Shown here: positions 1 through 64,000 of the stretch, piece after piece
Layout of the letters: each line of letters starts with the position of its first letter
Numbering within the stretch: the first letter of the stretch is position 1
Position numbers and translations under genes: made by a program
Assembly: GCA_964590975.1 (NCBI GenBank)
Contig: CAZPXP010000006.1
Location: forward strand, 42,729-106,728
DNA from: an uncultured Ferruginibacter sp.
GTDB taxonomy: Bacteria > Bacteroidota > Bacteroidia > Chitinophagales > Chitinophagaceae
DNA: 64,000 nt
Direction: 5' to 3'
The notes under the pieces: generated by a model
Told to the model about the DNA's origin: nothing
The model's input: the letters and a program-made list of their open reading frames with translations, nothing else
Database searches by the model: none

Positions 1-1023
1 CAGGGAAGCCGGTATATTAAACCAGTTACTTGCTTTAAAAGCATTAATGCCACCCGCTGCCGTAATGCTCAGCGAAGGATACATACTTGCTTTGGCAATA
101 CCGGTATTGGCATTGGCAATGTTCAGTTCCAGTTCCTTTGTTTTTACATCCGGCCTGTTTTGCAATAATGCCGATGGTACACCAGCCGATATTTTATCGG
201 TAAAAGCAATATCATTGATATGTCCGTTACGTTTTATGGCGGAAGGCGTTACGCCCGCTAATACACTCAACGCATTTTCCTGAAGGACAATCTCCTGCTC
301 CAGTTGTGGAATGAGTTGCGCAGCCATGAGGCGTTGCGCCGTTGCCTGCTGAACAGCCAATGCAGTTACCTGTCCCGCATTAAATTGCAGTTTGATAATG
401 GTAAGCGTGCTGTCGTTCAGCAACAGGTTTTTCTTTGCAATAGCTACCTGTGCATCCAGCATCAGCAGGTTGTAATAGCCTTTAGCAATAAACGACACCA
501 GGTTTGTCTGTATCGCCTTTCTGGCTTCACCGCTTTGCAGGTAGGCAGCAAGCGCTTTTGCTTTTTGATTCTTTATTTTGCCCCATATATCCGCTTCCCA
601 GCTAAGTGCTGCGCTTACTGTATAATCTTCTACATACGACCTGCCCAAAAACTGGCTCAGGCTCAACCCGTTCAGGCTGTTGTCCGAAGGCCGGTTGATA
701 GCGCCGTTTACAATAAGCCTTGCTTCAGGTAAATAACCCAGCTTGCTTTGCTTTACGACCAGTTGTGCCGCCTCTATACCCTTTAATGCGGTTTGCATAT
801 CATAATTATTAATAACAGCACTGTCAATCAGATCCTGCAAACCCGTATTGGTAAAGAACTGTTTCCATTGAATAGCTGCAAAACTGCCTGTATCCCCTGT
901 GGGGGTATCCCTGTAAGTGTCCGGTAATGACGCCTTGGGCAAGGCTATATCCTTCGATATTTTACATGCACCCGGCAGCAACAGGAGAAAAGCATAGAGG
1001 TATGTTGTGATTGTTCTTTTCAT
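1..1023 (-). CDS. RND efflux outer-membrane factor lipoprotein (NodT/TolC family); N-terminal part only, gene runs off the left edge
   Basis: Absent from the ORF track because it is open at the window edge. Reverse complement from 1023 reads MKRTITTYLYAFLLLLPGAC KISKD (lipoprotein signal peptide plus Cys), then FAAIQWKQFFTNTGLQDLIDSAVINNYDMQTALK, a typical OMF N-terminus. It starts 21 bp downstream of the RND pump gene. Confidence 0.85.
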   Translation of the reverse strand, partial: MKRTITTYLYAFLLLLPGACKISKDIALPKASLPDTYRDTPTGDTGSFAAIQWKQFFTNTGLQDLIDSAVINNYDMQTALKGIEAAQLVVKQSKLGYLPEARLIVNGAINRPSDNSLNGLSLSQFLGRSYVEDYTVSAALSWEADIWGKIKNQKAKALAAYLQSGEARKAIQTNLVSFIAKGYYNLLMLDAQVAIAKKNLLLNDSTLTIIKLQFNAGQVTALAVQQATAQRLMAAQLIPQLEQEIVLQENALSVLAGVTPSAIKRNGHINDIAFTDKISAGVPSALLQNRPDVKTKELELNIANANTGIAKASMYPSLSITAAGGINAFKASNWFNIPASL

Positions 1024-1044
1024 TTAATATTTTTTATTGCCTTA

Positions 1045-4000
1045 TTAGTTTACTAATTCCAGTTTATCCATTACCCATTCATCCCTTTCAGCAATCTTCC
1101 GCCCGCTCACCCTCTCCTGCAAATGCTGGAAGATGACAAAGAGCACTGGTATGATAAAGATGCCCAGCAGTACGCCGGTAAGCATGCCCCCTACGGCACC
1201 GGTGCCGATAGACCGGTTACCCATTGCCGAAGCGCCGGTTGCCGTTAGCAGCGGTATAAGCCCTGCGATAAATGCAAAGGAAGTCATAAGGATAGGGCGG
1301 AGGCGTAATCTTGCTGCTTCAATAGCAGCATGCCGGATGGAAAGTCCGGCCCTTCTCCGCTGCACAGCATACTCCACAATAAGTATGGCATTTTTTGCCA
1401 GCAGGCCGATAAGCATGATCAATCCTACCTGTACATAAATGTTGTTTTCAATACCAGCCAGCCTGATAAAGGCAAACACACCGAGTAAACCGGTAGGCAC
1501 AGAAAGTATTACTGCCAGCGGAAGGATATAGCTTTCATATTGTGCAGCCAGCAGAAAATACACGAAGATGATCGACATAACAAATATCCAGGTGGTCTGT
1601 GAGCCCGCACTCTGCTCTTCCCTCGTAAGGCCACTCCATTCATATCCATATCCTCTTGGCAGATAAGCAGCCGCCACCTCCTGCACCGCTTTCAGTGCCT
1701 CACCAGAGCTGTATCCCGGCTTGGGTACACCATTAATAGTAACGGCATTAAACAGGTTATTTCTTGTAACCGTTTCAGGCCCGTACACTTTTTCTAAACT
1801 GATCACAGACATTACCGGCACCATCTGCCCCAGGTTATTCTTTACATATACATCATTCAGCGTGGAAGGATCAGCACGGTAAGCAATATCAGATTGAAGA
1901 ATTACTTTATACTGTTTACCAAAGCGGTTAAAATCACTTGCCTGGTAGCTGCCATAATATACCTGCAGAGTCTGCAGCAGTTCGCTTACAGAAACCCCCA
2001 GTTGCTTTGCCCTTGCTTCATCTATATTCAGCCAGTATTGGGGGTTACCCGTATTGAATGTTGTAAAGGCATACATGATCTCGGGGCGTTTCATCAGCTC
2101 ACCGATAAAGCCATAAGCCGTGGCGCTCAGGTCTTCCAGCTTGCCGCCCGCCCTGTCCTGCAAGATCATCTCAAAGCCATTCGTATTACCAAAACCCTGT
2201 ACCGTCGGTAACGTAAAAGTGAACAGGTCAGCCGCAGAGATCACGGAGAGTTTCTGGTTTACTTCCGCTAATACCTTATTGATGTCTTCCGTATGTCCCC
2301 TTGTACCCGGCTTTTTCAGTTTCACAAACGCCAGAGCGCTGATCGGACTGGTAGCATTGGTAATGATATTCATACCCGCCACACTATAAGATTTTTCTAC
2401 CGCTTCAACTGTAGCGATAATACTGTCTGCACGTTCCACCACTTTTTTGGTACGATCCAGCGAAGCACCCGCAGGCATGTTGAGCGAATACAAAAAGATG
2501 CTCTGGTCTTCCGTTGGTATAAAACCCGTTGGAGTTTGCTTTACCATAATTACAGTACCAATGGTAATAGCAACCAGGCCCGTTAGAGCCACCCATTTTG
2601 TTTTGATAAGAAACCGGAGGCTGCGGCCATACCGGCTGGTAAGGTGTTCAAAGCCTGCATTAAAAGCATGAAAGAACCTGCCCTTAAATCCTTTAGGCTT
2701 TGCATCGCCCGAATGGTGATTATTCTTTAAGAACAAGGCCGATAAAGCAGGGCTCAGGGTCAGCGCATTTATTGCAGATATCAGGATGGCGATGGCAAGC
2801 GTAAACGCAAACTGTTTATAAAAAATGCCCGCAGGCCCCTGCATAAAGCCCACCGGAACAAATACCGCAGCCATTACCAGTGTAATTGAAATGATGGCCC
2901 CCGATATCTCATTCATACTCTTGATCGTAGCCGCCCTTGCCGGCAAATGCTCGTTCTTCATCTTTGTATGCACCGCTTCCACCACTACGATAGCGTCATC
3001 CACAACAATACCTATAGCCAGTATCAATGCAAAGAGAGTAAGCAGGTTAATCGTAAAACCAAACAGTTGCATAAAAAAGAAAGTGCCAAGGATGGCCACC
3101 GGCACAGCTATCGCCGGTATCAGCGTAGAGCGGAAATCCTGTAAGAAAAGATATACCACTATAAACACCAGGACGAATGCCTCCAGCAGTGTACGCTTTA
3201 CCTTATCGATAGAAGCGTCGAGAAATTCTTTTGCCGAATAGGGTACAAAAGTTTTTACATTCTTCGGTAAGTCCTTGTTCACCCTTTCCATGATATTATT
3301 TACTTCCGTCAGTATATCATTTGCATTCGAACCCGCTGTCTGGTAAATAAGAATACCCGTCGACGGACCTTTATCCACCTTTGCCTCCGCTGAATAATTA
3401 AACGATCCGAGGTCAACCCTTGCCACATCCTTCAATCGTATCGCCGATCCGTCGATATTACTTTTCAGGATGATGTTCTCGTAGTCGGCGTTCTCGCTAA
3501 GCTTGCCTTTATATTTAATTACATATTCAAACGATTCCCTGCTCCCTTCGCCAAACTTGCCCGGTGCAGCTTCGAGATTCTGCTCTTTAATAGATGCAAG
3601 CACATCCTGCGCAGAAAGATTATATGCCGCCAGCCGGTCAGGCTTCAGCCAGATACGCATCGCATAATCCTTCGAGCCAAAGATGGTGGCCTGGCCCACG
3701 CCATGCACACGCTGTATCTCCGGTACAATATTAATCTTGGCATAGTTCTGCAAAAACGTTTCATCATAGCTGCTGTCGCTGGTATACAGGGCAATGGCCA
3801 TAATGATACTATTCTGTTGCTTCTGCGTGGTAATGCCCGCCTGCAATACCTCCTGCGGCACAAGGCTGCTGGCCTTTGCCACACGGTTCTGCACATTCAC
3901 AGAAGCAATATCCGGATCGGTACCCGCTTTAAAAAAAACACTCAGCGTCATAGTACCATCATTGTTCGAGTTAGACGTCATATACGTCATGTTCTCTACA

Positions 4001-4212
4001 CCGTTAACGGCTTCCTCCAGTGGGGTAGCCACAGAACGTGCCACCACTTCTGCACTGGCGCCGGGGTAAGCCGCTGTAACAAGTACTGCAGGTGGCGCGA
4101 TATCCGGGAACTGCGTAATCGGCAATCCCGTTAAGGATACGATCCCAAGCAACACCAGCAGTATCGAAATAACAGTAGACAATACGGGGCGTTCTATAAA
4201 TTTCTTTAGCAT
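1045..4212 (-). CDS. RND multidrug efflux permease (AcrB/HAE1 family)
   Basis: 1055-aa ORF. N-terminus MLKKFIERPVLSTVISILLVLLG. Motifs LAIGIVVDDAIVVVE and LLAKNAILIVEY. 12-TM architecture typical of AcrB-type pumps. Confidence 0.95.
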   Translation of the reverse strand: MLKKFIERPVLSTVISILLVLLGIVSLTGLPITQFPDIAPPAVLVTAAYPGASAEVVARSVATPLEEAVNGVENMTYMTSNSNNDGTMTLSVFFKAGTDPDIASVNVQNRVAKASSLVPQEVLQAGITTQKQQNSIIMAIALYTSDSSYDETFLQNYAKINIVPEIQRVHGVGQATIFGSKDYAMRIWLKPDRLAAYNLSAQDVLASIKEQNLEAAPGKFGEGSRESFEYVIKYKGKLSENADYENIILKSNIDGSAIRLKDVARVDLGSFNYSAEAKVDKGPSTGILIYQTAGSNANDILTEVNNIMERVNKDLPKNVKTFVPYSAKEFLDASIDKVKRTLLEAFVLVFIVVYLFLQDFRSTLIPAIAVPVAILGTFFFMQLFGFTINLLTLFALILAIGIVVDDAIVVVEAVHTKMKNEHLPARAATIKSMNEISGAIISITLVMAAVFVPVGFMQGPAGIFYKQFAFTLAIAILISAINALTLSPALSALFLKNNHHSGDAKPKGFKGRFFHAFNAGFEHLTSRYGRSLRFLIKTKWVALTGLVAITIGTVIMVKQTPTGFIPTEDQSIFLYSLNMPAGASLDRTKKVVERADSIIATVEAVEKSYSVAGMNIITNATSPISALAFVKLKKPGTRGHTEDINKVLAEVNQKLSVISAADLFTFTLPTVQGFGNTNGFEMILQDRAGGKLEDLSATAYGFIGELMKRPEIMYAFTTFNTGNPQYWLNIDEARAKQLGVSVSELLQTLQVYYGSYQASDFNRFGKQYKVILQSDIAYRADPSTLNDVYVKNNLGQMVPVMSVISLEKVYGPETVTRNNLFNAVTINGVPKPGYSSGEALKAVQEVAAAYLPRGYGYEWSGLTREEQSAGSQTTWIFVMSIIFVYFLLAAQYESYILPLAVILSVPTGLLGVFAFIRLAGIENNIYVQVGLIMLIGLLAKNAILIVEYAVQRRRAGLSIRHAAIEAARLRLRPILMTSFAFIAGLIPLLTATGASAMGNRSIGTGAVGGMLTGVLLGIFIIPVLFVIFQHLQERVSGRKIAERDEWVMDKLELVN

Positions 4213-4471
4213 AAAAAATAATTAAGCTTTTAAATAGTAATGGTAGTTCCGGTTCTTCAGGGGCAAAGGATTCCCCGTCAGCACAAATGCCGAAAAAAAT
4301 CAGGTTCAGTCTTGTTTAATAGAATAGTATAAAGGTATCCGCGGCTATAAAGTCAACCCCGCCTCATATCTGCATGGTCGGTGTCTTACCAACCGTCCTT
4401 AATGTTTTATATCCGCGCTGCAATCATCTTAATATTTCTTAATCCCTTAATGTTTCAAAAAATACTCACTC

Positions 4472-5617
4472 TCAATGCACCGCCACTGTTCCCCTCAGCA
4501 CACTATCCAGCGAAATATTCTGCGGAGTAATTATGGCGCCGTCCCTTAAACGTTGCAGGCCGCTGTACACGATAGTTTCACCGTTAGTCACACCCTTATC
4601 AACAATATAGTTTCCTTCACTTTTACCTTTAATCGTTATCTGTTTGCTGGTTACTTTGTTGCTGTCGCCAACAGCAAATACATACACCCTGTCCTGCAGT
4701 TCATAAGTAGCCTGTTGCGGTACCATCAGTTTATTTTGCAGGAAGAAGGGGATACGTATCTTACCCGTGATACCCGAGCGTAACAGCTTCTCATTATTGG
4801 CAAATACCGCCCTGAAGCTGATGCTGCCCGAACTGCGGTCAAACTGCCCCTGTACCAGTTCTACTTTTCCTTTGGCACCGTAGATGCTGTTATCAGCCAG
4901 CTCCAGTTCAACAGCAGGAATGTTCCTGATCTTATCTTCCGCCGTTTTGCCGTTTACATTTGCGAAAAAGCTGTAAAAATCTGCTTCGCTCATCGAAAAA
5001 TAAGCGTGTACATTATTCACTTCGCTTAATACCGTTAAGGGTTCAGGTTCACCTTTACCGATAAGGCTGCCCTGTTTAAAATTGATATGACCCACATAGC
5101 CGCTAACCGGTGCTGTTATCAGGGTATAACCAAGAGTAATATCTGCGCTGCCCTTACCCGATACGGCCTGTGCATAAGCAGCCTGTGCCTCGTGCAGGGT
5201 GGCAGTCGCGGCTTTTAATTGTACTTCAGCAATAACCTTATTAGCTACCAGTGGCCGCAGCCGGTCTGCTTCTACCTGCGCTTTTTCTACCGCTGCACTG
5301 GCAGACTGTATTGTGGCAGAAGCGCTCCTGCTGTACTGGCTGTATTCCCTGCTGTTGATACGGAACAGGGGCTGGCCCTTTACTACCCAGGCACCATCAT
5401 CCACGTAGATCTTTTCAAGATAACCACTTACCAGTGGACGGATCTCAACGTTCACCGTACCCTGCACCGTAGCAGGATATTCCTGCCAGGCAGTAACAGA
5501 AGCAGTGTCAAGTGTTACAACAGGCAACATTTGAGGAGGCGGAGCCTGCATATTGTTGCGATTGCCCGCGCAGGCAGCTAAGTAAAGGATTATGCCATAC
5601 AGAAAATACTTTTTCAT
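4472..5617 (-). CDS. RND efflux periplasmic adaptor (membrane fusion protein) lipoprotein
   Basis: The ORF extends to 5704, but the internal ATG at 5617 gives MKKYFLYGIILYLAACAG (lipobox). The body has the HlyD/AcrA-like coiled coil (AAVEKAQVEADRLRPL) and beta-barrel segments. Confidence 0.9.
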   Translation of the reverse strand: MKKYFLYGIILYLAACAGNRNNMQAPPPQMLPVVTLDTASVTAWQEYPATVQGTVNVEIRPLVSGYLEKIYVDDGAWVVKGQPLFRINSREYSQYSRSASATIQSASAAVEKAQVEADRLRPLVANKVIAEVQLKAATATLHEAQAAYAQAVSGKGSADITLGYTLITAPVSGYVGHINFKQGSLIGKGEPEPLTVLSEVNNVHAYFSMSEADFYSFFANVNGKTAEDKIRNIPAVELELADNSIYGAKGKVELVQGQFDRSSGSISFRAVFANNEKLLRSGITGKIRIPFFLQNKLMVPQQATYELQDRVYVFAVGDSNKVTSKQITIKGKSEGNYIVDKGVTNGETIVYSGLQRLRDGAIITPQNISLDSVLRGTVAVH

Positions 5618-5790
5618 AACGTGATTTAATTGTTTAACAGTGTTAAGTAATGAGTGTAAAAAAAACAGTTCTGCAACTGCTGTAAAGACCGTGATTACCA
5701 GCATCCCAGTCTATCCGTAATCACCGTGTCCAGGCCTTTTGTAACGTTATTAAATTATCTAACAACGTTAAATAGAGAACAAAAAAAATG

Positions 5791-6390
5791 TTAGTTTTTT
5801 ATCGAATTAATAATTCCGCTGATAGCATCTTTCAATACCTGCCTGTTGATGTCTTCAGATGTTAACTGCCTTGTCATATTGATGGAAATCAATCCGTGTA
5901 CCACCGACCAGAAAGTATAATATTTGGTATCTATGTACTCCTCCGTTCTTTTATCTTCCGGTACAATCTCCTCTATCTTGTCCCACAGCATTGTCGAAGG
6001 GCCTTTAAGATCAGGGCAGGCATTTTCCATTACGCAGCAGTTCATTTCCACGCCGTACATCACCTGGTAAAGCTCCTTTTCAGCAAAGGCAAAGTTCCAG
6101 TAAGCCAGCCACATCGCTTCAAGTTGCTGGGCCGGATCAGTAAGCTTACTTTTCGCTTCTTCCATTTGCTTAGCCAGCTTTACATAGCCCATACGCGTAA
6201 GCTCCTGCAAAATGGCATCCTTGTTATTAAAGTATTCGTAAATGATGGGAGCAGTGTATTCTATCTTATCGGCAATCTTGCGCATACTCAATGCAGGCCA
6301 GCCCTCCTCCTTCACTATCTTAAGGGAAGCCTCAAGGATATTGCACCTTGTATCGTCCTTTAATCTTTGTATGCGGTCTTTGCTTGCCAT
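5791..6390 (-). CDS. TetR/AcrR family transcriptional regulator
   Basis: 199 aa. N-terminal HTH region ILEASLKIVKEEGWPALSMRKIADKIEYTAPIIYEYF. Located directly upstream of the efflux operon. Confidence 0.9.
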   Translation of the reverse strand: MASKDRIQRLKDDTRCNILEASLKIVKEEGWPALSMRKIADKIEYTAPIIYEYFNNKDAILQELTRMGYVKLAKQMEEAKSKLTDPAQQLEAMWLAYWNFAFAEKELYQVMYGVEMNCCVMENACPDLKGPSTMLWDKIEEIVPEDKRTEEYIDTKYYTFWSVVHGLISINMTRQLTSEDINRQVLKDAISGIINSIKN

Positions 6391-6502
6391 TCCATTATGG
6401 TGTAAAATAATCTAACACCGTTAAGCAAAGGTAACAGCAACTCTGCGAAACCACCAAATCTTTTTTAAAAAATGGTTTGTTAAAATGAAATACAGCCCGC
6501 CA

Positions 6503-6925
6503 TTATTTTTTGCGTAGTATAGTAAAAGCCCTGTCTTCCTTGATAAAACCCACTTTAGGGTAATACTCCATAGCCGTAGGAACAGACAGTAAAAGCAGCA
6601 TTACGCTTTCACCAAGTCTTTCCCTCGTGAGCTCGATAAGCTTTTTTCCAATACCGCTTTTCATACAATCCTTTCTTACAGCAAGGTCAGCCAGGTAACA
6701 ACTCCATACCCAGTCCGTAATAGAACGGGAAACACCAACCAGTACATCATCATCCCAGGCCGTAACAACCAGGTTCGAATTGGCAAACATTTTTCCGATT
6801 CTTTCCTTATCCCCTGTAGGTCTTGGAAGCCCCGCATTATCATACAATTCAATAATTTGTTCAGCCGTTGGAATCACGTCAAACTTATACGATAGCTCCA
6901 TATACATTAATTTACCGGTAAGCAC
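6503..6925 (-). CDS. GNAT family N-acetyltransferase
   Basis: About 135 aa with an acetyl-CoA-binding-like segment VRKDCMKSGIGKKLIE. The true start may be the ATG at 6907 or 6901 (MYMEL/MEL). Confidence 0.75.
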   Translation of the reverse strand: MLTGKLMYMELSYKFDVIPTAEQIIELYDNAGLPRPTGDKERIGKMFANSNLVVTAWDDDVLVGVSRSITDWVWSCYLADLAVRKDCMKSGIGKKLIELTRERLGESVMLLLLSVPTAMEYYPKVGFIKEDRAFTILRKK

Positions 6926-6936
6926 CTTGTAAAGTG

Positions 6937-8028
6937 TTATAACAAAATACCCATTCTTTTGCGGATCGCAGGCGGGATAGCATCTTTATGTACAACGATA
7001 GCCGTGGTCTTAATATTAAAATAAGCCTCATTCATAAAAAGGTAACCATTTATCGGGTTACCCTTACCCCATGAGTTTTTAACACAGTACCAATTCCGTC
7101 CCTTATTATCCTTCGTCACTCCCGTAATATGCATCACGTGGTCAATAGTACTGCTACTATCCTGTAAGGTACGCTGCCGCTCTGCCTGCCAGTCTTTACC
7201 CTTGTAACCCGACCAGGCCAGTCCTTTGGAAAACTCAAAACCAGTTTCGGTAACATCACCATCCCAGCAAACAGTAAAACCACTTTTCAGGGCATGGCGG
7301 GTAATATCAATAAAATCCTGTACAGGCACATTATAATACAAATCACCCGTCCAGTTGTATTTATCCTCCACTACATAACGCGTATAAAAAGGATGGTGTG
7401 TGTAAGAAGTGATTTCCACATAATCGTCCGGGTCAAACTCCAGCACCCCCTTTGCAAAAGCTTTGGGTGAATAATTTCGGTTTTTGTAAGTAAAGTTGCT
7501 GACTACAATACCCAGGTGCCGGTCAAGTAAACTGTCCAGGTACACATAATGTTGTTTTTGCAGCGTAGTAACATGATGCGCCAGCAGTTCAGCTACATAA
7601 TATTTCATAGCCGTGTCCAGCTCCGCATGATCGTGAAAAACATTACCATCTTTAAGACCAGAATAAACATAATCCGGCATGATACCATATTTTTTAAATA
7701 CCCACATCACATCATGAAACTGGCCACCGGGCGTAAAAAAATTCTTCCCTTCCTGTTTTAAATGAGTTTCCACCTTTCGTATATACGAGTAACGCGCCAC
7801 AAACATTTCGCTCAGGTCTAAATCATCTAACCCCCTGCGTTTGGTTTCACTCTCAATAAACGAAAGACTGGCAAAACTCCAGCAGGTACCCGACATCGCC
7901 TGGTTTTTTACAGAAGTGCAATTTGTTTGTGGTGGTAATTGCAGGCCCAGGCTGGCCAGGCTCGGCGACTGGCCAGCTGCTGAAAAAGTAAGCAAGCTGC
8001 CTAAAAAAATGGAAACTAAATGGTTCAT
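6937..8028 (-). CDS. Secreted C1 family cysteine peptidase (aminopeptidase C / bleomycin-hydrolase-like)
   Basis: Catalytic Cys motif NQAMSGTCWSFASL. His/Asn region HVMHITGV and VKNSWG. The ATG at 8028 gives signal peptide MNHLVSIFLGSLLTFSAAGQ; the ORF-track extension to 8181 looks non-coding. Confidence 0.85.
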   Translation of the reverse strand: MNHLVSIFLGSLLTFSAAGQSPSLASLGLQLPPQTNCTSVKNQAMSGTCWSFASLSFIESETKRRGLDDLDLSEMFVARYSYIRKVETHLKQEGKNFFTPGGQFHDVMWVFKKYGIMPDYVYSGLKDGNVFHDHAELDTAMKYYVAELLAHHVTTLQKQHYVYLDSLLDRHLGIVVSNFTYKNRNYSPKAFAKGVLEFDPDDYVEITSYTHHPFYTRYVVEDKYNWTGDLYYNVPVQDFIDITRHALKSGFTVCWDGDVTETGFEFSKGLAWSGYKGKDWQAERQRTLQDSSSTIDHVMHITGVTKDNKGRNWYCVKNSWGKGNPINGYLFMNEAYFNIKTTAIVVHKDAIPPAIRKRMGILL

Positions 8029-8502
8029 AAAGCCAAAATACAGTAAATACAGGCTACAGTCAATACCTTTTGCCGGGTATTTACAGCAATAAAGTACATA
8101 TTCTTTACAGCGCATCTTCAGTAATAACAACATTATAAGCGCACCGGATTTTTCCCCTGAAGCCCGCGGAGCCTCTCCCAATACTTTTCTTACCCATCAT
8201 CGGCCCCGCATACCCACTGCACCCGGGCCTGCTTGAAAAAGATCACTTGCCCCAAATGTTGTAATACACCAATAATTGCTTAAAAAGGAATATTTCAAAT
8301 ATTTTTTGTATTTTTATCTGAAGCATTACACCATTTTTAAGACTGATACTTTTTTTATTAAAGTATTCTCTAAAATGTGAATATACCTTACCCTTTCACT
8401 TACTATTATAAATTTAGTACAAGAAAATAATTGTACACTTGATTAACCCCGCAGGATCGGCTCCACTGGCAAATTAATTCATCCTGTTTTTGATTTATCA
8501 GT

Positions 8503-11349
8503 ATGATAAGCAGTAAAAACCTTACTAACACAACCAGGACACTCAACCGCAAAAACTTTGTTTTTTATCTTGTCACACTCATCCTCCTCGGGGTTAGTTT
8601 CTTCTGCTTCAACAGATCGTACCGCGAACTTATACGCTATAAAGAACTGAAGAACAGGGAAGGTATTGTACATAGCTGTTTCCAAAGCATCTCCAGGCAA
8701 ATCATCAATGCTGCTGTTACTAACCCCGATCTTCTTGGAGCAACCGGTGCTTTAAGAACGAATAAGCTTTTTTTTATTGACAGCCAATTCGTTTTTCAGC
8801 AGTTGGCGTTGCTGAAGTCAACTGTCAGAGATAGTATAAATATCAGGATTGCCTCCGAACTTAGCCCCATAATCAGATCAGAACTGGCATGGATCATTAA
8901 AAGTAATGTGCCCGACTCTATACTTCATCATCGGGCAGCACCACATATAACTATACTCGAAAAGATTGATTCACTTGTCAATGCGGGCATCAAAAGAACA
9001 GACTTTTTACTCAGTTACCGCGATAAACAACTAAATGCCGCTATCAGCAGAATGAGGGTATGGATGGGGGTTTTTATTCTGTCGTGTGTCATTCTTCTTT
9101 TTTATACACTGTTTAATCTGCTCCGGCAGCGTTACGAAAACGAACGACGCTTCAGGACACTTATCGAAAACAGCGACGATATTATAGCTATGCTGGATGA
9201 AGATCTTTTCCCGGTATACAGAAGCCCGTCTGCCGAACGTATTACAGGCTATACAGCAAAAAATCGTGATGACGCTGTAAAAATATGGGATATATACCCC
9301 GACGACAGGCTTAAGATTGATGAATGCCTGGCAGCAACAAAAGCCAATCCCGGTAAAGCCATCCCGGTTACATACAGGCTGAAGCACAAACAGGGGCATT
9401 ATATCTGGCTGGAGGGAACGTTTACCAATTTGATTCACGACCCTGCCGTGAAAGCAATCGTCGCAAATATGCGCGACATTACCAAACGTATGAAGGAAGA
9501 AGAACGACTTAAATTACTGGAATCAGTAATTACCAATACCAACGATGCAGTCTTGATCACAGAAGCAGAACCTATCGATGAGCCTGGCCCCAGGATAGTG
9601 TACGTAAACGGTGCATTCACAAAAATGACAGGGTACACAGCAGAAGAAGTAATTGGTAAAACCCCGAGGATACTCCAGGGCCCCAAATCCGACAGGCAAG
9701 AACTGAAGCGCCTGCGCGAAGCGCTCAGATGCTGGCAACCCTGCGAAATAAGCATCATAAATTATAAAAAAAACGGCGAGGAATTCTGGATCAATTTTGC
9801 AGTTAATCCTGTGACCGACTCGAAAGGGTGGGTAACCTATTGGGTTTCAGTAGAAAGAGATATCACGCTGCGTAAAAATGCCGAAATAGCCCTTCAGGAA
9901 AGTACCAAGTCCCTAGAAGACTATATGTTCGCATTGAATGAGTCGAGTATTATTGCTGTAACAGACAGTAAAGGAATAATACTGACCGTAAACGATAACT
10001 TCTGCAAAATATCAAGATACAGCAGGGAAGAGCTTATCGGAAATACACACAGGATAATCAACTCAAATCATCATCCCAGGGAATTTTTCATAGACCTTTG
10101 GCGCACAATATCATCGGGCAAAACCTGGAGAGGCGAGATCATGAATAAAACAAAGGATGGGGATTATTATTGGGTGTACACTACCATTACCCCATTTCTG
10201 GATCATAATAATAAACCCTTCCAGTACCTGGCCATACGCTTCGATATCACAGAGAAAAAAATGGCAGAGCAGGCACTGTTCCACAGCCTCAACGATAAAA
10301 AAATAATACTGGAAAGTATAGGCGATGGCTTCTTTGCAGTAGATAAAAACTGGATAGTAACCTACTGGAACAATCAGGCAGAAAAGATATTAAGCAAACG
10401 TAAAGACGAAGTAGAAGGGTATAATTTATGGGAAGTCTTCTCCACCAGTCCCGATTCTAAGTCATATAAAAAATATCATTATGCAGTAGAAACAAACCAG
10501 GTTATTCATTTTGAAGATTATTATACTCCTCTCAATAAATGGTACGAAGTAAGCGCATACCCTTCCGGTAATGGCCTGTCAGTATATTTTAAGGATGTAA
10601 CAGAGCGTAAAGTTTCCGAGATCAGGCTCAATAAATTAAATGAAGACCTTCAGAAACAAACAAGAGAACTGGCAGTATCCAATGCCGAACTGGAGCAGTT
10701 TGCATACGTGGCATCACACGACCTGCAGGAACCCTTGCGTATGGTAACAAGCTTCCTTACACAATTAGAAAAGAAATATGCCGGTGTACTCGACGATAAA
10801 GGTCAGAAGTATATAGATTTTGCTGTAGACGGAGCCAAACGTATGCGCCATATCATCCTCGACCTGCTGGAGTTTTCGAGAGTAGGAAGAGCAGCAGATG
10901 CCCCGGAAAGCATTGATCTGAATGAACTGGTAAATGACATACAGATACTCTTCCGCAAACAGGCAGAAGAAAAAAAAGCAGTAATTAAAACCGGCAGGTT
11001 GCCTGTCATCAACTCTTATAAAGCACCACTCAGGCAGGTTTTCCAGAACCTGGTAAGCAATGCCTTAAAGTATAGTAAAAAAAATATACCTCCGCAGGTA
11101 GAGATTACTGCAAAAGAAACGGATAGCGGCTGGGAATTTGCCGTGGCAGACAATGGGATAGGTATATCCTCAGTATATTTTGATAAAATATTTATCATCT
11201 TTCAACGGCTGCATAATAAAGACGAATTTTCAGGCACAGGGATGGGGCTGGCCGTAAGCAAAAAAATAATAGAAAACTGGGGCGGCCGGATATGGGTAAA
11301 ATCTGAGGAAGGAGTCGGCAGCACTTTTTATTTCACTATTAACAAATAA
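8503..11349 (+). CDS. Multi-PAS sensor histidine kinase
   Basis: 948 aa. N-terminal TM segments, several PAS/PAC-like repeats (for example GHYIWLEGTFTNL and DGDYYWVYTTITP), H-box FAYVASHDLQEPLR, and HATPase N/G boxes (NALKYS, GTGMGLAVSKKIIE). Confidence 0.9.
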   Translation: MISSKNLTNTTRTLNRKNFVFYLVTLILLGVSFFCFNRSYRELIRYKELKNREGIVHSCFQSISRQIINAAVTNPDLLGATGALRTNKLFFIDSQFVFQQLALLKSTVRDSINIRIASELSPIIRSELAWIIKSNVPDSILHHRAAPHITILEKIDSLVNAGIKRTDFLLSYRDKQLNAAISRMRVWMGVFILSCVILLFYTLFNLLRQRYENERRFRTLIENSDDIIAMLDEDLFPVYRSPSAERITGYTAKNRDDAVKIWDIYPDDRLKIDECLAATKANPGKAIPVTYRLKHKQGHYIWLEGTFTNLIHDPAVKAIVANMRDITKRMKEEERLKLLESVITNTNDAVLITEAEPIDEPGPRIVYVNGAFTKMTGYTAEEVIGKTPRILQGPKSDRQELKRLREALRCWQPCEISIINYKKNGEEFWINFAVNPVTDSKGWVTYWVSVERDITLRKNAEIALQESTKSLEDYMFALNESSIIAVTDSKGIILTVNDNFCKISRYSREELIGNTHRIINSNHHPREFFIDLWRTISSGKTWRGEIMNKTKDGDYYWVYTTITPFLDHNNKPFQYLAIRFDITEKKMAEQALFHSLNDKKIILESIGDGFFAVDKNWIVTYWNNQAEKILSKRKDEVEGYNLWEVFSTSPDSKSYKKYHYAVETNQVIHFEDYYTPLNKWYEVSAYPSGNGLSVYFKDVTERKVSEIRLNKLNEDLQKQTRELAVSNAELEQFAYVASHDLQEPLRMVTSFLTQLEKKYAGVLDDKGQKYIDFAVDGAKRMRHIILDLLEFSRVGRAADAPESIDLNELVNDIQILFRKQAEEKKAVIKTGRLPVINSYKAPLRQVFQNLVSNALKYSKKNIPPQVEITAKETDSGWEFAVADNGIGISSVYFDKIFIIFQRLHNKDEFSGTGMGLAVSKKIIENWGGRIWVKSEEGVGSTFYFTINK

Positions 11350-11377
11350 CAGCATATCAGAAAATAAACTATAAATT

Positions 11378-11818
11378 ATGATCAATCCTGTTCACATCTT
11401 ACTGGTTGAAGATAATGAAGGTGATATCCTGCTCACACAGGAAGCACTTACCGACGGTAAAATATTACATACCCTTAGTGTAGTAAAAGATGGCGACGAA
11501 GCCATCAGCTTTATGAATAAACAGCATAAGTACACGCAGGTCGAATCGCCCGATATAGTGTTGCTGGATATCAATCTTCCAAAAAAGAATGGGCATGAAG
11601 TATTGAAATATATGAAAGAAAAAGACAGCATTAAGCACATTCCCGTTATTATGCTTACAACCTCCTCATTTGAAAAAGATATAAACCAGGCCTATAGCAA
11701 TCATGCCAACTGTTATATTACCAAGCCGGTTGATGTCAGCGACTTCCTTGACGTGGTTGTAAAAATTGAAAACTTCTGGATATCTATAGTTAAACTGCCC
11801 TCTTTCCTGAAAACATAA
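11378..11818 (+). CDS. Stand-alone response regulator (receiver domain only)
   Basis: 146 aa. ILLVEDNEGD, phospho-acceptor context PDIVLLDINLPKKNG, and conserved TTS...K (YITKP). Lies 28 bp after the kinase. Confidence 0.9.
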   Translation: MINPVHILLVEDNEGDILLTQEALTDGKILHTLSVVKDGDEAISFMNKQHKYTQVESPDIVLLDINLPKKNGHEVLKYMKEKDSIKHIPVIMLTTSSFEKDINQAYSNHANCYITKPVDVSDFLDVVVKIENFWISIVKLPSFLKT

Positions 11819-11971
11819 CAACCCGTCGAAATATTTCGACAGTTAAATAAGCAGTTCGTCTATAGGCGGTCAATATTTATGAGGCAAAATTTGTGAAGAA
11901 TTTGTATAACCGGTGATTCAATACACAACCATCACAGTTATACCTGTTTTATCACACTAAACCTCTTAATT

Positions 11972-13663
11972 ATGAAACCCTTTTTATTCTCATTGTTCCT
12001 GTTATCAGGATACACCACTCTCGCAAATGTCCGTAAATCACCAGTTGTCGAAACTCCTGCGGTTGCAGGCGATTACATGAGTAACGTAACAACGAACGGG
12101 CTTTGGAGCGACGTTTCAAGCTGGCTTGTTTATGACGGAACTGCCTGGGTGGCAGCAACAGCAGCCCCCGATGCTTCCGCCGGTTTAATCACTATTGCAG
12201 ACGGCGATAGTATAGCCGTCACTTCACCGGTCACCACAGATCAGGTAGTTATTGAAAATGGTGCCGTACTGGCTATTATTAATACAGTTACCCCCGTTAC
12301 CTTTACTTTAAATAATGACACCGGGGCAGATATGATTGTAAACGGAAAGCTGTACATCTCAACAGGTGCAACACTCAGCGGAACAGGTGCCATCCAGAAT
12401 AACTCCGGTGCCCTTTTTACGATCACCAACGATGGAACCCTGGCTGTCAATGTTGTTAATAATGGCTTTATTGACATTAGTGGCATAGCAAATATCCAGG
12501 ATGCAACCGTTACCAGTTATGGAATACTAACCCACATGGGCAGTACACTTAACCTGAATAATGCCGCATTTAATAACTATGGGGCCTTTAATATAGTTGC
12601 TGCGGGGCCGGCCCTGGTCGGCAGCACAGGCGGAGGCTCGTTTATTAACAATGCAGGCGCCTCTATTACAAAAACCGACGAAGACCAGCTTATACAGATC
12701 TCCCCAACTGTAGCATTTACCAACAACGGTATTATTAACGGTGCAGGCCAGTTTGTTATTTATAATATAATTGCCAATAACGGAGCCATCAACTCCGGCA
12801 TCTCATCCGGTACCCTGGTGCTAAACCCTGCCTTTGTTACAGGCAATGCCCCCGTATTTAATGTTGAACTGGATGGAACAGGCGCAGTAGCAGGTATTAA
12901 TTATAACCAGGTGTTGTTCTCCTCCGTTGGTGCTTCCAATACCAATATAACAGGAGCACATCTGGTAATTACAGACAATGCAGCAGATCCGATAGGCACA
13001 ATGTACACCCTGTTCAGTTCTCCTGCCGGTACTATCACAGGCCCCTTTGCCAGTGTCTCTCTTCCACCCACGCTCACCGCCCTTACATATACCAGCAATG
13101 CCGTTACAGTACAGAAAACGGGAGTGCTCCCCGTGCTCTGGGGATCACTTACAGCAACTGCCCGCGATAATAAGGTTATCCTGAACTGGAAAACCATGCA
13201 GGAAAACAATGTGTCACACTTTATTGTAGAGTATTCTGCCGATGGGTTTTATTTCAGGGAGGCAGGCACAGTAACTGCTGAAGGCAACAGCACAACGCCC
13301 GTTGCGTACACCTATTCGCACCCTTCACCTTCTTTAAATAGCAGCAACTATTACCGCGTACAGCAGGTAGACGTCGATGGCAAAAAAACAACCTCCCCTG
13401 TTGTAAAAGCAATTTTTGCCGGTGATCAGGTACCCGTTATATCCGGGCTCATCAACCCGGCACGCGATATAATAAGTTTTAATGTCAACAGGCCTGGTGT
13501 TCGGATTATGCTCACCGATATAACAGGCAGGATCATCATCAACCAGCACGTGAGCGAAGGACCGTTCCAGTTGTCCACTAAAACAATGCCCGCAGGTACA
13601 TACCCCCTCGTGGTCATTGTAAACAATAAACCTGCCGATACCTATACGATCATTAAACTGTAG
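11972..13663 (+). CDS. Secreted repeat protein with T9SS type A C-terminal sorting domain
   Basis: Signal peptide MKPFLFSLFLLSGYTTLANV. G/T/N/A-rich beta-helix-like repeats. An approximately 90-aa Ig/FN3-like module (VLPVLWGSLTA...YYRVQQVDVDGKKTTSPV). C-terminus INPARDIISFNV...PAGTYPLVVIVNNKPADTYTIIKL is typical of Por secretion tails. Confidence 0.75.
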   Translation: MKPFLFSLFLLSGYTTLANVRKSPVVETPAVAGDYMSNVTTNGLWSDVSSWLVYDGTAWVAATAAPDASAGLITIADGDSIAVTSPVTTDQVVIENGAVLAIINTVTPVTFTLNNDTGADMIVNGKLYISTGATLSGTGAIQNNSGALFTITNDGTLAVNVVNNGFIDISGIANIQDATVTSYGILTHMGSTLNLNNAAFNNYGAFNIVAAGPALVGSTGGGSFINNAGASITKTDEDQLIQISPTVAFTNNGIINGAGQFVIYNIIANNGAINSGISSGTLVLNPAFVTGNAPVFNVELDGTGAVAGINYNQVLFSSVGASNTNITGAHLVITDNAADPIGTMYTLFSSPAGTITGPFASVSLPPTLTALTYTSNAVTVQKTGVLPVLWGSLTATARDNKVILNWKTMQENNVSHFIVEYSADGFYFREAGTVTAEGNSTTPVAYTYSHPSPSLNSSNYYRVQQVDVDGKKTTSPVVKAIFAGDQVPVISGLINPARDIISFNVNRPGVRIMLTDITGRIIINQHVSEGPFQLSTKTMPAGTYPLVVIVNNKPADTYTIIKL

Positions 13664-14711
13664 CAATCATAAAGTTCACCAGTAAGGTACAACCCTTACC
13701 CGGTGCCGATATAATATCCATTTTACCATTAAGCAGCGATGCCCTGGTTTTGATATTCATCAGGCCTATTCCCCCCGTTACCCTGTTAGTATCAAATCCC
13801 AGGCCATCGTCTTTAATGCAGAGTGTAAGTTCTTTGTTTAACTGTATCAGGGTTACATAAATGTTTTCAGTAGCCGCATATTTCTGAATATTGTTTAATT
13901 GCTCCTGGACGATCCGGTATAAGGTGAGTTTCAATTTATCGGGCAGGCAGTCTTCGTCAAGACCGGCAAATTCAGTATGCACCGGTATACCGGTCGTTTT
14001 TGTAATACTGTCCAGAAGAAGCTCAATAGCCTCCTGTAGTTTCGACTCGCTGAAAGAAGGAGGGATCATAGAATGAGAAAGCGACCTGATCTCTGTAATA
14101 GCTTTAGTAATAAGCGTTTCCGCCGTCTTTGTAAAAAAATCAAGGCCCTTGTTATCTCTTTTGCTAAGGCCCAGGTACAAAAGAGTGCTCGCCAGTATCT
14201 GGTTAATATTATCATGCAGCTCCCTTCCAATATACTGGCGTTCATTCTCCTGCGCAGCTATTACAGCCTCGGTAATCTCAAACTGCTTCCTTTCCTCAGA
14301 TTGTTTCAGTTTCACTTCAACCCTCATCCTTTCAATGCTGTATAAAATAGTCTTGGCCAGTAGTTTTTCATCAGAATCACCTTTGATAAGATAATCCTGG
14401 GCACCCAGCGTAATAGCCTCTAACGCCAGTGCCATGTCGGTATAACCCGATAAAATAACCACCGGGATAGAAAGCGAACACTTTTTAACAGATATATAGG
14501 AATTTATTCCGTGGCTGTCAGGTAACGACAGGTCAAGCAATACGATGTCTACGTTTTCCTCTTTTAAAACCTTAAGCGATTCCCGTATAGTGCCAGCAAA
14601 GAAAATATTTCGGATAGACAGACCCGAAGAGTGCAGTAGGTCTGTTACAAGAAACTGATCGCCAGGATTATCCTCAACAATCAGGATATTTAACAAAACG
14701 GTGAGCGACAT
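13653..14711 (-). CDS. Hybrid protein: N-terminal receiver domain + HisKA_3-type histidine kinase
   Basis: ILIVEDNPGD...VLLDLSLPDSHG (REC), then the NarX/DegS-type H-box RELHDNINQILAS, and an HATPase region DDGLGFD...GGIGLMNIKTRA. The 3' end overlaps the convergent gene by 11 bp. Confidence 0.85.
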   Translation of the reverse strand: MSLTVLLNILIVEDNPGDQFLVTDLLHSSGLSIRNIFFAGTIRESLKVLKEENVDIVLLDLSLPDSHGINSYISVKKCSLSIPVVILSGYTDMALALEAITLGAQDYLIKGDSDEKLLAKTILYSIERMRVEVKLKQSEERKQFEITEAVIAAQENERQYIGRELHDNINQILASTLLYLGLSKRDNKGLDFFTKTAETLITKAITEIRSLSHSMIPPSFSESKLQEAIELLLDSITKTTGIPVHTEFAGLDEDCLPDKLKLTLYRIVQEQLNNIQKYAATENIYVTLIQLNKELTLCIKDDGLGFDTNRVTGGIGLMNIKTRASLLNGKMDIISAPGKGCTLLVNFMIATV

Positions 14712-14736
14712 ATATCAAAGGTTAAAGGGTTTACGT

Positions 14737-15864
14737 TTAGCCATAGTGGGGAAAGGTGAAATAAAAAGTGCTTCCCTCACCCGGTTGCGATTCTGCCCAT
14801 ATACGGCCCCCCCAGCTCTCCACGGCCTTCTTGCTGATGGCCAGGCCAACACCCGTTCCGGTATATCGATCATTAGAGTGCAGGCGCTGAAACAATTCAA
14901 ATATTTTCTCCTGTGCATCCGCCTCTATCCCGATACCGTTGTCTTTAACAGAAAATAGCCAATGATGCTCTTCCCTTAACGCTGCTATCTCAATACAGGG
15001 GCGACCGCCGGCATGGTACTTAAGCGCATTATTTACCAAGTTAAGCAATAAATGCAAAATCTGGCTTTTGGGAACACCAGTAAGAACCGGAAGGGGCGAT
15101 AGCCTTATCTCGGCCTTCAACTCCTCTATCTTGCCCTGGTAAATATTAAGCACTTCTGTAATTACCTCGTTCACATCAACATTCCCCGTCTGTTCATCTG
15201 TTCTGCCTGCCTTGGAATCGTCAAGCAGGTTCCTGATAAGCTGCATCATACGCCTGGCGCCATCCGTTGCAAAACGTATATAATTTATTCCCTCCTCATC
15301 AATTTTGCTGCTGTACCTGTCCCTGAGCAGTTGTAAAAAACTGCTGATAACACGCAGGGGCTCCTGGAGGTCGTGCGAAGCGATATAAGCAAACTGCTCC
15401 AGCTTTTCATTGGATGCTGAAAGATCTTTTACCCTTTGCTCCAGTACTCTGTTGAGGCAGTTCAGCTCCTCCTCCTGGTTCTTACGCTGTGTAATATCCC
15501 TTGCACAGCATGCAATACCACATATATCTCCAGCCTCGTACAAAGGATTAAAATTTACCTCCATCCATCGTTCCCCAGCGGTATCCGTTGCAGCAGTATA
15601 TAATTCCTTATTAAAGGCTTCACCCTTCAGCGCTCTTTGATAGCAAACTTTCCACCACGCAATAAGTTCAGGAGTAAATACATTCTCCATCAGCAGGTAA
15701 TCGCCCGGTGCCGGTGTCCTCCCGCTCATCCTCTGCATGTCCCCGGCAAAAGCACTGTTAGATGTTATCAGTTTAAAATCCCTCGTTAAGCACCACATCA
15801 GGTCGGGCGTACTGTTATAAAGCTGTTGATACGCTTTTTCTGAATCTCTTTGTGAATCGTTCAT
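14737..15864 (-). CDS. PAS sensor histidine kinase (cytoplasmic)
   Basis: 375 aa. One PAS domain, H-box FAYIASHDLQEPLR, and N/G boxes NALKYH and GTGVGLAISKKAVE. The kinase core looks paralogous to that of 8503-11349. Confidence 0.9.
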   Translation of the reverse strand: MNDSQRDSEKAYQQLYNSTPDLMWCLTRDFKLITSNSAFAGDMQRMSGRTPAPGDYLLMENVFTPELIAWWKVCYQRALKGEAFNKELYTAATDTAGERWMEVNFNPLYEAGDICGIACCARDITQRKNQEEELNCLNRVLEQRVKDLSASNEKLEQFAYIASHDLQEPLRVISSFLQLLRDRYSSKIDEEGINYIRFATDGARRMMQLIRNLLDDSKAGRTDEQTGNVDVNEVITEVLNIYQGKIEELKAEIRLSPLPVLTGVPKSQILHLLLNLVNNALKYHAGGRPCIEIAALREEHHWLFSVKDNGIGIEADAQEKIFELFQRLHSNDRYTGTGVGLAISKKAVESWGGRIWAESQPGEGSTFYFTFPHYG

Positions 15865-16262
15865 ATCGCAGAATTTTGTTCAGTAGAAAAATAATACGCT
15901 CACCAGTTATGCTAAAAAAGCATAATATACCCGCTTTGGTATATTATGCACAGATACATAACCGGGAAATCGGGCTAAAACTGCTACCCACCATACTTTA
16001 CTGCAGGTGGGTAGCGGAGTGGTTTTTACAGGATCATTCGCGGTACCTCAATCGGATATTGGATATTATACTCAGCTTAACAAAAAAAACATCAACACGC
16101 TTTCCGGGTTCAGATAATGGATTCTAAGGATATTTTGGTAACGCTCATGCTTAACAGTACAAATATCTATAGCTGCACGTTGTAATAAAATAGTAAAAAA
16201 GCGTATATTAGTGTAGAATCTTTACTACAAAGAAATTAACCCGAAAATCAACCCCGGACACC

Positions 16263-16889
16263 ATGACCAGTTTTTTGCTGATCGACGATCACGAAATTGT
16301 AAGAGCAGGAGTAAAAGCAGTGCTGAAAGAACTCTTTAAACCTTGCGATATTCATGAAGCACAGGATGAAAGCTCTGCACTGGCACACCTGAAGCAACAA
16401 TCATACAATGTCATAATAATGGATGTGCAGATGCCGGGAACAGATGCATTCAGCCTGTTGGAATATATTGTTGTAAAACACCCCGCGGCCAGGGTACTTA
16501 TTTTTTCAATGAGCCCCGAGAATGTCTATGCCAGGCGCTTTCTGCAAGCAGGCGCTATGGGCTTTGTATCAAAAGGAACAGGGCTCGAAGAGTTGAAAAA
16601 AGCCGTGGAACTCGTTCTGAAAAACCGGAAATACCTCAGTGCAGACCTCGCCGAGCGGATGGCCACAGAACTCCATGACCCCGGTATAACCAACCCCTTC
16701 AGCAGGCTCAGCCGAAAAGAATTTGAAATCTGCGATATGCTCATAAAAGGACAATCCGTAACAGAAATAGCCCAAATATTAAACATCGGCATCTCCACCG
16801 TAGGTACACACAAATCCCGTTTGTTCGAAAAACTTGGTGTAAATAACCTCCCCGAACTGATACGGTTAGCACAGGAATATAAAATGTAA
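16263..16889 (+). CDS. NarL/LuxR family response regulator
   Basis: REC domain (LLIDDHEIV...IIMDVQMPG) plus a C-terminal LuxR HTH (LSRKEFEICDMLIKGQSVTEIAQILNIGISTVGTHKSRLFEKLGV). Confidence 0.92.
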   Translation: MTSFLLIDDHEIVRAGVKAVLKELFKPCDIHEAQDESSALAHLKQQSYNVIIMDVQMPGTDAFSLLEYIVVKHPAARVLIFSMSPENVYARRFLQAGAMGFVSKGTGLEELKKAVELVLKNRKYLSADLAERMATELHDPGITNPFSRLSRKEFEICDMLIKGQSVTEIAQILNIGISTVGTHKSRLFEKLGVNNLPELIRLAQEYKM

Positions 16890-17037
16890 CGCCATCCGGC
16901 TTTTATAATAAGCAAATATGCCCCATTAACCCGCACCTTCATACAGAAAATGCTGAACACCCCGCAATTAATTCCGGCACCCGTACAAATAAATGATGCA
17001 GCAATACACAAGCCCCCGACAGCCGCGGTAACAACAT

Positions 17038-17288
17038 TTACACACGCAGAAATCAATCTTACACACGCGGAAATGAATCTTACACACGCGAAAACCAGTC
17101 TTACACAAATGATATGAAGGCAGACAAACAAATAATCATTCCTGCATAAGAGAAACAGGGTTGTACAGGCATAAAAAGCATTCTTGCACAGGTGAAAAAG
17201 ATTCAGGCAGGTGTGAAAACCCATCTTACAGGCATGAAAACCAAACAGGCAGTCGCGAAAACCATGCTTACACTCGTTAAAACGCCTG
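17038..17288. repeat. Degenerate tandem repeat with strict 21-bp period (about 12 units), intergenic
   Basis: Units read directly from the sequence: ttacacacgcagaaatcaatc (17038), ttacacacgcggaaatgaatc (17059), ttacacacgcgaaaaccagtc (17080), ttacacaaatgatatgaaggc (17101). After a degenerate stretch: ttgcacaggtgaaaaagattc (17184), aggcaggtgtgaaaacccatc (17205), ttacaggcatgaaaaccaaac (17226), aggcagtcgcgaaaaccatgc (17247), ttacactcgttaaaacgcctg (17268). Confidence 0.7.
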
Positions 17289-17291
17289 TAG

Positions 17292-17840
17292 TCAGCGGGT
17301 TGACAATATGGTCGCCCCGGGTTTGATCTTTATCCAGCCACTAAGCATATCCCCCGTATGAAAATCGCGGGGCATTTCAGTGTAATACTTCAGCACATTG
17401 AGGCCATTACTTTGCACTACGGTTGAGTATGGTTTGTCGTCATTCAAAGTAACCATTCCTAAAGGGAAAAGTTCAACCTTACCAGGATAAAACCTCAATC
17501 CCATAAAATTGATAAAATAATACCTCACCTCCTCCATAGCACCCTTTTGCACAGCCCTGGAAATAACAAGCGTAGGAAATCCAACACCTACTATATATGA
17601 ATAATGCCCGGTTATAATTACAGTCATTGAATCTGTTGTATAGGAGCATTTTTCAATAGTAATACCCGGCCGCGATACAAAATAGAAGCCCAGGGCATTA
17701 ACATCCTCTTTTTTTTCCAGTGCGAACGATATGCCGAAGTCCCCCCAGGAAGAAGCCTGGGCAAATGTTGTCATAGAACCCAGAGATATCAATAAAAAAA
17801 GGATATACTTTTTCATTATTGTTTTGTTCATGGTAATCAA
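17292..17840 (-). CDS. Hypothetical secreted protein
   Basis: Signal peptide MKKYILFLLISLGSMTTFAQA (several candidate ATGs between 17816 and 17840). No recognisable motif. Confidence 0.6.
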   Translation of the reverse strand: MITMNKTIMKKYILFLLISLGSMTTFAQASSWGDFGISFALEKKEDVNALGFYFVSRPGITIEKCSYTTDSMTVIITGHYSYIVGVGFPTLVISRAVQKGAMEEVRYYFINFMGLRFYPGKVELFPLGMVTLNDDKPYSTVVQSNGLNVLKYYTEMPRDFHTGDMLSGWIKIKPGATILSTR

Positions 17841-17849
17841 TCCAGCTTA

Positions 17850-18308
17850 TTACTCCACCCTCTTCATCCTCGAAAAAGGATAGCCCCCACATCCCTTTCT
17901 CGGGTTTTCCCTGTCAGCCCTTGCTTTAGTACGCGCCTCTTCAATAGACTTCGCATTATAGGTAGTTAAACAAAAGCCCCAGAGAAAAGGTTCCATACCG
18001 GAGAAGCGCATATAATCGATGCGGGTGTATAAACCACGCTCACTGGGATTTTTGTCGTCATTACGCGCCAGCAGGTATTGCGCAGCAGTATCCCAGGCAA
18101 TGATATGGTACTTTATATTGGGATGCTGGGTCCAGAGTGTATCAGTAATAGTATAACCAATGCTGTAGTCGTCCATAAAACTCCCGCGAAACATAACCGG
18201 TATACTGTCTGTAATTACTTTCTTCACCGTTTGCGCACCCACACACCCGGTAACCCGGGCACCAAGTACACATACAAATAATAATATTATCCCTGTTTGT
18301 CTCACCAT
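17850..18308 (-). CDS. Hypothetical secreted protein or lipoprotein
   Basis: N-terminal hydrophobic segment GIILLFVCVLGARVTGC. Lies 9 bp upstream of the previous ORF on the same strand. No recognisable motif. Confidence 0.6.
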   Translation of the reverse strand: MVRQTGIILLFVCVLGARVTGCVGAQTVKKVITDSIPVMFRGSFMDDYSIGYTITDTLWTQHPNIKYHIIAWDTAAQYLLARNDDKNPSERGLYTRIDYMRFSGMEPFLWGFCLTTYNAKSIEEARTKARADRENPRKGCGGYPFSRMKRVE

Positions 18309-18598
18309 ATTATTTTAAAAAGGAAAGATAAGCAGGAAATAAACTCGGTATCCTTAACCTTAAAGTAATATTTTGACCTTTTTACCAAACAAAGTTGACC
18401 CTTTTAGCAAAGTGCCGTACGTTCAGCACAACTACCTTTGCCTTTCCAAAATTTACACAGAACAATGATAAAAACTTCATTAATAACAACACCTGTCTCA
18501 CAAATAATTGATTACCAAAAAATTATAAATACAAGGCAATCACCTTTTCCGATGATGACAACCACAACAATTTTCCACATCAAAAAAGCTTACACAAT

Positions 18599-19957
18599 AT
18601 GATATATTGGACAAGGTTCAAAAAGGCGGTGCGTTTAGCACTCAGCCCCCTGCTGTTACTATTGTATGCCCCGGGTGCACTGTTTGCACAGGGTGGCAGG
18701 GATACCTTAGCACAAACACTGAAAAACAATGCCACACTGGAAAATATCATCCGGTATGCCCTGAAAAATCAGCCGTTGATACAGCAGTTACAGATCGACG
18801 AGGACATTACAAAATCGCAGATCCGCAGTAAGCTGTCCGACTGGTACCCCCAGGTCAACTTCGGGTATAACTACCAGCGCAACTTCCTGTTGCAAACCAG
18901 CATTATTGCAGGTAACCCGGTAAAATTTGGTGTAAACAATACTTCCAACGCACAGTTTACGCTTTCGCAGCAGATCTTTAACCGCGATGTACTGCTGGCC
19001 GACCGTACCCGCAAGGATGTAGAGCAGCTCTCCGGCCAGAATACGAAATACAGCAAAACCCAACTTGCAGCCAATGTAGCCAAAGCGTTTTACGATGTGC
19101 TCACCACGTTGCAGCAGATCAGTGTAACCAGAGAAGATATCGTTCGCCTCGAAAGAAGCCTCAAAGATGCCGAAAACCAGTACAAAGCCGGTATCGTGGA
19201 TAAGATCGACTATAAACGCGCCACCATATCGCTCAATAATACACGCACAGGCAAAAAAGCGTATGAAGAAACACTGAAGGCAAAACTCGAATATCTGAAA
19301 TCATTAATGGGTTACCCCAACGACCAGGAACTGAAGATCAGCTACGATACCCTGCAAATGGAAAAAGAGATCACCCTCGATACAGCACAGCAGGCCAGCT
19401 ACGCTTCGCGCATCGAATACCAGTTGCTTACTACGCGCAAAAAACTGCTCCAAGCCAACCTCCTGTATAATAAATGGAGTTACCTGCCGAATATCAGTTT
19501 TAACGGGGCCTATAATTTTAACTTCCAGAACAATAAGTTCATCGACCTGTACAGTAAAAATTATCCTACCTCGTTTGCAGCCATTACGCTCTCCTTGCCC
19601 TTATACCAGGGAGGTAAGCGTAAAGAAAGTAAAAAGCAGGCAGAGTGGCAGATCAAAAGGCTCGATCTCGATATTGCCGATCTGAAAACAAATGTGAATG
19701 CAGAATATACCGCAGCACTGGCAAGATATAAGAGTAACCTCAGCAACCTGCTCACGCAGAAAGAAAATACAGACCTCGCAAGAGAAGTATATAACATCAT
19801 CCAGTTACAGTACAAGTCAGGTATCAAAACCTATCTTGAAGTGGTAACCTCAGAAACCGATCTGCGGCTGGCGCGCATCAATTATTACAATGCCCTGTAC
19901 GAAGTACTGTCAAGCAAGATAGACGTTCAGAAAGCGCTGGGGCAATTGAACTACTAA
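18599..19957 (+). CDS. TolC family outer-membrane efflux protein
   Basis: 452 aa. Signal peptide, then the two OEP repeats (LENIIRYALKNQPLIQ...; LEVVTSETDLRLARINYYNALYEV). First gene of an OMF-MFP-RND string. Confidence 0.9.
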   Translation: MIYWTRFKKAVRLALSPLLLLLYAPGALFAQGGRDTLAQTLKNNATLENIIRYALKNQPLIQQLQIDEDITKSQIRSKLSDWYPQVNFGYNYQRNFLLQTSIIAGNPVKFGVNNTSNAQFTLSQQIFNRDVLLADRTRKDVEQLSGQNTKYSKTQLAANVAKAFYDVLTTLQQISVTREDIVRLERSLKDAENQYKAGIVDKIDYKRATISLNNTRTGKKAYEETLKAKLEYLKSLMGYPNDQELKISYDTLQMEKEITLDTAQQASYASRIEYQLLTTRKKLLQANLLYNKWSYLPNISFNGAYNFNFQNNKFIDLYSKNYPTSFAAITLSLPLYQGGKRKESKKQAEWQIKRLDLDIADLKTNVNAEYTAALARYKSNLSNLLTQKENTDLAREVYNIIQLQYKSGIKTYLEVVTSETDLRLARINYYNALYEVLSSKIDVQKALGQLNY

Positions 19958-20024
19958 TGAGCCGTACCGCTGGCTTATGAAAAAGATTTGACAATTATTA
20001 ATAAAATCAAAACACATCAACTGT

Positions 20025-21152
20025 ATGTTTTTAAAAATAACTAAATACCATCCCGTTCTCCTGGCTGCTTTTATCATCAGTTCCTGCGGAGGTAAAAAAC
20101 AGGCGCCACCCGCCGCCCCTCCGCCGGTCAACGTAAAACTGATGAGCGTTACCAGCAGCGATGCGGTATATTATGATGAATACCCTGCAACAGTGGTACC
20201 CCTCAACCAGGTAGAGCTGAAACCACAGGTATCCGGTTTTATAACAGGAGTGCACTTCCAGGATGGCGCGCGTGTAAGAAAGGGCCAGTTACTCTATTCT
20301 ATCGACGCACAACTGTATGGTGCCAATTATGAGCAGGCCATGGCTACCCTCAGCGTGCAGGAAGCCAACGTAGCCAAAGCACAGCGCGAAGCCAACCGGT
20401 ACCACGAGCTGGATAAAAATGAAGCGGTGGCCAAACAACTGGTAGACAATATGGATGCCGCACTCGAAGTGGCAAAGCGCCAGCGCGACGCAGCAAGGGC
20501 AAATGTAAGAGCAGTGCAAACCAGCGTACGCTACACCAAAGTGTTTGCCCCCTTCGACGGGGTGATCGGCATCTCGGCGGTAAAAGTGGGTACGGCAGTT
20601 TCTGCCGGGCAAACCATACTGAACACCGTTTCTACCGACAACCAACTGGCCGTAGATTTTAATATCGACCAGAAAGAGATATTCCGGTTTACCAACCTGA
20701 TCAAAGTACAGAATCCTGCCGACTCCACCTTTACACTCAAGTTCGGAACCGATGTGTATCCATACAATGGTAAGATACTGCTGATCGACCGTGCGGTAGA
20801 CCAGCAAACAGGTTCTATCAAAACACGTCTTGTGTTTCCCAATAAAGAAAACCTGTTAAGGGCAGGCATGAGCGGCACCGTGCGCGTGCTGAACAATGCA
20901 GCCGTAAAATCCATCGTAATACCACATAAAGCCGTTACCGAGCAACTCGGTGAGTTCTTTGTTTACGTTGCGGGCGACAGCAGCAAGGTAAGCCAGCGTA
21001 AGCTGGTACTCGGTCAGGCACTCGGTACAAACATTATCGTAAAAGAAGGATTGAAAGAAGGAGAAAAAATCGTTGTGGAAGGCGTACAGAACCTGCGCGA
21101 AGGAGCGGTCATCAAAACAGAAACCACACCACCGCCACCGGCTGCAAAATAG
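20025..21152 (+). CDS. RND efflux periplasmic adaptor lipoprotein
   Basis: Lipobox LAAFIISSCGG. HlyD-like motifs (VSGFITGVHFQDGARVRKGQLLYSID; YTKVFAPFDGVIG). Confidence 0.9.
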   Translation: MFLKITKYHPVLLAAFIISSCGGKKQAPPAAPPPVNVKLMSVTSSDAVYYDEYPATVVPLNQVELKPQVSGFITGVHFQDGARVRKGQLLYSIDAQLYGANYEQAMATLSVQEANVAKAQREANRYHELDKNEAVAKQLVDNMDAALEVAKRQRDAARANVRAVQTSVRYTKVFAPFDGVIGISAVKVGTAVSAGQTILNTVSTDNQLAVDFNIDQKEIFRFTNLIKVQNPADSTFTLKFGTDVYPYNGKILLIDRAVDQQTGSIKTRLVFPNKENLLRAGMSGTVRVLNNAAVKSIVIPHKAVTEQLGEFFVYVAGDSSKVSQRKLVLGQALGTNIIVKEGLKEGEKIVVEGVQNLREGAVIKTETTPPPPAAK

Positions 21153-21212
21153 GCATACAACATGCCGGTTTGCAATCCTTAATTCTTACAGGGTTCCTTA
21201 AACACAAAAAAA

Positions 21213-24200
21213 ATGATCGCAAATACTTTTATAAAACGGCCCGTTACCGCAATTGTAACATCAATTGTGCTCGTGCTGGTCGGGCTCATTGCACTAACAA
21301 CATTGCCCGTTGCCCAGTACCCCGATGTTACACCCCCCACGGTAACCATATCGGGCAACTTTACCGGTGCTGATGCACAAACGGTAGAACAAACCACCAC
21401 CACAGCTATTGAAACACAGGTAAACGGTGTGCCGGGCATGAGCTATATGTCGAGCAACAGTACCAGCAGTGGGCAGAGCAGCATCAACGTTGTTTTTGAC
21501 GTAGGCACAGACGTAAACATTGCAGCGCTCGATGTACAGAACCGCGTGAGCGTAGCAGAGCCCACGCTTCCCGATGCCGTAAAAAGGCTGGGCCTTACAG
21601 TACGTAAGCGCCAGCCGAGCATCATGATGGCGCTGGGGATCTATTCGCCCAACGGTACGCACGACGCACAGTTTATCGGCAACTTCGCCAACCTCTACAT
21701 TAAAGATGCCTTACAGCGCGTAAAAGGTGTGGGCGATATCATTTCACGTGCAGATGATTTTGGTATGCGTATATGGCTCAATCCCGAAAGGCTGGCCAGC
21801 CTCGGTATGACCCCGGGCGATATCGCAGCAGCGCTTGCCGAGCAGAACCTCCAGGTAGCCGCAGGTACCGTAGGCGGTAATCCGCAGCCCGTTACCCAGA
21901 GCTTTGAGTACAGCGTATTAACCAACAGCCGCCTCAATACAAAGCAGCAGTTTGAAGATATTATCGTACGCTCTTCACCCATAGACGGGAGCGTGATCTA
22001 CCTCAAAGACGTAGCCCGCGTAGAGCTCGGTAAATTCGATTATGGTATCAACGCCTTTATCGATGGTAAGCCCGCAGCCTTTGTACTCATCTACCAGGCC
22101 CCCGGTGCCAACGCCCTCGAAACCTACGATGGGGTGATGAAAGCACTTACCGAAATGAAAAAAACATTTCCCAAAGACCTCGATTTTAAGATTCCCCTCG
22201 AAACAGCTTCCGTTGTACGCGTATCCATCAGGGAAGTACTGCATACCTTCGGCGAAGCCATGATACTCGTGGTGCTGGTAGTATTCCTGTTTCTTCAGAA
22301 CTGGAGAGCCACCCTTATTCCCATACTCGCCATTCCCGTTTCGCTGATCGGTACCTTTATCTTCTTTATTCCCTTTGGCTTTACCATCAACACGCTTACC
22401 CTGTTTGCCTTTGTACTGGCCATCGGTATCGTGGTAGATGATGCCATCGTGGTAGTGGAGGCCGTACAGCATAATATAGACCACTATAAAATGTCGGCCA
22501 GGGAGGCAACCGCCAAGGCCATGAAAGAAATATCCGGGCCGGTTATTGCCATTGCCCTGATCCTTGCAGCAGTGTTCGTTCCCGTTAGCTTTGTGCCCGG
22601 TATCGTGGGGCGCCTCTATCAGCAGTTTGCCATTACCATTGCGGTATCGGTATTGCTGTCGGCATTTGTAGCGTTATCCCTCACCCCCGCACTGTGTACC
22701 ATCATGCTCAAACCATCGAAGGGAGAAGGCGCAAAGATGAACCTGCTCGAAAAATTCTTCTCCAGGTTTAATAAATCCTTTGGTAAACTCTCCAACGCTT
22801 ATACCCGCGGTGTAGCCAAATGGATCAAAGGCACGCCCTATGTGCTGATAATGATGGTTTGCCTCATCGTAGGGCTGGTATTTCTCTTTAAGAGCAAACC
22901 CTCCGGCTTTATTCCCGTTGAAGACGAAGGCCGTTTATATGTAACCTACGAAATGCAGGAAGCCACTTCCACCACACGCAATATCGCGATGGTAAAAGAC
23001 ATTATGGCAAGGGTATCTTCCATGCCCGAAGTACGTACCGTAGGTGGCCTGGCCGGGCTCAACATCATCAGCTTCTCCAACAAATCCAACGTGGGTACCA
23101 TGTTTGTGAACCTGCAGCCATGGGCCGACAGGGAAGGAGCAAAGCACCACGTACAGGCAGTGATCAAAGAAATACAGAAGCGTACAGCCGATATTAAAGA
23201 AGCCAGGGTACTGGCCATTGCACCCCCGGCCATTCCCGGCCTCGGCGCTACCTCGGGCTTTACGTTCGAGTTGCAGCAAACCACCACTACCGATAATGTA
23301 CAGCAATTTGAAGGAGTAGCGCGTAAGTTCCTTGCAGCCGTAAACCAGCGCCCGGAGATTGGCCTGGCATACACGTTCTTTAATGCCAGAACACCAGGCT
23401 ACCAGGTAGATGTTGACCGGGAAAAAACAAAGAAGCTGGGCGTACAGGTAAACGACGTATTCAATTCCCTCTCTACCTTACTGGGCAGCAGCTACGTAAA
23501 CGACTTTAACCTTTACGGACGCAACTTCCGGGTAATGATACAGGCAGACAGCAGTTTTCGCTCCAGTCTCGACCAGATCAACAAGTTCTATGTGCGCAAC
23601 AAAACAGGTGGCATGGTGCCCCTCTCCGCGCTCGTTACTACCAAAGTGGTGGAAAACCCCGCGCTCATTTCACACTATAATATATACCGTTCAGTAGAGA
23701 TCAATGGCACACCCAAACCGGGCTACAGTAGTGGCCAGGCCATACAGGCCCTTAAAGAAGTGGCAGCCAGCACGCTCCCCGCGGGCTATGGGTACGAATT
23801 TTCAGGTATGAGCAGCGAAGAAATAAAAGCCGGTAACAGTACCACAACCATCTTCGCCATTTCGATCATTTTCGTATTCCTCTTTCTTGCCGCGTTGTAT
23901 GAGAGCTGGTCTATACCATTCTCCGTACTCTTTGCTGTTCCGATAGGTGCCTTTGGCTCCATCCTTACGCTTACATTCATTCCCAGCCTGTCCAACAATA
24001 TCTACGCACAGATCGGGCTGATCACGCTGATTGGTCTTGCAGCCAAGAATGCCATCCTCATCGTAGAGTTTGCCAAAGAAAGGGTAGACAGTGGAATGGC
24101 AATTGTACAAGCCACGCTCGAAGCCGTAAAACTCCGCCTGCGGCCGATCATTATGACCTCGCTGGCCTTTATACTCGGGGTATTACCCCTTGCCTTTGCC

Positions 24201-24374
24201 AGTGGAGCAGCCGCCGAATCACGTAAAACAATCGGCTGGACGGTGTTTGGAGGTATGCTTGCAGCCACCTCTCTTGCTATCTTTGTAGTACCGGTACTTT
24301 TTGTGGCCATCGAGAAAATAGCATTAAAAGGAAAGCTCAGGCGCAAACAAAAAGAAACCACGCCACTAACATAA
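21213..24374 (+). CDS. RND multidrug efflux permease (AcrB/HAE1 family)
   Basis: 1053 aa. MIANTFIKRPVTAIVTSIVLVLVG, LAIGIVVDDAIVVVE, LAAKNAILIVEF. Paralogue of 1045-4212. Confidence 0.95.
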   Translation: MIANTFIKRPVTAIVTSIVLVLVGLIALTTLPVAQYPDVTPPTVTISGNFTGADAQTVEQTTTTAIETQVNGVPGMSYMSSNSTSSGQSSINVVFDVGTDVNIAALDVQNRVSVAEPTLPDAVKRLGLTVRKRQPSIMMALGIYSPNGTHDAQFIGNFANLYIKDALQRVKGVGDIISRADDFGMRIWLNPERLASLGMTPGDIAAALAEQNLQVAAGTVGGNPQPVTQSFEYSVLTNSRLNTKQQFEDIIVRSSPIDGSVIYLKDVARVELGKFDYGINAFIDGKPAAFVLIYQAPGANALETYDGVMKALTEMKKTFPKDLDFKIPLETASVVRVSIREVLHTFGEAMILVVLVVFLFLQNWRATLIPILAIPVSLIGTFIFFIPFGFTINTLTLFAFVLAIGIVVDDAIVVVEAVQHNIDHYKMSAREATAKAMKEISGPVIAIALILAAVFVPVSFVPGIVGRLYQQFAITIAVSVLLSAFVALSLTPALCTIMLKPSKGEGAKMNLLEKFFSRFNKSFGKLSNAYTRGVAKWIKGTPYVLIMMVCLIVGLVFLFKSKPSGFIPVEDEGRLYVTYEMQEATSTTRNIAMVKDIMARVSSMPEVRTVGGLAGLNIISFSNKSNVGTMFVNLQPWADREGAKHHVQAVIKEIQKRTADIKEARVLAIAPPAIPGLGATSGFTFELQQTTTTDNVQQFEGVARKFLAAVNQRPEIGLAYTFFNARTPGYQVDVDREKTKKLGVQVNDVFNSLSTLLGSSYVNDFNLYGRNFRVMIQADSSFRSSLDQINKFYVRNKTGGMVPLSALVTTKVVENPALISHYNIYRSVEINGTPKPGYSSGQAIQALKEVAASTLPAGYGYEFSGMSSEEIKAGNSTTTIFAISIIFVFLFLAALYESWSIPFSVLFAVPIGAFGSILTLTFIPSLSNNIYAQIGLITLIGLAAKNAILIVEFAKERVDSGMAIVQATLEAVKLRLRPIIMTSLAFILGVLPLAFASGAAAESRKTIGWTVFGGMLAATSLAIFVVPVLFVAIEKIALKGKLRRKQKETTPLT

Positions 24375-24390
24375 ATTGGTATGTAATAAC

Positions 24391-24420
24391 AACAGCGGCA
24401 GGCATACGCCTGCTGCTGTT
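24391..24420 (+). terminator. Hairpin immediately after the RND pump gene (putative intrinsic terminator)
   Basis: aacagcggcaggc-atac-gcctgctgctgtt: a 13-bp stem with one G:U pair and a 4-nt loop, 17 bp after the stop codon. There is no clear U-tract. Confidence 0.45.
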
Positions 24421-24446
24421 GATTCATAATATTAAATTTACGGATT

Positions 24447-25295
24447 ATGCCACCGCGGAAAGAAGAAACAAGCCAACCCCGTATATTATATTCCTGCTAC
24501 TCAAAGATGAACAGGGAAGGAGAACAGTTTATACCAGAGCACCAGTTTGGTTGTACCCTTGCCGGCAGCCTGGAACTGTACAGCGATGGGAAAACGCAGA
24601 TATATAAAGAAGGCGAGTTCCGGTTTTTCAGAAAGAACAGGCTCGTAAAGTTCATCAAACACCCGCCACCCGGCGGGGAATACAAGTCTATTGCCATACG
24701 CATGGACCAGGGTACACTCAAAGAGATCAGTGCCGAATATAACCTGCACATGGACCAGCCCTATACCGGTGAAAGCGTGGTGCCCCTGCAGCAGCACAAC
24801 CTGCTAAAAAAGTTTGTAGATTCATTAACACCCTATGCCGATGACGAAAGCGAGTTTAGTAAAGTAATTGTGCGGCTTAAGGTAAAAGAAGCCGTGATGA
24901 TCCTGCTCGAAACCAATCCTGCATTAAAAGATACCCTCTTCGATTTTAATGAGCCCGGCAAGATCGATCTCGAAGCGTATATGAACCAGCATTACCTGTT
25001 TAACCTGCACCTCGAACGCTTTGCCTACCTCACGGGCAGGAGCCTTTCTACCTTTAAAAGAGATTTTAAAGACATATTCCACAGTACACCCAACCGTTGG
25101 TTACAGAAAAAGCGGCTCGAAAAAGCCTATTACCAGATAAAAGAGAAGGGCGCTAAAGCATCAGACGTTTACCTCGAAGTGGGTTTTGAAAACCTGTCGC
25201 ACTTTTCCTCTGCCTTTAAATCCGTTTACGGCATTGCACCGTCGAGGCTGTGCGACCATGGCATGATAAATAATGGTGTTAAATCAGATTTTTGA
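24447..25295 (+). CDS. AraC family transcriptional regulator
   Basis: C-terminal double HTH (LERFAYLTGRSLSTFKRDFKDIFHSTPNRWLQKKRLEKAY...VGFENLSHFSSAFKSVYGIAPS). An alternative start lies at 24507. Confidence 0.88.
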   Translation: MPPRKEETSQPRILYSCYSKMNREGEQFIPEHQFGCTLAGSLELYSDGKTQIYKEGEFRFFRKNRLVKFIKHPPPGGEYKSIAIRMDQGTLKEISAEYNLHMDQPYTGESVVPLQQHNLLKKFVDSLTPYADDESEFSKVIVRLKVKEAVMILLETNPALKDTLFDFNEPGKIDLEAYMNQHYLFNLHLERFAYLTGRSLSTFKRDFKDIFHSTPNRWLQKKRLEKAYYQIKEKGAKASDVYLEVGFENLSHFSSAFKSVYGIAPSRLCDHGMINNGVKSDF

Positions 25296-25300
25296 ATTTC

Positions 25301-25705
25301 TTATACTGCAGCCACTAATTCGTAGGGATTGGTAATTGTCCTTTTGCCAAATCGTTTTAATAAAGCGACTTCATTTGATTTGTCAATTTTCTCTTTTTCA
25401 AGAATTTCCTGAACCGCAGGCTGCTTCAAGCCAGGAATACGAGTTTGGAAGAATGGCCAAAGCATCTCGCTTTTATAAATCTTATCTAAATCAGAAAAGC
25501 CTACGATTCGATTGTATTCTTCTGAATGCTTTTTGAAATCGTCTGTGTACTTAAAATACCATTCGCCTTTATCACAATACAATTCTCCTATGCGAATGGC
25601 ATCAACTTTTAGAATAAACCTCGCATCTTCATCATGAGGAAGTTGTACCTGCACCTCAAGATTATCCTCATTCTTACTAAACCAATTTATGATTTTGCGT
25701 AACAT
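25301..25705 (-). CDS. Small protein resembling the HipA N-terminal subdomain (HipS/HipN-like)
   Basis: 134 aa. IGELYCDKGEWYFKYTDDF...MLWPFFQTRIPGLKQPAV...ALLKRFGKRTITNPYEL parallels, by eye, E. coli HipA residues about 12-100 (VGEL...HTFKY...VFNFFDNLLPDS...DLLSEIGRDSVGAV). The start codon is 1 nt from the stop of the upstream kinase gene. Confidence 0.7.
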   Translation of the reverse strand: MLRKIINWFSKNEDNLEVQVQLPHDEDARFILKVDAIRIGELYCDKGEWYFKYTDDFKKHSEEYNRIVGFSDLDKIYKSEMLWPFFQTRIPGLKQPAVQEILEKEKIDKSNEVALLKRFGKRTITNPYELVAAV

Positions 25706-25706
25706 A

Positions 25707-26708
25707 TTAATCTTCTCTTATTTTTTTAAACCTGGTGTTTAAGATCAAGGTTATTAATTTAGATCTTTCCGGGATGAAGAAAGGATAAAATTCTCTGTTC
25801 AGCATTCTAATAATTTTTTCCTCATTCTCAGCTTTTGCTAAATCATCAATAATTTCTTTGTATTCCCTATTATACCGTTTAATAAAATCAATGAGTTGGA
25901 AATGGTTGGCTTGTTTATTAGCCTCAATACTTATTCTTGGACAAGCTTCATCTATGTAATTTACAATTTTCCTGCCACTTTGTGTAAATATTTTCCTAAT
26001 ATTTGCATCGCTATAATTCCACATTAATCCTCTTGCGGAGTCATAAATGGGTGCGAAAGCAGGTAACTTCGATGTTTTTTTCTTAGTGTCAATAACTCCC
26101 CAATTATAAAAATGACGATCATTATTACCTGCCAGAGCATCAAAGGTAAGCATTTTAATTAACTCAACTATCAGATTCTCAAAGCATTGTGGAAATACTG
26201 CTCTGATAGAGTCTTTAATAAACTCAAAAGTAAATAGCTCTCTGGCTGTAGATTTGTCGTTCGCAATTTTTTCTGCCAGAAGCATATCTCCTAAATGCTC
26301 ACCACATATTTCAGCTCCATGAATGAGTTTCTCATCTTTATTTAGAAAATACCTGCTAAGAAATCGTACTTGAGAATTTGCATTTACCAATTTTATTTCA
26401 TTCATTCGTAACCCTAAGACTTGTCCAATACGATTAATCATGTACTCTATTATCGACTCATGTGGATACCATTTCTCGGCTGTTTTAGCAATATAAGAAG
26501 GCCAGGAGCTTGAGGATGATTTTCTTATAGTGGCATCTTTTTGATAAAAATATGCTTTGATAAACTGTTTTGGAGCATCTCCATCCAGATCATAATTCTT
26601 GACAACGTATTCATTCTCCCTTAGTTGAGGAATTGTATGTTCATCATAAATTTTACCCGAACAATGTATCGAGCGCTCAATTCTTAAATTTCCTCTTGAA
26701 TTATGCAT
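25707..26708 (-). CDS. HipA-like Ser/Thr kinase core (lacks the N-terminal subdomain)
   Basis: Catalytic-loop-like LTFDALAGNNDRHFYNWGV (compare HipA IGATDGHAKNFSV) and FAPIYDSARGL (compare TPFYDIISAF). The ATG at 26708 (MHNSRGN) is preferred over the ORF-track start at 26768. Confidence 0.75.
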   Translation of the reverse strand: MHNSRGNLRIERSIHCSGKIYDEHTIPQLRENEYVVKNYDLDGDAPKQFIKAYFYQKDATIRKSSSSSWPSYIAKTAEKWYPHESIIEYMINRIGQVLGLRMNEIKLVNANSQVRFLSRYFLNKDEKLIHGAEICGEHLGDMLLAEKIANDKSTARELFTFEFIKDSIRAVFPQCFENLIVELIKMLTFDALAGNNDRHFYNWGVIDTKKKTSKLPAFAPIYDSARGLMWNYSDANIRKIFTQSGRKIVNYIDEACPRISIEANKQANHFQLIDFIKRYNREYKEIIDDLAKAENEEKIIRMLNREFYPFFIPERSKLITLILNTRFKKIRED

Positions 26709-27067
26709 TATTTCGAATATAAATTGAATATTTATACAATATAAGCAGTCTGTCTCAAAAAAGTGCATCTATGCATTTAGCAATTGTACAGAGGATATTT
26801 ATATTTTATTGTTGAATATACGCTATGTATGCTTATAAAATTTCATTGTTCGCCTTGCCGAAGTAGATTAGATTACTACCTCAAGGTTTCTGTCCGCCAG
26901 TTTTTACTCCCTGTATAGCTAATAACTACTTTAGTGGCAACCTGCGCCAATCTTTATGCTATAGTTGCATTGATACCGTTGATGTGCCCGTTACCAGTAT
27001 TTACTTTATCGTTTGGTTTTACTCATGTTTTATTATTTTGTTAATTCAGAGACTAAACTTCAGACCG

Positions 27068-28597
27068 TCACGGCATTTTATATAACCCGAATTCAGACAG
27101 GGTAGGGTTGAGGCGGGAAGACAGTATGCTTAGCCTTACCTCCCTTGCAGTAACCGGGGCAAACCTGGCCAGCCTTTTATAACCTATCGTAGATCCTTTT
27201 GCCAGTAACTTCCATTCAGTACCCTCTTTATATTCCAGCACAAAGCTTTCGATGCGCTGACCAATGGCAATGTTTTCCTGTAAACACAACACATCAAATG
27301 ATTTGGCAGCAGGCAGGGTAAAAGTGATGGTAGTCGTCGTATCCTTCCGTGCAGTAGTAAAATATGTAGCATATTTTCCATCCAGCAGTGCTTCCGTATG
27401 TATTCCATTCGCAGTTTTTACCACAGCACCCTTTGCAAGGTTTACAGCAAATACCTTATCCAGCAAACCTCCAAACCCCTTGAGGTGCCTTACATCAGCA
27501 TCAGCCAGCAAGCCACGTTTATCAGGCGGAATATTTAAAAGCAGTACGCTGTTATAGCCCACCGAGCTGAAATAGATATCCAGCAGTTTTTCAGGCGTTT
27601 TTACAGCATCATCTTCCTTAGTATGATAGAACCAGCCCGGCCTGATAGACACATCCGTTTCAGCAGGATACCAGACCAGGCCCTTTGCACCCATAAGCAT
27701 GGCGCGGCTGCCGAGATCGCTGCCGGTCTTATCTCCCGAAGGGGCGTATGCAGGATCCTTTTGAGAAGCATCCGCAATCCTCTGTATCATATTATCATCA
27801 GCAGGTATTACGCTCCACTCCATCTCGCGGCCATACCCGCTTTCAGTACCTACCCATCTTACATCAGGGCCCATAATAGCAATAACGGCAGCCGGTTGCA
27901 GTTTCCTTATCAGGCCGTACCAGCGGTTAAAATCATATACCTGTTTTTTACCGTTCGGTCCCTCACCATTGGCGCCGTCAAACCAAACCTCGTCAATCCG
28001 GCCGTATTGTGTAAGCAGTTCCGTAAGCTGGTTAGCAAAATAATCATTATACGCTTCCGTGCCATAGAGTTTTGAGTTCCTGTCCCACGGTGAAAGATAA
28101 ACGCCAAAGCCAACGCCCATTTGCCTGCATGCGCCAGCTACTTCCTTTACCACATCTCCTTTGCCATTTTTCCAGGAGCTGTTCTTTACCGAGTGTTCCG
28201 TGTATTTACTGGGCCATAAGCAAAAACCATCATGGTGCTTTGCCGTAATGATCACCTGCTTAAAGCCTGCATCCTTAACCGTCTTTACCCATTGCTTCGC
28301 ATCCAGCAACGCGGGGTTAAATATTTGGGGATCTTCAGTTCCATCCCCCCATTCCTTATCCGTAAAAGTATTGACGCCAAAATGAAAGAACGCCGTCAGC
28401 TCCAGCCTTTGCCAGCGCAATTGCCGGGCACTTGGAGTAACAGCCGCCGCTTTGCTGATGATAGTGGCAGCATCAGCACTAGGCGATAATAGAACATAGT
28501 TGGTACCCGGTTTGTTACCCTGTGCAGGTAATAATAAACTGCAGCAGTTAAGCAGCGCCAGGAAGACACCCGCTTTTTTGCACCATGATTTTCTCAT
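27068..28597 (-). CDS. Secreted alpha-L-fucosidase (GH29) with C-terminal discoidin-like domain
   Basis: FHFGVNTFTDKEWGDG...AGFKQVIITAKHHDGFCLWPSKYT...DEVWFDGANGEG is the GH29 signature region. The C-terminal approximately 130 aa is beta-sandwich-like. Confidence 0.9.
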   Translation of the reverse strand: MRKSWCKKAGVFLALLNCCSLLLPAQGNKPGTNYVLLSPSADAATIISKAAAVTPSARQLRWQRLELTAFFHFGVNTFTDKEWGDGTEDPQIFNPALLDAKQWVKTVKDAGFKQVIITAKHHDGFCLWPSKYTEHSVKNSSWKNGKGDVVKEVAGACRQMGVGFGVYLSPWDRNSKLYGTEAYNDYFANQLTELLTQYGRIDEVWFDGANGEGPNGKKQVYDFNRWYGLIRKLQPAAVIAIMGPDVRWVGTESGYGREMEWSVIPADDNMIQRIADASQKDPAYAPSGDKTGSDLGSRAMLMGAKGLVWYPAETDVSIRPGWFYHTKEDDAVKTPEKLLDIYFSSVGYNSVLLLNIPPDKRGLLADADVRHLKGFGGLLDKVFAVNLAKGAVVKTANGIHTEALLDGKYATYFTTARKDTTTTITFTLPAAKSFDVLCLQENIAIGQRIESFVLEYKEGTEWKLLAKGSTIGYKRLARFAPVTAREVRLSILSSRLNPTLSEFGLYKMP

Positions 28598-28715
28598 GAA
28601 ACAAAGTTGCTGCTTTTAGATACAAAATACCTCCTCCTTACAAAAATTGGTATCGTATTTGTATTTGCAGGATAAAATAATAACCCTTACATTACTAAAA
28701 CTTAAAAAAGCAATT

Positions 28716-28970
28716 ATGGACATTCTCATCGTTCTCTTTATCGGTGCCGTAGCCGGGTGGCTGGGCAGCCAGATCTTCAGAGGCAGCAGTCTCGGCCTGC
28801 CTGGTAATATAGTAATCGGCATCCTGGGTAGTTTTGTAGGGTCGTGGACTTTAAGAAAGCTGGGTGTAAGTTTTGGTGGTGGATGGGTAGGCGCCATACT
28901 TACAGGCGCACTCGGCGCCATCATTATCCTCGCCATCATTAACCTGATTTTCCGAACGTCGCGGAATTAA
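28716..28970 (+). CDS. GlsB/YeaQ/YmgE family small membrane stress protein
   Basis: MDILIVLFIGAVAGWLGSQIF...GNIVIGILGSFVG...ILTGALGAIIILAI, the characteristic glycine-zipper 3-TM pattern. The upstream extension in the ORF track is unlikely to be coding. Confidence 0.85.
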   Translation: MDILIVLFIGAVAGWLGSQIFRGSSLGLPGNIVIGILGSFVGSWTLRKLGVSFGGGWVGAILTGALGAIIILAIINLIFRTSRN

Positions 28971-29139
28971 TGCATCCTGTGTACTTTTCATATTAAACGA
29001 TCCGGTTCAGGCAGTACTAAACAATAAAAGATTCCTCAGCACACGAAAGTGGTTGGGGAATCTTGCATTAATAAAGTACACCTGATTTATATGGCCTTAA
29101 CACTGCTCTGTGCAGTATTGCCTGCAAATAAGTTGTTCT

Positions 29140-32100
29140 CTACCTGATAAGTGTTATCGTACCCCGCAGGGTTTGCAGGTTATTGTACAGGTCGTAGTAG
29201 GTAATAAAATAAGTATAAGTACCGCCGGGTGCCGGGCGGCCGTTGGCATGGCCATTCCATCCCTTATCTCTCGAAGAAGAAGTAAATACAACCTGCCCCC
29301 AGCGGTTATAGATCTGCATCGTCATTGAAGTAAGATGCTCTGCATGCAATACCCTGAACACATCGTTTACCCCATCCCCGTTTGGCGTAAAAGCATTCGG
29401 CAGCTTTACCATTTTCCATACCTGTATGTTCACACTATCCAGCGCAGTACAGCGGTTATCGGCATTCACGCGCAGGTAATAAGTCATATCGCCCGGTGGT
29501 GTGCTAAGAGGCTGGGGTATGGTAGTGGCATTGAGGTAGAGGCCGGGTGTCCATACAAAACTGATACCCGGCCCTGTGCCGCTGCCGTTGAGGATAACCG
29601 GTGTGCCTTCTGTAATAGTTTTGTCCGGCCCGGCGTTGGCAGTAGGCGCTTGTAATACCGTTACATTAGCTGCTGCCGTAGCCGTGCAGCCGGTAACGCC
29701 CGTGTAAGTGTACCTGATAGTATGAGTGCCGTCGCCCGCCCGTGCAGGATAGAATTTTCCATCACTGCCCATGCCTGCGCCGCTGTACACACCGCTGCCG
29801 GGTAAGCCGGTGGTATCGCCAGCATAAATAAATAGGTAGGGAGGTATATTGCTGCATACAGTATCGGGCGGGGTAAAATGCAGGAGCGGGCTTGCCTTAA
29901 GCACAAGGGGATATATTTTTTCGTCTGCGCAGGTGATGCCCGAGTAAGCGCTCACGCCGATCCTTACGGTTTTATACAGGGGCGCGCCAAATACAGGATA
30001 CTGGTGCTGGTATTTTTTACCGGGGTAAGGAGTTTCGTCGGTTTCTGCTAAAAGTGGCTGGTTGTCGACATCCCAGCGGATGCTGAGTTTTGTAATATTT
30101 CCAAAATCAACTGAAGACATATTTTCTATGCCCACCGGCAGGTTACTGCAAATGCTGTCGTTGCCGGGTATGCGTATCGCGGCATGCGGTACAGCGCCAT
30201 TCACAGTAAACATTTGTGTAAGTGTATCGCTGCAGCCCCGGTTAGTGGTAGCGATAAGGCTTACAGGGTAGATAGCGGCAAGCTGGTATTTGTGTACGGG
30301 GTGCCGGATAACAGCCGTGTCGGGATTGATGGCAGTAGCAAGCGGATCGCCAAAACGCCAGAGATAATTGCTCACCGCACTGTTGCCATTTACATAGCTC
30401 GAATCGGTAAATGAAGCAAAAGCATCAGTAAGGCAAACCTCCGGTAAAATAAAATTGGCTGAGGGGTTATCATATATGGTGATGCGGGCCGTTGCCATAG
30501 CGCTCAGGCAACCCTTGCTGGTTACAACGATAAGGCTTACGGGAAAGCTGCCCGTATCGCGGTACACATGGTTTACGGGTTGCCCGCTGGCTATATCAGC
30601 CGTGCTGTTATCGCCAAAATTCCAGAAGCCCTGCACAAGCTGCCCGGCATTAGCTACAGACTGATCTGTAAAAGATAATGTTCTCTGCAGGCAGGGCGCG
30701 CTGTTAAGGCGGAAAGCCGCAACGGGCCGGGGCAGTATGGTAATTGTTTTTGTAAGGGTATCCGTAATACAACCTTTATCCGTAAAAGCCACAAGGCTCA
30801 CCGTGTAATTGCCCGGCTGGCTGTAGTAATGCGCAGGGTTGGCGGTGGTATCAGTTTGCCCATCCCCAAGATTCCACCACCATTTTGTAATAAGGTGTCC
30901 GTTTCCGTTACTCGCATCTGTAAACCGGGTAGTATCAGTAAAGCAGGTTTCTGTATTAACAATGAAGCCCGCAACAGGTTCTGGATAAACAGTAGTAAGC
31001 GGCCGGGTAATGCTGGCTTTGCAGTTGGCAGCGGAGGTAACCGTAAGGCTGATATTATACAGCATGGCGGTATCGAACCGGTGTATGGGATGCTGCACGC
31101 TGGCGGTATTCGGATTTTGTACCGAAGCATGGGGGTCATTAAAATTCCACAGGTAACTGAAACCAGCCTGCGAGTTATCTGCAATAGTGCTCTGGTTAAA
31201 GAACTGCCCGATACCATCCGGCAGGCATATTTCCGGGAGCGTAAAGCCTGGTATGGGTAAGGGGTTAATGGTAAACGTATGCGTAAGGGGCAGGCTTTTA
31301 CAACCCGTGGCTGTTTTTAGCAAAAGCGTTGCGGTATAGGTACCAAATGCAGAATAGCTATGCTGCACCGTATCACTGGTTGTTTTAATGACCTGCGTGC
31401 CATCGCCAAAATCCCATGCCCATTGTACGATCTGCCCGCCAAAACCAATCGACGAATCGGAGAAGATCACGGGCTTGTCTTTGCAGAGCGTGTCTGATAT
31501 ACCAAACTTCGCCAGAGGCAGGTCGAAAACCCGTATGGTTTTTTTTACAGTGTCCGACTGGCAACCCAGGTCAGACACAGCCACAAGGCTGACGTTATAC
31601 AAACCGGCAGCATGGTAAGGCAATTTCGGGTGCTGCAAAGCAGATAAGCTGTCATTGCCAAAGCTCCAGTACCAGCCTGTGACCGGCCTGCCGCTGCCAT
31701 CGCTGTGGTCGGTAAAACTGGCGGTGTCGTTGATGCATGCTGCTGCGGGTGCGGTAAAAGCACCTGCCGGTTTACCATACACATCAATGTCCAGTTCTCT
31801 TTCCTGCGATGCGGAACCACATTCGTCGATACCCGGATTACTGAATTGTGTTTTAATGGTATAAGTGCCCGGCAGCAGGTATGATACCGGCGCAGGTGCT
31901 TTATATACATACAGCGTTTTGTTGTTTCTCGTATAGCTGGAATCAAATGCAGGATTTACCAGCGTATCGGCCTGCCCGTTACCATAGCTCCAGATGATCT
32001 GCGACGTGGTATAGGGAATGGTAAGCGAGAAGGGTACGGGGAAGTTGCTGCATACTGCATTCTGTGCCTGGTTAAATGAGGGGCCGGCAAAACTGATAAA

Positions 32101-33624
32101 CTGGTTCAGGTCTTTGATATCGGCACCAGCCAGGTAACCGTACGACTCTACTTCCCCATAACCGTAAGCAATGGAGCTGAAGCCGCTGTCGGCACGGATG
32201 ATATGCGTAGGATTAAGCGCCGTGCTGCCCGTAACATTCTCCTGTATATAACTGTGCCCTGAGCCGGGGATGCTGATAAATGAGCTGAGGGGAGGTTGTC
32301 CATCAATGGTAAGCGAAGCTTTATAAGTGTCTTTAATGATAACATTAATATAATGCTGCTCAATATTGGTATTGGGTGGCGTGAGGTCTTTTCTTGCAGA
32401 AAGTACGGTGATCTTGCTGAGGGTTTGCTCAATAGGGTTGAGTATGGTCATTTCAGGGTCTGCCGGGTAGGGGATGGGGTCGCCGGGCGCAACCACGTTC
32501 CTTGGGTCGCAGCTCTGCGATACCATATACTGCACCACCATAACAGGCTGGTCGGCAGTGATCACTTTTGTAAGCGCATCTTTGATCTCGTAGTACGAAG
32601 CCTTCTTCAATTGCACAGTGCTGAGCAGGCTGCCGTTTACCGTAACATTTGTAAGGGTATCATCTACAATAATGCGTATCACATCATAAGGCTGCCGGTT
32701 AATGAATGGTGCTGTAATAAATTGCTTACCCCAGGAAGTGATGGGAAATAATTGCTGGTAAAGATTATCGCCACCCGAGGGGTTTACGCAATCAAAGGCA
32801 TTCCAGGTACTGCCAGAGAATACTGCAATGGGCTTGCACGGAATATTGCCAACAGCAACGGAGCGAACCTCCGAGCCGGTAAGGTCTTTCAGCGATTGAA
32901 ACTGGTAAACCTCTCCCTTGTTTAAAGTGAGCTGAAAGGGTATGCCTTTGAGGCGGGTGTTGTTAATATCATTTTCTGAAGGTATAATTTCTACAATGGT
33001 TTGATTTTGAGCAGCTACGATGGCAAACTCGCTCCTGGCCGAATTAAAAGCATTATTGACCTGGTCGTAAGCGGCAATCTTATACCGCTTGCCCAGCGAT
33101 TTGGCGGGCAGTATCAGCGATGCACCCGAACGTGCTGAGTTGAGGATATGCGCATATACAACTACCGGCCGCTGCGCGGTGATCCTGATACCCGTGGGGT
33201 TTATAATATCAGAACTGCCGTTGTATACGGGGTACAACCCGGGGTGCACCTGCACAACAGTGGTTTGGTTGGCTGTGATGGTAAAAGAGATAGAACTGCC
33301 ATTGGTAAAAAGTACACTGCCTGTTGTGTTAGCTTCGCCTGTAATATAAAGCGCCATCCGCGAAGCCTGCCCGTCAATATGACCCGTGTAGGCCAGCCAG
33401 AAGTCTTTTCCTTTATTAGAAAAGTCCTGCGCGGCAAGAAAGAACCAGAGGTTACATAATAGGAATGATATGATGAGGCGACAGCGTAACACAGGTATAC
33501 ATAATTTTCTAACTGATACAGATGGTGGTAAAGGTAATTCTTCATGTAAAAAATAAAAAAAGATAAAAAATTTTCTTTTTTCATTTTTGTTTTTATTTTC
33601 GTTATACCAATTCGAACCGTACAA
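29140..33624 (-). CDS. Giant cell-surface protein: FCGBP-N-like head, multiple PKD-like repeats, T9SS type B (gliding-motility-associated) C-terminal domain
   Basis: C-terminus LPNAFTPNGDGVNDVFRV...IYNRWGQVVF...WNGHANGRPAPGGTYTYFI...GTITLIR is the canonical type B sorting domain. There are repeated ...F.D.S......W.W.FGDG... PKD-type modules. Coordinates give the maximal ORF. The first 44 codons fall in a poly-A/T tract, so a GTG at 33492 (MLRCRLIISFLLCNLWFFLAAQ) is the more plausible start. Confidence 0.9.
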   Translation of the reverse strand: MYGSNWYNENKNKNEKRKFFIFFYFLHEELPLPPSVSVRKLCIPVLRCRLIISFLLCNLWFFLAAQDFSNKGKDFWLAYTGHIDGQASRMALYITGEANTTGSVLFTNGSSISFTITANQTTVVQVHPGLYPVYNGSSDIINPTGIRITAQRPVVVYAHILNSARSGASLILPAKSLGKRYKIAAYDQVNNAFNSARSEFAIVAAQNQTIVEIIPSENDINNTRLKGIPFQLTLNKGEVYQFQSLKDLTGSEVRSVAVGNIPCKPIAVFSGSTWNAFDCVNPSGGDNLYQQLFPITSWGKQFITAPFINRQPYDVIRIIVDDTLTNVTVNGSLLSTVQLKKASYYEIKDALTKVITADQPVMVVQYMVSQSCDPRNVVAPGDPIPYPADPEMTILNPIEQTLSKITVLSARKDLTPPNTNIEQHYINVIIKDTYKASLTIDGQPPLSSFISIPGSGHSYIQENVTGSTALNPTHIIRADSGFSSIAYGYGEVESYGYLAGADIKDLNQFISFAGPSFNQAQNAVCSNFPVPFSLTIPYTTSQIIWSYGNGQADTLVNPAFDSSYTRNNKTLYVYKAPAPVSYLLPGTYTIKTQFSNPGIDECGSASQERELDIDVYGKPAGAFTAPAAACINDTASFTDHSDGSGRPVTGWYWSFGNDSLSALQHPKLPYHAAGLYNVSLVAVSDLGCQSDTVKKTIRVFDLPLAKFGISDTLCKDKPVIFSDSSIGFGGQIVQWAWDFGDGTQVIKTTSDTVQHSYSAFGTYTATLLLKTATGCKSLPLTHTFTINPLPIPGFTLPEICLPDGIGQFFNQSTIADNSQAGFSYLWNFNDPHASVQNPNTASVQHPIHRFDTAMLYNISLTVTSAANCKASITRPLTTVYPEPVAGFIVNTETCFTDTTRFTDASNGNGHLITKWWWNLGDGQTDTTANPAHYYSQPGNYTVSLVAFTDKGCITDTLTKTITILPRPVAAFRLNSAPCLQRTLSFTDQSVANAGQLVQGFWNFGDNSTADIASGQPVNHVYRDTGSFPVSLIVVTSKGCLSAMATARITIYDNPSANFILPEVCLTDAFASFTDSSYVNGNSAVSNYLWRFGDPLATAINPDTAVIRHPVHKYQLAAIYPVSLIATTNRGCSDTLTQMFTVNGAVPHAAIRIPGNDSICSNLPVGIENMSSVDFGNITKLSIRWDVDNQPLLAETDETPYPGKKYQHQYPVFGAPLYKTVRIGVSAYSGITCADEKIYPLVLKASPLLHFTPPDTVCSNIPPYLFIYAGDTTGLPGSGVYSGAGMGSDGKFYPARAGDGTHTIRYTYTGVTGCTATAAANVTVLQAPTANAGPDKTITEGTPVILNGSGTGPGISFVWTPGLYLNATTIPQPLSTPPGDMTYYLRVNADNRCTALDSVNIQVWKMVKLPNAFTPNGDGVNDVFRVLHAEHLTSMTMQIYNRWGQVVFTSSSRDKGWNGHANGRPAPGGTYTYFITYYDLYNNLQTLRGTITLIR

Positions 33625-33756
33625 TATTTAAACTCTAACTGTGTGAGCACTACCGAAAACTATTTTCTGCGCCTGTTGAATAGTGTACCCCTGTCAGCTA
33701 AATTATTCCGGGCACCTGCACATCTCCCTTATTTTTTTAATAAGAAACTGCATCTT

Positions 33757-36700
33757 ATGTCATACAAGTACATCCGTTCCGTGCTATGCCTTTTCATGCT
33801 CTTCCTTACAGTGTCGGCCCATACGCAAACCTCTAATTATTCCGACTCGACACTCGCCGTTATAAGGATTAAAAAAATTACTTCCAGCCATGCCGCCGGT
33901 AATGGTATGCAGGTAAGGCTGTTTAACCGGTACGACAGCAGCTCTATCATTAACCTCAACCGCAGCCTCAGCTATTATACGGCTTCTTCAGATACGAATG
34001 TGTTGATCAACGAGTGTACCAAAGTGTTTGCGGTATATGCACCCGACTATAAGATGAAGCTGGTAACCCGCTACCCGTCTGAGTTTGGTCTGTCCGGCGA
34101 TTCTCTTGTAACTACTGTAGACCTGCATTATTATGATGCAGGCACTTATGTGCCACTACAGTTTTCAAAAACCCTTGAGGGAGGTATTGTAATTACCTGG
34201 GATATCGAATTTAAGTTTTATATCAAGCGGCCTGCGAGGCCAACAGTGGGTGGTAACGATACGCTGATTATCTGTTCAGACACTGCCAACGCCATTACCA
34301 TGCGTACCGGCATACCCCTGAAGCAGGGCCTGGTTTACCGCTGGGAATATACTTTTCCCACTTCTAACGAGGAAGTGGAGAACCCCTACTATATCAACCA
34401 CTGCGAGCGTGCAGCAGGTAAAGGCTTTCCCGGAGGAGGGAACGACGGCGGGGCGAACGGACAATGTTATATTCCGCCGCAGGACCCTGTGCGTTCCTTT
34501 TTCCAGCATTATGCTTCGTGCAGGGATGTGCCGCCCACTATAAAAAAGTGGACCTGGTACCAGCTCGGCGTACCACAGAACACCGATACGATAACGTTCA
34601 ACCCCAGTACAGCGATCGATTTCAGTCTTGTAGGCGGCCTTACCACAAACAGGGTCGTGTATTTCAGGGTGTACGCTACGGCGGCAACAAACGTACTGGG
34701 CAAGGATACCAGCTACTACTCGCTGCCGGCCTCCTATGTGTTTTCTCCCCCGGCGCCATTGATAGAAAGCCTTACAAAAACCCCTGCCTGCCCCAACGAC
34801 CAGCCCAACGGCAGTGTTCATGTTATTGTAGACAGGATACGTACGTTCCGGTATATGCTCAACAACGGGCACGATAATACCATGGCCAATTGTAACCCGC
34901 AAATCAGCAATTGCTTTGGCTTCAATGTAGCTTCGGGTACTGTGTATAATTCGCGCAACCTGGATATTACGGGTCTTGCCCCGGGACCTTATACCTTAAG
35001 GCTCTCCAACCCCGGCGATACGCTGGGTAATTGCTGGCATGCGTATAATATTACGATCGACTCCATACCGCTGCTGCACATGAGTATCGACTCTACAAAA
35101 GGTGTAAGCTGTTATGGTGCTGCGGATGGGTACATTAAACTGTCGCGCACGGGTGGTAACACGCTGTATCCCTTTACCTATAAGATACTGCGCCTGGCTA
35201 CCGGTGCGGTAATCACCAACAACACGGGCATCTTTACCAACCTGCCAGGTGGCGATTATCTTGTAAACGTGCAGGACCAGTGCCAGCAACTGCAATCTGC
35301 AACGGTAACGCTTGCAGAGCCAACAAAAGTTACGGCAACAGTGGGGGTTACGCATGCCACCTGTGCCACACCCGGCAATGCCTCACTCAGTATCAATATT
35401 ACAGGAGGCGATGGTCTGTATAATTATTATCTAATCAGATCGGCAACAGATACAATATACCGCCTGCTCAACACTTCCTTAACTGCATGGCCGTTATCGG
35501 GCCTGGCCGGTGGTAATTACCGGCTGGTGGTTAACGATGCCATACGTACCAACTGTGCCGGTTTCGATTCTGCCATCATCATCAACAACCCGCCTGCACT
35601 GTCTATATCGCTGAACCGGGTAGACAGCATTACCTGCTATGGCGGCACCAATGGCTTTATTAAGATCACCGCATCGGGTGGGGCAAACAACTATCTCTAT
35701 ATAGGCAGCAGGGTATCCGATGGCCTGCCTGTTTACAGCCTTAACGGTGAGTACAGCGATCTCCGGCGTGGTAACTACCGCGTGGGTATTGTAAGTGGCG
35801 TACCGGGTTGTACAGACACGGCTTATTACGGAAGCCTTATACGCATATCCCAACCCGATAGTGTTTTAATGAGTTTCGACAGGGTTGACGTAGTATGTAA
35901 AGGCGATGCCAGTGGCAGTATCAGCCTTACGGATATTACCGGTGGCAACGGGCAGTATACTTACCAGTGGCAGAAACAACTGGGGACGCTGTATTACGAT
36001 TATTCATCCAACGGGCAGGGTACGGGTACTTCGATTACCAATCTTTTTGGAGGAGTGTACCGCCTGAAGGTAACGGACCGGAAAGGCTGTGTAGATTATT
36101 CTGAGAATATTACTGTGCTGGAAGCAGACGTGGCTCTTACTATACTTAACGTAGAAGTCAGAGATATAAGGTGCTATGGTACATACGGAAAAATATACCC
36201 GGGTGTAATAGGCGGCTATGGAAGTTATAAGTATTACTACCGCGACCTGACACGTGTTTCCTACACGCTGTTTGATACCAGCTACAATTTTGCCGGTGGC
36301 AGGTATTTACTGCGTGTAATAGATGAACTGGGTTGTGTAAAAGACTACCCTGATACCATCAGGATCAACGACTCACCGGGTGCGCTTGACTTTACCACTA
36401 CCCTGTCTATCTACAGCGGGTATAATGTGTCGTGCTTTGGAAACAACAACGGCACCATTACCGTAAGTGCATCGGGTGGTAATGGCGGGCCTTACAGCGG
36501 TTATACTTATGCAATAGGTAATCCGCCAGGTGCTTACCAGGTATCCAACATACTTACTGATCTGACAGCGGGGGCAAAAGTGGTTACAGTAAAAGATGGC
36601 AGGGGGTGCACGGTAAGTAAAACGATTACACTCACACAGCCTGCTTCGCAGCTTAACGTTACCACCACGATGATCAGGGATACCTGTATCTACGACAGCG

Positions 36701-37923
36701 CAGGCGTGGTGTCTGCCACGGCTACCGGCGGGGTGCAACCTTACCAGTACAAAATGACAAAGTCTGACTCTCCCGGGGCCTGGTGGGAAACCTGGCAGAG
36801 CAGCAATACCTTCTCCAACCTGCCACAGGGTGTGTACACGGTATATGTTAAGGACCAGAATGGTTGTACGAGAACGGTGCTTCGTTCGGTTACCTATATC
36901 AGTGCAGGGCCCAATATATCAATTACCAAAACGCATGTTAAATGCTTTAACGGCAGCGACGGCTCGGCACAGGTAACGGTAACCAGTGGCCAGAACCCTG
37001 GCGGTACGCCATACGTTTACCAATGGAGCAATGGTGCAACCACATCTTCAGTCATTAATATACCCGCGGGGAATTATACGATAAGGGTAAAGGACTATCT
37101 CGGTTGCAGAAAAGATTCGCCGGTAGTGATTACACAGCCAATTGAGCTGATCAACAACGTTCATGTTAAGCCCGTTTGCTTTAATGCCACCAATGGTGTA
37201 ATTACTGTTACCGGCAGCGGGGGTGTACCTGCTTATACTTACTCAATTGATAATGGATCGTCTTACCAGCCGGGTAATATTTTCAATAATGTGCCGCAGG
37301 GCACGTACAGCGTGATCCTGAAAGACAATAACAATTGTAAGGATACGGTAAGCGCGGTGGTTAACTCGGTAACGACAGCTACTTTCCTCAACTTCCTGGT
37401 ATCGAGCAAACACAATGCTTATGATACGCTGGTGGTGAAAGAAGTGTGTAACCCGCGGCCTGACTCTATCCGGTGGGTATTTGATACGGCAGCAGTTGTT
37501 ATTGATGCTTACCAGTTTGAGCCACGGATCAGGTTTGCCCGCCCGGGTACGTATAACATCAGCATGACGGCCTGGTTTGGTGGCTGCGACCGTTCGATGA
37601 CCAAAGCGATCGAGGTAAAACCGTTCGATTCCACGATTGTCTATACCAATACTAATCTTGCGGGTATTGATACGGTACTGCTGATGCCCAATCCCAGTAA
37701 TGGCCAGTTTGCCATGCAGATCAAGCTGTTCAGGCAGCAGAAGCTGGAAGTATATGTGCGCGATCCGCAGGGCATGCTTCTTTTCTCACGCAGGTGGAAT
37801 GGGGTTAAGGAAGTAATGGAATACGTTAACCTGAACAACAGCGGGCAACTGCCTTCGGGTATATATTATATGAAGATCATAACAGATAATGATGCGCGTG
37901 ATAAGCGGCTCATTATACTATAG
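33757..37923 (+). CDS. SprB-repeat cell-surface adhesin with T9SS type A C-terminal sorting domain
   Basis: The ATG at 33757 gives signal peptide MSYKYIRSVLCLFMLFLTVSAHTQ. At least 8 SprB-type repeats (VSCYGAADGYIKLSRTGG, ITCYGGTNGFIKITASGG, VVCKGDASGSISLTDITGGNGQYTYQW, VSCFGNNNGTITVSASGG, VKCFNGSDGSAQVTVTSG, PVCFNATNGVITVTGSGGVPAYTYS). C-terminus LMPNPSNGQFAMQI...LPSGIYYMKIITDN. Confidence 0.9.
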   Translation: MSYKYIRSVLCLFMLFLTVSAHTQTSNYSDSTLAVIRIKKITSSHAAGNGMQVRLFNRYDSSSIINLNRSLSYYTASSDTNVLINECTKVFAVYAPDYKMKLVTRYPSEFGLSGDSLVTTVDLHYYDAGTYVPLQFSKTLEGGIVITWDIEFKFYIKRPARPTVGGNDTLIICSDTANAITMRTGIPLKQGLVYRWEYTFPTSNEEVENPYYINHCERAAGKGFPGGGNDGGANGQCYIPPQDPVRSFFQHYASCRDVPPTIKKWTWYQLGVPQNTDTITFNPSTAIDFSLVGGLTTNRVVYFRVYATAATNVLGKDTSYYSLPASYVFSPPAPLIESLTKTPACPNDQPNGSVHVIVDRIRTFRYMLNNGHDNTMANCNPQISNCFGFNVASGTVYNSRNLDITGLAPGPYTLRLSNPGDTLGNCWHAYNITIDSIPLLHMSIDSTKGVSCYGAADGYIKLSRTGGNTLYPFTYKILRLATGAVITNNTGIFTNLPGGDYLVNVQDQCQQLQSATVTLAEPTKVTATVGVTHATCATPGNASLSINITGGDGLYNYYLIRSATDTIYRLLNTSLTAWPLSGLAGGNYRLVVNDAIRTNCAGFDSAIIINNPPALSISLNRVDSITCYGGTNGFIKITASGGANNYLYIGSRVSDGLPVYSLNGEYSDLRRGNYRVGIVSGVPGCTDTAYYGSLIRISQPDSVLMSFDRVDVVCKGDASGSISLTDITGGNGQYTYQWQKQLGTLYYDYSSNGQGTGTSITNLFGGVYRLKVTDRKGCVDYSENITVLEADVALTILNVEVRDIRCYGTYGKIYPGVIGGYGSYKYYYRDLTRVSYTLFDTSYNFAGGRYLLRVIDELGCVKDYPDTIRINDSPGALDFTTTLSIYSGYNVSCFGNNNGTITVSASGGNGGPYSGYTYAIGNPPGAYQVSNILTDLTAGAKVVTVKDGRGCTVSKTITLTQPASQLNVTTTMIRDTCIYDSAGVVSATATGGVQPYQYKMTKSDSPGAWWETWQSSNTFSNLPQGVYTVYVKDQNGCTRTVLRSVTYISAGPNISITKTHVKCFNGSDGSAQVTVTSGQNPGGTPYVYQWSNGATTSSVINIPAGNYTIRVKDYLGCRKDSPVVITQPIELINNVHVKPVCFNATNGVITVTGSGGVPAYTYSIDNGSSYQPGNIFNNVPQGTYSVILKDNNNCKDTVSAVVNSVTTATFLNFLVSSKHNAYDTLVVKEVCNPRPDSIRWVFDTAAVVIDAYQFEPRIRFARPGTYNISMTAWFGGCDRSMTKAIEVKPFDSTIVYTNTNLAGIDTVLLMPNPSNGQFAMQIKLFRQQKLEVYVRDPQGMLLFSRRWNGVKEVMEYVNLNNSGQLPSGIYYMKIITDNDARDKRLIIL

Positions 37924-37942
37924 GTAATATTCCGTACCAAGC

Positions 37943-39796
37943 GTGAAAATCATACACATCATAATAACCTTAGCCTTCGTGCTGCCCGCGGGTTCCCTGC
38001 TGGGCCAGGCGCAGCACGACGTGGATTATTTTGAGCAGAAGGCAAAGGCTTTCAGCTTTAAAAAAGGTATTACGATGGGCGGATCGCTCGGGCTGAATAC
38101 GATAAACTACTACGCTTCGCAGCAACAGCAGGGCAGGAGAGACCCCTTCAACTGGTTTGCCAACGGCAGTCTCAATATTAACCTGTTTGGCCTGGATGTG
38201 CCGTTTACCTTCTCCTACTCAAATGCGAGGATGAGTTATACGCAGCCTTTTAACCGGTTCAAATTTGTGCCCCGTTACAAATGGATTAATATCATAGCGG
38301 GCACATCGAATATGACTTTTTCCAACTATACGCTTGCCGGTCACCAGTTTAACGGGTATGGTATTGAGCTTACGCCAAAAAAATGGAAGCTGCAGGCCAT
38401 GAAAGGTGTATTGAAGGAAGCGATTCCCTATACGGATATCCGTAATCCGCAGAACAATACCAATGCCTCGTTTAAGCGTGTGGGCTATGGTGCAAAACTG
38501 GGTTATGATCATAACGGGCAGTCTGCCGAGCTGATCTTCTTTAAGGCGAAAGACGATGTATCATCTATCCCCATTATTCCACCCGGTGCGCTCAATACGC
38601 CGATGGAAAATATAGTGCTGGGCTTTACTGGTAAAAAGAGGATCGGTAAAAAGATATCGGTAGATATTGAGTACGCTATTTCGGGCCTTACTACTGATCT
38701 GCGCGGCGATACAGCCAAGCGCAGTGCGTCACCCAGCTACAGCCTGCTGGCCCGTTATCTCAAGCAAACCAATACTACCCGCTACTTCGACGCTGTAAAT
38801 GCAGGCTTTGGATACACGGGCAGAAATTATGCGTTGCAGTTACGGTATGAAAGGATTGCACCGGAATACCAGACGCTTGGGGCCTACTACTTTAACAGTG
38901 ATATGGAGAACATTACCATTGCCCCCATGCTACGGCTTTTTAAGGGCAAGCTGAACCTTACGGGTAATATCGGTGTGCAGCGCAATAATCTCGATAAGCT
39001 GAAAGCCTCTACCACGAGGCGATTTGTAGGCAACCTGAATACAAATCTTATCCTTAATGATCAATGGACTGTTACAGCCGCTTACTCCAACTTCTCTACC
39101 TATACCAATATGCGTCCTAAAACAGATCCCTTTTTTCAGAATAACCTTGATACGCTGAATTTTTACCAGGTTAACCAGAATTTTAATGCAAACCTCGGGT
39201 ACAATTTTGGTAATAAGATATGGCGCCAGGGGCTGATGTTTATGGCTTCTTACCAGCGGGCGAACGACCAGTCTGCCGGTTCGGGGCCCGGCACGCTTTC
39301 AGATTTTTATTCCGGCAATCTTTCTTACAGCCTGTCCAATACAAAGAAGGGATCGAGCCTTTCTGCATCGCTTAATTACAACCTTAATAAGATGCCCGGC
39401 AACAAAGCGGTATTTTTTGGCCCTAACGTCAACCTGTCTAACAAATTTTTAAATAACCGCATTACGAGTGCTGCGGGCTTTACCTATAACAAATCGCTGG
39501 CCAACGGGATAACAAGCAACGATGTCATCAGCGGCCGCTGGAGCCTCGCGCTGATACCACCGCAAAAAAAGAAGGAAGTAAAGAATGGCAACACGGCTGC
39601 GGGTAAAGCTGATGCGGCTGAGGCGAAGACGCCCGGTGCATCGAAGGATACTATTGCAAAGAAGAAGAAACTGAGTTTTGATCCACGACATAGTGTGTCG
39701 CTGAACTTTAACTATACACAGCGCCTGAAAAACAGCATACAAAAAACAGGGCTGCGTGAAATGACGATAACGGCTAACTATATGTTTAATTTCTGA
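37943..39796 (+). CDS. Putative outer-membrane beta-barrel protein of unknown family
   Basis: GTG start 19 bp after the adhesin gene. Signal peptide MKIIHIIITLAFVLPAGSLLGQAQ. Alternating N/Y/G/S-rich amphipathic strands throughout. C-terminal OMP beta-signal ITANYMFNF (terminal Phe, alternating hydrophobics). One Lys-rich loop (PPQKKKEVKNG...IAKKKKLSF). I could not see POTRA or PorP/SprF signatures. Confidence 0.7.
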   Translation: MKIIHIIITLAFVLPAGSLLGQAQHDVDYFEQKAKAFSFKKGITMGGSLGLNTINYYASQQQQGRRDPFNWFANGSLNINLFGLDVPFTFSYSNARMSYTQPFNRFKFVPRYKWINIIAGTSNMTFSNYTLAGHQFNGYGIELTPKKWKLQAMKGVLKEAIPYTDIRNPQNNTNASFKRVGYGAKLGYDHNGQSAELIFFKAKDDVSSIPIIPPGALNTPMENIVLGFTGKKRIGKKISVDIEYAISGLTTDLRGDTAKRSASPSYSLLARYLKQTNTTRYFDAVNAGFGYTGRNYALQLRYERIAPEYQTLGAYYFNSDMENITIAPMLRLFKGKLNLTGNIGVQRNNLDKLKASTTRRFVGNLNTNLILNDQWTVTAAYSNFSTYTNMRPKTDPFFQNNLDTLNFYQVNQNFNANLGYNFGNKIWRQGLMFMASYQRANDQSAGSGPGTLSDFYSGNLSYSLSNTKKGSSLSASLNYNLNKMPGNKAVFFGPNVNLSNKFLNNRITSAAGFTYNKSLANGITSNDVISGRWSLALIPPQKKKEVKNGNTAAGKADAAEAKTPGASKDTIAKKKKLSFDPRHSVSLNFNYTQRLKNSIQKTGLREMTITANYMFNF

Positions 39797-39844
39797 AACG
39801 CTGTGCTGAACTGAAATTCGAACGCTATAAAACTAAAGGTATAT

Positions 39845-42800
39845 ATGTTAAAACATTTGCCCACTGCTGCCTTACAACGACTAACCGGGATACTTATCCT
39901 GATGCTCTCTTTTGTAAAAGGATATTCACAAACCATTTTTCCTGTACAGGCGAGCACACGTGTACTGACACCTTACTCGGTTTACCTTGCGGACTATGCC
40001 GTTAATGGTAATGATAAGTTGCAGTCGGTACTCATTAACCGGGATGCCGCGCAGACAACCTACCAGGTGATCCTGCGGCTGACAGTAAAGCTGAACGGGC
40101 AGGTGATCATGCGCAGCAAGCCTGGCTTTGCCCCCCAGCCGGTTACACTGGCGCCGCAGGTGCCGGTGATCGTGGCGGGGGCAACACTGGAACCTTATCT
40201 TAAGTCGGAGAACCTCGACTTTGTGGGATACAGCCAGGCTTTATATGAGCAGAACAGGGCCTTACCTGAAGGTTTTTATGAGATATGTTTTTCGGCTTAT
40301 GATTATTTCCGCCCCGATGTGCAGGTGAGCAATGATGGCTGTGGTTTTTATTACCTCGCAAAGAATGAGCCGCCATTGATCAACGGGCCTGCCTGCGGCA
40401 CCACCCTCGCAGCTCAGTACACCACACCCGTACGCTTTAGCTGGCTGCCGAGAAATAATGCATCGCTTAACTCTTTCAACAATACCAAATACCGCTTATA
40501 CATTTATGAGGTAAACCCCATCACAAGAAACCCGAATGATGTGGTTAACTCGGTGCCGCCGATTTTTGCAGACAGCACCCCCATCGGCCAAACCTTCTTC
40601 GACGTGATGCCCACCACTGTATTGTTTCGCGACAGCATGCTGTATGCATGGCGTGTGCAGGCTGTGGATGCGGGTGGGGTAGATATGTTTCGCAATAACG
40701 GGTTCAGCGAAGTGTGTACGTTTAAGTGGGGTGGCCCCGGCAGTACGAACGGTGCCATAGACAGTGTGCTTAACCTGAATGCGATTGCTGAATCGCCGCG
40801 GAAAGGAAAAATATGGTGGACAAAAGACAGTATTAAGTTTGACGCGTATAAAGTGTACTATAAAAAAGCGGGCAACGGGTATAACTGGTTTACCGTAGAA
40901 ACAACAAAGGATACCATACGGGTAACCGACCTGGAGCCCAATACGGAATACCAGGTAAGATTGCAGGGTAAAAAGAATGGCAGCTATGGTTTATACAGCG
41001 ACCTCCGTTATTTTAAAACACCGGCGCTGGTGCAGCGTGTATGCGGCAACGACCCGTTGCTGGACAGTTCGCTCAGCACCCGCCCTCTGACCAGCCTCAG
41101 CGTTGGTGCAATGGTGACTTATCATGAATTTGAAATAAATATCAACGAGTTTGAAGCGCTGGCTGCACCGGGTTATTATAAGATTAAGAAAGGCACAGTA
41201 GCCATTCCTTTCTTTGCTGGCCGTTTGTTTGGTCTTAGCAGTCAGTCGGTATTCATCAACGACCAGAATATTATTACACAGGGTACTGTACTGTTCGACA
41301 GCCAGGACCTGCAAAACTGGATCAACCAGCACCTTGATGATGATTTTGGCGGCAATGATGCAGGCGACGTGGAAACGGGCGATGACGGGGTGGATTACCC
41401 GCTTGATTATGCCATCAGCGGCCCCGGGGCCATCCGTCCTGTACTGCCCATTACCAATGGTGTTACCGACCTGATCATTACACGCCCCGACGGTACAAGG
41501 GACACCTTACGTAATGTAAATTTACCTACCACCATAAGAGATGTTAATGGCAATATCTATGGGGTTGACAGGGAGGGAAGGGTAACTTTTATCGGAAGGA
41601 GCGGAACCATTACAGGGCTTAATCCCGCACAGTTGAACAAGCTGAGTCTCAGCAAGGCCCGCGTAACATTTGCACCTGCTCCTGACCAGGTATATGCCTT
41701 CGACGCATGGAATGCGACCTATGCAGGGAAGTACCGTGTGGAGCGGGAATATGAAAAGCTGACAGACAGCGCCAATGCCAGCCTGCCGCCCTATTATGTG
41801 CCGAACAAAGCCATTGGTGCCACCAAGCAGGATGTGGTGCTGGCTACTGTGGCCATTACCGACCCAACCATTATTGCAGACAGTATCAAATTTGTTACCG
41901 GTAAGGGTACACAGTTTGCTGCTGCGCGTACGTCTAACCCCAACGAGTATAAGATTCAGTTGGTGGGCGGGCCTGCGAATGATGCGCAGGAGCTGTATGC
42001 GCTGTACAAGAAAGACAGCACCTGGCTGAGCTTTGGTAAACTGAAAGTGCCGGGGTATGGAGCAATTTATAAAACAGTTGTACTTGTTCCTGTAAATGGT
42101 GTGTACCTTGATGTGGCGGTTATACAACGTAAGCTCAATACTATTTATAAGCCTCTGAATATTCATATTGCAGCTACGCTGACGGAAAACTTTGAAGATA
42201 CGAGCTGGTATAAGGGAACAGATACTACGATGAATGTTACCGGTTCGGGGTTATTCAGCCAGTACACACAGGATATGAAAAACCTTTACAGATCGTATAA
42301 ACAGGAAAAGGGTGTGCAGAAGGATGTGTTGTATATTTTTATGCTGCGTAAAAGCAATGAAGAAGGTGTGGCGGGCGATATGCCCATAGGTGGACAGTTT
42401 GGCTACCTGTTTGGAGAAGAAATAGGAGCAGACACAGTCTTGCTGGGCAAGATTGCTGCGCACGAGCTTGCCCATGGCATATTCAGACTGCACCATAGTT
42501 TTGATAATCTCGTAGGACTAACCAGGGGCGCAACCGATAATCTTATGGATTACCCGGTAAACAACCGGCTGTATAAGTACCAGTGGGATCAGTTGCACGA
42601 TCCGGGAAGTATAAATGGAGTTTTTCTTAAAGATGAAGACGTTGAGTATGTTCGGGTATATGATATCTCTGAGCTGAATGACCTGAGAAACAAAACGAAC
42701 TCAAGTGTAACAAATAATACTTTTACGTTCCTGTCACCTTCAGGAAAACCCTTTACGCTACCCGCAGATATTACTTCTGTGTCGATGAGCTACGGTGATG

Positions 42801-45800
42801 AAATGGTAATAAATGGATCCAATACTCCTTCGGGATCATTGATTCCTGTTGGATCGCTTACTCACTTTACAAGTAAATCTTTAGGGAAGTTTAAATTGAA
42901 GGGAGGCGGTAATCAGGATGCTGTTGGCTATATTAAGGAGTCCAGCTATAATAAGGATATTTCGCAGCTCCAAGAGTCCGACTATTACATCGATAATATC
43001 AGCAAACTTTTCACAATCAACCACCTGATTACGGGCAGTCCTGTAATTCAATCAGGAACAGTAGTGTACAGGGTAGGTTGGCGTAATTACACAGGATCTC
43101 AGATTACGGCAGATAATAAAGGTAACGGTACTCTTACACGCGATGTACCCTGGATGACGCTGTATCCTGACAATTATAATGATCCTCCTAACATTAACCA
43201 GCCTAACGGCCTAACTAAAACCAAGTTCATTAAGGCAAACTTCTTCCCTGAGTATGGTATAGAAGCAATGGAATTTCTCAAGCTTACGCTTGAGCCCGAA
43301 ACCGTCCTTGCCCCATACTCTCTTGTATTTGCCAACCAGATTAACCAGTATCCCAATGTGTACAGTACCTGCATTACTCCACCTTTTCCAAAGGGAGTAT
43401 TCAATCTTGGTGCAGGGTTGCTTAGCCTCAAGTACAGGGAGCTTATGCAGAGAATGTATGAAAGTGGGGAGATGATAAACGAAGCCAGGTTGCTGAAATG
43501 GCAAAATTATGAAACGGCCATTAATCAGGCATTACCGGCTGCTGTATTTACCCTGCGCGATTTACAGACCAGGATGAATGGTATTAATGCTGAAGCCCTG
43601 GGAAAAAGAACGCAGGCAGAGATGGTTACTTTCTTAAAATCGCTTGACTGTAACTGCCTTTATAACCAACTCGATGTATCTACAAAGGTTCATGTTTTGA
43701 AAACGCTGTGTTCAAGCAAGGTTAACGAACGGCTGGAGGAGCGGGTATATAAAGTAATATCAACTACAAATGAAAGTGATTATCCCGAACTTCTGAGCGC
43801 CTTTGCCGCTAATAACGGAGAGGTGATCAGGCTCATCGAGAAAAACCTGGATGGTAGCGACTGGGATAATTTTGTGCAGTTTATTGCACAGGCTGTGTAT
43901 TCGATTAAGCGACCCTATCCCGACTATTCACAGTTTGTAGATCCGGTTCAGATTGCTCCAAGACCAAATAATGCCGTCTGGGAATCGAGGGAGTTCTACA
44001 GTAATGACGCCACTATCGACCGGCCTTTTGGTTCTGAAGGGTGTAAAATGACGTATGGTTCCAGCAGCCAGTTTGTAGAAGCAACGGGAAAGGTTTACTT
44101 TGAAACACGCATACATTCGGAATGTTTGCTTAACCAGAATTACACTTATTGGAATGGTACACGTATAGCGAACCTGGACTTTTATGAACTGGTTGGTTTA
44201 ACGATTTCAGAAGATGTTCAGCTTGGAAGTAAGATAAAACTGAAAAAAGGTGACCAGGTAGTTGTGCCCATAATATGGGCAATGTGGCTCAACAAAAACA
44301 TGGTGTACAAGGAAAAGCTGAAAGCAATCCGGAGCCTTGCGGATATAGTTTTGTTCTTTACGCCGGTAGGATGGGCGGGTAAATTCGCACGATTGATCAG
44401 CGTTGCCAATAAAATTATTGCAACGATAGATTTCGGCAGAACCAATTTTGAATCTGAACTAAGGGGAGCATTACAGGCGGCGGGCTTGTCTGAATCTGAT
44501 GCCGATGCCATCGTCCAGGCATGGGATAAGTTGTACGAGGGGTATAACCAGGCACAACTTGCCTACCTGGGGGCAACTGTTTTCAAAAACTTTGTCGTCA
44601 CATTCGAAAGATTAATTACATCGCCCGATAAATGGAACAAGTTCAAGTTCTATTATCTCTACAGGATGGATCAGTTGAAACAGATTCCTGCAAGACTGGA
44701 AGAACTGTACAATCAGATCCGGTCTGAAATGGGTCTGACTGCTAACGGCGTATATCAATCGGCAGGCATAGGGGTGTCATTACAGGCCATGCCTGTTGGA
44801 ATAGCTAACTGGCTGAGAACGAACAGGAGCGTACAGGGTTTTAAAAATGTAGAACACCTGTTTATCAGTGTAAATGATGCCCAGAAGCGGATGAATCTCT
44901 ATAACTATCTGCGCCTCTGGGACGATCCGGCTGACTATCTCAAATATCGTAACCTCTTTGCAAAACTGGATAAAGCACTTGATGAGAACCCGGGACTGGC
45001 GTATGACTTTGCCCTGGGTGACTGGGCCCAAACCCAGAAAATGCTCGATAAGTTTGAAGCATTTCACAGAACAGGAACGGGCAGGCTGACTTATGGGCAG
45101 ATACTGGATGCAGAGGTGAGGGGAGAATTGACGCTCACACAAAGCTTTAAAAACTACCTGGCTAAGAATGTTCCTAATTGTGTTGAGTACCTGAAATACA
45201 ATAGTGAGATTATCAGTTCGGTCAATACACTAAAACAATACTCATTAATCAAGAATACTGGTACGGCAGTAGAGGAACACTTTGGGGCTGTGCACCGGTT
45301 TACAGTTAATGGAGATTTTCTGAATATTCCTATGCGGGAGGGGGGCTTCTTCTCCTATGCACCGGTTCAGTTTGGGGAATATGAACTTAATGCTTATAAA
45401 GCTATTGTTGAGGCGATGAAAAAATGGAGACTTACCTCAAGGTCGTATGCGGGTAAAACGGTATATAGGGGCATGTCGTTCAGGCAAACTGATTTTGACC
45501 AGTTGTTTAGTCCCACCGCCACCGAGATCAAACTCAAAGGATTCCAGTCGTGCAGTAAAACAACAGCCGCACCTATGGGCTTCTGGGAATTACAGACCGG
45601 TGAGGTAAAAGTATTGTTCAAAATAAAATCAAAAGCTGGTGTTGATATCAGTGATTTCTCAGACTGGGGAGACGTGCTGGGTCCGATTAAACATGGTAGC
45701 GCCATGCCGGCTTCTGTTCGTATTCAGAAAGAAGTACTTTTGGAAGAAGGGGTGTTCAGGATAGTAAACCGTTCGGGTATAAAAACTGCCCCCAACGGCC

Positions 45801-45850
45801 AGCAGTATTATGAAATTGAGCTTGAAGAGCTTGGCCAGTCATTCAGATAA
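39845..45850 (+). CDS. 2001-aa secreted polymorphic-toxin-like protein: N-terminal beta-rich region + FN3 + central HExxH zincin motif + helical region + C-terminal ADP-ribosyltransferase (R-S-E type)
   Basis: Signal peptide LTGILILMLSFVKGYSQT. FN3 module (IWWTKDSIKFDAYKVYYKK...LEPNTEYQVRLQG). AAHELAHGIFRLHHSF at 42455-42502. C-terminus KTVYRGMSF (Arg), GFQSCSK (SxS) and VRIQKEVLLEEG (QxE), with ART-like spacing. No T9SS sorting domain at the C-terminus. Confidence 0.85.
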   Translation: MLKHLPTAALQRLTGILILMLSFVKGYSQTIFPVQASTRVLTPYSVYLADYAVNGNDKLQSVLINRDAAQTTYQVILRLTVKLNGQVIMRSKPGFAPQPVTLAPQVPVIVAGATLEPYLKSENLDFVGYSQALYEQNRALPEGFYEICFSAYDYFRPDVQVSNDGCGFYYLAKNEPPLINGPACGTTLAAQYTTPVRFSWLPRNNASLNSFNNTKYRLYIYEVNPITRNPNDVVNSVPPIFADSTPIGQTFFDVMPTTVLFRDSMLYAWRVQAVDAGGVDMFRNNGFSEVCTFKWGGPGSTNGAIDSVLNLNAIAESPRKGKIWWTKDSIKFDAYKVYYKKAGNGYNWFTVETTKDTIRVTDLEPNTEYQVRLQGKKNGSYGLYSDLRYFKTPALVQRVCGNDPLLDSSLSTRPLTSLSVGAMVTYHEFEININEFEALAAPGYYKIKKGTVAIPFFAGRLFGLSSQSVFINDQNIITQGTVLFDSQDLQNWINQHLDDDFGGNDAGDVETGDDGVDYPLDYAISGPGAIRPVLPITNGVTDLIITRPDGTRDTLRNVNLPTTIRDVNGNIYGVDREGRVTFIGRSGTITGLNPAQLNKLSLSKARVTFAPAPDQVYAFDAWNATYAGKYRVEREYEKLTDSANASLPPYYVPNKAIGATKQDVVLATVAITDPTIIADSIKFVTGKGTQFAAARTSNPNEYKIQLVGGPANDAQELYALYKKDSTWLSFGKLKVPGYGAIYKTVVLVPVNGVYLDVAVIQRKLNTIYKPLNIHIAATLTENFEDTSWYKGTDTTMNVTGSGLFSQYTQDMKNLYRSYKQEKGVQKDVLYIFMLRKSNEEGVAGDMPIGGQFGYLFGEEIGADTVLLGKIAAHELAHGIFRLHHSFDNLVGLTRGATDNLMDYPVNNRLYKYQWDQLHDPGSINGVFLKDEDVEYVRVYDISELNDLRNKTNSSVTNNTFTFLSPSGKPFTLPADITSVSMSYGDEMVINGSNTPSGSLIPVGSLTHFTSKSLGKFKLKGGGNQDAVGYIKESSYNKDISQLQESDYYIDNISKLFTINHLITGSPVIQSGTVVYRVGWRNYTGSQITADNKGNGTLTRDVPWMTLYPDNYNDPPNINQPNGLTKTKFIKANFFPEYGIEAMEFLKLTLEPETVLAPYSLVFANQINQYPNVYSTCITPPFPKGVFNLGAGLLSLKYRELMQRMYESGEMINEARLLKWQNYETAINQALPAAVFTLRDLQTRMNGINAEALGKRTQAEMVTFLKSLDCNCLYNQLDVSTKVHVLKTLCSSKVNERLEERVYKVISTTNESDYPELLSAFAANNGEVIRLIEKNLDGSDWDNFVQFIAQAVYSIKRPYPDYSQFVDPVQIAPRPNNAVWESREFYSNDATIDRPFGSEGCKMTYGSSSQFVEATGKVYFETRIHSECLLNQNYTYWNGTRIANLDFYELVGLTISEDVQLGSKIKLKKGDQVVVPIIWAMWLNKNMVYKEKLKAIRSLADIVLFFTPVGWAGKFARLISVANKIIATIDFGRTNFESELRGALQAAGLSESDADAIVQAWDKLYEGYNQAQLAYLGATVFKNFVVTFERLITSPDKWNKFKFYYLYRMDQLKQIPARLEELYNQIRSEMGLTANGVYQSAGIGVSLQAMPVGIANWLRTNRSVQGFKNVEHLFISVNDAQKRMNLYNYLRLWDDPADYLKYRNLFAKLDKALDENPGLAYDFALGDWAQTQKMLDKFEAFHRTGTGRLTYGQILDAEVRGELTLTQSFKNYLAKNVPNCVEYLKYNSEIISSVNTLKQYSLIKNTGTAVEEHFGAVHRFTVNGDFLNIPMREGGFFSYAPVQFGEYELNAYKAIVEAMKKWRLTSRSYAGKTVYRGMSFRQTDFDQLFSPTATEIKLKGFQSCSKTTAAPMGFWELQTGEVKVLFKIKSKAGVDISDFSDWGDVLGPIKHGSAMPASVRIQKEVLLEEGVFRIVNRSGIKTAPNGQQYYEIELEELGQSFR

Positions 45851-45861
45851 TGTAATGTATT

Positions 45862-46734
45862 ATGGATATTAAAAAGATGCCGGATCCACTTGATGATGTA
45901 AGCCTGGCTTACCTGATCAGTGTGCATGACCAGGAAAACAGCATGGCCTGGAGTCAGGTACATCTGCTGTTGACGGATAGCCAGTTGCGGCAGGTGCTTG
46001 ATACTGTTTCTGAAAGGAATGAGAAAATGTGGGCGGAAGAATATGCTGCAATGAGCCAGGACGAGAAAGATGATGAGTTCAGGGGCAGTGCAATTTATTA
46101 TGCAAGGGATCATAACTTCTTTACACTGAAGGATGAATATGAGATGGTTAACAGGGTGGGCAATTTTGCTACGAGCGGGATCAATTATCTTCCGGAAGCG
46201 GATGATCCGGAACTGCACAGGCGTTTGACCAGGCGGGTGGAATACATGAGTCCCGGTGAGAAATTTACTTTTTATGCAGGTGAGGATTCTTTCCTGGCTT
46301 CCTGTTTTATAAGCCCGTTTACTGTTGATGATGACCGGTTTACTTCCTTTCTGCATTACATTACTTATGAAAAAGCAAAGCTTTTCAGGGACAGGAATAT
46401 TTATGACGATATATTGAAATGTACCGATCAGAAGCGGCTGAAGGAGCTGAACCATGCAGTAAAGTACTTTATTGATATAGTGTGGGATATGATGGTGCCG
46501 AGGATTTTCAGGAAAGGCCTGCAATGCAAATTTTCGCAGAATAGTAACCTCTATAATGAGTTGCTCAATACTTCGGGTACAACGATTGTGCTGGCGGATG
46601 ATAAGGAAAAGGTATGGAGTTGCGGTTTAGGCCCTGATGATAAGCGGATCAATGACCGGAAGCAATGGACCGGTATGAATCTGATGGGAGAGTTGATTAC
46701 AGAAATCAGGAGTGAATTTACCGGAACGTACTGA
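45862..46734 (+). CDS. NADAR (YbiA/DUF1768-like) domain protein with about 130-aa N-terminal extension; putative immunity protein or antitoxin
   Basis: Starts 11 bp after the toxin stop. The C-terminal half aligns by eye with E. coli YbiA: FTFYAGEDSFLASCFISPFTVDDDRFTSFLHYITYEKAKLF / VWDMMVPRIFRKGLQCKFSQNSNLYNELLNTSGTTIVLADDKEKVWSCGLG / GMNLMGELITEIRSEF. Confidence 0.8.
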   Translation: MDIKKMPDPLDDVSLAYLISVHDQENSMAWSQVHLLLTDSQLRQVLDTVSERNEKMWAEEYAAMSQDEKDDEFRGSAIYYARDHNFFTLKDEYEMVNRVGNFATSGINYLPEADDPELHRRLTRRVEYMSPGEKFTFYAGEDSFLASCFISPFTVDDDRFTSFLHYITYEKAKLFRDRNIYDDILKCTDQKRLKELNHAVKYFIDIVWDMMVPRIFRKGLQCKFSQNSNLYNELLNTSGTTIVLADDKEKVWSCGLGPDDKRINDRKQWTGMNLMGELITEIRSEFTGTY

Positions 46735-46865
46735 TGTTAGCTATTGAACTGAATAGCCTTAAAAATGAAATAAATAATCTTTTAGCAGGGCAGGAGCAGT
46801 TTACCTGCAGCCCCGTCAAGAATATAAAAACGTGCAATCATAAAATCACATTAATCTCAAAAAAA

Positions 46866-48479
46866 ATGAAAACAATTAACCGGTACTCATTATTTATTAT
46901 GGTGCTGTTGTGCAGCGTAGCCTTTTCGGTAACGGGCTACAGCCAGACCTGTTCCGGCCCTATCTACAACACTACCAACAGGATTATTATTACAGGCGTG
47001 GCCTGTGCTGCGACACAAACTTTTGAAGTGGATTTTGTATGGGACGACGGCCTGGGAACGGGCTCCTCTTTTTATTCGGGCACCCTGCCGGGTTTTACCA
47101 GCTTTGACCTGACTACAGATGCACCAGGCACCGGCGCCACAGGTACCGGTTTTGTGCTGGAACTGCCGGCAGGGGCAGACCTGCCTTATATTAACTGTAT
47201 ACAAGTGGGTACCGCACTGATTACCGTAAGGAAACAGGGTGTGCTTGGCCTTGACGTGGCTTATATAGATAATGTACTGCAACCCGATTGCCTGATCGAA
47301 TGCCCGGTGTTGCCCATTACGCTGCAAAGCTTCTCTTCTCAGTTTACCAACGGTCAGGTAAAGCTGCAATGGGTTACCGCACAGGAAAGTAACAGCAGCC
47401 ACTTCTGGGTACAGGAATCCTGCGATGGTGCCAATTTTGTGCGTATTGCCAAGATAGCGGCGGCGGGTACCAGTTCTTACCCGATCACTTATAATTATAC
47501 TGATCCTACTTTCTGCAAACCCCGCAGTTTCTACCGTCTTGAAATGGTGGATGATGACTGTAAGCGTAAGTTTTCGCAGATACTTTTGGTAACTACTACC
47601 AGTTGCAGCAGTTGCCCCAGTACACCGCCAACGGCTTCTTCGGCTTATGATCCGTGTGCGGGTGTATATGATGTAAAAATTACAGGGCCGGATCTTATAT
47701 GCAATAACCCCAACTATGCACTGTACCGTCTTAAAAATAAGCCCAACGGTGCTACTGTAACCTGGAGTGTAAGTTCCTCCGGCTATGCCACGGTAAGCGG
47801 TACTTCGGCTTATGCAAGGGTGCAACGCTCTAATAACTACTCCGGCAGCATCACGCTTACGGCCACTTTCTCCACTGGCTCCGGCCCGGTTACGAAAAGC
47901 ATCAACCTGGGTGCACAGCCCATACCGGTAACTACCGGCCAGTACTATTCGGGTTATACGCTGGTTCATACAGCAACGGTGTCTTCTCCGCTGCCCGGTA
48001 CCAGTTCGTATGATTATACCTGGTACCTGAATGGCAATTATATTGGTACGGGCCTCAGCCAGACGTTTTATGTCAACCCGCAATCTTCGGTATATTATGA
48101 TGTTCATGTTACTACGAACTGCGGGGAGTCTGTGTATTACGGTTATGTGTACAACCCGAATAGCGGCGGCGGTGGTGGTAACCCTCCCTGCGACTTTATA
48201 CCATTTAAGATAGCGCCTAACCCGGTAAAAGGATTTGTTAACCTGCGCCCGCTTCCCTGCGACCAGCAGCTACCATACGAGGTGAAAACGAAAGTGCCGG
48301 AGGTGTATACGGTACGTATCTACGACCAGATGAGGACGCTCCGCAAGGTATTCAATAACGTAAGGATCGCTGCCGGTGGCTCTGTTAAACTGGCTATAGG
48401 CGACCTGCCGAGGGGCAACTATATTGTAGAATTGTATGAAGGGAAACGTAAAGGATCTAACTGGATCATTGTAGAATAA
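46866..48479 (+). CDS. Secreted protein with Ig/FN3-like module and T9SS type A-like C-terminal sorting domain
   Basis: The ATG at 46866 gives MKTINRYSLFIMVLLCSVAFSVTGYSQ. Module CPVLPITLQSFSSQFTNGQVKLQWVTAQESNSSHFWVQES...FYRLEMVDDDCKRKFSQILLV is paralogous to one in 11972-13663. C-terminus FKIAPNPVKGFVNL...LPRGNYIVELYEG. The ORF-track start at 46734 (overlapping the NADAR stop, TGATG) would bury the signal peptide. Confidence 0.8.
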   Translation: MKTINRYSLFIMVLLCSVAFSVTGYSQTCSGPIYNTTNRIIITGVACAATQTFEVDFVWDDGLGTGSSFYSGTLPGFTSFDLTTDAPGTGATGTGFVLELPAGADLPYINCIQVGTALITVRKQGVLGLDVAYIDNVLQPDCLIECPVLPITLQSFSSQFTNGQVKLQWVTAQESNSSHFWVQESCDGANFVRIAKIAAAGTSSYPITYNYTDPTFCKPRSFYRLEMVDDDCKRKFSQILLVTTTSCSSCPSTPPTASSAYDPCAGVYDVKITGPDLICNNPNYALYRLKNKPNGATVTWSVSSSGYATVSGTSAYARVQRSNNYSGSITLTATFSTGSGPVTKSINLGAQPIPVTTGQYYSGYTLVHTATVSSPLPGTSSYDYTWYLNGNYIGTGLSQTFYVNPQSSVYYDVHVTTNCGESVYYGYVYNPNSGGGGGNPPCDFIPFKIAPNPVKGFVNLRPLPCDQQLPYEVKTKVPEVYTVRIYDQMRTLRKVFNNVRIAAGGSVKLAIGDLPRGNYIVELYEGKRKGSNWIIVE

Positions 48480-48489
48480 AATAAGCATG

Positions 48490-48535
48490 GCAGCCCGCCG
48501 GGGAGGGTAGCCGTCCATCCCCGGCGGTAAGCTGC
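48490..48535 (+). terminator. GC-rich hairpin after the five-gene string (putative terminator)
   Basis: gcagc-cccgccgggga ... tccccggcgg-taa-gctgc: a 10-11-bp perfect inner stem plus a 5-bp outer stem and a 13-nt loop. It begins 11 bp after the stop at 48479. No U-tract. Confidence 0.45.
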
Positions 48536-48636
48536 CTTATGATGACCTGCAGAGAAAAACAAAACGGTAGTATAAATCCTGCCCCGGTGGCTGATCCGGC
48601 GATGACGACCAAAACCGAACCTGAAAATATTAACTT

Positions 48637-51600
48637 ATGACAAGTTTAACAAAGCTCTTGTTGAAGCTGTGCTGTGTGTGCCTTACGCTTCTCTCTGTAT
48701 CTGCAGCGTATGCCGACTCTCTTACAACCGAAGAAAAAAAGGTAATTGCCAAAACAGATTATGTAAAAAATAATGGATTGCTCACTTCCGTGCTGTCGCC
48801 GGGGGAAGTAGGAAGCCTGCCCATCGGTATCGTAAAAGAAATTAACGGGCGTGCATATATCGTTGCTGTGGACAGTGCCCGGATAACACCGGAAGGTGGC
48901 TTTTTCAGTGCTTATATGGCTGTACAGATACCGGGTACCGAGCGCAAGCTCGCTTTTAAGGCGGAGAATGTAGCTTTCAGCCCTACGGGTGTAAAATTTT
49001 CGGCTACCACCCGTCTTAAACTGGTGTCGGAAGTGACTATTAATGTCAACAACCATGTTAAGCTCAAACTACCGGCTGATGGCTCGGTAAATTATATTGA
49101 ATGGGATTGTAACGGTTTTAAAAGTATCAAACTGGGTGGCACTTTTATTTTTGATGAAACTATTTTTAAGCCCGATCCACTGATGACATCGCTGACCGAT
49201 GTAAGAGCGAGCTTTACGATAGAGGCTAATGATATACATAATATTGTTGCTTCGCTTACGAGCTTTACCCCTTTTAAAGTAAAGGGGCTGGGTGATGTTG
49301 GTTTCAGCGTGACCAATGCCGCGGTGGATATGAGTGACTTTGCCAACCCCGCTTCATTTACTTTTCCTGAGGAGTATAACCAGACCTTTGGATCTGATAT
49401 TAATCTCTGGCGGGGATTCTACCTGCAAAACCTGACGGTGCGCCTGCCTAAGGAGCTGAAAAGTAAAACCGGGCCTGTAAAGCTGTCTGCCAATAATCTT
49501 ATCATTGATGATATGGGTGTGACGGGTAGTTTTGGCGGAACAAACCTGCTTTCGCTGGGTAATGGCAGCGCTGATGGCTGGGCGTTCAGTATAGACAGTG
49601 CTCATATTGACCTGCTCTTCAGCCACCTCAACGGCGCCGGTCTTAAAGGAGATCTCCAGATCCCCTTCCTTGGTACCGGCCCCATGGGTTATGAGGCGGC
49701 GGTACAGCAAAGGAATGGCGATCTTGATTATCTTTTTGCAGTAACCACTAATGCTGCGCATACTTATAATACTCCTATTGGTGCACAGATCACCCTTAAC
49801 GCGGGCAGTTCTATCAAACTGGAAAAAACCAATGGTGTAATTACTGCCGGTGCATTGCTTCATGGCAATGTAACGATTGGTAAAGACGAACTGCAACTGG
49901 CGAATATCAGTTTCAATAATCTTGAACTTACTTCGCGCAGTCCCTATATTCTCCGGGGTAGTTTTGCGCTTACCGGCAACGGGCAGGGGCGTTGCAGTAA
50001 CTTTCCTGTTTCTGTTTCGAATATAGGACTTGAGTTTTCATCGGGACAGGCTGCGCTGAAAGCTACGGTGAGCCTCAACTTCATGAATGCTTCGGACAAT
50101 GGTTTCTCTGCTTCTACCACCATCAAGCTGAAAGCGGGTGTTGAAGAGACGTCTACAGAGCCACAGGCGGGCTATGTGGTAAAAGACCAGCGCTGGGTAT
50201 TCCAGGGTATTTCGGTAGAGCGTATTGCGCTCAGTGCCAATATGGGTGGCTTCCAGCTCAACGGTATTATTGACCTGTTTAAAAATCATCCCAAATTTGG
50301 TAATGGGTTCCGTGGTAATATTGCCTTTAAGGTAAAACCCATCAGGGAGTGGTTCCGTGTTAATGCCTACTTTGGCAGTAAGAATGATGGCTCGGGCGAT
50401 TACCGTTACTGGCAACTGAACGTGTGTGTGCCGATAAAAATACCCATTGTTCCGGGTATCCTTTCTATCACGTCTATCACCGGCGGTGTGGGTTACCACA
50501 TGACCAAGGTATTACAGACGCCGAGCTTCTATGGTCTGTCGACCCTGGTGAATAATTCCACGCAGGATACGACGCTGGCTGCGCTGGACAGGTGGCCTGC
50601 CGACTTTGATTATGTGCCCGACCAGAACTCCGGCCTTGGTATTATGCTCGGTGCTACGGCTGAACTCGTGAATAAGAATATCCTTTATGCCGATGTGAAA
50701 TTTGAAATCCTGTTTACCCCGAGCTGGGGACTGCGCAGGGTACAGCTCACGGGCGGTGCTTACTTCTTTAAAGGTAAGGGACCGGAAGACGTGGGTACTT
50801 ATCTCACGGAAGGACAGGCTTCATCTGCGCCGATATACGCGCACATGAACCTGCTGTATGATAATGACAATGGTGTATTCCATGCTTCTATAAAGACGTA
50901 CCTCAAATTTGCAGGTATTAAAGGCACGGGACCGAATAACCTTGTAGGGGAGGCGGTGTTCCATGTGGATAATAACGACTGGTATCTTTATGTGGGACGG
51001 CCTTCGCAGATGCTGGGTATTTCTTTTGTAAGCATACTTGATATTAATGCTTACCTGATGATCGGCAGCAAGCTGGAGAACATGCCGCTGCCACCGCAGA
51101 ACCTGCTCAACATACTGGGTAACCCCAACCTTTATCAATCGATCAATCCTTATACGATGGCGATCGGGGGTGGCTTTGGCTTTGGCGCGCGCTTCCAGGC
51201 AGGTCTGCCAAGGGTAGGCCCCCGGCACCCGGATGGCCTGTATCATTTAGGCCCATTCTATGCGGGGATACAGGTGGGCGCCGGGTTTGACGTGATGCTT
51301 ACCAAACTGCCTTCAGCGCCCTGTGCGGGTATGACCGACTGGGGTATGCATCACTGGTATGCCCTTGGCCAGGTATATGCTTACCTGCAGGCACGTGTGG
51401 GTATTAAAGCTTTTGGCAAGAAGTTCGACATTCTTTATGTGGCGGCAGGTGCATTGCTCCAGGGTGGTTTTCCTGCCCCTACTTATATGAAGGGATACGT
51501 GGCGGGCCGCTACCGAATACTTGGCGGGCTGATCAAAGGAAATGTACGGTTTACTTTTACCATTGGGGATGATTGTACGCCTACAAATAATCCGAATGCT

Positions 51601-53058
51601 CTGCCGGAGGGTGAGCCGCAGCAGGAGGAGGTACCGATTATCGAATCGTTTAACCCGGGGGATAATATTGATTCGGTAAGCCTGTTTACCAAACCCAGGG
51701 TATCGTTCAATACACAGATTAACCGGGAGATACAACTGTCTGATGAAAACCCTGACCTGGTAAGGATCAGCATTTCAAGGCTGCAGTTGAAGAAAGGTAC
51801 TGATACGGTTGCTGTTACGCGTGTGTTCAACGAAGAAGAGGATGCGGTGACACTTTATCCTCCCGTGCTGCTGCCGATGACGCAGTATAATGTGAATGTA
51901 AAGATTGCGTGGGAGATCAAGGATTCGAGCAATGTGTGGAAGCCTTACCTTGTTGACGGGGTGCAGAAAACGGAAGAGAGGACGATTAGCTTCACTACGG
52001 GTGCCCCTCCGAGGAAAATACTCGCGGAAGATATACAATCGGCCTACCCGATACCTGCACAGTTGAATTTTTACCAGAAACAACTGGGTGGTTCCGGCTT
52101 TATCAAGCTGAAGGGACCTATGGACGAAGTATTTAATACAGAAGGCGGTGCATATAATTTCATAGCCAAATTCAATGATGGTTCGGGCAATGTGAAAGAG
52201 TCGCCTGTAAGCTACGATCCTTCGAGCAACAGGGTAAGTTTTACCGTACCTGACCTGGTGCCCGGCAGCACTACGCAGATGAAGATCTACAAATCGCTTA
52301 TCAGTGATCCGAGCGGGCAGAGCAATTTTGTCATCTTCAGTACGGGTTTCAGGGTAAGTCTCTTTAATACGATTGAGGCTAAACTGGCAACTATAGAAAA
52401 TAATACGGAAGACCTCGTTAATATTGCTTCCGGTAACGTGACGGTTATCGGTAAAAAGACCAATAATTTTGAGCAGTTTGACAGGTTTGAATTGTTTGGT
52501 TTTGGCGACAGTGGTGTGGCGAAGCCCATGATCAATGCGGAAGCGATTCATACGGGTACCTGGTTCTACAACAATGCGAAACCGCTGTTGTACGACGATT
52601 ACCCGAGTGGCGTGGTGCTGAGGGGCTTTAATGCGGGTATTACATGGAGGGATATACGGCAACTGAGCCCTGCTTATGTATTGATGAACCCTGCGCCTTT
52701 ACGTGGTATGGGTATTCACAACAACCAGATGCCGGAGGGCGGGTCGCTGGCCAACGAGCAGATCGATAACCTGGCACAGGTGAATAATAATGGTACGATC
52801 ACCACGGGCTACTATGTATCCTGGTATGCGGCCAAGGACTTTTATGAGCTGCGTAACAAGTATGCCATGATCTTTATGGATGAGGTATGGAGTAATAATG
52901 TGCCTTATATACCGGCTTATGCCCTTAAGATACTGACGGCCCCGGGATATGTTGATCTCACGTATGGCACGTATTATCCTGCCAGGATCACGTATAAGAT
53001 ACCGGATGCAGGTATATCGCCGGTTACCAGGGATATAAACCTGCAGTTTAATCAATAA
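48637..53058 (+). CDS. 1473-aa secreted beta-rich protein of unknown function
   Basis: Signal peptide LLLKLCCVCLTLLSVSAAYA. A long uninterrupted ORF with coding-like composition. I recognise no catalytic or sorting motif. Confidence 0.8.
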   Translation: MTSLTKLLLKLCCVCLTLLSVSAAYADSLTTEEKKVIAKTDYVKNNGLLTSVLSPGEVGSLPIGIVKEINGRAYIVAVDSARITPEGGFFSAYMAVQIPGTERKLAFKAENVAFSPTGVKFSATTRLKLVSEVTINVNNHVKLKLPADGSVNYIEWDCNGFKSIKLGGTFIFDETIFKPDPLMTSLTDVRASFTIEANDIHNIVASLTSFTPFKVKGLGDVGFSVTNAAVDMSDFANPASFTFPEEYNQTFGSDINLWRGFYLQNLTVRLPKELKSKTGPVKLSANNLIIDDMGVTGSFGGTNLLSLGNGSADGWAFSIDSAHIDLLFSHLNGAGLKGDLQIPFLGTGPMGYEAAVQQRNGDLDYLFAVTTNAAHTYNTPIGAQITLNAGSSIKLEKTNGVITAGALLHGNVTIGKDELQLANISFNNLELTSRSPYILRGSFALTGNGQGRCSNFPVSVSNIGLEFSSGQAALKATVSLNFMNASDNGFSASTTIKLKAGVEETSTEPQAGYVVKDQRWVFQGISVERIALSANMGGFQLNGIIDLFKNHPKFGNGFRGNIAFKVKPIREWFRVNAYFGSKNDGSGDYRYWQLNVCVPIKIPIVPGILSITSITGGVGYHMTKVLQTPSFYGLSTLVNNSTQDTTLAALDRWPADFDYVPDQNSGLGIMLGATAELVNKNILYADVKFEILFTPSWGLRRVQLTGGAYFFKGKGPEDVGTYLTEGQASSAPIYAHMNLLYDNDNGVFHASIKTYLKFAGIKGTGPNNLVGEAVFHVDNNDWYLYVGRPSQMLGISFVSILDINAYLMIGSKLENMPLPPQNLLNILGNPNLYQSINPYTMAIGGGFGFGARFQAGLPRVGPRHPDGLYHLGPFYAGIQVGAGFDVMLTKLPSAPCAGMTDWGMHHWYALGQVYAYLQARVGIKAFGKKFDILYVAAGALLQGGFPAPTYMKGYVAGRYRILGGLIKGNVRFTFTIGDDCTPTNNPNALPEGEPQQEEVPIIESFNPGDNIDSVSLFTKPRVSFNTQINREIQLSDENPDLVRISISRLQLKKGTDTVAVTRVFNEEEDAVTLYPPVLLPMTQYNVNVKIAWEIKDSSNVWKPYLVDGVQKTEERTISFTTGAPPRKILAEDIQSAYPIPAQLNFYQKQLGGSGFIKLKGPMDEVFNTEGGAYNFIAKFNDGSGNVKESPVSYDPSSNRVSFTVPDLVPGSTTQMKIYKSLISDPSGQSNFVIFSTGFRVSLFNTIEAKLATIENNTEDLVNIASGNVTVIGKKTNNFEQFDRFELFGFGDSGVAKPMINAEAIHTGTWFYNNAKPLLYDDYPSGVVLRGFNAGITWRDIRQLSPAYVLMNPAPLRGMGIHNNQMPEGGSLANEQIDNLAQVNNNGTITTGYYVSWYAAKDFYELRNKYAMIFMDEVWSNNVPYIPAYALKILTAPGYVDLTYGTYYPARITYKIPDAGISPVTRDINLQFNQ

Positions 53059-53062
53059 CCTT

Positions 53063-53100
53063 TATGACCGGCCCGCCTGAACAGAGCGGTGCCGGTCATA
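53063..53100 (+). terminator. Hairpin between the 1473-aa and 693-aa genes (attenuator or terminator-like)
   Basis: tatgaccggc-ccgc...gcgg-t-gccggtcata: a 10-bp perfect outer stem plus a 4-bp inner stem. It starts 5 bp after the stop at 53058 and is 26 bp before the next ATG. Confidence 0.4.
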
Positions 53101-53125
53101 TCTTTACTGCTGAAAGCTGGATTGT

Positions 53126-55207
53126 ATGATGAAAAAGATTCTGGTGTTCTTCGCCGTGTTGCTGCTTTGCGGGAGTGGGTTTGCCCAGGCAAAGGAAGGG
53201 CTGCGCCTTATCGCCAACGGAAAGAGAGATTCTATCCTGTTGCGATGGGCGCCTTCTACGCCTTTTCTCTGGCAAACGGGGAATAAAACGGGCTATATTA
53301 TTGAGCGGCTTACTTATATGCGCGACGGTAAAACGTTGCAGGTGGGTAAGCAGGATATCGTAAAATTAAATAACGAACCGATAAGGCCTTACAGCCAGGA
53401 ACAGTTGCTGCAAATGGCTAAGACAAACGAAAGGGCGGCGGTGGTGGCCGAAGCTATTTACGGAAAGCGTTTTGAGGTTACGGGGCCTGCTACGGCGAAA
53501 CCCGGTAAGGGCAATGTGATGGCGAAGATTGGTGAGGTGGAGAACCGCTTTGGATTTTCGCTGCTGCTGGGTGATGTATCGCCGGAGATCGCAAAGGCTA
53601 CCGGTTTGTTTTATACGGATCGTAATGTAAGGGCGGGTGAGCGGTATATCTACAGGGTGCGCTTTGCTGCGGAGCCTAAAAATTATAAGTATGAACCCGG
53701 ATCGGTAGTGCTGGAAGCTACTGATGAAATGAAGCTGTATAAGATACAGCATCCCCGGGCTGAATTTGGCAACCTCATTGCCACGGTTGAATGGCCTGTA
53801 ATGTTCTCTTCGGGTACTTATACGGCTTACAGCGTGGAGCGCTCGACTGACGGTAAGAATTTTAGACGGCTTACGGACCTGCCCATCATTAATGCCTCGG
53901 CTAAGAAGGATGGCGAGTATGCCAGCTATATGGATTCTCTTGCAGACAATACTACGCTTTATTATTACCGTGTACGGGGTATTTCTCCTTTTGGTGAAAC
54001 CGGACCACCTTCCGATATTGTAAAAGGAAAGGGTAAGGAAGCGGTTGTGTATTCGCTGGTTATTGATACGGCGGAAGTGATCGGTAATAAGAAGATACGG
54101 ATAGGGTGGAAGGCTGATAACCAGAGCAATGCCAAAGTAAAGGGCTTCCTGGTGTACCGCTCGCGTAAAGACGAAGGTCCTTATGCGGTTGTCAATAAAA
54201 AACTGGTGCCTGCTGCGGCTACCGAATTTATTGATGAGAATCCTGAGCCGAGTAACTACTACAAGGTAAAAGCTGTATTTGAGGACAGTGGCAGTACGGC
54301 AATAAGCTTTTCGCACCTGGCTATACTGGAAGATATTACCCCGCCTGCCGCACCTTCGGGGCTGAGGGGTAAAATTGATTCGAATGGTATTGTGAAAATA
54401 TCCTGGGAGCCAAATAAGGAAAAGGATATCTATGGTTACCGTGTATTCCGTTCCAACTCGCTCAGGGAAGAGTTTGCGGAGATATCCCGGTCTGTTGGCA
54501 CACCGGCGGAGTATAAAGACACGCTTCAACTGAATACGCTGACGAAGAATGTGTATTACCGCGTGGTGGCGCTTGACCGGACCTTTAACCATTCTGTTGC
54601 TTCGGAACCGCTATGGCTCAAGAAGCCCGATACGGTATCGCCGGCTCCGCCATTATTTACCTATGGCAAGCGGGAGGGTGATAAGATACGTATCAAGTGG
54701 ACGCCAAGCTCCAGTGATGACGTGGCTGGCTATACGCTTTTCCGGCAGGAGGCCGGTACTGCAGCACTTATCAAGCTGAGTGAATGGCCTGTGACTGATG
54801 CTAAAAAAGAAATGGAGGATGGTAAGGGTCTTGATTTTGGTAAAAGCTACATCTATGTACTGGAGGTAGCTGACAGTGCGGGTAATAAGTCGAAAGCCAG
54901 CTATGGTGAGATATATTACGAAACGGGCTACCGTGGGGAGGTAGATAATGTAAAGACAAAGGTTGACCGGGAGAACCATAAGATAGTGCTGACGTGGGAT
55001 TATAAGGTACCGGGGGTGGAAAAATATATTATTTACCGGGCCAAGGAAGGGCAGCCGCTGATTGTTTATACTACTGTTGCAGCGCCTGCCCGGGAATTTA
55101 CTGATACGGAACTGGTGGTGAACAATAACTATGTGTATAAGATACAGGCTGTATTTACGGGTGGTATGCGCTCGAAAATGACAGGTGAGATCAAAGTGAA
55201 ATATTAA
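53126..55207 (+). CDS. Secreted protein made of tandem FN3-like domains
   Basis: Signal peptide MMKKILVFFAVLLLCGSGFAQA. At least five modules end in the FN3 F/G-strand pattern (YYYRVRGISPFGETGPPS, YYKVKAVFEDSGS, YYRVVALDRTFNHSVASEP, YIYVLEVADSAGNKSKAS, YVYKIQAVFTGGMRSKM). Confidence 0.8.
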   Translation: MMKKILVFFAVLLLCGSGFAQAKEGLRLIANGKRDSILLRWAPSTPFLWQTGNKTGYIIERLTYMRDGKTLQVGKQDIVKLNNEPIRPYSQEQLLQMAKTNERAAVVAEAIYGKRFEVTGPATAKPGKGNVMAKIGEVENRFGFSLLLGDVSPEIAKATGLFYTDRNVRAGERYIYRVRFAAEPKNYKYEPGSVVLEATDEMKLYKIQHPRAEFGNLIATVEWPVMFSSGTYTAYSVERSTDGKNFRRLTDLPIINASAKKDGEYASYMDSLADNTTLYYYRVRGISPFGETGPPSDIVKGKGKEAVVYSLVIDTAEVIGNKKIRIGWKADNQSNAKVKGFLVYRSRKDEGPYAVVNKKLVPAAATEFIDENPEPSNYYKVKAVFEDSGSTAISFSHLAILEDITPPAAPSGLRGKIDSNGIVKISWEPNKEKDIYGYRVFRSNSLREEFAEISRSVGTPAEYKDTLQLNTLTKNVYYRVVALDRTFNHSVASEPLWLKKPDTVSPAPPLFTYGKREGDKIRIKWTPSSSDDVAGYTLFRQEAGTAALIKLSEWPVTDAKKEMEDGKGLDFGKSYIYVLEVADSAGNKSKASYGEIYYETGYRGEVDNVKTKVDRENHKIVLTWDYKVPGVEKYIIYRAKEGQPLIVYTTVAAPAREFTDTELVVNNNYVYKIQAVFTGGMRSKMTGEIKVKY

Positions 55208-55257
55208 AAGATGCTCCGGCATCTCCTTATTTTTGCCGCGGATCAAAACCTAACAAC

Positions 55258-56304
55258 ATGACCGACCAGGAAAGCTGCAGGATAGAGGCGATGTGTGTGC
55301 ACCATACAGGTAATAAAACCAATGGCGAAGAACTTATACTCTCTGATGCTCCTGTGAGCACGGGTGATGAAAAGCTTGAGGGCCTGCTGATGCAGTATTT
55401 TATGGGCGCTTTCGGCAGCGTAGAATATTATAACTTTACTTTCAGCAACGGCGACGCGGCGCTTAATCCCCTCTATCATTTTGTGCAACGGGTGTTTGCG
55501 GACCCTGCCCAACTTCATACTGCGAGTATTGATATTGCGCGGCATCTTTACGAGGTGTCGGCTCACCCCCAGATCAAGGCGGGTGATCTTTTCGTGGTTT
55601 ATTTCTCGGGTGTTGAACTTGAAGGAGTAATGATGGATGCATTGGGCATCTTCAAGGCTGAGAACCGGCAGGCTTTTCTGAAACCTGAATGGGCGAACAA
55701 CGGGGTAAGCCTTGGATACGGCGAGGGGATCAACGTGGAGAAGCTCGACAAGGGGTGTCTTATCTTCAATACTGCGGCGGGGGAGGGTTATAAGCTCTGC
55801 ACGGTAGATAAATCTAACAGGCAGGGTGATGCACAGTTCTGGAAAGATCATTTCCTGATGGTTAAGCCTTGCGGCGATGAGTTTCATCATACCAAAGAGG
55901 TGCTTACTATTGCCCGCCAGTATGTAACGAAACAGTTTGCCGAAGAGTTTGACGTAAGCAAGACCGACCAGATTGACCTGCTTAACCGTTCGCTCGACTA
56001 TTTTAAAACCCACCAGGCTTTTGACAAGGAAGAGTTTGAGCAGGTAGTGTTTCATCACCCGGAAATGATCCGCTCTTTTCAGCAGTTTAACGATCTGTAT
56101 TGTGATAATCATCAACTGGATATTGAAGACAGTTTTGATATATCGCGCCAGGCGGTAAAGAACCAGGCGCGTATATTTAAGAGTGTGCTTAAGCTCGACA
56201 GAAATTTTCATATCTATATACACGGGAATAAGAATATGATTGAGCGCGGGGTGGACCAGGATGGCAGAAAGTATTATAAGATCTATTACGAGAACGAAAG
56301 CTGA
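55258..56304 (+). CDS. Nucleoid-associated protein, NdpA/YejK-like
   Basis: 348 aa. N-terminal IEAMCVHHTGNKTNGEELILSD and PQIKAGDLFVVYFSGVELEG...ALGIFKAE...FWKDHFLMVKP follow the YejK-family layout as I remember it. Confidence 0.7.
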   Translation: MTDQESCRIEAMCVHHTGNKTNGEELILSDAPVSTGDEKLEGLLMQYFMGAFGSVEYYNFTFSNGDAALNPLYHFVQRVFADPAQLHTASIDIARHLYEVSAHPQIKAGDLFVVYFSGVELEGVMMDALGIFKAENRQAFLKPEWANNGVSLGYGEGINVEKLDKGCLIFNTAAGEGYKLCTVDKSNRQGDAQFWKDHFLMVKPCGDEFHHTKEVLTIARQYVTKQFAEEFDVSKTDQIDLLNRSLDYFKTHQAFDKEEFEQVVFHHPEMIRSFQQFNDLYCDNHQLDIEDSFDISRQAVKNQARIFKSVLKLDRNFHIYIHGNKNMIERGVDQDGRKYYKIYYENES

Positions 56305-56323
56305 CGGGGTACTGATAATAAAA

Positions 56324-56346
56324 CACCCCGGTCGGAGACCGGGGTG
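56324..56346. terminator. Bidirectional terminator-like hairpin between convergent genes
   Basis: caccccggtc-gga-gaccggggtg: a 10-bp GC-rich perfect stem between the stop at 56304 (+) and the stop at 56370 (-). Confidence 0.5.
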
Positions 56347-56369
56347 CTACCAATTGCAAATAAAAGAGA

Positions 56370-58727
56370 CTATTTTTCGGTGATCACAAACGTGACCGGT
56401 TGTCTGCGGTAAGATTTAACGATGTGCCCGTTCTGTGAGGCGGGTATCCATTTTGGCCCGTTCTGCAGCATTTTTATACAATGCGCAGCAGTTTTTGAGT
56501 CGGGATAGTTGAGCGCTGTGATGTTGCTGAGGCTGCCATCTTTATCTACAATAAATTGTAGCGTTATCACGTAATTACCTTTTGCCCATCCTTCTTTAAT
56601 GGGCAGGCTGGCGTCGAGGTGGGTGGTGAGGTATTTTTTCCATGCCTCGTTTCCACCGGGAAAGGCAGCTTCTGTTTCCACTTTTGTAAATAGGGGTTGT
56701 GGTTCTTCAACGACCTGTGCAACTCCCTGCGGGCGGGCGGGTTGCACGGTGTAGGCCTGGCCTTTTATATTTTGTATAGTTGCTGTTCCGGTTGCGGCAG
56801 GAGCCAAAGTGGTTGCCTGTGCGGGCACTGTTTTTATATTAATTGCAACTGCTGGTTTTGTGGCAATGACTATTACGCCATGGGCGCCTTCGGGGCCGTA
56901 GGTCTTAATAACTTCAGGCGATTTCAGTACATTCACCGTGGCTATTGTTTCGGGGTTTAATGTTTTGAGTACTTCGCCGGTAACTTTTACCCCGTCGATA
57001 ATATACAACGGATCTGCTCCTGTGCGTGCAGGTGTGACGAGCACGTTATTTACATTAACTTCTTTTACGAGTGGTGCTGCACTTTCAACAGTTGTCTTTA
57101 CGGGGGAAAGCTGCAGCCTGGTAACCTGTGCGGGCACTTCCCGGGCTGCAATCACAAATGTTGAATCCGTTTCGGCTACGGGGGCAGTAATTTCGACTTC
57201 GGCGAGTGCAGGGGCAACGGGCTCGTTCATCTTTTGCGTTTGCCTGTTCTGCGCATAGCTGGTGATGGAGTTGAGGATATTGCGTGCTATTGTTTCCTGG
57301 CCTGCGGTGCTGCGCAGGTATTCTGCATCCTTACTGCTTGTGATGTACCCGGCTTCTATGAGTACGGAAGGGCATGGGGCTGACTGCAATACCCAGATGC
57401 CTGCCTGTCTTTGTTTGGGATTGCTTTCTACCGGCAGGGAGTAATTGCTTTTAAATACATTGATCAGTGCAGAGGCAAAGAGTTTGCTTGAGGCGGCATT
57501 GGTGTACTGATCGCGGGCGACAAATACGCTGAGTCCGCTTTTGCCGGATGAGCTGCCCTTTGTTTCTGAGTCCATGTGTATGGATACAAAGAGATCTGCC
57601 TTTTCTTTCAGGGCTATAGCTGTTCTGTCTTGTACAGAAATTGCTTTGTCGTCTTCTCTTGTTAATATGATGCGGATGTTTTCGTCTGTATTGAGGGCTT
57701 TAATTCTCCGGGCAATGGCCAGGTTGAGGTCTTTTTCTGCAAGTCCGTTTATGTTGATACCACCGGCGTCGCTGCCTCCGTGGCCGGGATCGATGACAAC
57801 GGTGAGTTGCTGGCTGGCAGCGATGGTTGTGGCAGCAGGGATTACCTTTGCTTTAAGTGTAAAGGCGGCAATAACGAAGGCGGCCAGTGGCAGTACCAGG
57901 ATGCGGCTGATGTAGGACACGCGGGGATTCTGATTCTTTGTTAACATAAGGAGTCTGCGTTTAATTGGGGAATAAAAAAAGTTGTTGACGAGTTCGAAGC
58001 GGTGGCCGGGATAGGCCGCCTGCAGTATCATGGCTGCAAAAGCAGCGGTATTGCTGTCTTCCACCGCCTTTTTATCGGCGATAAATTCGTGAATCATGTT
58101 GATTTCTTTACGGATGAGCCAGAAGAAGGGGTTGCACCAGAAAAAGATCAGCAGGAAATTGAGAAAGAGTTTGTCGAGGCTGTGGTGTTCGCGCACGTGT
58201 GCTACTTCGTGCCGGAATATCTGCTTGCCTGTTTCGCTTTCTAGGTCGATTTCTTCGTTCCAGAAAATATAATTCAGGAAAGAAAAGGGGGTGCCTTTGG
58301 CGCGGGTGTTGATAAAGAAGAAGCGTTCCACGACCTGGCCTTTGTAAGTATAAATAAGGGTACGGATTATCCAGAGCACCCTGATAAAGGCAATCATCAG
58401 GATGATGCTTACAATAATATACAGGGTTGAAAGCAACTGCGAAGTAGTAAAATAAAAGGTATGCTGCCCGGGCACATAAGTGCTTACAAAATCGTCGCCA
58501 CTGTTTACTACCTGTAATAGCTGTATGGCCTGGCTTGGTTCTGCATCGGCAGGATGCAGGATATTGATTTTGAGCAGGGGCAGGGTAAGCGAGAGTACTA
58601 CCGAGAGCAGCAGGAAAAAGCGGTTGTAGTGATGGTAGAGCTTGTTGCGTAACATCACCCAGTAATAACCCAGCAGGATGCCGGAACAGAGCAGAACCTT
58701 TATCAGGTACCAGGAGGCCTGTAACAT
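56370..58727 (-). CDS. BlaR1-like M56 membrane metallopeptidase fused to an Amidase_3 (N-acetylmuramoyl-L-alanine amidase) domain and a TonB C-terminal domain
   Basis: M56 motif FRHEVAHVREHHSLDKLF. Amidase_3 motifs VVIDPGHGGSDAGG, EKDLNLAIARRI, ADLFVSIHMDS, PSVLIEAGYITS. TonB_C region FTKVETEAAFPGGNEAWKKYL...NGHIVKSYRRQPVTFVI. Confidence 0.88.
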   Translation of the reverse strand: MLQASWYLIKVLLCSGILLGYYWVMLRNKLYHHYNRFFLLLSVVLSLTLPLLKINILHPADAEPSQAIQLLQVVNSGDDFVSTYVPGQHTFYFTTSQLLSTLYIIVSIILMIAFIRVLWIIRTLIYTYKGQVVERFFFINTRAKGTPFSFLNYIFWNEEIDLESETGKQIFRHEVAHVREHHSLDKLFLNFLLIFFWCNPFFWLIRKEINMIHEFIADKKAVEDSNTAAFAAMILQAAYPGHRFELVNNFFYSPIKRRLLMLTKNQNPRVSYISRILVLPLAAFVIAAFTLKAKVIPAATTIAASQQLTVVIDPGHGGSDAGGININGLAEKDLNLAIARRIKALNTDENIRIILTREDDKAISVQDRTAIALKEKADLFVSIHMDSETKGSSSGKSGLSVFVARDQYTNAASSKLFASALINVFKSNYSLPVESNPKQRQAGIWVLQSAPCPSVLIEAGYITSSKDAEYLRSTAGQETIARNILNSITSYAQNRQTQKMNEPVAPALAEVEITAPVAETDSTFVIAAREVPAQVTRLQLSPVKTTVESAAPLVKEVNVNNVLVTPARTGADPLYIIDGVKVTGEVLKTLNPETIATVNVLKSPEVIKTYGPEGAHGVIVIATKPAVAINIKTVPAQATTLAPAATGTATIQNIKGQAYTVQPARPQGVAQVVEEPQPLFTKVETEAAFPGGNEAWKKYLTTHLDASLPIKEGWAKGNYVITLQFIVDKDGSLSNITALNYPDSKTAAHCIKMLQNGPKWIPASQNGHIVKSYRRQPVTFVITEK

Positions 58728-58759
58728 AATCGTTTGGTTAAAATTGAATAATGGCGGGA

Positions 58760-59122
58760 TTATCCCTGCTTTTTCTTTAATTGCTTCAGCAGCAGTTCGA
58801 GATCGGTGATGCTGAGGTTGTTCTCCCTGATCATAAAAGACACAGCATTGCTGAACGAGCCTTCGAAGTAACCTTTTACAAGGTGCTTCATTGTGCTCTT
58901 GCTGTAGGTATCTTTTGTAACGAGGGGATAATACTGGTGCATGCGGCCAAATACTTCGATGCCTACAAATTCTTTTTCCACGAGTATCTTAATGATTGTG
59001 GCTACTGTATTGCTGTGGGGCCTGGGATCGGGAATCTCCTCGATGATCTCCCTGAGAAAAGCTTTTTCGAGCTTCCACAGCACGAGCATGATTTGTTCTT
59101 CTGCCTTGGTTAATGTTTTCAT
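58760..59122 (-). CDS. BlaI/MecI/CopY family transcriptional repressor
   Basis: 120 aa. LTKAEEQIMLVLWKLEKAFLREIIEEI...SNTVATIIKILVEKEFV winged helix. Immediately upstream of the M56 gene. Confidence 0.92.
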   Translation of the reverse strand: MKTLTKAEEQIMLVLWKLEKAFLREIIEEIPDPRPHSNTVATIIKILVEKEFVGIEVFGRMHQYYPLVTKDTYSKSTMKHLVKGYFEGSFSNAVSFMIRENNLSITDLELLLKQLKKKQG

Positions 59123-59327
59123 TTCCTGATATTTCGATACAAATATAAACTAATTAATTAGTTTACCAACTATTTTTTTAGTTGTTCACAATTTTAACAA
59201 TTGTACGGGGAAATTTTTTTTCCTGCGCCCGGTCAATAAGGCTAATTTTGTTGTTCTGCCACCGGGTGTGCAAGTGTAACAGCCGGGGGGATTATAAACC
59301 GATCATACAAAGCAATATCAGGTAAAG

Positions 59328-60017
59328 ATGGCTCAATCTCTTATAGAATTAAAGAATGTTAATATATACCAGGGTTCCACGCTGGTGCTTCAGCATGTAA
59401 ATATTGCGGTTGATAAAGGCGAGTTTGTATACCTGGTGGGTAAAACGGGTACCGGTAAGTCGAGCCTGCTCAAAACACTATATGGGGATCTTTCTCTTAG
59501 AGAGGGGGAGGGCTGGGTGGCCAGCTATAACCTGAAGGATATAACCTGGAAGACGGTTCCTTTCCTGCGCCGTAATCTTGGTGTGGTATTCCAGGATTTT
59601 CAACTGCTTACAGACAGGAATGTGAATGACAACCTTAAGTTTGTGCTGAAGGCTACCGGCTGGAAGGATGAAAAGCTGATGGATGAAAAGGTGGCTGATG
59701 TGCTGGATAAGGTAGGCTTAAAAACAAAGGGTTTTAAAATGCCTTTTGAGCTGAGCGGTGGTGAGCAGCAGCGGGTGGATATTGCACGTGCATTGCTCAA
59801 CTCGCCCAAACTGATCCTTGCCGATGAGCCTACGGGTAACCTTGACCCTGAGACTTCTGACGAGATCATGGACTTGCTCTTCCATATCTGCCGTGATTAT
59901 AATACTACTATTGTAATGGCTACGCATGACTACAGGGTGATACAGAAATACCCTGCGCGTACTATTAAAACCGAGCAAAACAAAGTGTGGGATAACGCTA
60001 CCATATCCATGCTATAA
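59328..60017 (+). CDS. ftsE: Cell-division ABC transporter ATP-binding protein FtsE
   Basis: Walker [31 protein letters not shown] matches E. coli FtsE VPFLRRQIGMIFQDHHLL. Signature LSGGEQQRV. Walker [12 protein letters not shown]. Confidence 0.88.
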
Positions 60018-61122
60018 GCTTCCTGGCGTTTTCTTTATTATTATACTGGCGTTGCAGGATGCCCTGCCGCAGTTGTATCTCTTCCTCGGGGTAGGGGAGA
60101 TAATATAATTGCAGGATAACGGAGCAGAAGGCTTCGGGTGTTTCTGCGATATGGCAGGCGGTTTCAAGACCACTGCCTGCTACGCCTGCTTCATTTACGA
60201 GACAGTGCCGCCCGTTGCAAAGTGCATTGATCAGTTTCAGTTTTACACCTGTATTATTAAAGGATGGCAATATATTGATCTGGGCTTTGGCGAGCAGGTC
60301 TTTCAGTTCGGCATCTGAGGGGTTGGCGAGCAGGCATGTATGCTGCCTGCGCCGAGCCAGCCGTTTGAGCGCGGGGGAGGGGTTGCGGCCTGCGATGACG
60401 AGCGGTATGTCGATTTTACTGAATACTTTCTTAAGCAGCCAAACGCATGCTTTTTCATTTTCGTTGATGGCGAGGTTACCATGATACAGGCAGTAGTTGC
60501 CTATGCCTTGCTTGCCGGCTACGAGGGTATCTGCGATAAATACGGGCAGGAAATGAATGGCTTTTGCACCAAAGGTTTGCTGGTATAGCGATACGTCTGT
60601 TTGGCTAACGGCAATGAATACTGCTTTATTGGCCAGCCTGCGTTCGTACTTTTTCAGAAGATAACTCTCGCGGAGAAAGTAAAAGCGTTTGAGCCAGTTC
60701 TTTTCGTGCAGGGCCAGCTTATGGTAATAATTAAATTCTGCGTTGTGCAGGCGTACGAGGATTTTCCTATTGCGCAGCTCGCCGGTAAAAAGGTGATAGG
60801 TGGTATGGATGCCTTCGAGCAGGATGGGATAATCGTCTGCATTGAGCCGGTTTACGAGCTCCTGGTTTGCTCTGGATTTTACAATAAAGGGCAGGCTTGC
60901 CGAGATGCCTTTGAGGTTTTTGTTGCGCGTATAATAGTGTACGGAGGCACAATAGTTTTCGAGCACCGGCTGGGGTTCGCGTCCCTGCGTAAAACAGTGC
61001 AGGTGAATATGCACGCCTTCGTTTTTGAGGGCTTTGAGCTTATAAAAAAGATCGACCACGCCGCCATAGTCTGCAGGCCAGGGTACGTCGTGGGTAACAA
61101 TATGTAAATGCCTTTCCGTCAC
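59998..61122 (-). CDS. Glycosyltransferase (GT-B fold, family 1/4-like)
   Basis: 374 aa. N-terminal HIVTHDVPWPADYGGVVDLFYKLKAL. The C-terminal half has the usual GT1 layout (LVIAGRNP...NILPSFNNTGVKLKLINAL). Its 3' end overlaps ftsE by 20 bp. Confidence 0.8.
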   Translation of the reverse strand: MTERHLHIVTHDVPWPADYGGVVDLFYKLKALKNEGVHIHLHCFTQGREPQPVLENYCASVHYYTRNKNLKGISASLPFIVKSRANQELVNRLNADDYPILLEGIHTTYHLFTGELRNRKILVRLHNAEFNYYHKLALHEKNWLKRFYFLRESYLLKKYERRLANKAVFIAVSQTDVSLYQQTFGAKAIHFLPVFIADTLVAGKQGIGNYCLYHGNLAINENEKACVWLLKKVFSKIDIPLVIAGRNPSPALKRLARRRQHTCLLANPSDAELKDLLAKAQINILPSFNNTGVKLKLINALCNGRHCLVNEAGVAGSGLETACHIAETPEAFCSVILQLYYLPYPEEEIQLRQGILQRQYNNKENARKLIAWIW

Positions 61123-62222
61123 GCTTTTGCAAATATGTGTTGATAAAAAGCCAATAGTTTTTTTTCTTCTTCCTGCCAGTTGAGTACCTGTCTTGCTCTG
61201 CGGCAGGCTGCCTGTAACCGCTGGTAATGCGCTTTATCTTTAAGCAGGCGGTTGATGGCGGCTGCCACTGCTGTTTCCTCGACCGTATCTATAAGAATGG
61301 CTACTTCAAATGTTTCATTGAGCCGCCTGTATTCGGGAAAGTTCATTGTTACCTGCGGAATGCCTGCATGGATATAATCAAAAAATTTATTTGCCAGGGA
61401 ATAATACTGGTTTAGGCCGTTGTATTCTACCAGGTTTATACCGATGGTTGCCTGTTGTGTGATTGCGGGCAACTCTGCGGGCAATACCGGTTTTTTCAAC
61501 AGTACTTTCTGTTCGAGTGCATGTGTTTTAATCAGCTCTTTTGCCTGTTCCAGAAAGTTGCCTTCCCCATATACAACAAGCAGGGCGTCGATTTGTTTCA
61601 TAGCGGGAATGAGTTGTTCGAACCCCCTTGCTTCGTTTACCGCACCCTGGTAGAGTATGATCCTGTCTTTTTTTTCCTGCTGTACTGTTGTTTCTACCGG
61701 TTGAAGCAGGGTTATGTTCCTGATCACTTCGTATTGCACACCATATTCTTTTTCAAAAGCTGCTGCTATGGCATAGCTTACGGTATAGCCATGCCGGAAC
61801 CGGGGAACATAGCGGCGTTCTACCTGGTGCCATATCTTATAGATGCGCGGGCGGGTAATGATTTCTTTCTGTTGCGAAAAATATTCGTGTGCGTCGTAAA
61901 CGATCCGTTTGCTCCTGAGCTTTGCGGCCCAGTACACCGGCAGGATGGTGTCGAGATCGATACAGCAGAAGAGGTCGGCTTTTACAAAGAGGAGGTAAAG
62001 GAACAGGCGGATATTGTACCAGGTATAAAAAGCAAATCCTTTACGGAAAGGGGTGAAGAGTCTTTTTTGTGTGAAAGGTTGCGGGGGGAGGGAGGTAGTG
62101 CCGCGGAAGCGTACGCCGGTGAGTGTAACGTCATAGCCTGCCCGGGCGAGGGAAGTGCAGATCCTGATCATCCGCTGGTCGTACCGGAGTGTATTGGTGA
62201 CGGTAAAGACTAATTGCTTCAC
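61119..62222 (-). CDS. Glycosyltransferase (GT-B fold)
   Basis: 367 aa. RMIRICTSLARAGYDVTL...DAHEYFSQQKE, with a C-terminal LVVYGEGN...GINLVEYNGLNQYYSLANKFFDYIHAGIP (E/N-x7-E-like region). 4-bp overlap with the downstream GT gene. Confidence 0.8.
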   Translation of the reverse strand: MKQLVFTVTNTLRYDQRMIRICTSLARAGYDVTLTGVRFRGTTSLPPQPFTQKRLFTPFRKGFAFYTWYNIRLFLYLLFVKADLFCCIDLDTILPVYWAAKLRSKRIVYDAHEYFSQQKEIITRPRIYKIWHQVERRYVPRFRHGYTVSYAIAAAFEKEYGVQYEVIRNITLLQPVETTVQQEKKDRIILYQGAVNEARGFEQLIPAMKQIDALLVVYGEGNFLEQAKELIKTHALEQKVLLKKPVLPAELPAITQQATIGINLVEYNGLNQYYSLANKFFDYIHAGIPQVTMNFPEYRRLNETFEVAILIDTVEETAVAAAINRLLKDKAHYQRLQAACRRARQVLNWQEEEKKLLAFYQHIFAKA

Positions 62223-62228
62223 AGTGGG

Positions 62229-63230
62229 CTATAGTTTTACCGTTTGATAAATATTTTCGATGAGCCGGATGGTGCGCAGGGCTTCTTTGCCGTCTGTTAC
62301 CGCGCTGTCTTCGCCGGCCAGTGCCTTTATTACTTCTTCATACACTTTATCGTGGTTGCTCATTGAGCCCTGGTAGAAACCATAATCGTTGGCGCTGTTG
62401 CCCTTAGTAAGGGTAGTAGTATCGATGAGGAAGGGTTCCTGGTACTGTAATTCGTTGAGGTAGGGGCCACCGATTCTGAGTGTGCCTTTGGCGGCAACGA
62501 TGCTGAGTGATACTTCGTGGTTTTTGTTTGTTGCGTTTACGCTGTAGTGCAGGGTTCCGATAATACCATTGCCGAGTTCAAGCGCCAGGGCACCGGTATC
62601 TTCAAAAGCTATGTTGCCTGTGTGGGCTATATTGCGCCTGAAGCCGCTGACACGGCCAGGCTCGCCGAGCAGCCAGAGCAGGACGTCGGTATAATGGCTG
62701 AACTGTGTAAAGAGGGTGCCTCCATCGAGGTCGGCACTGCCTTTCCAGCCGGTATAGTAGGGGGCGGGGCGGTTCCATACGCAGTTCATGGCGAAGCTGT
62801 AGATTTCTCCGAGCTGTTGTGTACGGATCAACTCACGCAATGCGAGTACTATGGGGTTATGCCTGGTGGATTTTACCACAAAGAGTTGTTTGCGGGCGGC
62901 GGCGGCGGCGGCAATCATCGCTTCACCGTCGGCGGTGTGCAGACAGAGTGGTTTTTCGCAGAGGGCGTGGAAGCCGGTTCCGAGCGCAGCGATACAGTGC
63001 CGGGCGTGGAGGCCGTTTGGAGTGCATACACTGATGACGTCTGTATTGGCGGCCTGCTGAAAGAGGTCGGTGGCAGTGTAATAAGCAGGTACACCGTAGC
63101 GGGCAGCGAGTGCGTCTGCCTTTTCGGTAGCAATATCACAAACAGCGGTAAGGCGGCCCTGTGCAGCAATTTGTGCTGCATGCCGCTCTGCTATCTTTCC
63201 GCAACCCAGTATGGCGAACCCGTAACTCAT
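62229..63230 (-). CDS. Gfo/Idh/MocA family NAD(P)-dependent oxidoreductase
   Basis: Rossmann N-terminus FAILGCGKIAERHA, EKPL motif (LCEKPLCLH), and the C-terminal alpha/beta dimerisation domain pattern. Confidence 0.9.
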   Translation of the reverse strand: MSYGFAILGCGKIAERHAAQIAAQGRLTAVCDIATEKADALAARYGVPAYYTATDLFQQAANTDVISVCTPNGLHARHCIAALGTGFHALCEKPLCLHTADGEAMIAAAAAARKQLFVVKSTRHNPIVLALRELIRTQQLGEIYSFAMNCVWNRPAPYYTGWKGSADLDGGTLFTQFSHYTDVLLWLLGEPGRVSGFRRNIAHTGNIAFEDTGALALELGNGIIGTLHYSVNATNKNHEVSLSIVAAKGTLRIGGPYLNELQYQEPFLIDTTTLTKGNSANDYGFYQGSMSNHDKVYEEVIKALAGEDSAVTDGKEALRTIRLIENIYQTVKL

Positions 63231-63329
63231 TTCCCGGCAAATATGCTGCTTTTAATTGTAATGTCGCGACAGAAAAAATGGTAGTTGCATTTGTTTTTTG
63301 GTACATTTACGGCCAAAATCTTAGTTATT

Positions 63330-63824
63330 ATGTCTACCCAGGATGTATTATTTGACCCTGTACCCAAAAAAAGACCCGTTTTTTTACTGGTATTATGTAT
63401 TCTTACTTTTTGCGGCAGTGGTATTTCGCTGTTTTCCAACGTGTACTCTTACCTGACGGCCAATAAAGCGGCGGCGGATATGGAAAGGGCGAAGCGTATG
63501 ATGGAAAACGGGAAGGATGCCGGATCGAAGAAGATGGCCGAATTTTTCGGTACGATGGCTGATTCGATGACGGCTGAAAAGATCCAATATATGGCAGGTG
63601 CGGGATTACTCGCTGCTGTTCTATGCCTGATCGGGGCTTTTTTGATGCTTAAACTGCGGAAAACCGGCTTTATCTTTTATGTAGCAGGTACCATTGTGGG
63701 CGTAGCGTTGCCTTTTATTATTATGGGTTCCAACTTGTTCAGCACGGTATCGGTGGTTATTGGTGGGCTGATCGGTGTTGCTTTCTGCATTATGTATGCG
63801 GTCAATCTCAAAGAGATGAACTGA
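63330..63824 (+). CDS. Hypothetical membrane protein (4 predicted TM segments)
   Basis: The ATG at 63330 gives MSTQDVLFDPVPKKRPVFLLVLCILTFCGSGISLF, followed by three further hydrophobic segments. No recognisable family. Confidence 0.6.
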   Translation: MSTQDVLFDPVPKKRPVFLLVLCILTFCGSGISLFSNVYSYLTANKAAADMERAKRMMENGKDAGSKKMAEFFGTMADSMTAEKIQYMAGAGLLAAVLCLIGAFLMLKLRKTGFIFYVAGTIVGVALPFIIMGSNLFSTVSVVIGGLIGVAFCIMYAVNLKEMN

Positions 63825-64000
63825 TTGCAGAGTAAACCGGGTGTACGAAGTGGCTGACTGAGTAGTGGGCAGCGGGTAGTTTGTCTATACTCCAACATCG
63901 CTTTAACTATACTGTAAGCCTGCTGTTGCCGGGGGAGAGGGTTACTGTGTATGGTCTGAAAAAAAATCAGTGAACAGGCTGTTTTTCGGCATTTTATGCT

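Follow-up and report, generated by a model that had tools for sequence, protein, structure and literature searches.

The window, a 64,000-nucleotide stretch of DNA from an uncultured Ferruginibacter sp., carries on its minus strand a gene for a HipA-like kinase and, directly downstream, a gene for a small HipS-like protein. A sequence-only reading of this DNA had described the pair as a split HipA-like kinase in inverted gene order and had proposed a bipartite toxin-antitoxin or defense module. The features of the locus, in window coordinates, are the following.

25255..27067, no strand: low-GC islet of ~1.8 kb holding the two genes only (GC of 0.31 to 0.35, against ~0.46 to 0.52 in the flanks)
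26709..27067, minus strand: AT-rich upstream spacer (33% GC), 359 bp, from composition and an ORF scan
26709..26768, minus strand: 5' in-frame extension of the longest kinase ORF, 20 codons from an upstream ATG
25707..26708, minus strand: kinase gene, 333 aa plus stop, start set by homologue alignment
26568..26588, minus strand: predicted Gly-rich (ATP-phosphate) loop L41-D-G-D-A-P-K47, from conservation and motif order
26100..26129, minus strand: catalytic loop G194-N-N-D197-R-H199-F-Y-N202-W203, each position at least 95% conserved (n = 69)
26028..26057, minus strand: Mg-binding motif F218-A-P-I-Y-D223-S-A-R-G227 (aa 218 to 227), D223 at least 95% conserved (n = 69)
25703..25709, minus strand: gene junction TAA-T-ATG with a 1-nt spacer, from the sequence and the same in four assemblies
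25301..25705, minus strand: HipS-like gene, 134 aa plus stop, with a Couple_hipA match and a HipS fold
25418..25462, minus strand: most conserved patch of the HipS-like protein, L82-W-P-F-F-Q-T-R-I-P-G-L-K-Q-P96, from conservation (n = 69)

The kinase and the HipS-like protein

Counted from its first ATG, the longest kinase ORF spans 25707..26768 and encodes 353 aa. The start was placed at the ATG at 26708 (MHNSRGNLRIE...) after aligning first 19 and later 79 homologues; all 79 begin at the equivalent of this position and none shares the upstream extension, which is probably untranslated. Read from 26708, the protein has the roughly 333 aa given by the sequence-only reading, and both motifs named there were located: GNNDRHFYNWGV lies at aa 194 to 205, with GNNDRHFYNW at nt 26100 to 26129, and FAPIYDSARG follows it. 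The Pfam HipA_C domain was matched from about residue 86 onward, above its gathering score (43.5 bits; cutoff, 30.5; E = 3.9e-11), and nine PADLOC PDC-M03A profiles were matched, the best at an E value of 7.2e-32. In hhalign alignments, D197, H199, and N202 pair with D309, H311, and N314 of E. coli HipA and D223 pairs with HipA D332, the D-x-H-x-x-N loop and then the Mg-binding Asp standing in the HipA order. The catalytic loop also aligns with the NFDRHNGNW motif of CtkA, and D223 with the Asp of the CtkA IFD motif. These intact motifs suggest that the kinase is catalytically competent.

The Gly-rich loop was assigned by motif order and not by superposition: LDGDAPK is taken to be this loop because it is placed like the loop of HipA and HipT, before a conserved Lys (K75/K79) and the catalytic loop. 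Each of its positions is kept in 66 to 69 of the 69 family members (L, G, A, P, and K in all 69), and the positions flanking it vary. Ser and Thr are absent from the motif in all 69 sequences, so an autophosphorylation switch of the HipA/HipT type is probably absent at that loop. Foldseek matched an AlphaFold2 model of the kinase (pLDDT, 90.7) with a probability of 1.00 to CtkA, HipT(Lp), HipA, and HipT(Ec), ranking CtkA best (TMt, ~0.8), then HipT and HipA. CtkA was also the top match in a PDB sequence-profile search (E = 1.2e-6), in which HipT was weak (E = 0.03). Judged from its sequence and predicted fold, the protein is a core-only Ser/Thr kinase of the HipA superfamily that lacks N-subdomain-1 and is HipI/HipJ-like.

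The small ORF, which carries GELY, WYFKY, WPFFQTRIPG, and LLKRFGKRTITNP, had been thought to resemble the HipA N-terminal subdomain, and this resemblance is borne out. It matches Pfam Couple_hipA (31.4 bits; cutoff, 22.5; E = 2.9e-7), so that in the HMM searches for HipA_C and Couple_hipA both proteins scored above the Pfam cutoffs. It further matches phrog_8026 (E = 4e-13) and PDC-M03B (E = 4.4e-17), the latter over profile positions 24 to 118 of 232 only, which form the HipS-like half. The top Foldseek matches of its AlphaFold2 model (pLDDT, 78.7) are HipS(Lp) (8ezr_A) and HipS(Ec) (7ab3_B), with TMt values of 0.78 to 0.79, followed by the HipA N domain; when the HipS-like alignment was run as a sequence profile against the PDB, nothing meaningful was matched, and HipS surfaced through the fold search only. 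In the predicted model, residues ~26 to 134 adopt the HipS/HipA N-subdomain-1 fold, and residues 1 to 25 form a conserved extension (MLRKxxNWFSK) that is predicted to be disordered. No other domain was found beside the HipS-like one in the 134-aa protein. HIRAN was matched neither in it nor in 69 relatives, and was matched in the control, Nostoc HipN.

Aligned by hhalign, the small protein runs colinearly with HipA from residue 3 to residue 96. Its most conserved patch has L82, W83, P84, F85, F86, R89, I90, P91, G92, and Q95 in all 69 sequences and falls on HipA 57 to 67 (VFNFFDNLLPD), with W83 aligned to HipA F58. It would correspond roughly to the HipS segment that bears the Glu63/Trp65 wedge (PMC10627512). 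By numbering, HipS 63 to 65 may lie nearer Q87 to R89 than W83, and this ambiguity over a Trp65 counterpart weighs against the HipS-like mechanism proposed below.

Pairing and surroundings of the two genes

Searches returned hundreds of homologues for the kinase and hundreds for the small ORF. Relatives occur in at least 218 species genomes of Bacteroidota, mostly free-living environmental ones; 217 clusters at 50% identity score at E ≤ 1e-30, and the family kinases measure ~330 to 345 aa. In 76 of the 76 other genomes whose sequence extends far enough beyond the kinase, a HipS-like ORF lies downstream of it on that strand; in every one of these informative genomes the two are separate ORFs, each with its own stop and start, in varying relative frames and never fused. 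Among the 69 related loci where both ORFs could be delimited, their spacing runs from −32 to +16 nt (modes, +1, −4, +2, and −7) and the partner measures 127 to 145 aa. The two genes are strictly paired and co-diverge across Bacteroidota: divergence in one protein tracks that in the other (r = 0.80), and the two rates are the same (0.477 versus 0.482). Of the HipS-only, kinase-first versions found here, this family is the most abundant and the most uniform. For an antitoxin, it would be untypical both to come second in the gene order and to evolve no more quickly than the kinase, an observation that speaks against a toxin-antitoxin reading.

At the junction in the window, where a spacing of one nucleotide had been noted, the kinase stop TAA (25709 to 25707) is followed by a single T (25706) and the ATG of the small ORF (25705 to 25703), which ends at 25301. 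The 1-nt spacer suggests translational coupling of the two genes. The junction sequence is identical in four independently assembled metagenome runs.

The cassette has 34% GC in a genome of ~46 to 50% GC; in the window, as in 48 of 67 loci, its GC content is below that of the flanks. Being AT-richer than the flanks in most host genomes, it appears to move as a two-gene unit, and the islet is probably a horizontally acquired cassette. Its left edge was inferred from the neighboring AraC-family protein, which extends 13 aa beyond residue 269, where the alignment of a 65%-identical, 271-aa homologue ends. A search for flanking direct or inverted repeats around the islet found short chance-level matches only, and the closest AraC homologues, used for an empty-site comparison, were at most 67% identical and not syntenic. 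Both proteins are matched by phage-protein families, phrog_8728 and phrog_8026 (a 246-aa profile), and the pair occurs on two IMG/VR contigs. Its rarity in viral contigs, together with its near absence from the plasmid collection, where one distant match was found (the hipIN pair of Nostoc plasmid pn5), counts against a toxin-antitoxin reading.

Among the loci, only the kinase and HipS-like genes are shared; no HTH gene or other neighbor is conserved, and no family occurs in more than 3 of 67 or 69 immediate neighbors. Some neighbors in other genomes are restriction-modification, NucC, AbiL, and Mokosh-like genes. By a rough count from family tables, defense-like genes make up ~10% of immediate neighbors in other genomes, and the neighbors in the window are an efflux-pump/AraC cluster and a fucosidase; both observations fit a toxin-antitoxin role poorly.

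The 359-bp upstream spacer, which presumably holds the promoter, has no ORF of 50 aa or more, and its short ORFs (24 to 44 aa) look spurious; a small upstream HTH or antitoxin ORF was thus sought there and no credible one was found. The spacer DNA is not conserved among homologous loci. A sigma-70 promoter and terminator scan, of a kind that does not cover Bacteroidota promoters, found sites no commoner than in shuffled sequence. Rfam gave no RNA family in the window, and the runs holding the sequence were all of DNA type or unclassified, none being labeled RNA.

Comparison with known Hip systems

Kinase-first Hip modules (hipIN, hipJS, and hipL) were predicted in 2021 (PMC8262856). In that account, Gerdes, Baerentsen, and Brodersen (mBio) described kinase-first hipJS and hipIN with a downstream HipS or HipS-HIRAN protein and no HTH, proposed HipS-type neutralization for both, and described HipL as a fused kinase-HipS-HIRAN protein. 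The self-contained, bipartite, kinase-first module without HipB that the sequence-only reading had recognized stands, but its novelty was overstated: the layout was already known, and the cassette is a further hipJS/hipIN-type module, common in Bacteroidota. No experimental test of hipIN, hipJS, or hipL was found in the literature searched.

The cassette resembles hipJS in having a short core-only kinase first, lacking N-subdomain-1 and with its Gly-rich loop near the N terminus (residues 41 to 47), and a HipS-only protein directly downstream, with no HTH or HIRAN in either. The hipJS family was defined on only two modules (PMC8262856). The short clade-XI kinases HipG/I/J/M measure 279 to 321 aa (PMC8262856), a range that does not include the 333 aa found here. 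Furthermore, the HipS of hipJS branched with HipBST HipS and the HipA N domain (PMC8262856), whereas the HipS-like protein here fits the HipN-type profiles PDC-M03B (4e-17) and phrog_8026 (4e-13) far better than Couple_hipA (3e-7).

PDC-M03, a PADLOC defense candidate, is a HipA plus HIRAN pair equivalent to hipIN. Here as there, the kinase comes first and the genes overlap or adjoin; the kinase matches PDC-M03A, and the partner the HipS-like half of PDC-M03B. Compared with the genuine hipIN pair of Nostoc plasmid pn5, the kinase shows 25% identity (E = 1e-11), and the HipS-like protein shows 25% identity to the N-terminal half of HipN (E = 1e-7). HipN, however, measures ~230 to 260 aa with a C-terminal HIRAN domain, which the shorter partner here and its 69 relatives do not carry; the DNA-end sensing function proposed for hipIN is therefore missing here.

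With hipBST of E. coli O127:H6 and Legionella pneumophila, the cassette shares a kinase without N-subdomain-1, this part being a separate protein with the HipS fold. (In two 50-kb stretches of the E. coli E2348/69 genome, hipBST was not found.) In hipBST, however, hipS lies upstream of hipT, whereas the kinase precedes the HipS-like gene at all 76 informative loci, and HipB is present there, whereas no HipB-type HTH ORF is found here or conserved in relatives. The Ser57/Ser59-type autophosphorylation sites have no equivalent in the Gly-rich loop here, the sequence resemblance of the kinase to HipT is weak (E = 0.03), and the small protein bears the additional conserved 25-aa N-terminal extension. 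The hipBA system of E. coli K-12 shares the kinase superfamily, the catalytic residues, and the colinear N-terminal region, but there the N-subdomain is fused at the HipA N terminus and the antitoxin is the HTH protein HipB, whereas here the genes are separate and HipB is absent; HipA Ser150, a site of autophosphorylation, has no counterpart in the window kinase. The HipA-like/DUF3037 pair (PADLOC PDC-M66/DS-6) is likewise a two-gene, HTH-less module of a HipA-like kinase, but with a DUF3037 partner in place of a HipS-like one; at E ≤ 1, PDC-M03A was the only PADLOC model matched by the window kinase, and PDC-M66 was not matched.

Possible function of the pair

The reading that we prefer, and hold to be reasonably probable, is a hipJS/hipIN-type module from clade XI of the Hip kinase tree: two genes that stand alone and are horizontally mobile, with a kinase that the HipS-like partner keeps inactive and that arrests growth once freed. 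A toxin-antitoxin or anti-phage role is, by analogy, probable. The cassette shows genomic hallmarks of toxin-antitoxin and abortive-infection systems, being a mobile, low-GC, two-gene unit with some defense-gene neighbors. Neutralization by the small protein (as opposed to completion of the kinase), toxicity, and defense are inferred from HipBST, in which HipS neutralizes HipT with Glu63/Trp65 wedged at the Gly-rich loop (PMC10627512), and from the HipA-like/DUF3037 pair, shown by experiment to be a stand-alone anti-phage system in which the kinase is the toxin and the partner neutralizes it (PMC12548924). Like HipS on HipT, the HipS-like protein would bind beside the Gly-rich loop and keep the kinase inactive. 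Once the partner was lost or displaced (by turnover, when a phage infects, or when the cassette itself is lost), the kinase would be free to phosphorylate an essential target; by analogy, the target probably belongs to the translation machinery, an aminoacyl-tRNA synthetase for example. The resulting stop in growth would give toxin-antitoxin, abortive-infection, or addiction behavior. As the module contains no DNA-binding protein, it probably lacks HipB-type transcriptional autoregulation.

A more detailed version can be put forward only tentatively. The family would be a lineage distinct from the two-member HipJ family, a HIRAN-less offshoot of hipIN, in which the invariant acidic LDGDAPK loop has replaced an autophosphorylatable one and the partner has gained its disordered N-terminal peptide (MLRKxxNWFSK) as a possible degron or trigger sensor. 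The pair would then be a minimal, sensor-less anti-phage abortive-infection system, with a target possibly other than the known aminoacyl-tRNA synthetases.

In HipA, N-subdomain-1 is part of the active enzyme and not an inhibitor, so homology alone leaves the sign of the effect unfixed. The HipS-like protein might instead be a subunit that the core kinase needs, for its structure or its activation, in order to be complete; the pair would then be a split signaling or stress kinase that has no toxin-antitoxin relationship or is regulated by something else. We consider this rather unlikely. Homology and colinearity with HipA 3 to 96, the strict 1:1 pairing, tight translational coupling, and equal evolutionary rates are consistent with it, as are the absence of both a labile-antitoxin signature and a DNA-binding domain and a kinase-first order that is unusual for type II modules. 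However, free-standing homologues have been studied only from E. coli O127 and Legionella; in both cases HipS is an antitoxin (PMC10627512), and these two proteins are also the top fold matches. The patchy, AT-rich, context-independent distribution suits selfish or defense modules better than housekeeping signaling. With two small genes, no sensor domain, and no DNA-binding protein, the cassette is a clean system in which to ask whether a free-standing N-subdomain inhibits a Hip kinase or completes it, which proteins the kinase phosphorylates, and whether such a minimal pair defends against phage.

CtkA of Helicobacter pylori (3AKJ, 3AKK, and 3AKL), a member of the HipA superfamily described as a secreted pro-inflammatory kinase, is the nearest solved structure and the nearest PDB sequence to the window kinase, at ~16% identity. 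That the nearest solved kinase is no known toxin is a further observation against a toxin-antitoxin reading. A CtkA-like, non-toxic or secreted effector kinase with the small protein as a chaperone or accessory is nevertheless very improbable, for all that CtkA ranks first by both sequence profile and fold: the family is found mostly in free-living environmental species, the partner has a HipS-like fold, and CtkA itself lies in the HipA superfamily, so that the likeness says little about biology.

The sequence-only reading had noted that no HTH gene is adjacent and that the nearest regulator is an AraC gene on the other strand. We found no HTH ORF upstream or downstream on the same strand; the AraC-family gene (24447 to 25295, plus strand) is convergent, ends 5 nt from the stop of the small ORF, and has an HTH domain. 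This proximity and this domain would suit a three-part system with AraC in the role of HipB, a proposal that we regard as having hardly any chance of being correct: the convergent gene has host-like GC and adjoins the efflux-pump cluster, no neighbor family recurs beyond the few loci given above, AraC-type HTH families are absent from the top 25 neighbor families listed on either side, and close AraC homologues occur in unrelated contexts without the cassette. AraC was rejected as a partner and is incidental.

Finally, a single frameshifted or decaying gene, whether a hipA-like fusion (the sequence-only reading had itself raised a frameshifted hipA), a hipL-like fusion, or a functionless hipIN remnant, would fit ORFs 1 nt apart and the existence of fused proteins such as HipL but is ruled out with near certainty by two ORFs conserved in varying frames in 76 of 76 genomes, by the identical junction in four assemblies, by the best 150 cluster representatives all measuring at most 382 aa, by clear purifying selection on both proteins with motifs invariant across 42 to 81% identity, and by a domain order, core and then N-subdomain, that is the reverse of that in hipA. 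For annotation, the pair should be labeled a hipJS/hipIN-type module and not a broken hipA.

The kinase gene and its partner

The two ORFs are arranged in tandem on the minus strand, and every motif quoted in an earlier sequence-only reading was found in them.

26768 to 25707, minus strand: longest ORF of the HipA-like kinase, 353 aa counted from the first ATG
25709-25707, minus strand: kinase stop codon TAA, separated by one T from the partner ATG
25705-25703 (ATG) to 25301, minus strand: small ORF of 134 aa, directly 3' of the kinase
25630-25705, minus strand: residues 1-25 of the HipS-like small protein, an N-terminal extension (MLRKxxNWFSK...) predicted to be disordered (pLDDT 42-45)

In alignments with 19 and then 79 homologues, all homologue starts corresponded to the second ATG, at 26708 (MHNSRGNLRIE...). 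The kinase product is therefore 333 aa long, as the sequence-only reading had it; the single nucleotide that it placed between the kinase stop and the 134-aa ORF is likewise seen in the sequence TAA-T-ATG. This junction was identical in four separately assembled bioreactor metagenome runs.

In the profile searches proposed at that stage, the kinase matched Pfam HipA_C above threshold (43.5 bits; cut-off, 30.5), while the small protein passed Pfam Couple_hipA (31.4 bits; cut-off, 22.5) and narrowly missed NCBIfam couple_hipA (27.3; cut-off, 27.8). The AlphaFold2 model of the kinase was confident (pLDDT 90.7, pTM 0.90), and its nearest solved folds were H. pylori CtkA (TMt ~0.8), then Legionella HipT, HipA, and E. 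coli HipT, all with a probability of 1.00. A PDB sequence-profile search gave the same ranking, with CtkA at 1.2e-6 and HipT at only 0.03. Profile alignment paired D197, H199, N202, and D223 of the kinase with the catalytic and Mg-binding residues D309, H311, N314, and D332 of E. coli HipA. The kinase lacks the HipA N-subdomain-1, having ~40 residues ahead of an LDGDAPK motif (residues 41-47) that is near-invariant throughout the family. Because the catalytic loop and two conserved lysines (K75/K79) come after this motif, we take it to be a putative Gly-rich loop. The kinase also weakly matched phrog_26212 (E 1e-4), a profile of 547 positions that could represent a phage-borne fused HipL-type kinase (kinase-HipS-HIRAN).

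The top structural matches of the small-protein model (pLDDT 78.7) were the solved HipS antitoxins of Legionella (8EZR_A) and E. coli O127 (7AB3_B; TMt 0.78-0.79), followed by the HipA N-terminal domain, and hhalign aligned HipA residues 3-96 with small-protein residues 29-122. The most conserved part of the small protein, L82-P96 (LWPFF..RIPGL.QP), corresponds to the HipA 57-67 segment and would fall at about the position of the HipS wedge, a correspondence at segment level only. The ~25-residue N-terminal extension has no counterpart in HipS. Despite the predicted disorder, family members conserve its K4, W8, and K11; the extension might serve as a degron or make a second contact to the kinase.

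Conservation of the pair across genomes

Database relatives numbered 882 for the kinase and 469 for the small protein, and those with a source name came from Bacteroidota (Chitinophagaceae, Sphingobacteriales, and others). When each species was represented by a single genome, a scan turned up relatives in at least 218 genomes, from which 80 loci were fetched. A small-protein homologue lay 3' of the kinase on the same strand in 76 of 76 loci with enough downstream DNA; the remaining 4 end at contig ends and were left out of this count. In all 69 loci where both ORFs could be delimited, the partner was 127-145 aa long, with no case of fusion to the kinase or of extension. Kinase-partner spacing in these loci ranged from -32 to +16 nt (modes, +1, -4, +2, and -7), with a bias toward small values because the partner start was set at the in-frame ATG closest to the kinase stop. 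As the spacing varies, the relative reading frame differs between loci. In about three-quarters of loci, an independent tblastn alignment began within the first few residues of the partner, a few to ~30 nt past the end of the kinase alignment.

In a profile search that covered all 1.84 billion cluster representatives, 1486 relatives were found (217 at E <= 1e-30), and none of the best 150 of these was longer than 382 aa. Across the 69 pairs, pairwise distances of the two proteins were correlated (r = 0.80), and mean divergence was equal (0.477 versus 0.482). Conservation of GNNDRHFYNW, D223, LDGDAPK, and LWPFF..RIPGL.QP reached 95% or more at almost all positions, and at most of these it extended to 69/69 sequences, at an overall identity of 42-81%. 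Since pairing, co-divergence, and motif conservation hold across the 69 pairs, the possibility that the two ORFs are a single frameshifted hipA gene, or a pseudogene, is excluded.

Relation to known Hip modules and proposed mechanism

Gerdes, Baerentsen and Brodersen (mBio 2021; PMC8262856) sorted Hip kinases by operon type. [quoted passage not shown] The same account proposes that HipS-like parts neutralise kinases, that hipJS derived from hipIN through HIRAN loss, and that clade XI modules may act in abortive infection (PMC8262856). The kinase-first order pointed out in the sequence-only reading is real but not new: the "inverted order" is the operon type described in 2021 (hipIN/hipJS), to which the window pair adds a member.

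PADLOC carries the hipIN type as the candidate system PDC-M03, in which a HipA protein is paired with a HIRAN protein; its status in a 2025 study was still that of a prediction (PMC11706625). The kinase profile PDC-M03A matched the window kinase at 7e-32, and the first half of the partner profile PDC-M03B, but only that half, matched the small protein at 4e-17. The hipIN pair of Nostoc sp. UHCC 0926 plasmid pn5 is ~25% identical to the window kinase (E 1e-11) and small protein (E 1e-7); HIRAN is present in the Nostoc partner but not in the window small protein. Because of this similarity without HIRAN, the window pair combines a hipJS architecture with hipIN-like sequences. The pn5 pair (217-1922), a textbook hipIN pair, lies at the beginning of a mobilizable plasmid of 37 kb; its genes, for a 308-aa HipA-like protein and a 260-aa HIRAN protein, overlap by 4 nt, and a DUF499 gene adjoins them. 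Kinases of the window family are ~330-345 aa long, versus 279-321 aa quoted for the published short clade XI kinases, and their partners show greater affinity to HipN-type profiles than to Couple_hipA. These quoted lengths and profile affinities offer hints only that the Bacteroidota family is not among the two published hipJS modules. The large family would be a convenient model for the hipJS/hipIN kind.

In HipBST structures, HipS occupies the position of the HipA N-subdomain-1. A HipA-like kinase with a DUF3037 protein (PDC-M66/DS-6) forms an HTH-less stand-alone anti-phage system in which the kinase acts as toxin and is neutralised by the partner (PMC12548924). By analogy, the 134-aa protein would bind and silence the 333-aa kinase. 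Once released, the kinase would stop growth by phosphorylating an essential target, probably a translational one. The position of the L82-P96 patch, at about the HipS wedge segment, lends support to binding and silencing. The chief alternative is a small protein that completes the kinase instead of inhibiting it, just as the homologous subdomain does inside HipA. The pair differs from HipA and HipT in two respects: an autophosphorylation switch at the LDGDAPK loop is probably absent, since none of 69 sequences has Ser or Thr there, and so, probably, is HipB-type autoregulation, since there is no DNA-binding protein.

Genomic setting

The cassette formed by the two genes is probably a mobile two-gene unit. 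Clustering of all flanking ORFs across loci found no third conserved gene, only the two genes and their antisense shadow ORFs. The nearest neighbours (67 upstream, 69 downstream) were heterogeneous, with at most 3 occurrences per Pfam family, and included no HTH partner, bearing out the bipartite, HTH-less arrangement first proposed. Defence or mobile-element genes made up about one-tenth of immediate neighbours, among them type I and type IIG restriction-modification, NucC, AbiL, Mokosh-like helicases, and HNH; as a rough count from family tables rather than an enrichment test, this is suggestive. Cassette GC is 34%, compared with 46% for the whole window and ~50% for the flanks, and it lay below that of the flanks in 48 of 67 related genomes (median difference, -6.4 points). 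No terminal repeats were found at the cassette, and upstream spacers showed no conservation between loci.

18599-25295, plus strand: cluster resembling an RND efflux system
20025-21152, plus strand: periplasmic-adaptor-like ORF (translation reading only)
21213-24374, plus strand: AcrB-type-pump-like ORF (translation reading only)
27068-28597: alpha-L-fucosidase with F5/8 type C domain, flanking the cassette on the side away from the AraC gene (precomputed Pfam matches, identical metagenome contig)
28647-28970: small transglycosylase-associated membrane protein, same flank as the fucosidase (precomputed Pfam matches, identical metagenome contig)

The AraC-family regulator 3' of the efflux cluster (Pfam HTH_18 and ExsA_N matches), correctly noted earlier as an other-strand neighbour, is convergent with the cassette; its GC is host-like, and it forms part of the adjoining efflux-pump cluster. 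Its homologues elsewhere occur without the cassette. The AraC protein overruns the alignment end of a 65%-identical 271-aa homologue by 13 residues (DHGMINNGVKSDF, 25255-25295), beginning exactly where GC starts falling. This suggests that the left edge of the cassette lies near 25255 and that the native 3' end of the AraC gene, stop codon included, may have been replaced when the cassette inserted. On the other side, the fucosidase and transglycosylase-associated genes are ordinary host genes.

Two IMG/VR contigs carry the kinase and partner, and among the PHROG phage-protein families the kinase matched phrog_8728 and the HipS-like part of the partner matched phrog_8026 (a 246-aa profile). 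On one viral or mobile IMG/VR contig (5378-8215), by translation reading only, the pair lies directly 3' of a 105-aa ORF resembling a Phd/YefM-type antitoxin and 5' of a 172-aa ORF resembling RadC/JAB, with a transposase-like fragment further upstream. Among the related loci, dnaA was directly upstream of the cassette in two and rnpA (RNase P protein) directly downstream in two; some insertions therefore adjoin core genes. Six loci shared a nearby ~535-aa Eco57I/MmeI-type methylase-like ORF. Further along the window, 29140-53058 holds a series of very large ORFs (1494, 1426, 617, 2001, 581, and 1473 aa), the first of which resembles a repeat-rich secreted or cell-surface protein.

Follow-up and report, generated by a model that had tools for sequence, protein, structure and literature searches.

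Several elements of the system described here are already known: ART-NADAR pairs (DarT1-NADAR and YarT-YbiA), hydrolase-fold immunity (Tri1) and the TANFOR toxins. In DarT1-NADAR and YarT-YbiA the NADAR protein is the antidote to an ADP-ribosyltransferase (ART), and it rescues only from its own cognate ART (PMC11543638, PMC11125620). In the T6SS of Serratia proteamaculans, the N-terminal extension of the immunity protein Tri1 occludes the toxin Tre1, and the ARH hydrolase also reverses the modification (PMC8120803). TANFOR polymorphic toxins have been described in Bacteroidetes (Jana, Salomon and Bosis 2020, PMC7073777); that study places VIP2-type ART tips among the toxins predicted to act against eukaryotes, and DUF1768/NADAR neighbours appear three times in its tables, not enriched and undiscussed. 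NADAR as an immunity type is not mentioned by Zhang et al. 2012 (PMC3482391). Within the literature searched, we found no description of NADAR-fold immunity proteins as a family serving polymorphic toxins with R-S-E tips, of a dedicated helical N-terminal module in such a family or of a whole NADAR clade with a dismantled active site.

We analysed a 64,000-nucleotide stretch of DNA from an uncultured Ferruginibacter sp. (GCA_964590975.1 CAZPXP010000006.1:42729-106728), referred to below as the window. Here the ATG of a 290-aa ORF lies 11 nt past the TAA of an upstream ORF of 2001 aa on the same strand; a signal peptide is present in the longer product and absent from the shorter one. The principal features, counted from the first nucleotide of the window, are:

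39845-45850, plus strand: putative cognate toxin of 2001 aa with an ART tip on a TANFOR-type carrier (aa ~20-1620); Sec signal peptide present
45191-45847, plus strand: R-S-E ADP-ribosyltransferase domain, toxin aa ~1783-2001, from motifs and profile comparison with the PDB
45467-45469, plus strand: R1875, the R of the R-S-E motif
45548-45556, plus strand: S1902-x-S1904, the Ser motif of the ART
45725-45733, plus strand: Q1961-x-E1963, the Q-x-E motif of the ART
45862-46734, plus strand: putative immunity gene from the ORF list, 290 aa and a TGA stop, encoding a degenerate NADAR fold preceded by a helical extension
45862-46251, plus strand: N-terminal extension, aa 1-130, all-helical with seven helices in the AF2 model
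46258-46731, plus strand: NADAR-fold domain, aa 133-290, from Pfam and Foldseek

This arrangement recalls Tre1-Tri1, where the gene after that of an interbacterial R-S-E ART toxin codes for immunity and its product joins an N-terminal extension to the fold of an enzyme that removes ADP-ribose. Tri1, however, has a DraG/ARH fold with an E-D-D metal site, whereas the fold here is NADAR, so the resemblance would be functional and architectural only. The carriers differ as well, Tre1 being a PAAR/T6SS effector and the carrier here a probable TANFOR-type protein of Bacteroidota. In its overall organisation the toxin appears to resemble the TANFOR toxins (PMC7073777): a signal peptide and a putative TANFOR-type N-terminus, with fn3, are combined with a C-terminal toxin domain that varies, a predicted immunity gene lies downstream and SprB/CTD T9SS substrates adjoin. 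The match to the TANFOR model itself is weak (TIGR02542, 17.1 bits where the cutoff is 67), as is that to fn3. Residues 20-1620 are homologous to large carriers with other C-termini (L014-L022), and the toxin gene is flanked by genes for SprB+CTD and PKD+CTD proteins, which are T9SS substrates.

By its motifs, which follow in the expected order, and by profile similarity, the toxin tip is assigned to the R-S-E ART class. R1875, S1902-x-S1904 and Q1961-x-E1963 do not vary among eight homologues, and a profile built from the ART homologues matched C3stau2 (E=4e-4), HopU1 (3e-3), Vis and Tre1 (6dre_B) in the PDB. In Pfam, five of the eight homologues matched ART (best 1e-6), three Scabin-like and two ADPrib_exo_Tox, while the copy in the window itself fell under the Pfam ART cutoff (17.2 vs 22.3 bits). 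The tip shares with DarT1-NADAR (DarTG1) and YarT-YbiA the presence of a NADAR-fold protein encoded beside an ART, but the DarT1 and YarT enzymes are H-Y-E/D (ARTD-like) transferases of intracellular toxin-antitoxin modules, whereas the ART here is an R-S-E/Q-x-E domain at the end of a secreted polymorphic toxin. The nearest solved ARTs by sequence profile are protein modifiers.

The homology of the C-terminal domain to NADAR is secure, because profile, sequence and fold comparisons agree. The initial annotation had recognised a YbiA/NADAR pattern in the C-terminal ~160 aa by eye and proposed a comparison with the Pfam profile; this was carried out, and PF08719 NADAR matched aa 142-286 (E=2.8e-28; 99.7 bits, gathering cutoff 35.1), covering positions 10-162 of the 163 in the profile. 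The NCBIfam model TIGR02464 gave 89.8 bits (cutoff 73.7), and the sole matches of a phmmer search of PDB sequences were the two NADARs with solved structures, 8bau from P. nicotianae and YbiA of E. coli (2b3w). An AF2 model built from 11 family sequences (pLDDT 92.2, pTM 0.81) likewise retrieved only 8bau (E=1.4e-6) and 2b3w (E=1.1e-5) from the PDB with Foldseek, at target-normalised TM scores of 0.72 and 0.74, respectively, and a probability of 1.00.

Related proteins form a family of two clades restricted to Bacteroidota, with members in Arcicella, Tenacibaculum, Aquimarina, Marivirga, Roseivirgaceae, Saprospiraceae and Bacteroidota MAGs; loci beyond the matches of an HMM of the N-terminal region came from a genome scan. 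The protein in the window belongs to clade B, which comprises 10 distinct sequences (the window protein, P0002, P0006/Arcicella, P0007, P0009, P0011, P0013, P0014, L013 and P0015), and its orthologue P0002 is 51% identical and lies in a syntenic locus. Clade A comprises the 10 sequences of loci L014-L023, from Tenacibaculum, Aquimarina, Marivirga and Saprospiraceae. Both clades have the N-terminal helical module joined to NADAR, and they share the upstream ART family and the phylum. In a neighbour-joining tree of the NADAR domain, the bootstrap values of clades B and A were 0.99 and 1.0, respectively, and the group formed by both had 0.90.

The roles of individual active-site residues are known from the ADP-ribose complex of the P. 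nicotianae (Pn) NADAR and from mutagenesis of the E. coli C7 NADAR (PMC11543638). In the Pn enzyme the distal ribose is held by E43 and E125, the pyrophosphate by K50, R79, W89, R93 and W133, with D130 acting via water, and the adenine by Y84, K50, G78 and V81 (PMC11543638). In E. coli C7 NADAR, substitution of the E125 equivalent (D171A/N) abolishes activity, and E88 and K95 mutants do not rescue (PMC11543638). We mapped these sites onto the 290-aa protein after checking the Pn numbering offset against the published alignment, with the following correspondences:

46351-46353, plus strand: codon of L164, at the position of Pn E43, E. coli C7 E88 and the Glu of YbiA TSEHY; Glu lost
46372-46374, plus strand: codon of K171, at the position of the phosphate/adenine-binding Lys K50; kept, and invariant in clades A and B
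46495-46497, plus strand: codon of V212, at the position of the pyrophosphate-binding R93; lost
46591-46593, plus strand: codon of L244, at the position of the catalytic Glu E125 (YbiA 'LVEHT'), the defining Glu of the YbiA subfamily; lost
46606-46626, plus strand: E249-K-V-W252-S253-C-G255, a degenerate D-x-x-W-G-x-G in which the W and the last G are retained

The Glu-to-Leu change that the initial annotation had read in the TSEHY segment thus holds when the protein is aligned to YbiA and to the P. nicotianae NADAR, where TSEHY and SSEQY, respectively, correspond to SFLHY, and the variant of D-x-x-WG-x-G that it had pointed out aligns as listed above. The alignment is unambiguous at both Glu positions because the flanking motifs, F.S..[HQ]Y..Y.KA and T.G.T[IL]V.A...D..WG.GL, are strongly conserved. 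Two further changes, L244 at the E125 position and V212 at the R93 position, go beyond those noted earlier. Elsewhere in the site, R79, G78, D130 and G134 of Pn NADAR are changed to H198, N197, E249 and S253, while K75 (K194), D86 (D205), W89 (W208), W133 (W252) and G136 (G255) are kept and Y84 is replaced by another aromatic residue, F203. From the Glu pair and Lys of active YbiA-subfamily hydrolases, only the Lys, K171, is present. With K171, F203, D205, W208 and W252 retained, the pocket may have kept the capacity to bind a nucleotide ligand.

These non-canonical residues are real and are kept across the whole of clade B. At the E43 position clade B has L, S, F, T or V, and at the E125 position L, Y, V or I, so that Glu is missing from all 10 sequences at each site; clade A has E at both, as do canonical NADARs at E43. 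The R93 position, which is R or K in canonical NADARs, is V, I, L or M in 10/10 clade B sequences and basic in 9/10 of clade A. K75, G78 and R79 vary in clade B, whereas every clade A sequence keeps E43, K50, K75, G78, R79, E125, D130 and W133 (10/10). Clade A therefore keeps the acidic and basic ligand contacts that clade B has lost; in its members the first NADAR hairpin is also lengthened by an insertion of ~20 aa. The same difference sets the window protein, which is without both acidic residues, apart from the DarT1- and YarT-linked NADARs, which keep E/K/D(E) and are active, and from Tri1, which is catalytically active.

Regarding how such a protein might protect, the initial annotation had left two alternatives, enzymatic reversal of the modification and a degenerate NADAR that works by binding. 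The second is favoured by these data. Under the first, the protein would still be an active de-ADP-ribosylating enzyme that reverses the toxin's modification via non-canonical residues (for example D246/D247 or E249, or residues of the N-terminal module). Loss of the E43-type Glu alone is no proof of inactivity, as E88A of the E. coli C7 NADAR leaves much activity in vitro (PMC11543638), and the second catalytic residue is known to shift among NADAR subfamilies, to an Asp two positions away in DarT1-linked NADARs and to a His in phage NADARs (PMC11543638). The 290-aa protein does have an Asp, D246, two residues past the lost Glu, which recurs in 7/10 clade B sequences; K171, W208, W252 and G255 are retained, and the sister clade A is plainly enzymatic by its residues. 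However, this Asp is not invariant (S in P0002, C in P0007 and P0015), and the D171/K115-type residues of DarTG1 NADARs are not found, the region equivalent to D171/E173 reading V-L-A-D. Both Glu residues and R93 have been lost jointly in 10/10 clade B sequences, to hydrophobic residues rather than to alternative polar groups, and among the residues invariant only in clade B there is no new acidic residue or His that might compensate. Clade B branches are also markedly longer in the tree, and its Pfam NADAR scores are lower (71-100 vs 148-157 bits in clade A). An enzyme of this kind is therefore unlikely. Reversal as such would not be unusual, as had been supposed in the annotation, since Tri1, DarG, DarT1-NADAR and YarT-YbiA provide precedents (PMC8120803, PMC11543638, PMC11125620), and the catalytically intact clade A appears to be of this type.

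The loss of catalytic residues does not appear to be accompanied by decay. Between two Arcicella species the dN/dS of the degenerate NADAR domain is 0.15, and the domain is therefore under purifying selection; for the window protein and its orthologue the comparison is saturated, with dS undefined. This bears on the proposal that the gene is a housekeeping NADAR (a YbiA-type riboflavin-intermediate N-glycosidase) or a decaying relic that sits beside the toxin by chance. The TIGR02464 score above cutoff and the JGI name of the orthologue ('ribA/ribD-fused uncharacterized protein') would fit a housekeeping role, but the Glu residues for glycosidase chemistry are missing, riboflavin-gene context was not found around the gene and linkage to an ART tip is kept across at least 12 independent loci. 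Decay is disfavoured by the dN/dS value and by conservation that extends to identities of only ~25%. We regard a chance neighbour of either sort as very improbable.

The N-terminal extension is a separate, rare module. In the AF2 model its helices span residues 12-22, 27-34, 39-63, 66-83, 89-97, 106-109 and 116-128. That the first ~130 aa match nothing known, as had been remarked from the sequence, was borne out by our searches: Pfam gave no matches, no fold relatives were found in the PDB or BFVD (best E=4.6 and 2.4, respectively), and when 1.84 billion representative proteins were searched exhaustively with an HMM of the N-terminal 130 aa, no more than 11 matched. Most of these are proteins of ~290 aa consisting of the N-terminal region and NADAR, and the full-length matches align over both parts; the rest are short fragments and one 369-aa protein. 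By comparison, the Tri1 extension is a short segment and the myxobacterial YbiA is without a fold extension, whereas the window protein has a novel 130-aa helical domain. When the module was modelled alone, pTM was 0.53 compared with 0.81 for the full-length protein; residues 1-75 remained confident, while confidence fell for residues 76-132, which suggests that the second half of the module packs against the NADAR domain.

The extension is not peculiar to the degenerate proteins, as the initial annotation could have led one to expect. An HMM of the clade B module matched the N-termini of several clade A members (L023, 7e-9; L022, 1e-6; L021, 4e-5), in which approximately the first 100 residues are detectably homologous. 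It also matched a 182-aa ORF without NADAR in a Tenacibaculum immunity array. By this distribution, the module is older than the catalytic loss and is able to occur alone.

Linkage to the ART supports an immunity role. Using an ART HMM, we found a homologous ART directly upstream in clade B (the window, L001-L004, L007-L010, L013, L031, L032 and L035) and in clade A (L015 and L017-L023). The order of ART followed by NADAR-like gene holds in every locus with enough upstream sequence except for orphans (Arcicella, L014, L016 and L036). The carriers of the linked ARTs range from 313 to 3130 aa, and ART remnants of 49-112 aa are found in L015, L017, L021, L023 and L035, as expected for a toxin-tip/immunity cassette. 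Orphan copies without a toxin (Arcicella L011 and L012) and poly-immunity arrays (Tenacibaculum L014 and L015) are typical of immunity genes. In all clade B loci the ART tips keep R, S-x-S and Q-x-E; since these catalytic motifs are maintained, the linked ARTs are presumably active and in need of an antidote. We had also considered an ARTT-loop insertion as a toxin trait specific to clade B and dropped it, as some clade-A-linked ARTs have loops of intermediate length.

The initial proposal that the 290-aa protein is a cognate immunity factor is thus upheld by the position of its gene directly 3' of an R-S-E ART tip and by the recurrence of this order in related loci: the protein is most likely the cognate immunity protein of the upstream ART tip. 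Tight linkage to a toxin tip would also fit a toxin accessory factor, for example a chaperone or adaptor holding the ART tip in a folded but inactive state until it is exported, or a protein that senses NAD or ADP-ribose. The retained residues on the adenine and phosphate sides of the pocket would suit such a role, and non-catalytic chaperones of ART toxins exist, as PMC11606950 indicates for TrxA and TreX. Toxin-free orphans such as Arcicella L011 and L012 nevertheless speak against it, clade A copies in poly-immunity arrays or beside ART remnants behave as immunity genes, and the closest relatives, clade A, have an intact hydrolase site of the antidote type. We consider an accessory function quite unlikely. 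The putative dedicated immunity gene beside the ART tip would point to an antibacterial role of the tip.

Based on these observations we propose that the ancestor of the family was a bifunctional antidote, in which a toxin-binding module was joined to a NADAR hydrolase of an N-glycosidic ADP-ribose adduct, and that this form would survive in clade A. Two modes are proposed for the ancestor because Tri1 and DarG work in that way. DarG shares a two-module layout with the protein described here, and its own modules divide toxin binding and hydrolysis of the adduct between them, but it is a catalytically active macrodomain protein with a different domain order and toxin class. As to the chemistry, the Q-x-E motif together with the intact clade A NADARs may point to a base N-glycosidic adduct as the toxin's product, because NADARs are the only known hydrolases of guanine or cytosine ADP-ribose (PMC11833690, PMC12945103); the protein targets of the solved ARTs nearest in sequence profile speak against this.

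In clade B, both Glu residues and the pyrophosphate-binding Arg/Lys would have been replaced once by hydrophobic residues, making the NADAR domain a pseudo-hydrolase in which only the binding mode is retained. Protection would then come from stoichiometric binding of the ART, in the cytoplasm, via the N-terminal module and/or a remodelled NADAR cleft. On this evidence, we think that the window protein is probably a cognate immunity protein derived from a binder-plus-hydrolase ancestor, now a pseudo-hydrolase that neutralises its toxin by binding. More speculatively, and only as a tentative suggestion that may well prove wrong, the passage from enzyme to pseudoenzyme could have left a greasy Leu/Leu/Val cleft that docks an element of the ART (for example the ARTT loop or the NAD-site loop) while the helical module acts as a clamp; or the target could have switched to an adduct that NADARs cannot cleave. 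The same suggestion would make the VIP2-like TANFOR tips antibacterial, and they may modify nucleic-acid bases, since the clade A partners are intact NADARs.

Looking at annotation practice, these proteins set a trap, as members of clade B pass the thresholds for NADAR and for 'riboflavin N-glycosidase' while lacking the catalytic Glu residues and so, apparently, the chemistry. For the biology of the Bacteroidota, the family takes the pairing of NADAR with ARTs beyond intracellular toxin-antitoxin modules and into the polymorphic toxins that are secreted. It also makes one toxin-immunity system available in two natural versions: the antidote of clade A keeps the hydrolase site, and that of clade B is without it yet under selection. 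Comparing the two clades makes it possible to test how much of the protection is due to binding and how much to reversal of the modification, how a NADAR fold recognises an R-S-E transferase, and what the substrates of the ART tips of TANFOR toxins are.

The toxin and its immunity protein have diverged to different extents. When the syntenic pair at window 39845..46734 was compared with that at L001:4003-10882, a related locus from another genome, the toxins were 75% identical overall and about 70% identical in the ADP-ribosyltransferase (ART) tip, whereas the immunity proteins shared only 51% identity. The antidote is therefore evolving faster than its toxin. Within the toxin we located the following motif:

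Window 42461..42496, toxin aa 873-884: HELAHGIFRLHH (HExxH....HH)

It is also kept in the 75%-identical orthologue and lies in a carrier region common to other TANFOR-type proteins. The motif could represent a domain with metallopeptidase or processing function that escapes Pfam.

Two further open reading frames were noted at the immunity gene:

Window 46734..48479, + strand: 581-aa ORF, TGATG overlap with the immunity gene stop
Window 45808..46524, - strand: 238-aa ORF, antisense, within the immunity gene

The signal peptide of the 581-aa ORF starts at an internal methionine (Met45, MKTINRYSLFIMVLL...), the L001 orthologue (526 aa) starts 46 nt past the NADAR stop, and the true start is probably near window 46866; the TGATG overlap is therefore likely not real. 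Matches of the protein to PKD_6 and a T9SS C-terminal sorting domain were weak, both falling below the Pfam cutoff. The antisense ORF is without support and probably spurious.

The toxin operon is flanked by large T9SS substrates (window 33643..37923 and 29140..33624), one carrying SprB repeats and Por_Secre_tail and the other PKD, IgGFc_binding and CHU_C domains, in agreement with the published enrichment of T9SS substrates near TANFOR genes (PMC7073777).

The N-terminal module of the immunity protein was also found outside its standard architecture:

L014:8708-9256, Tenacibaculum lutimaris: 182-aa ORF, part of a poly-immunity array
L036:2300-3409: P0010, 369 aa, N-terminal module and the start of a NADAR-like domain, then an unrelated C-terminus

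The 182-aa ORF contains the first ~70 aa of the module (HMM E=8e-11) and lacks the NADAR domain, a Pfam search giving no match. P0010 could have arisen by a frameshift or through fusion.

Finally, ART C-terminal remnants of 49-112 aa were present at five related loci:

L015:9795-10007
L017:9289-9624
L021:518-736
L023:9606-9905
L035:190-336

All lie directly 5' of NADAR-type immunity genes, with which they look like displaced toxin-tip/immunity cassettes.
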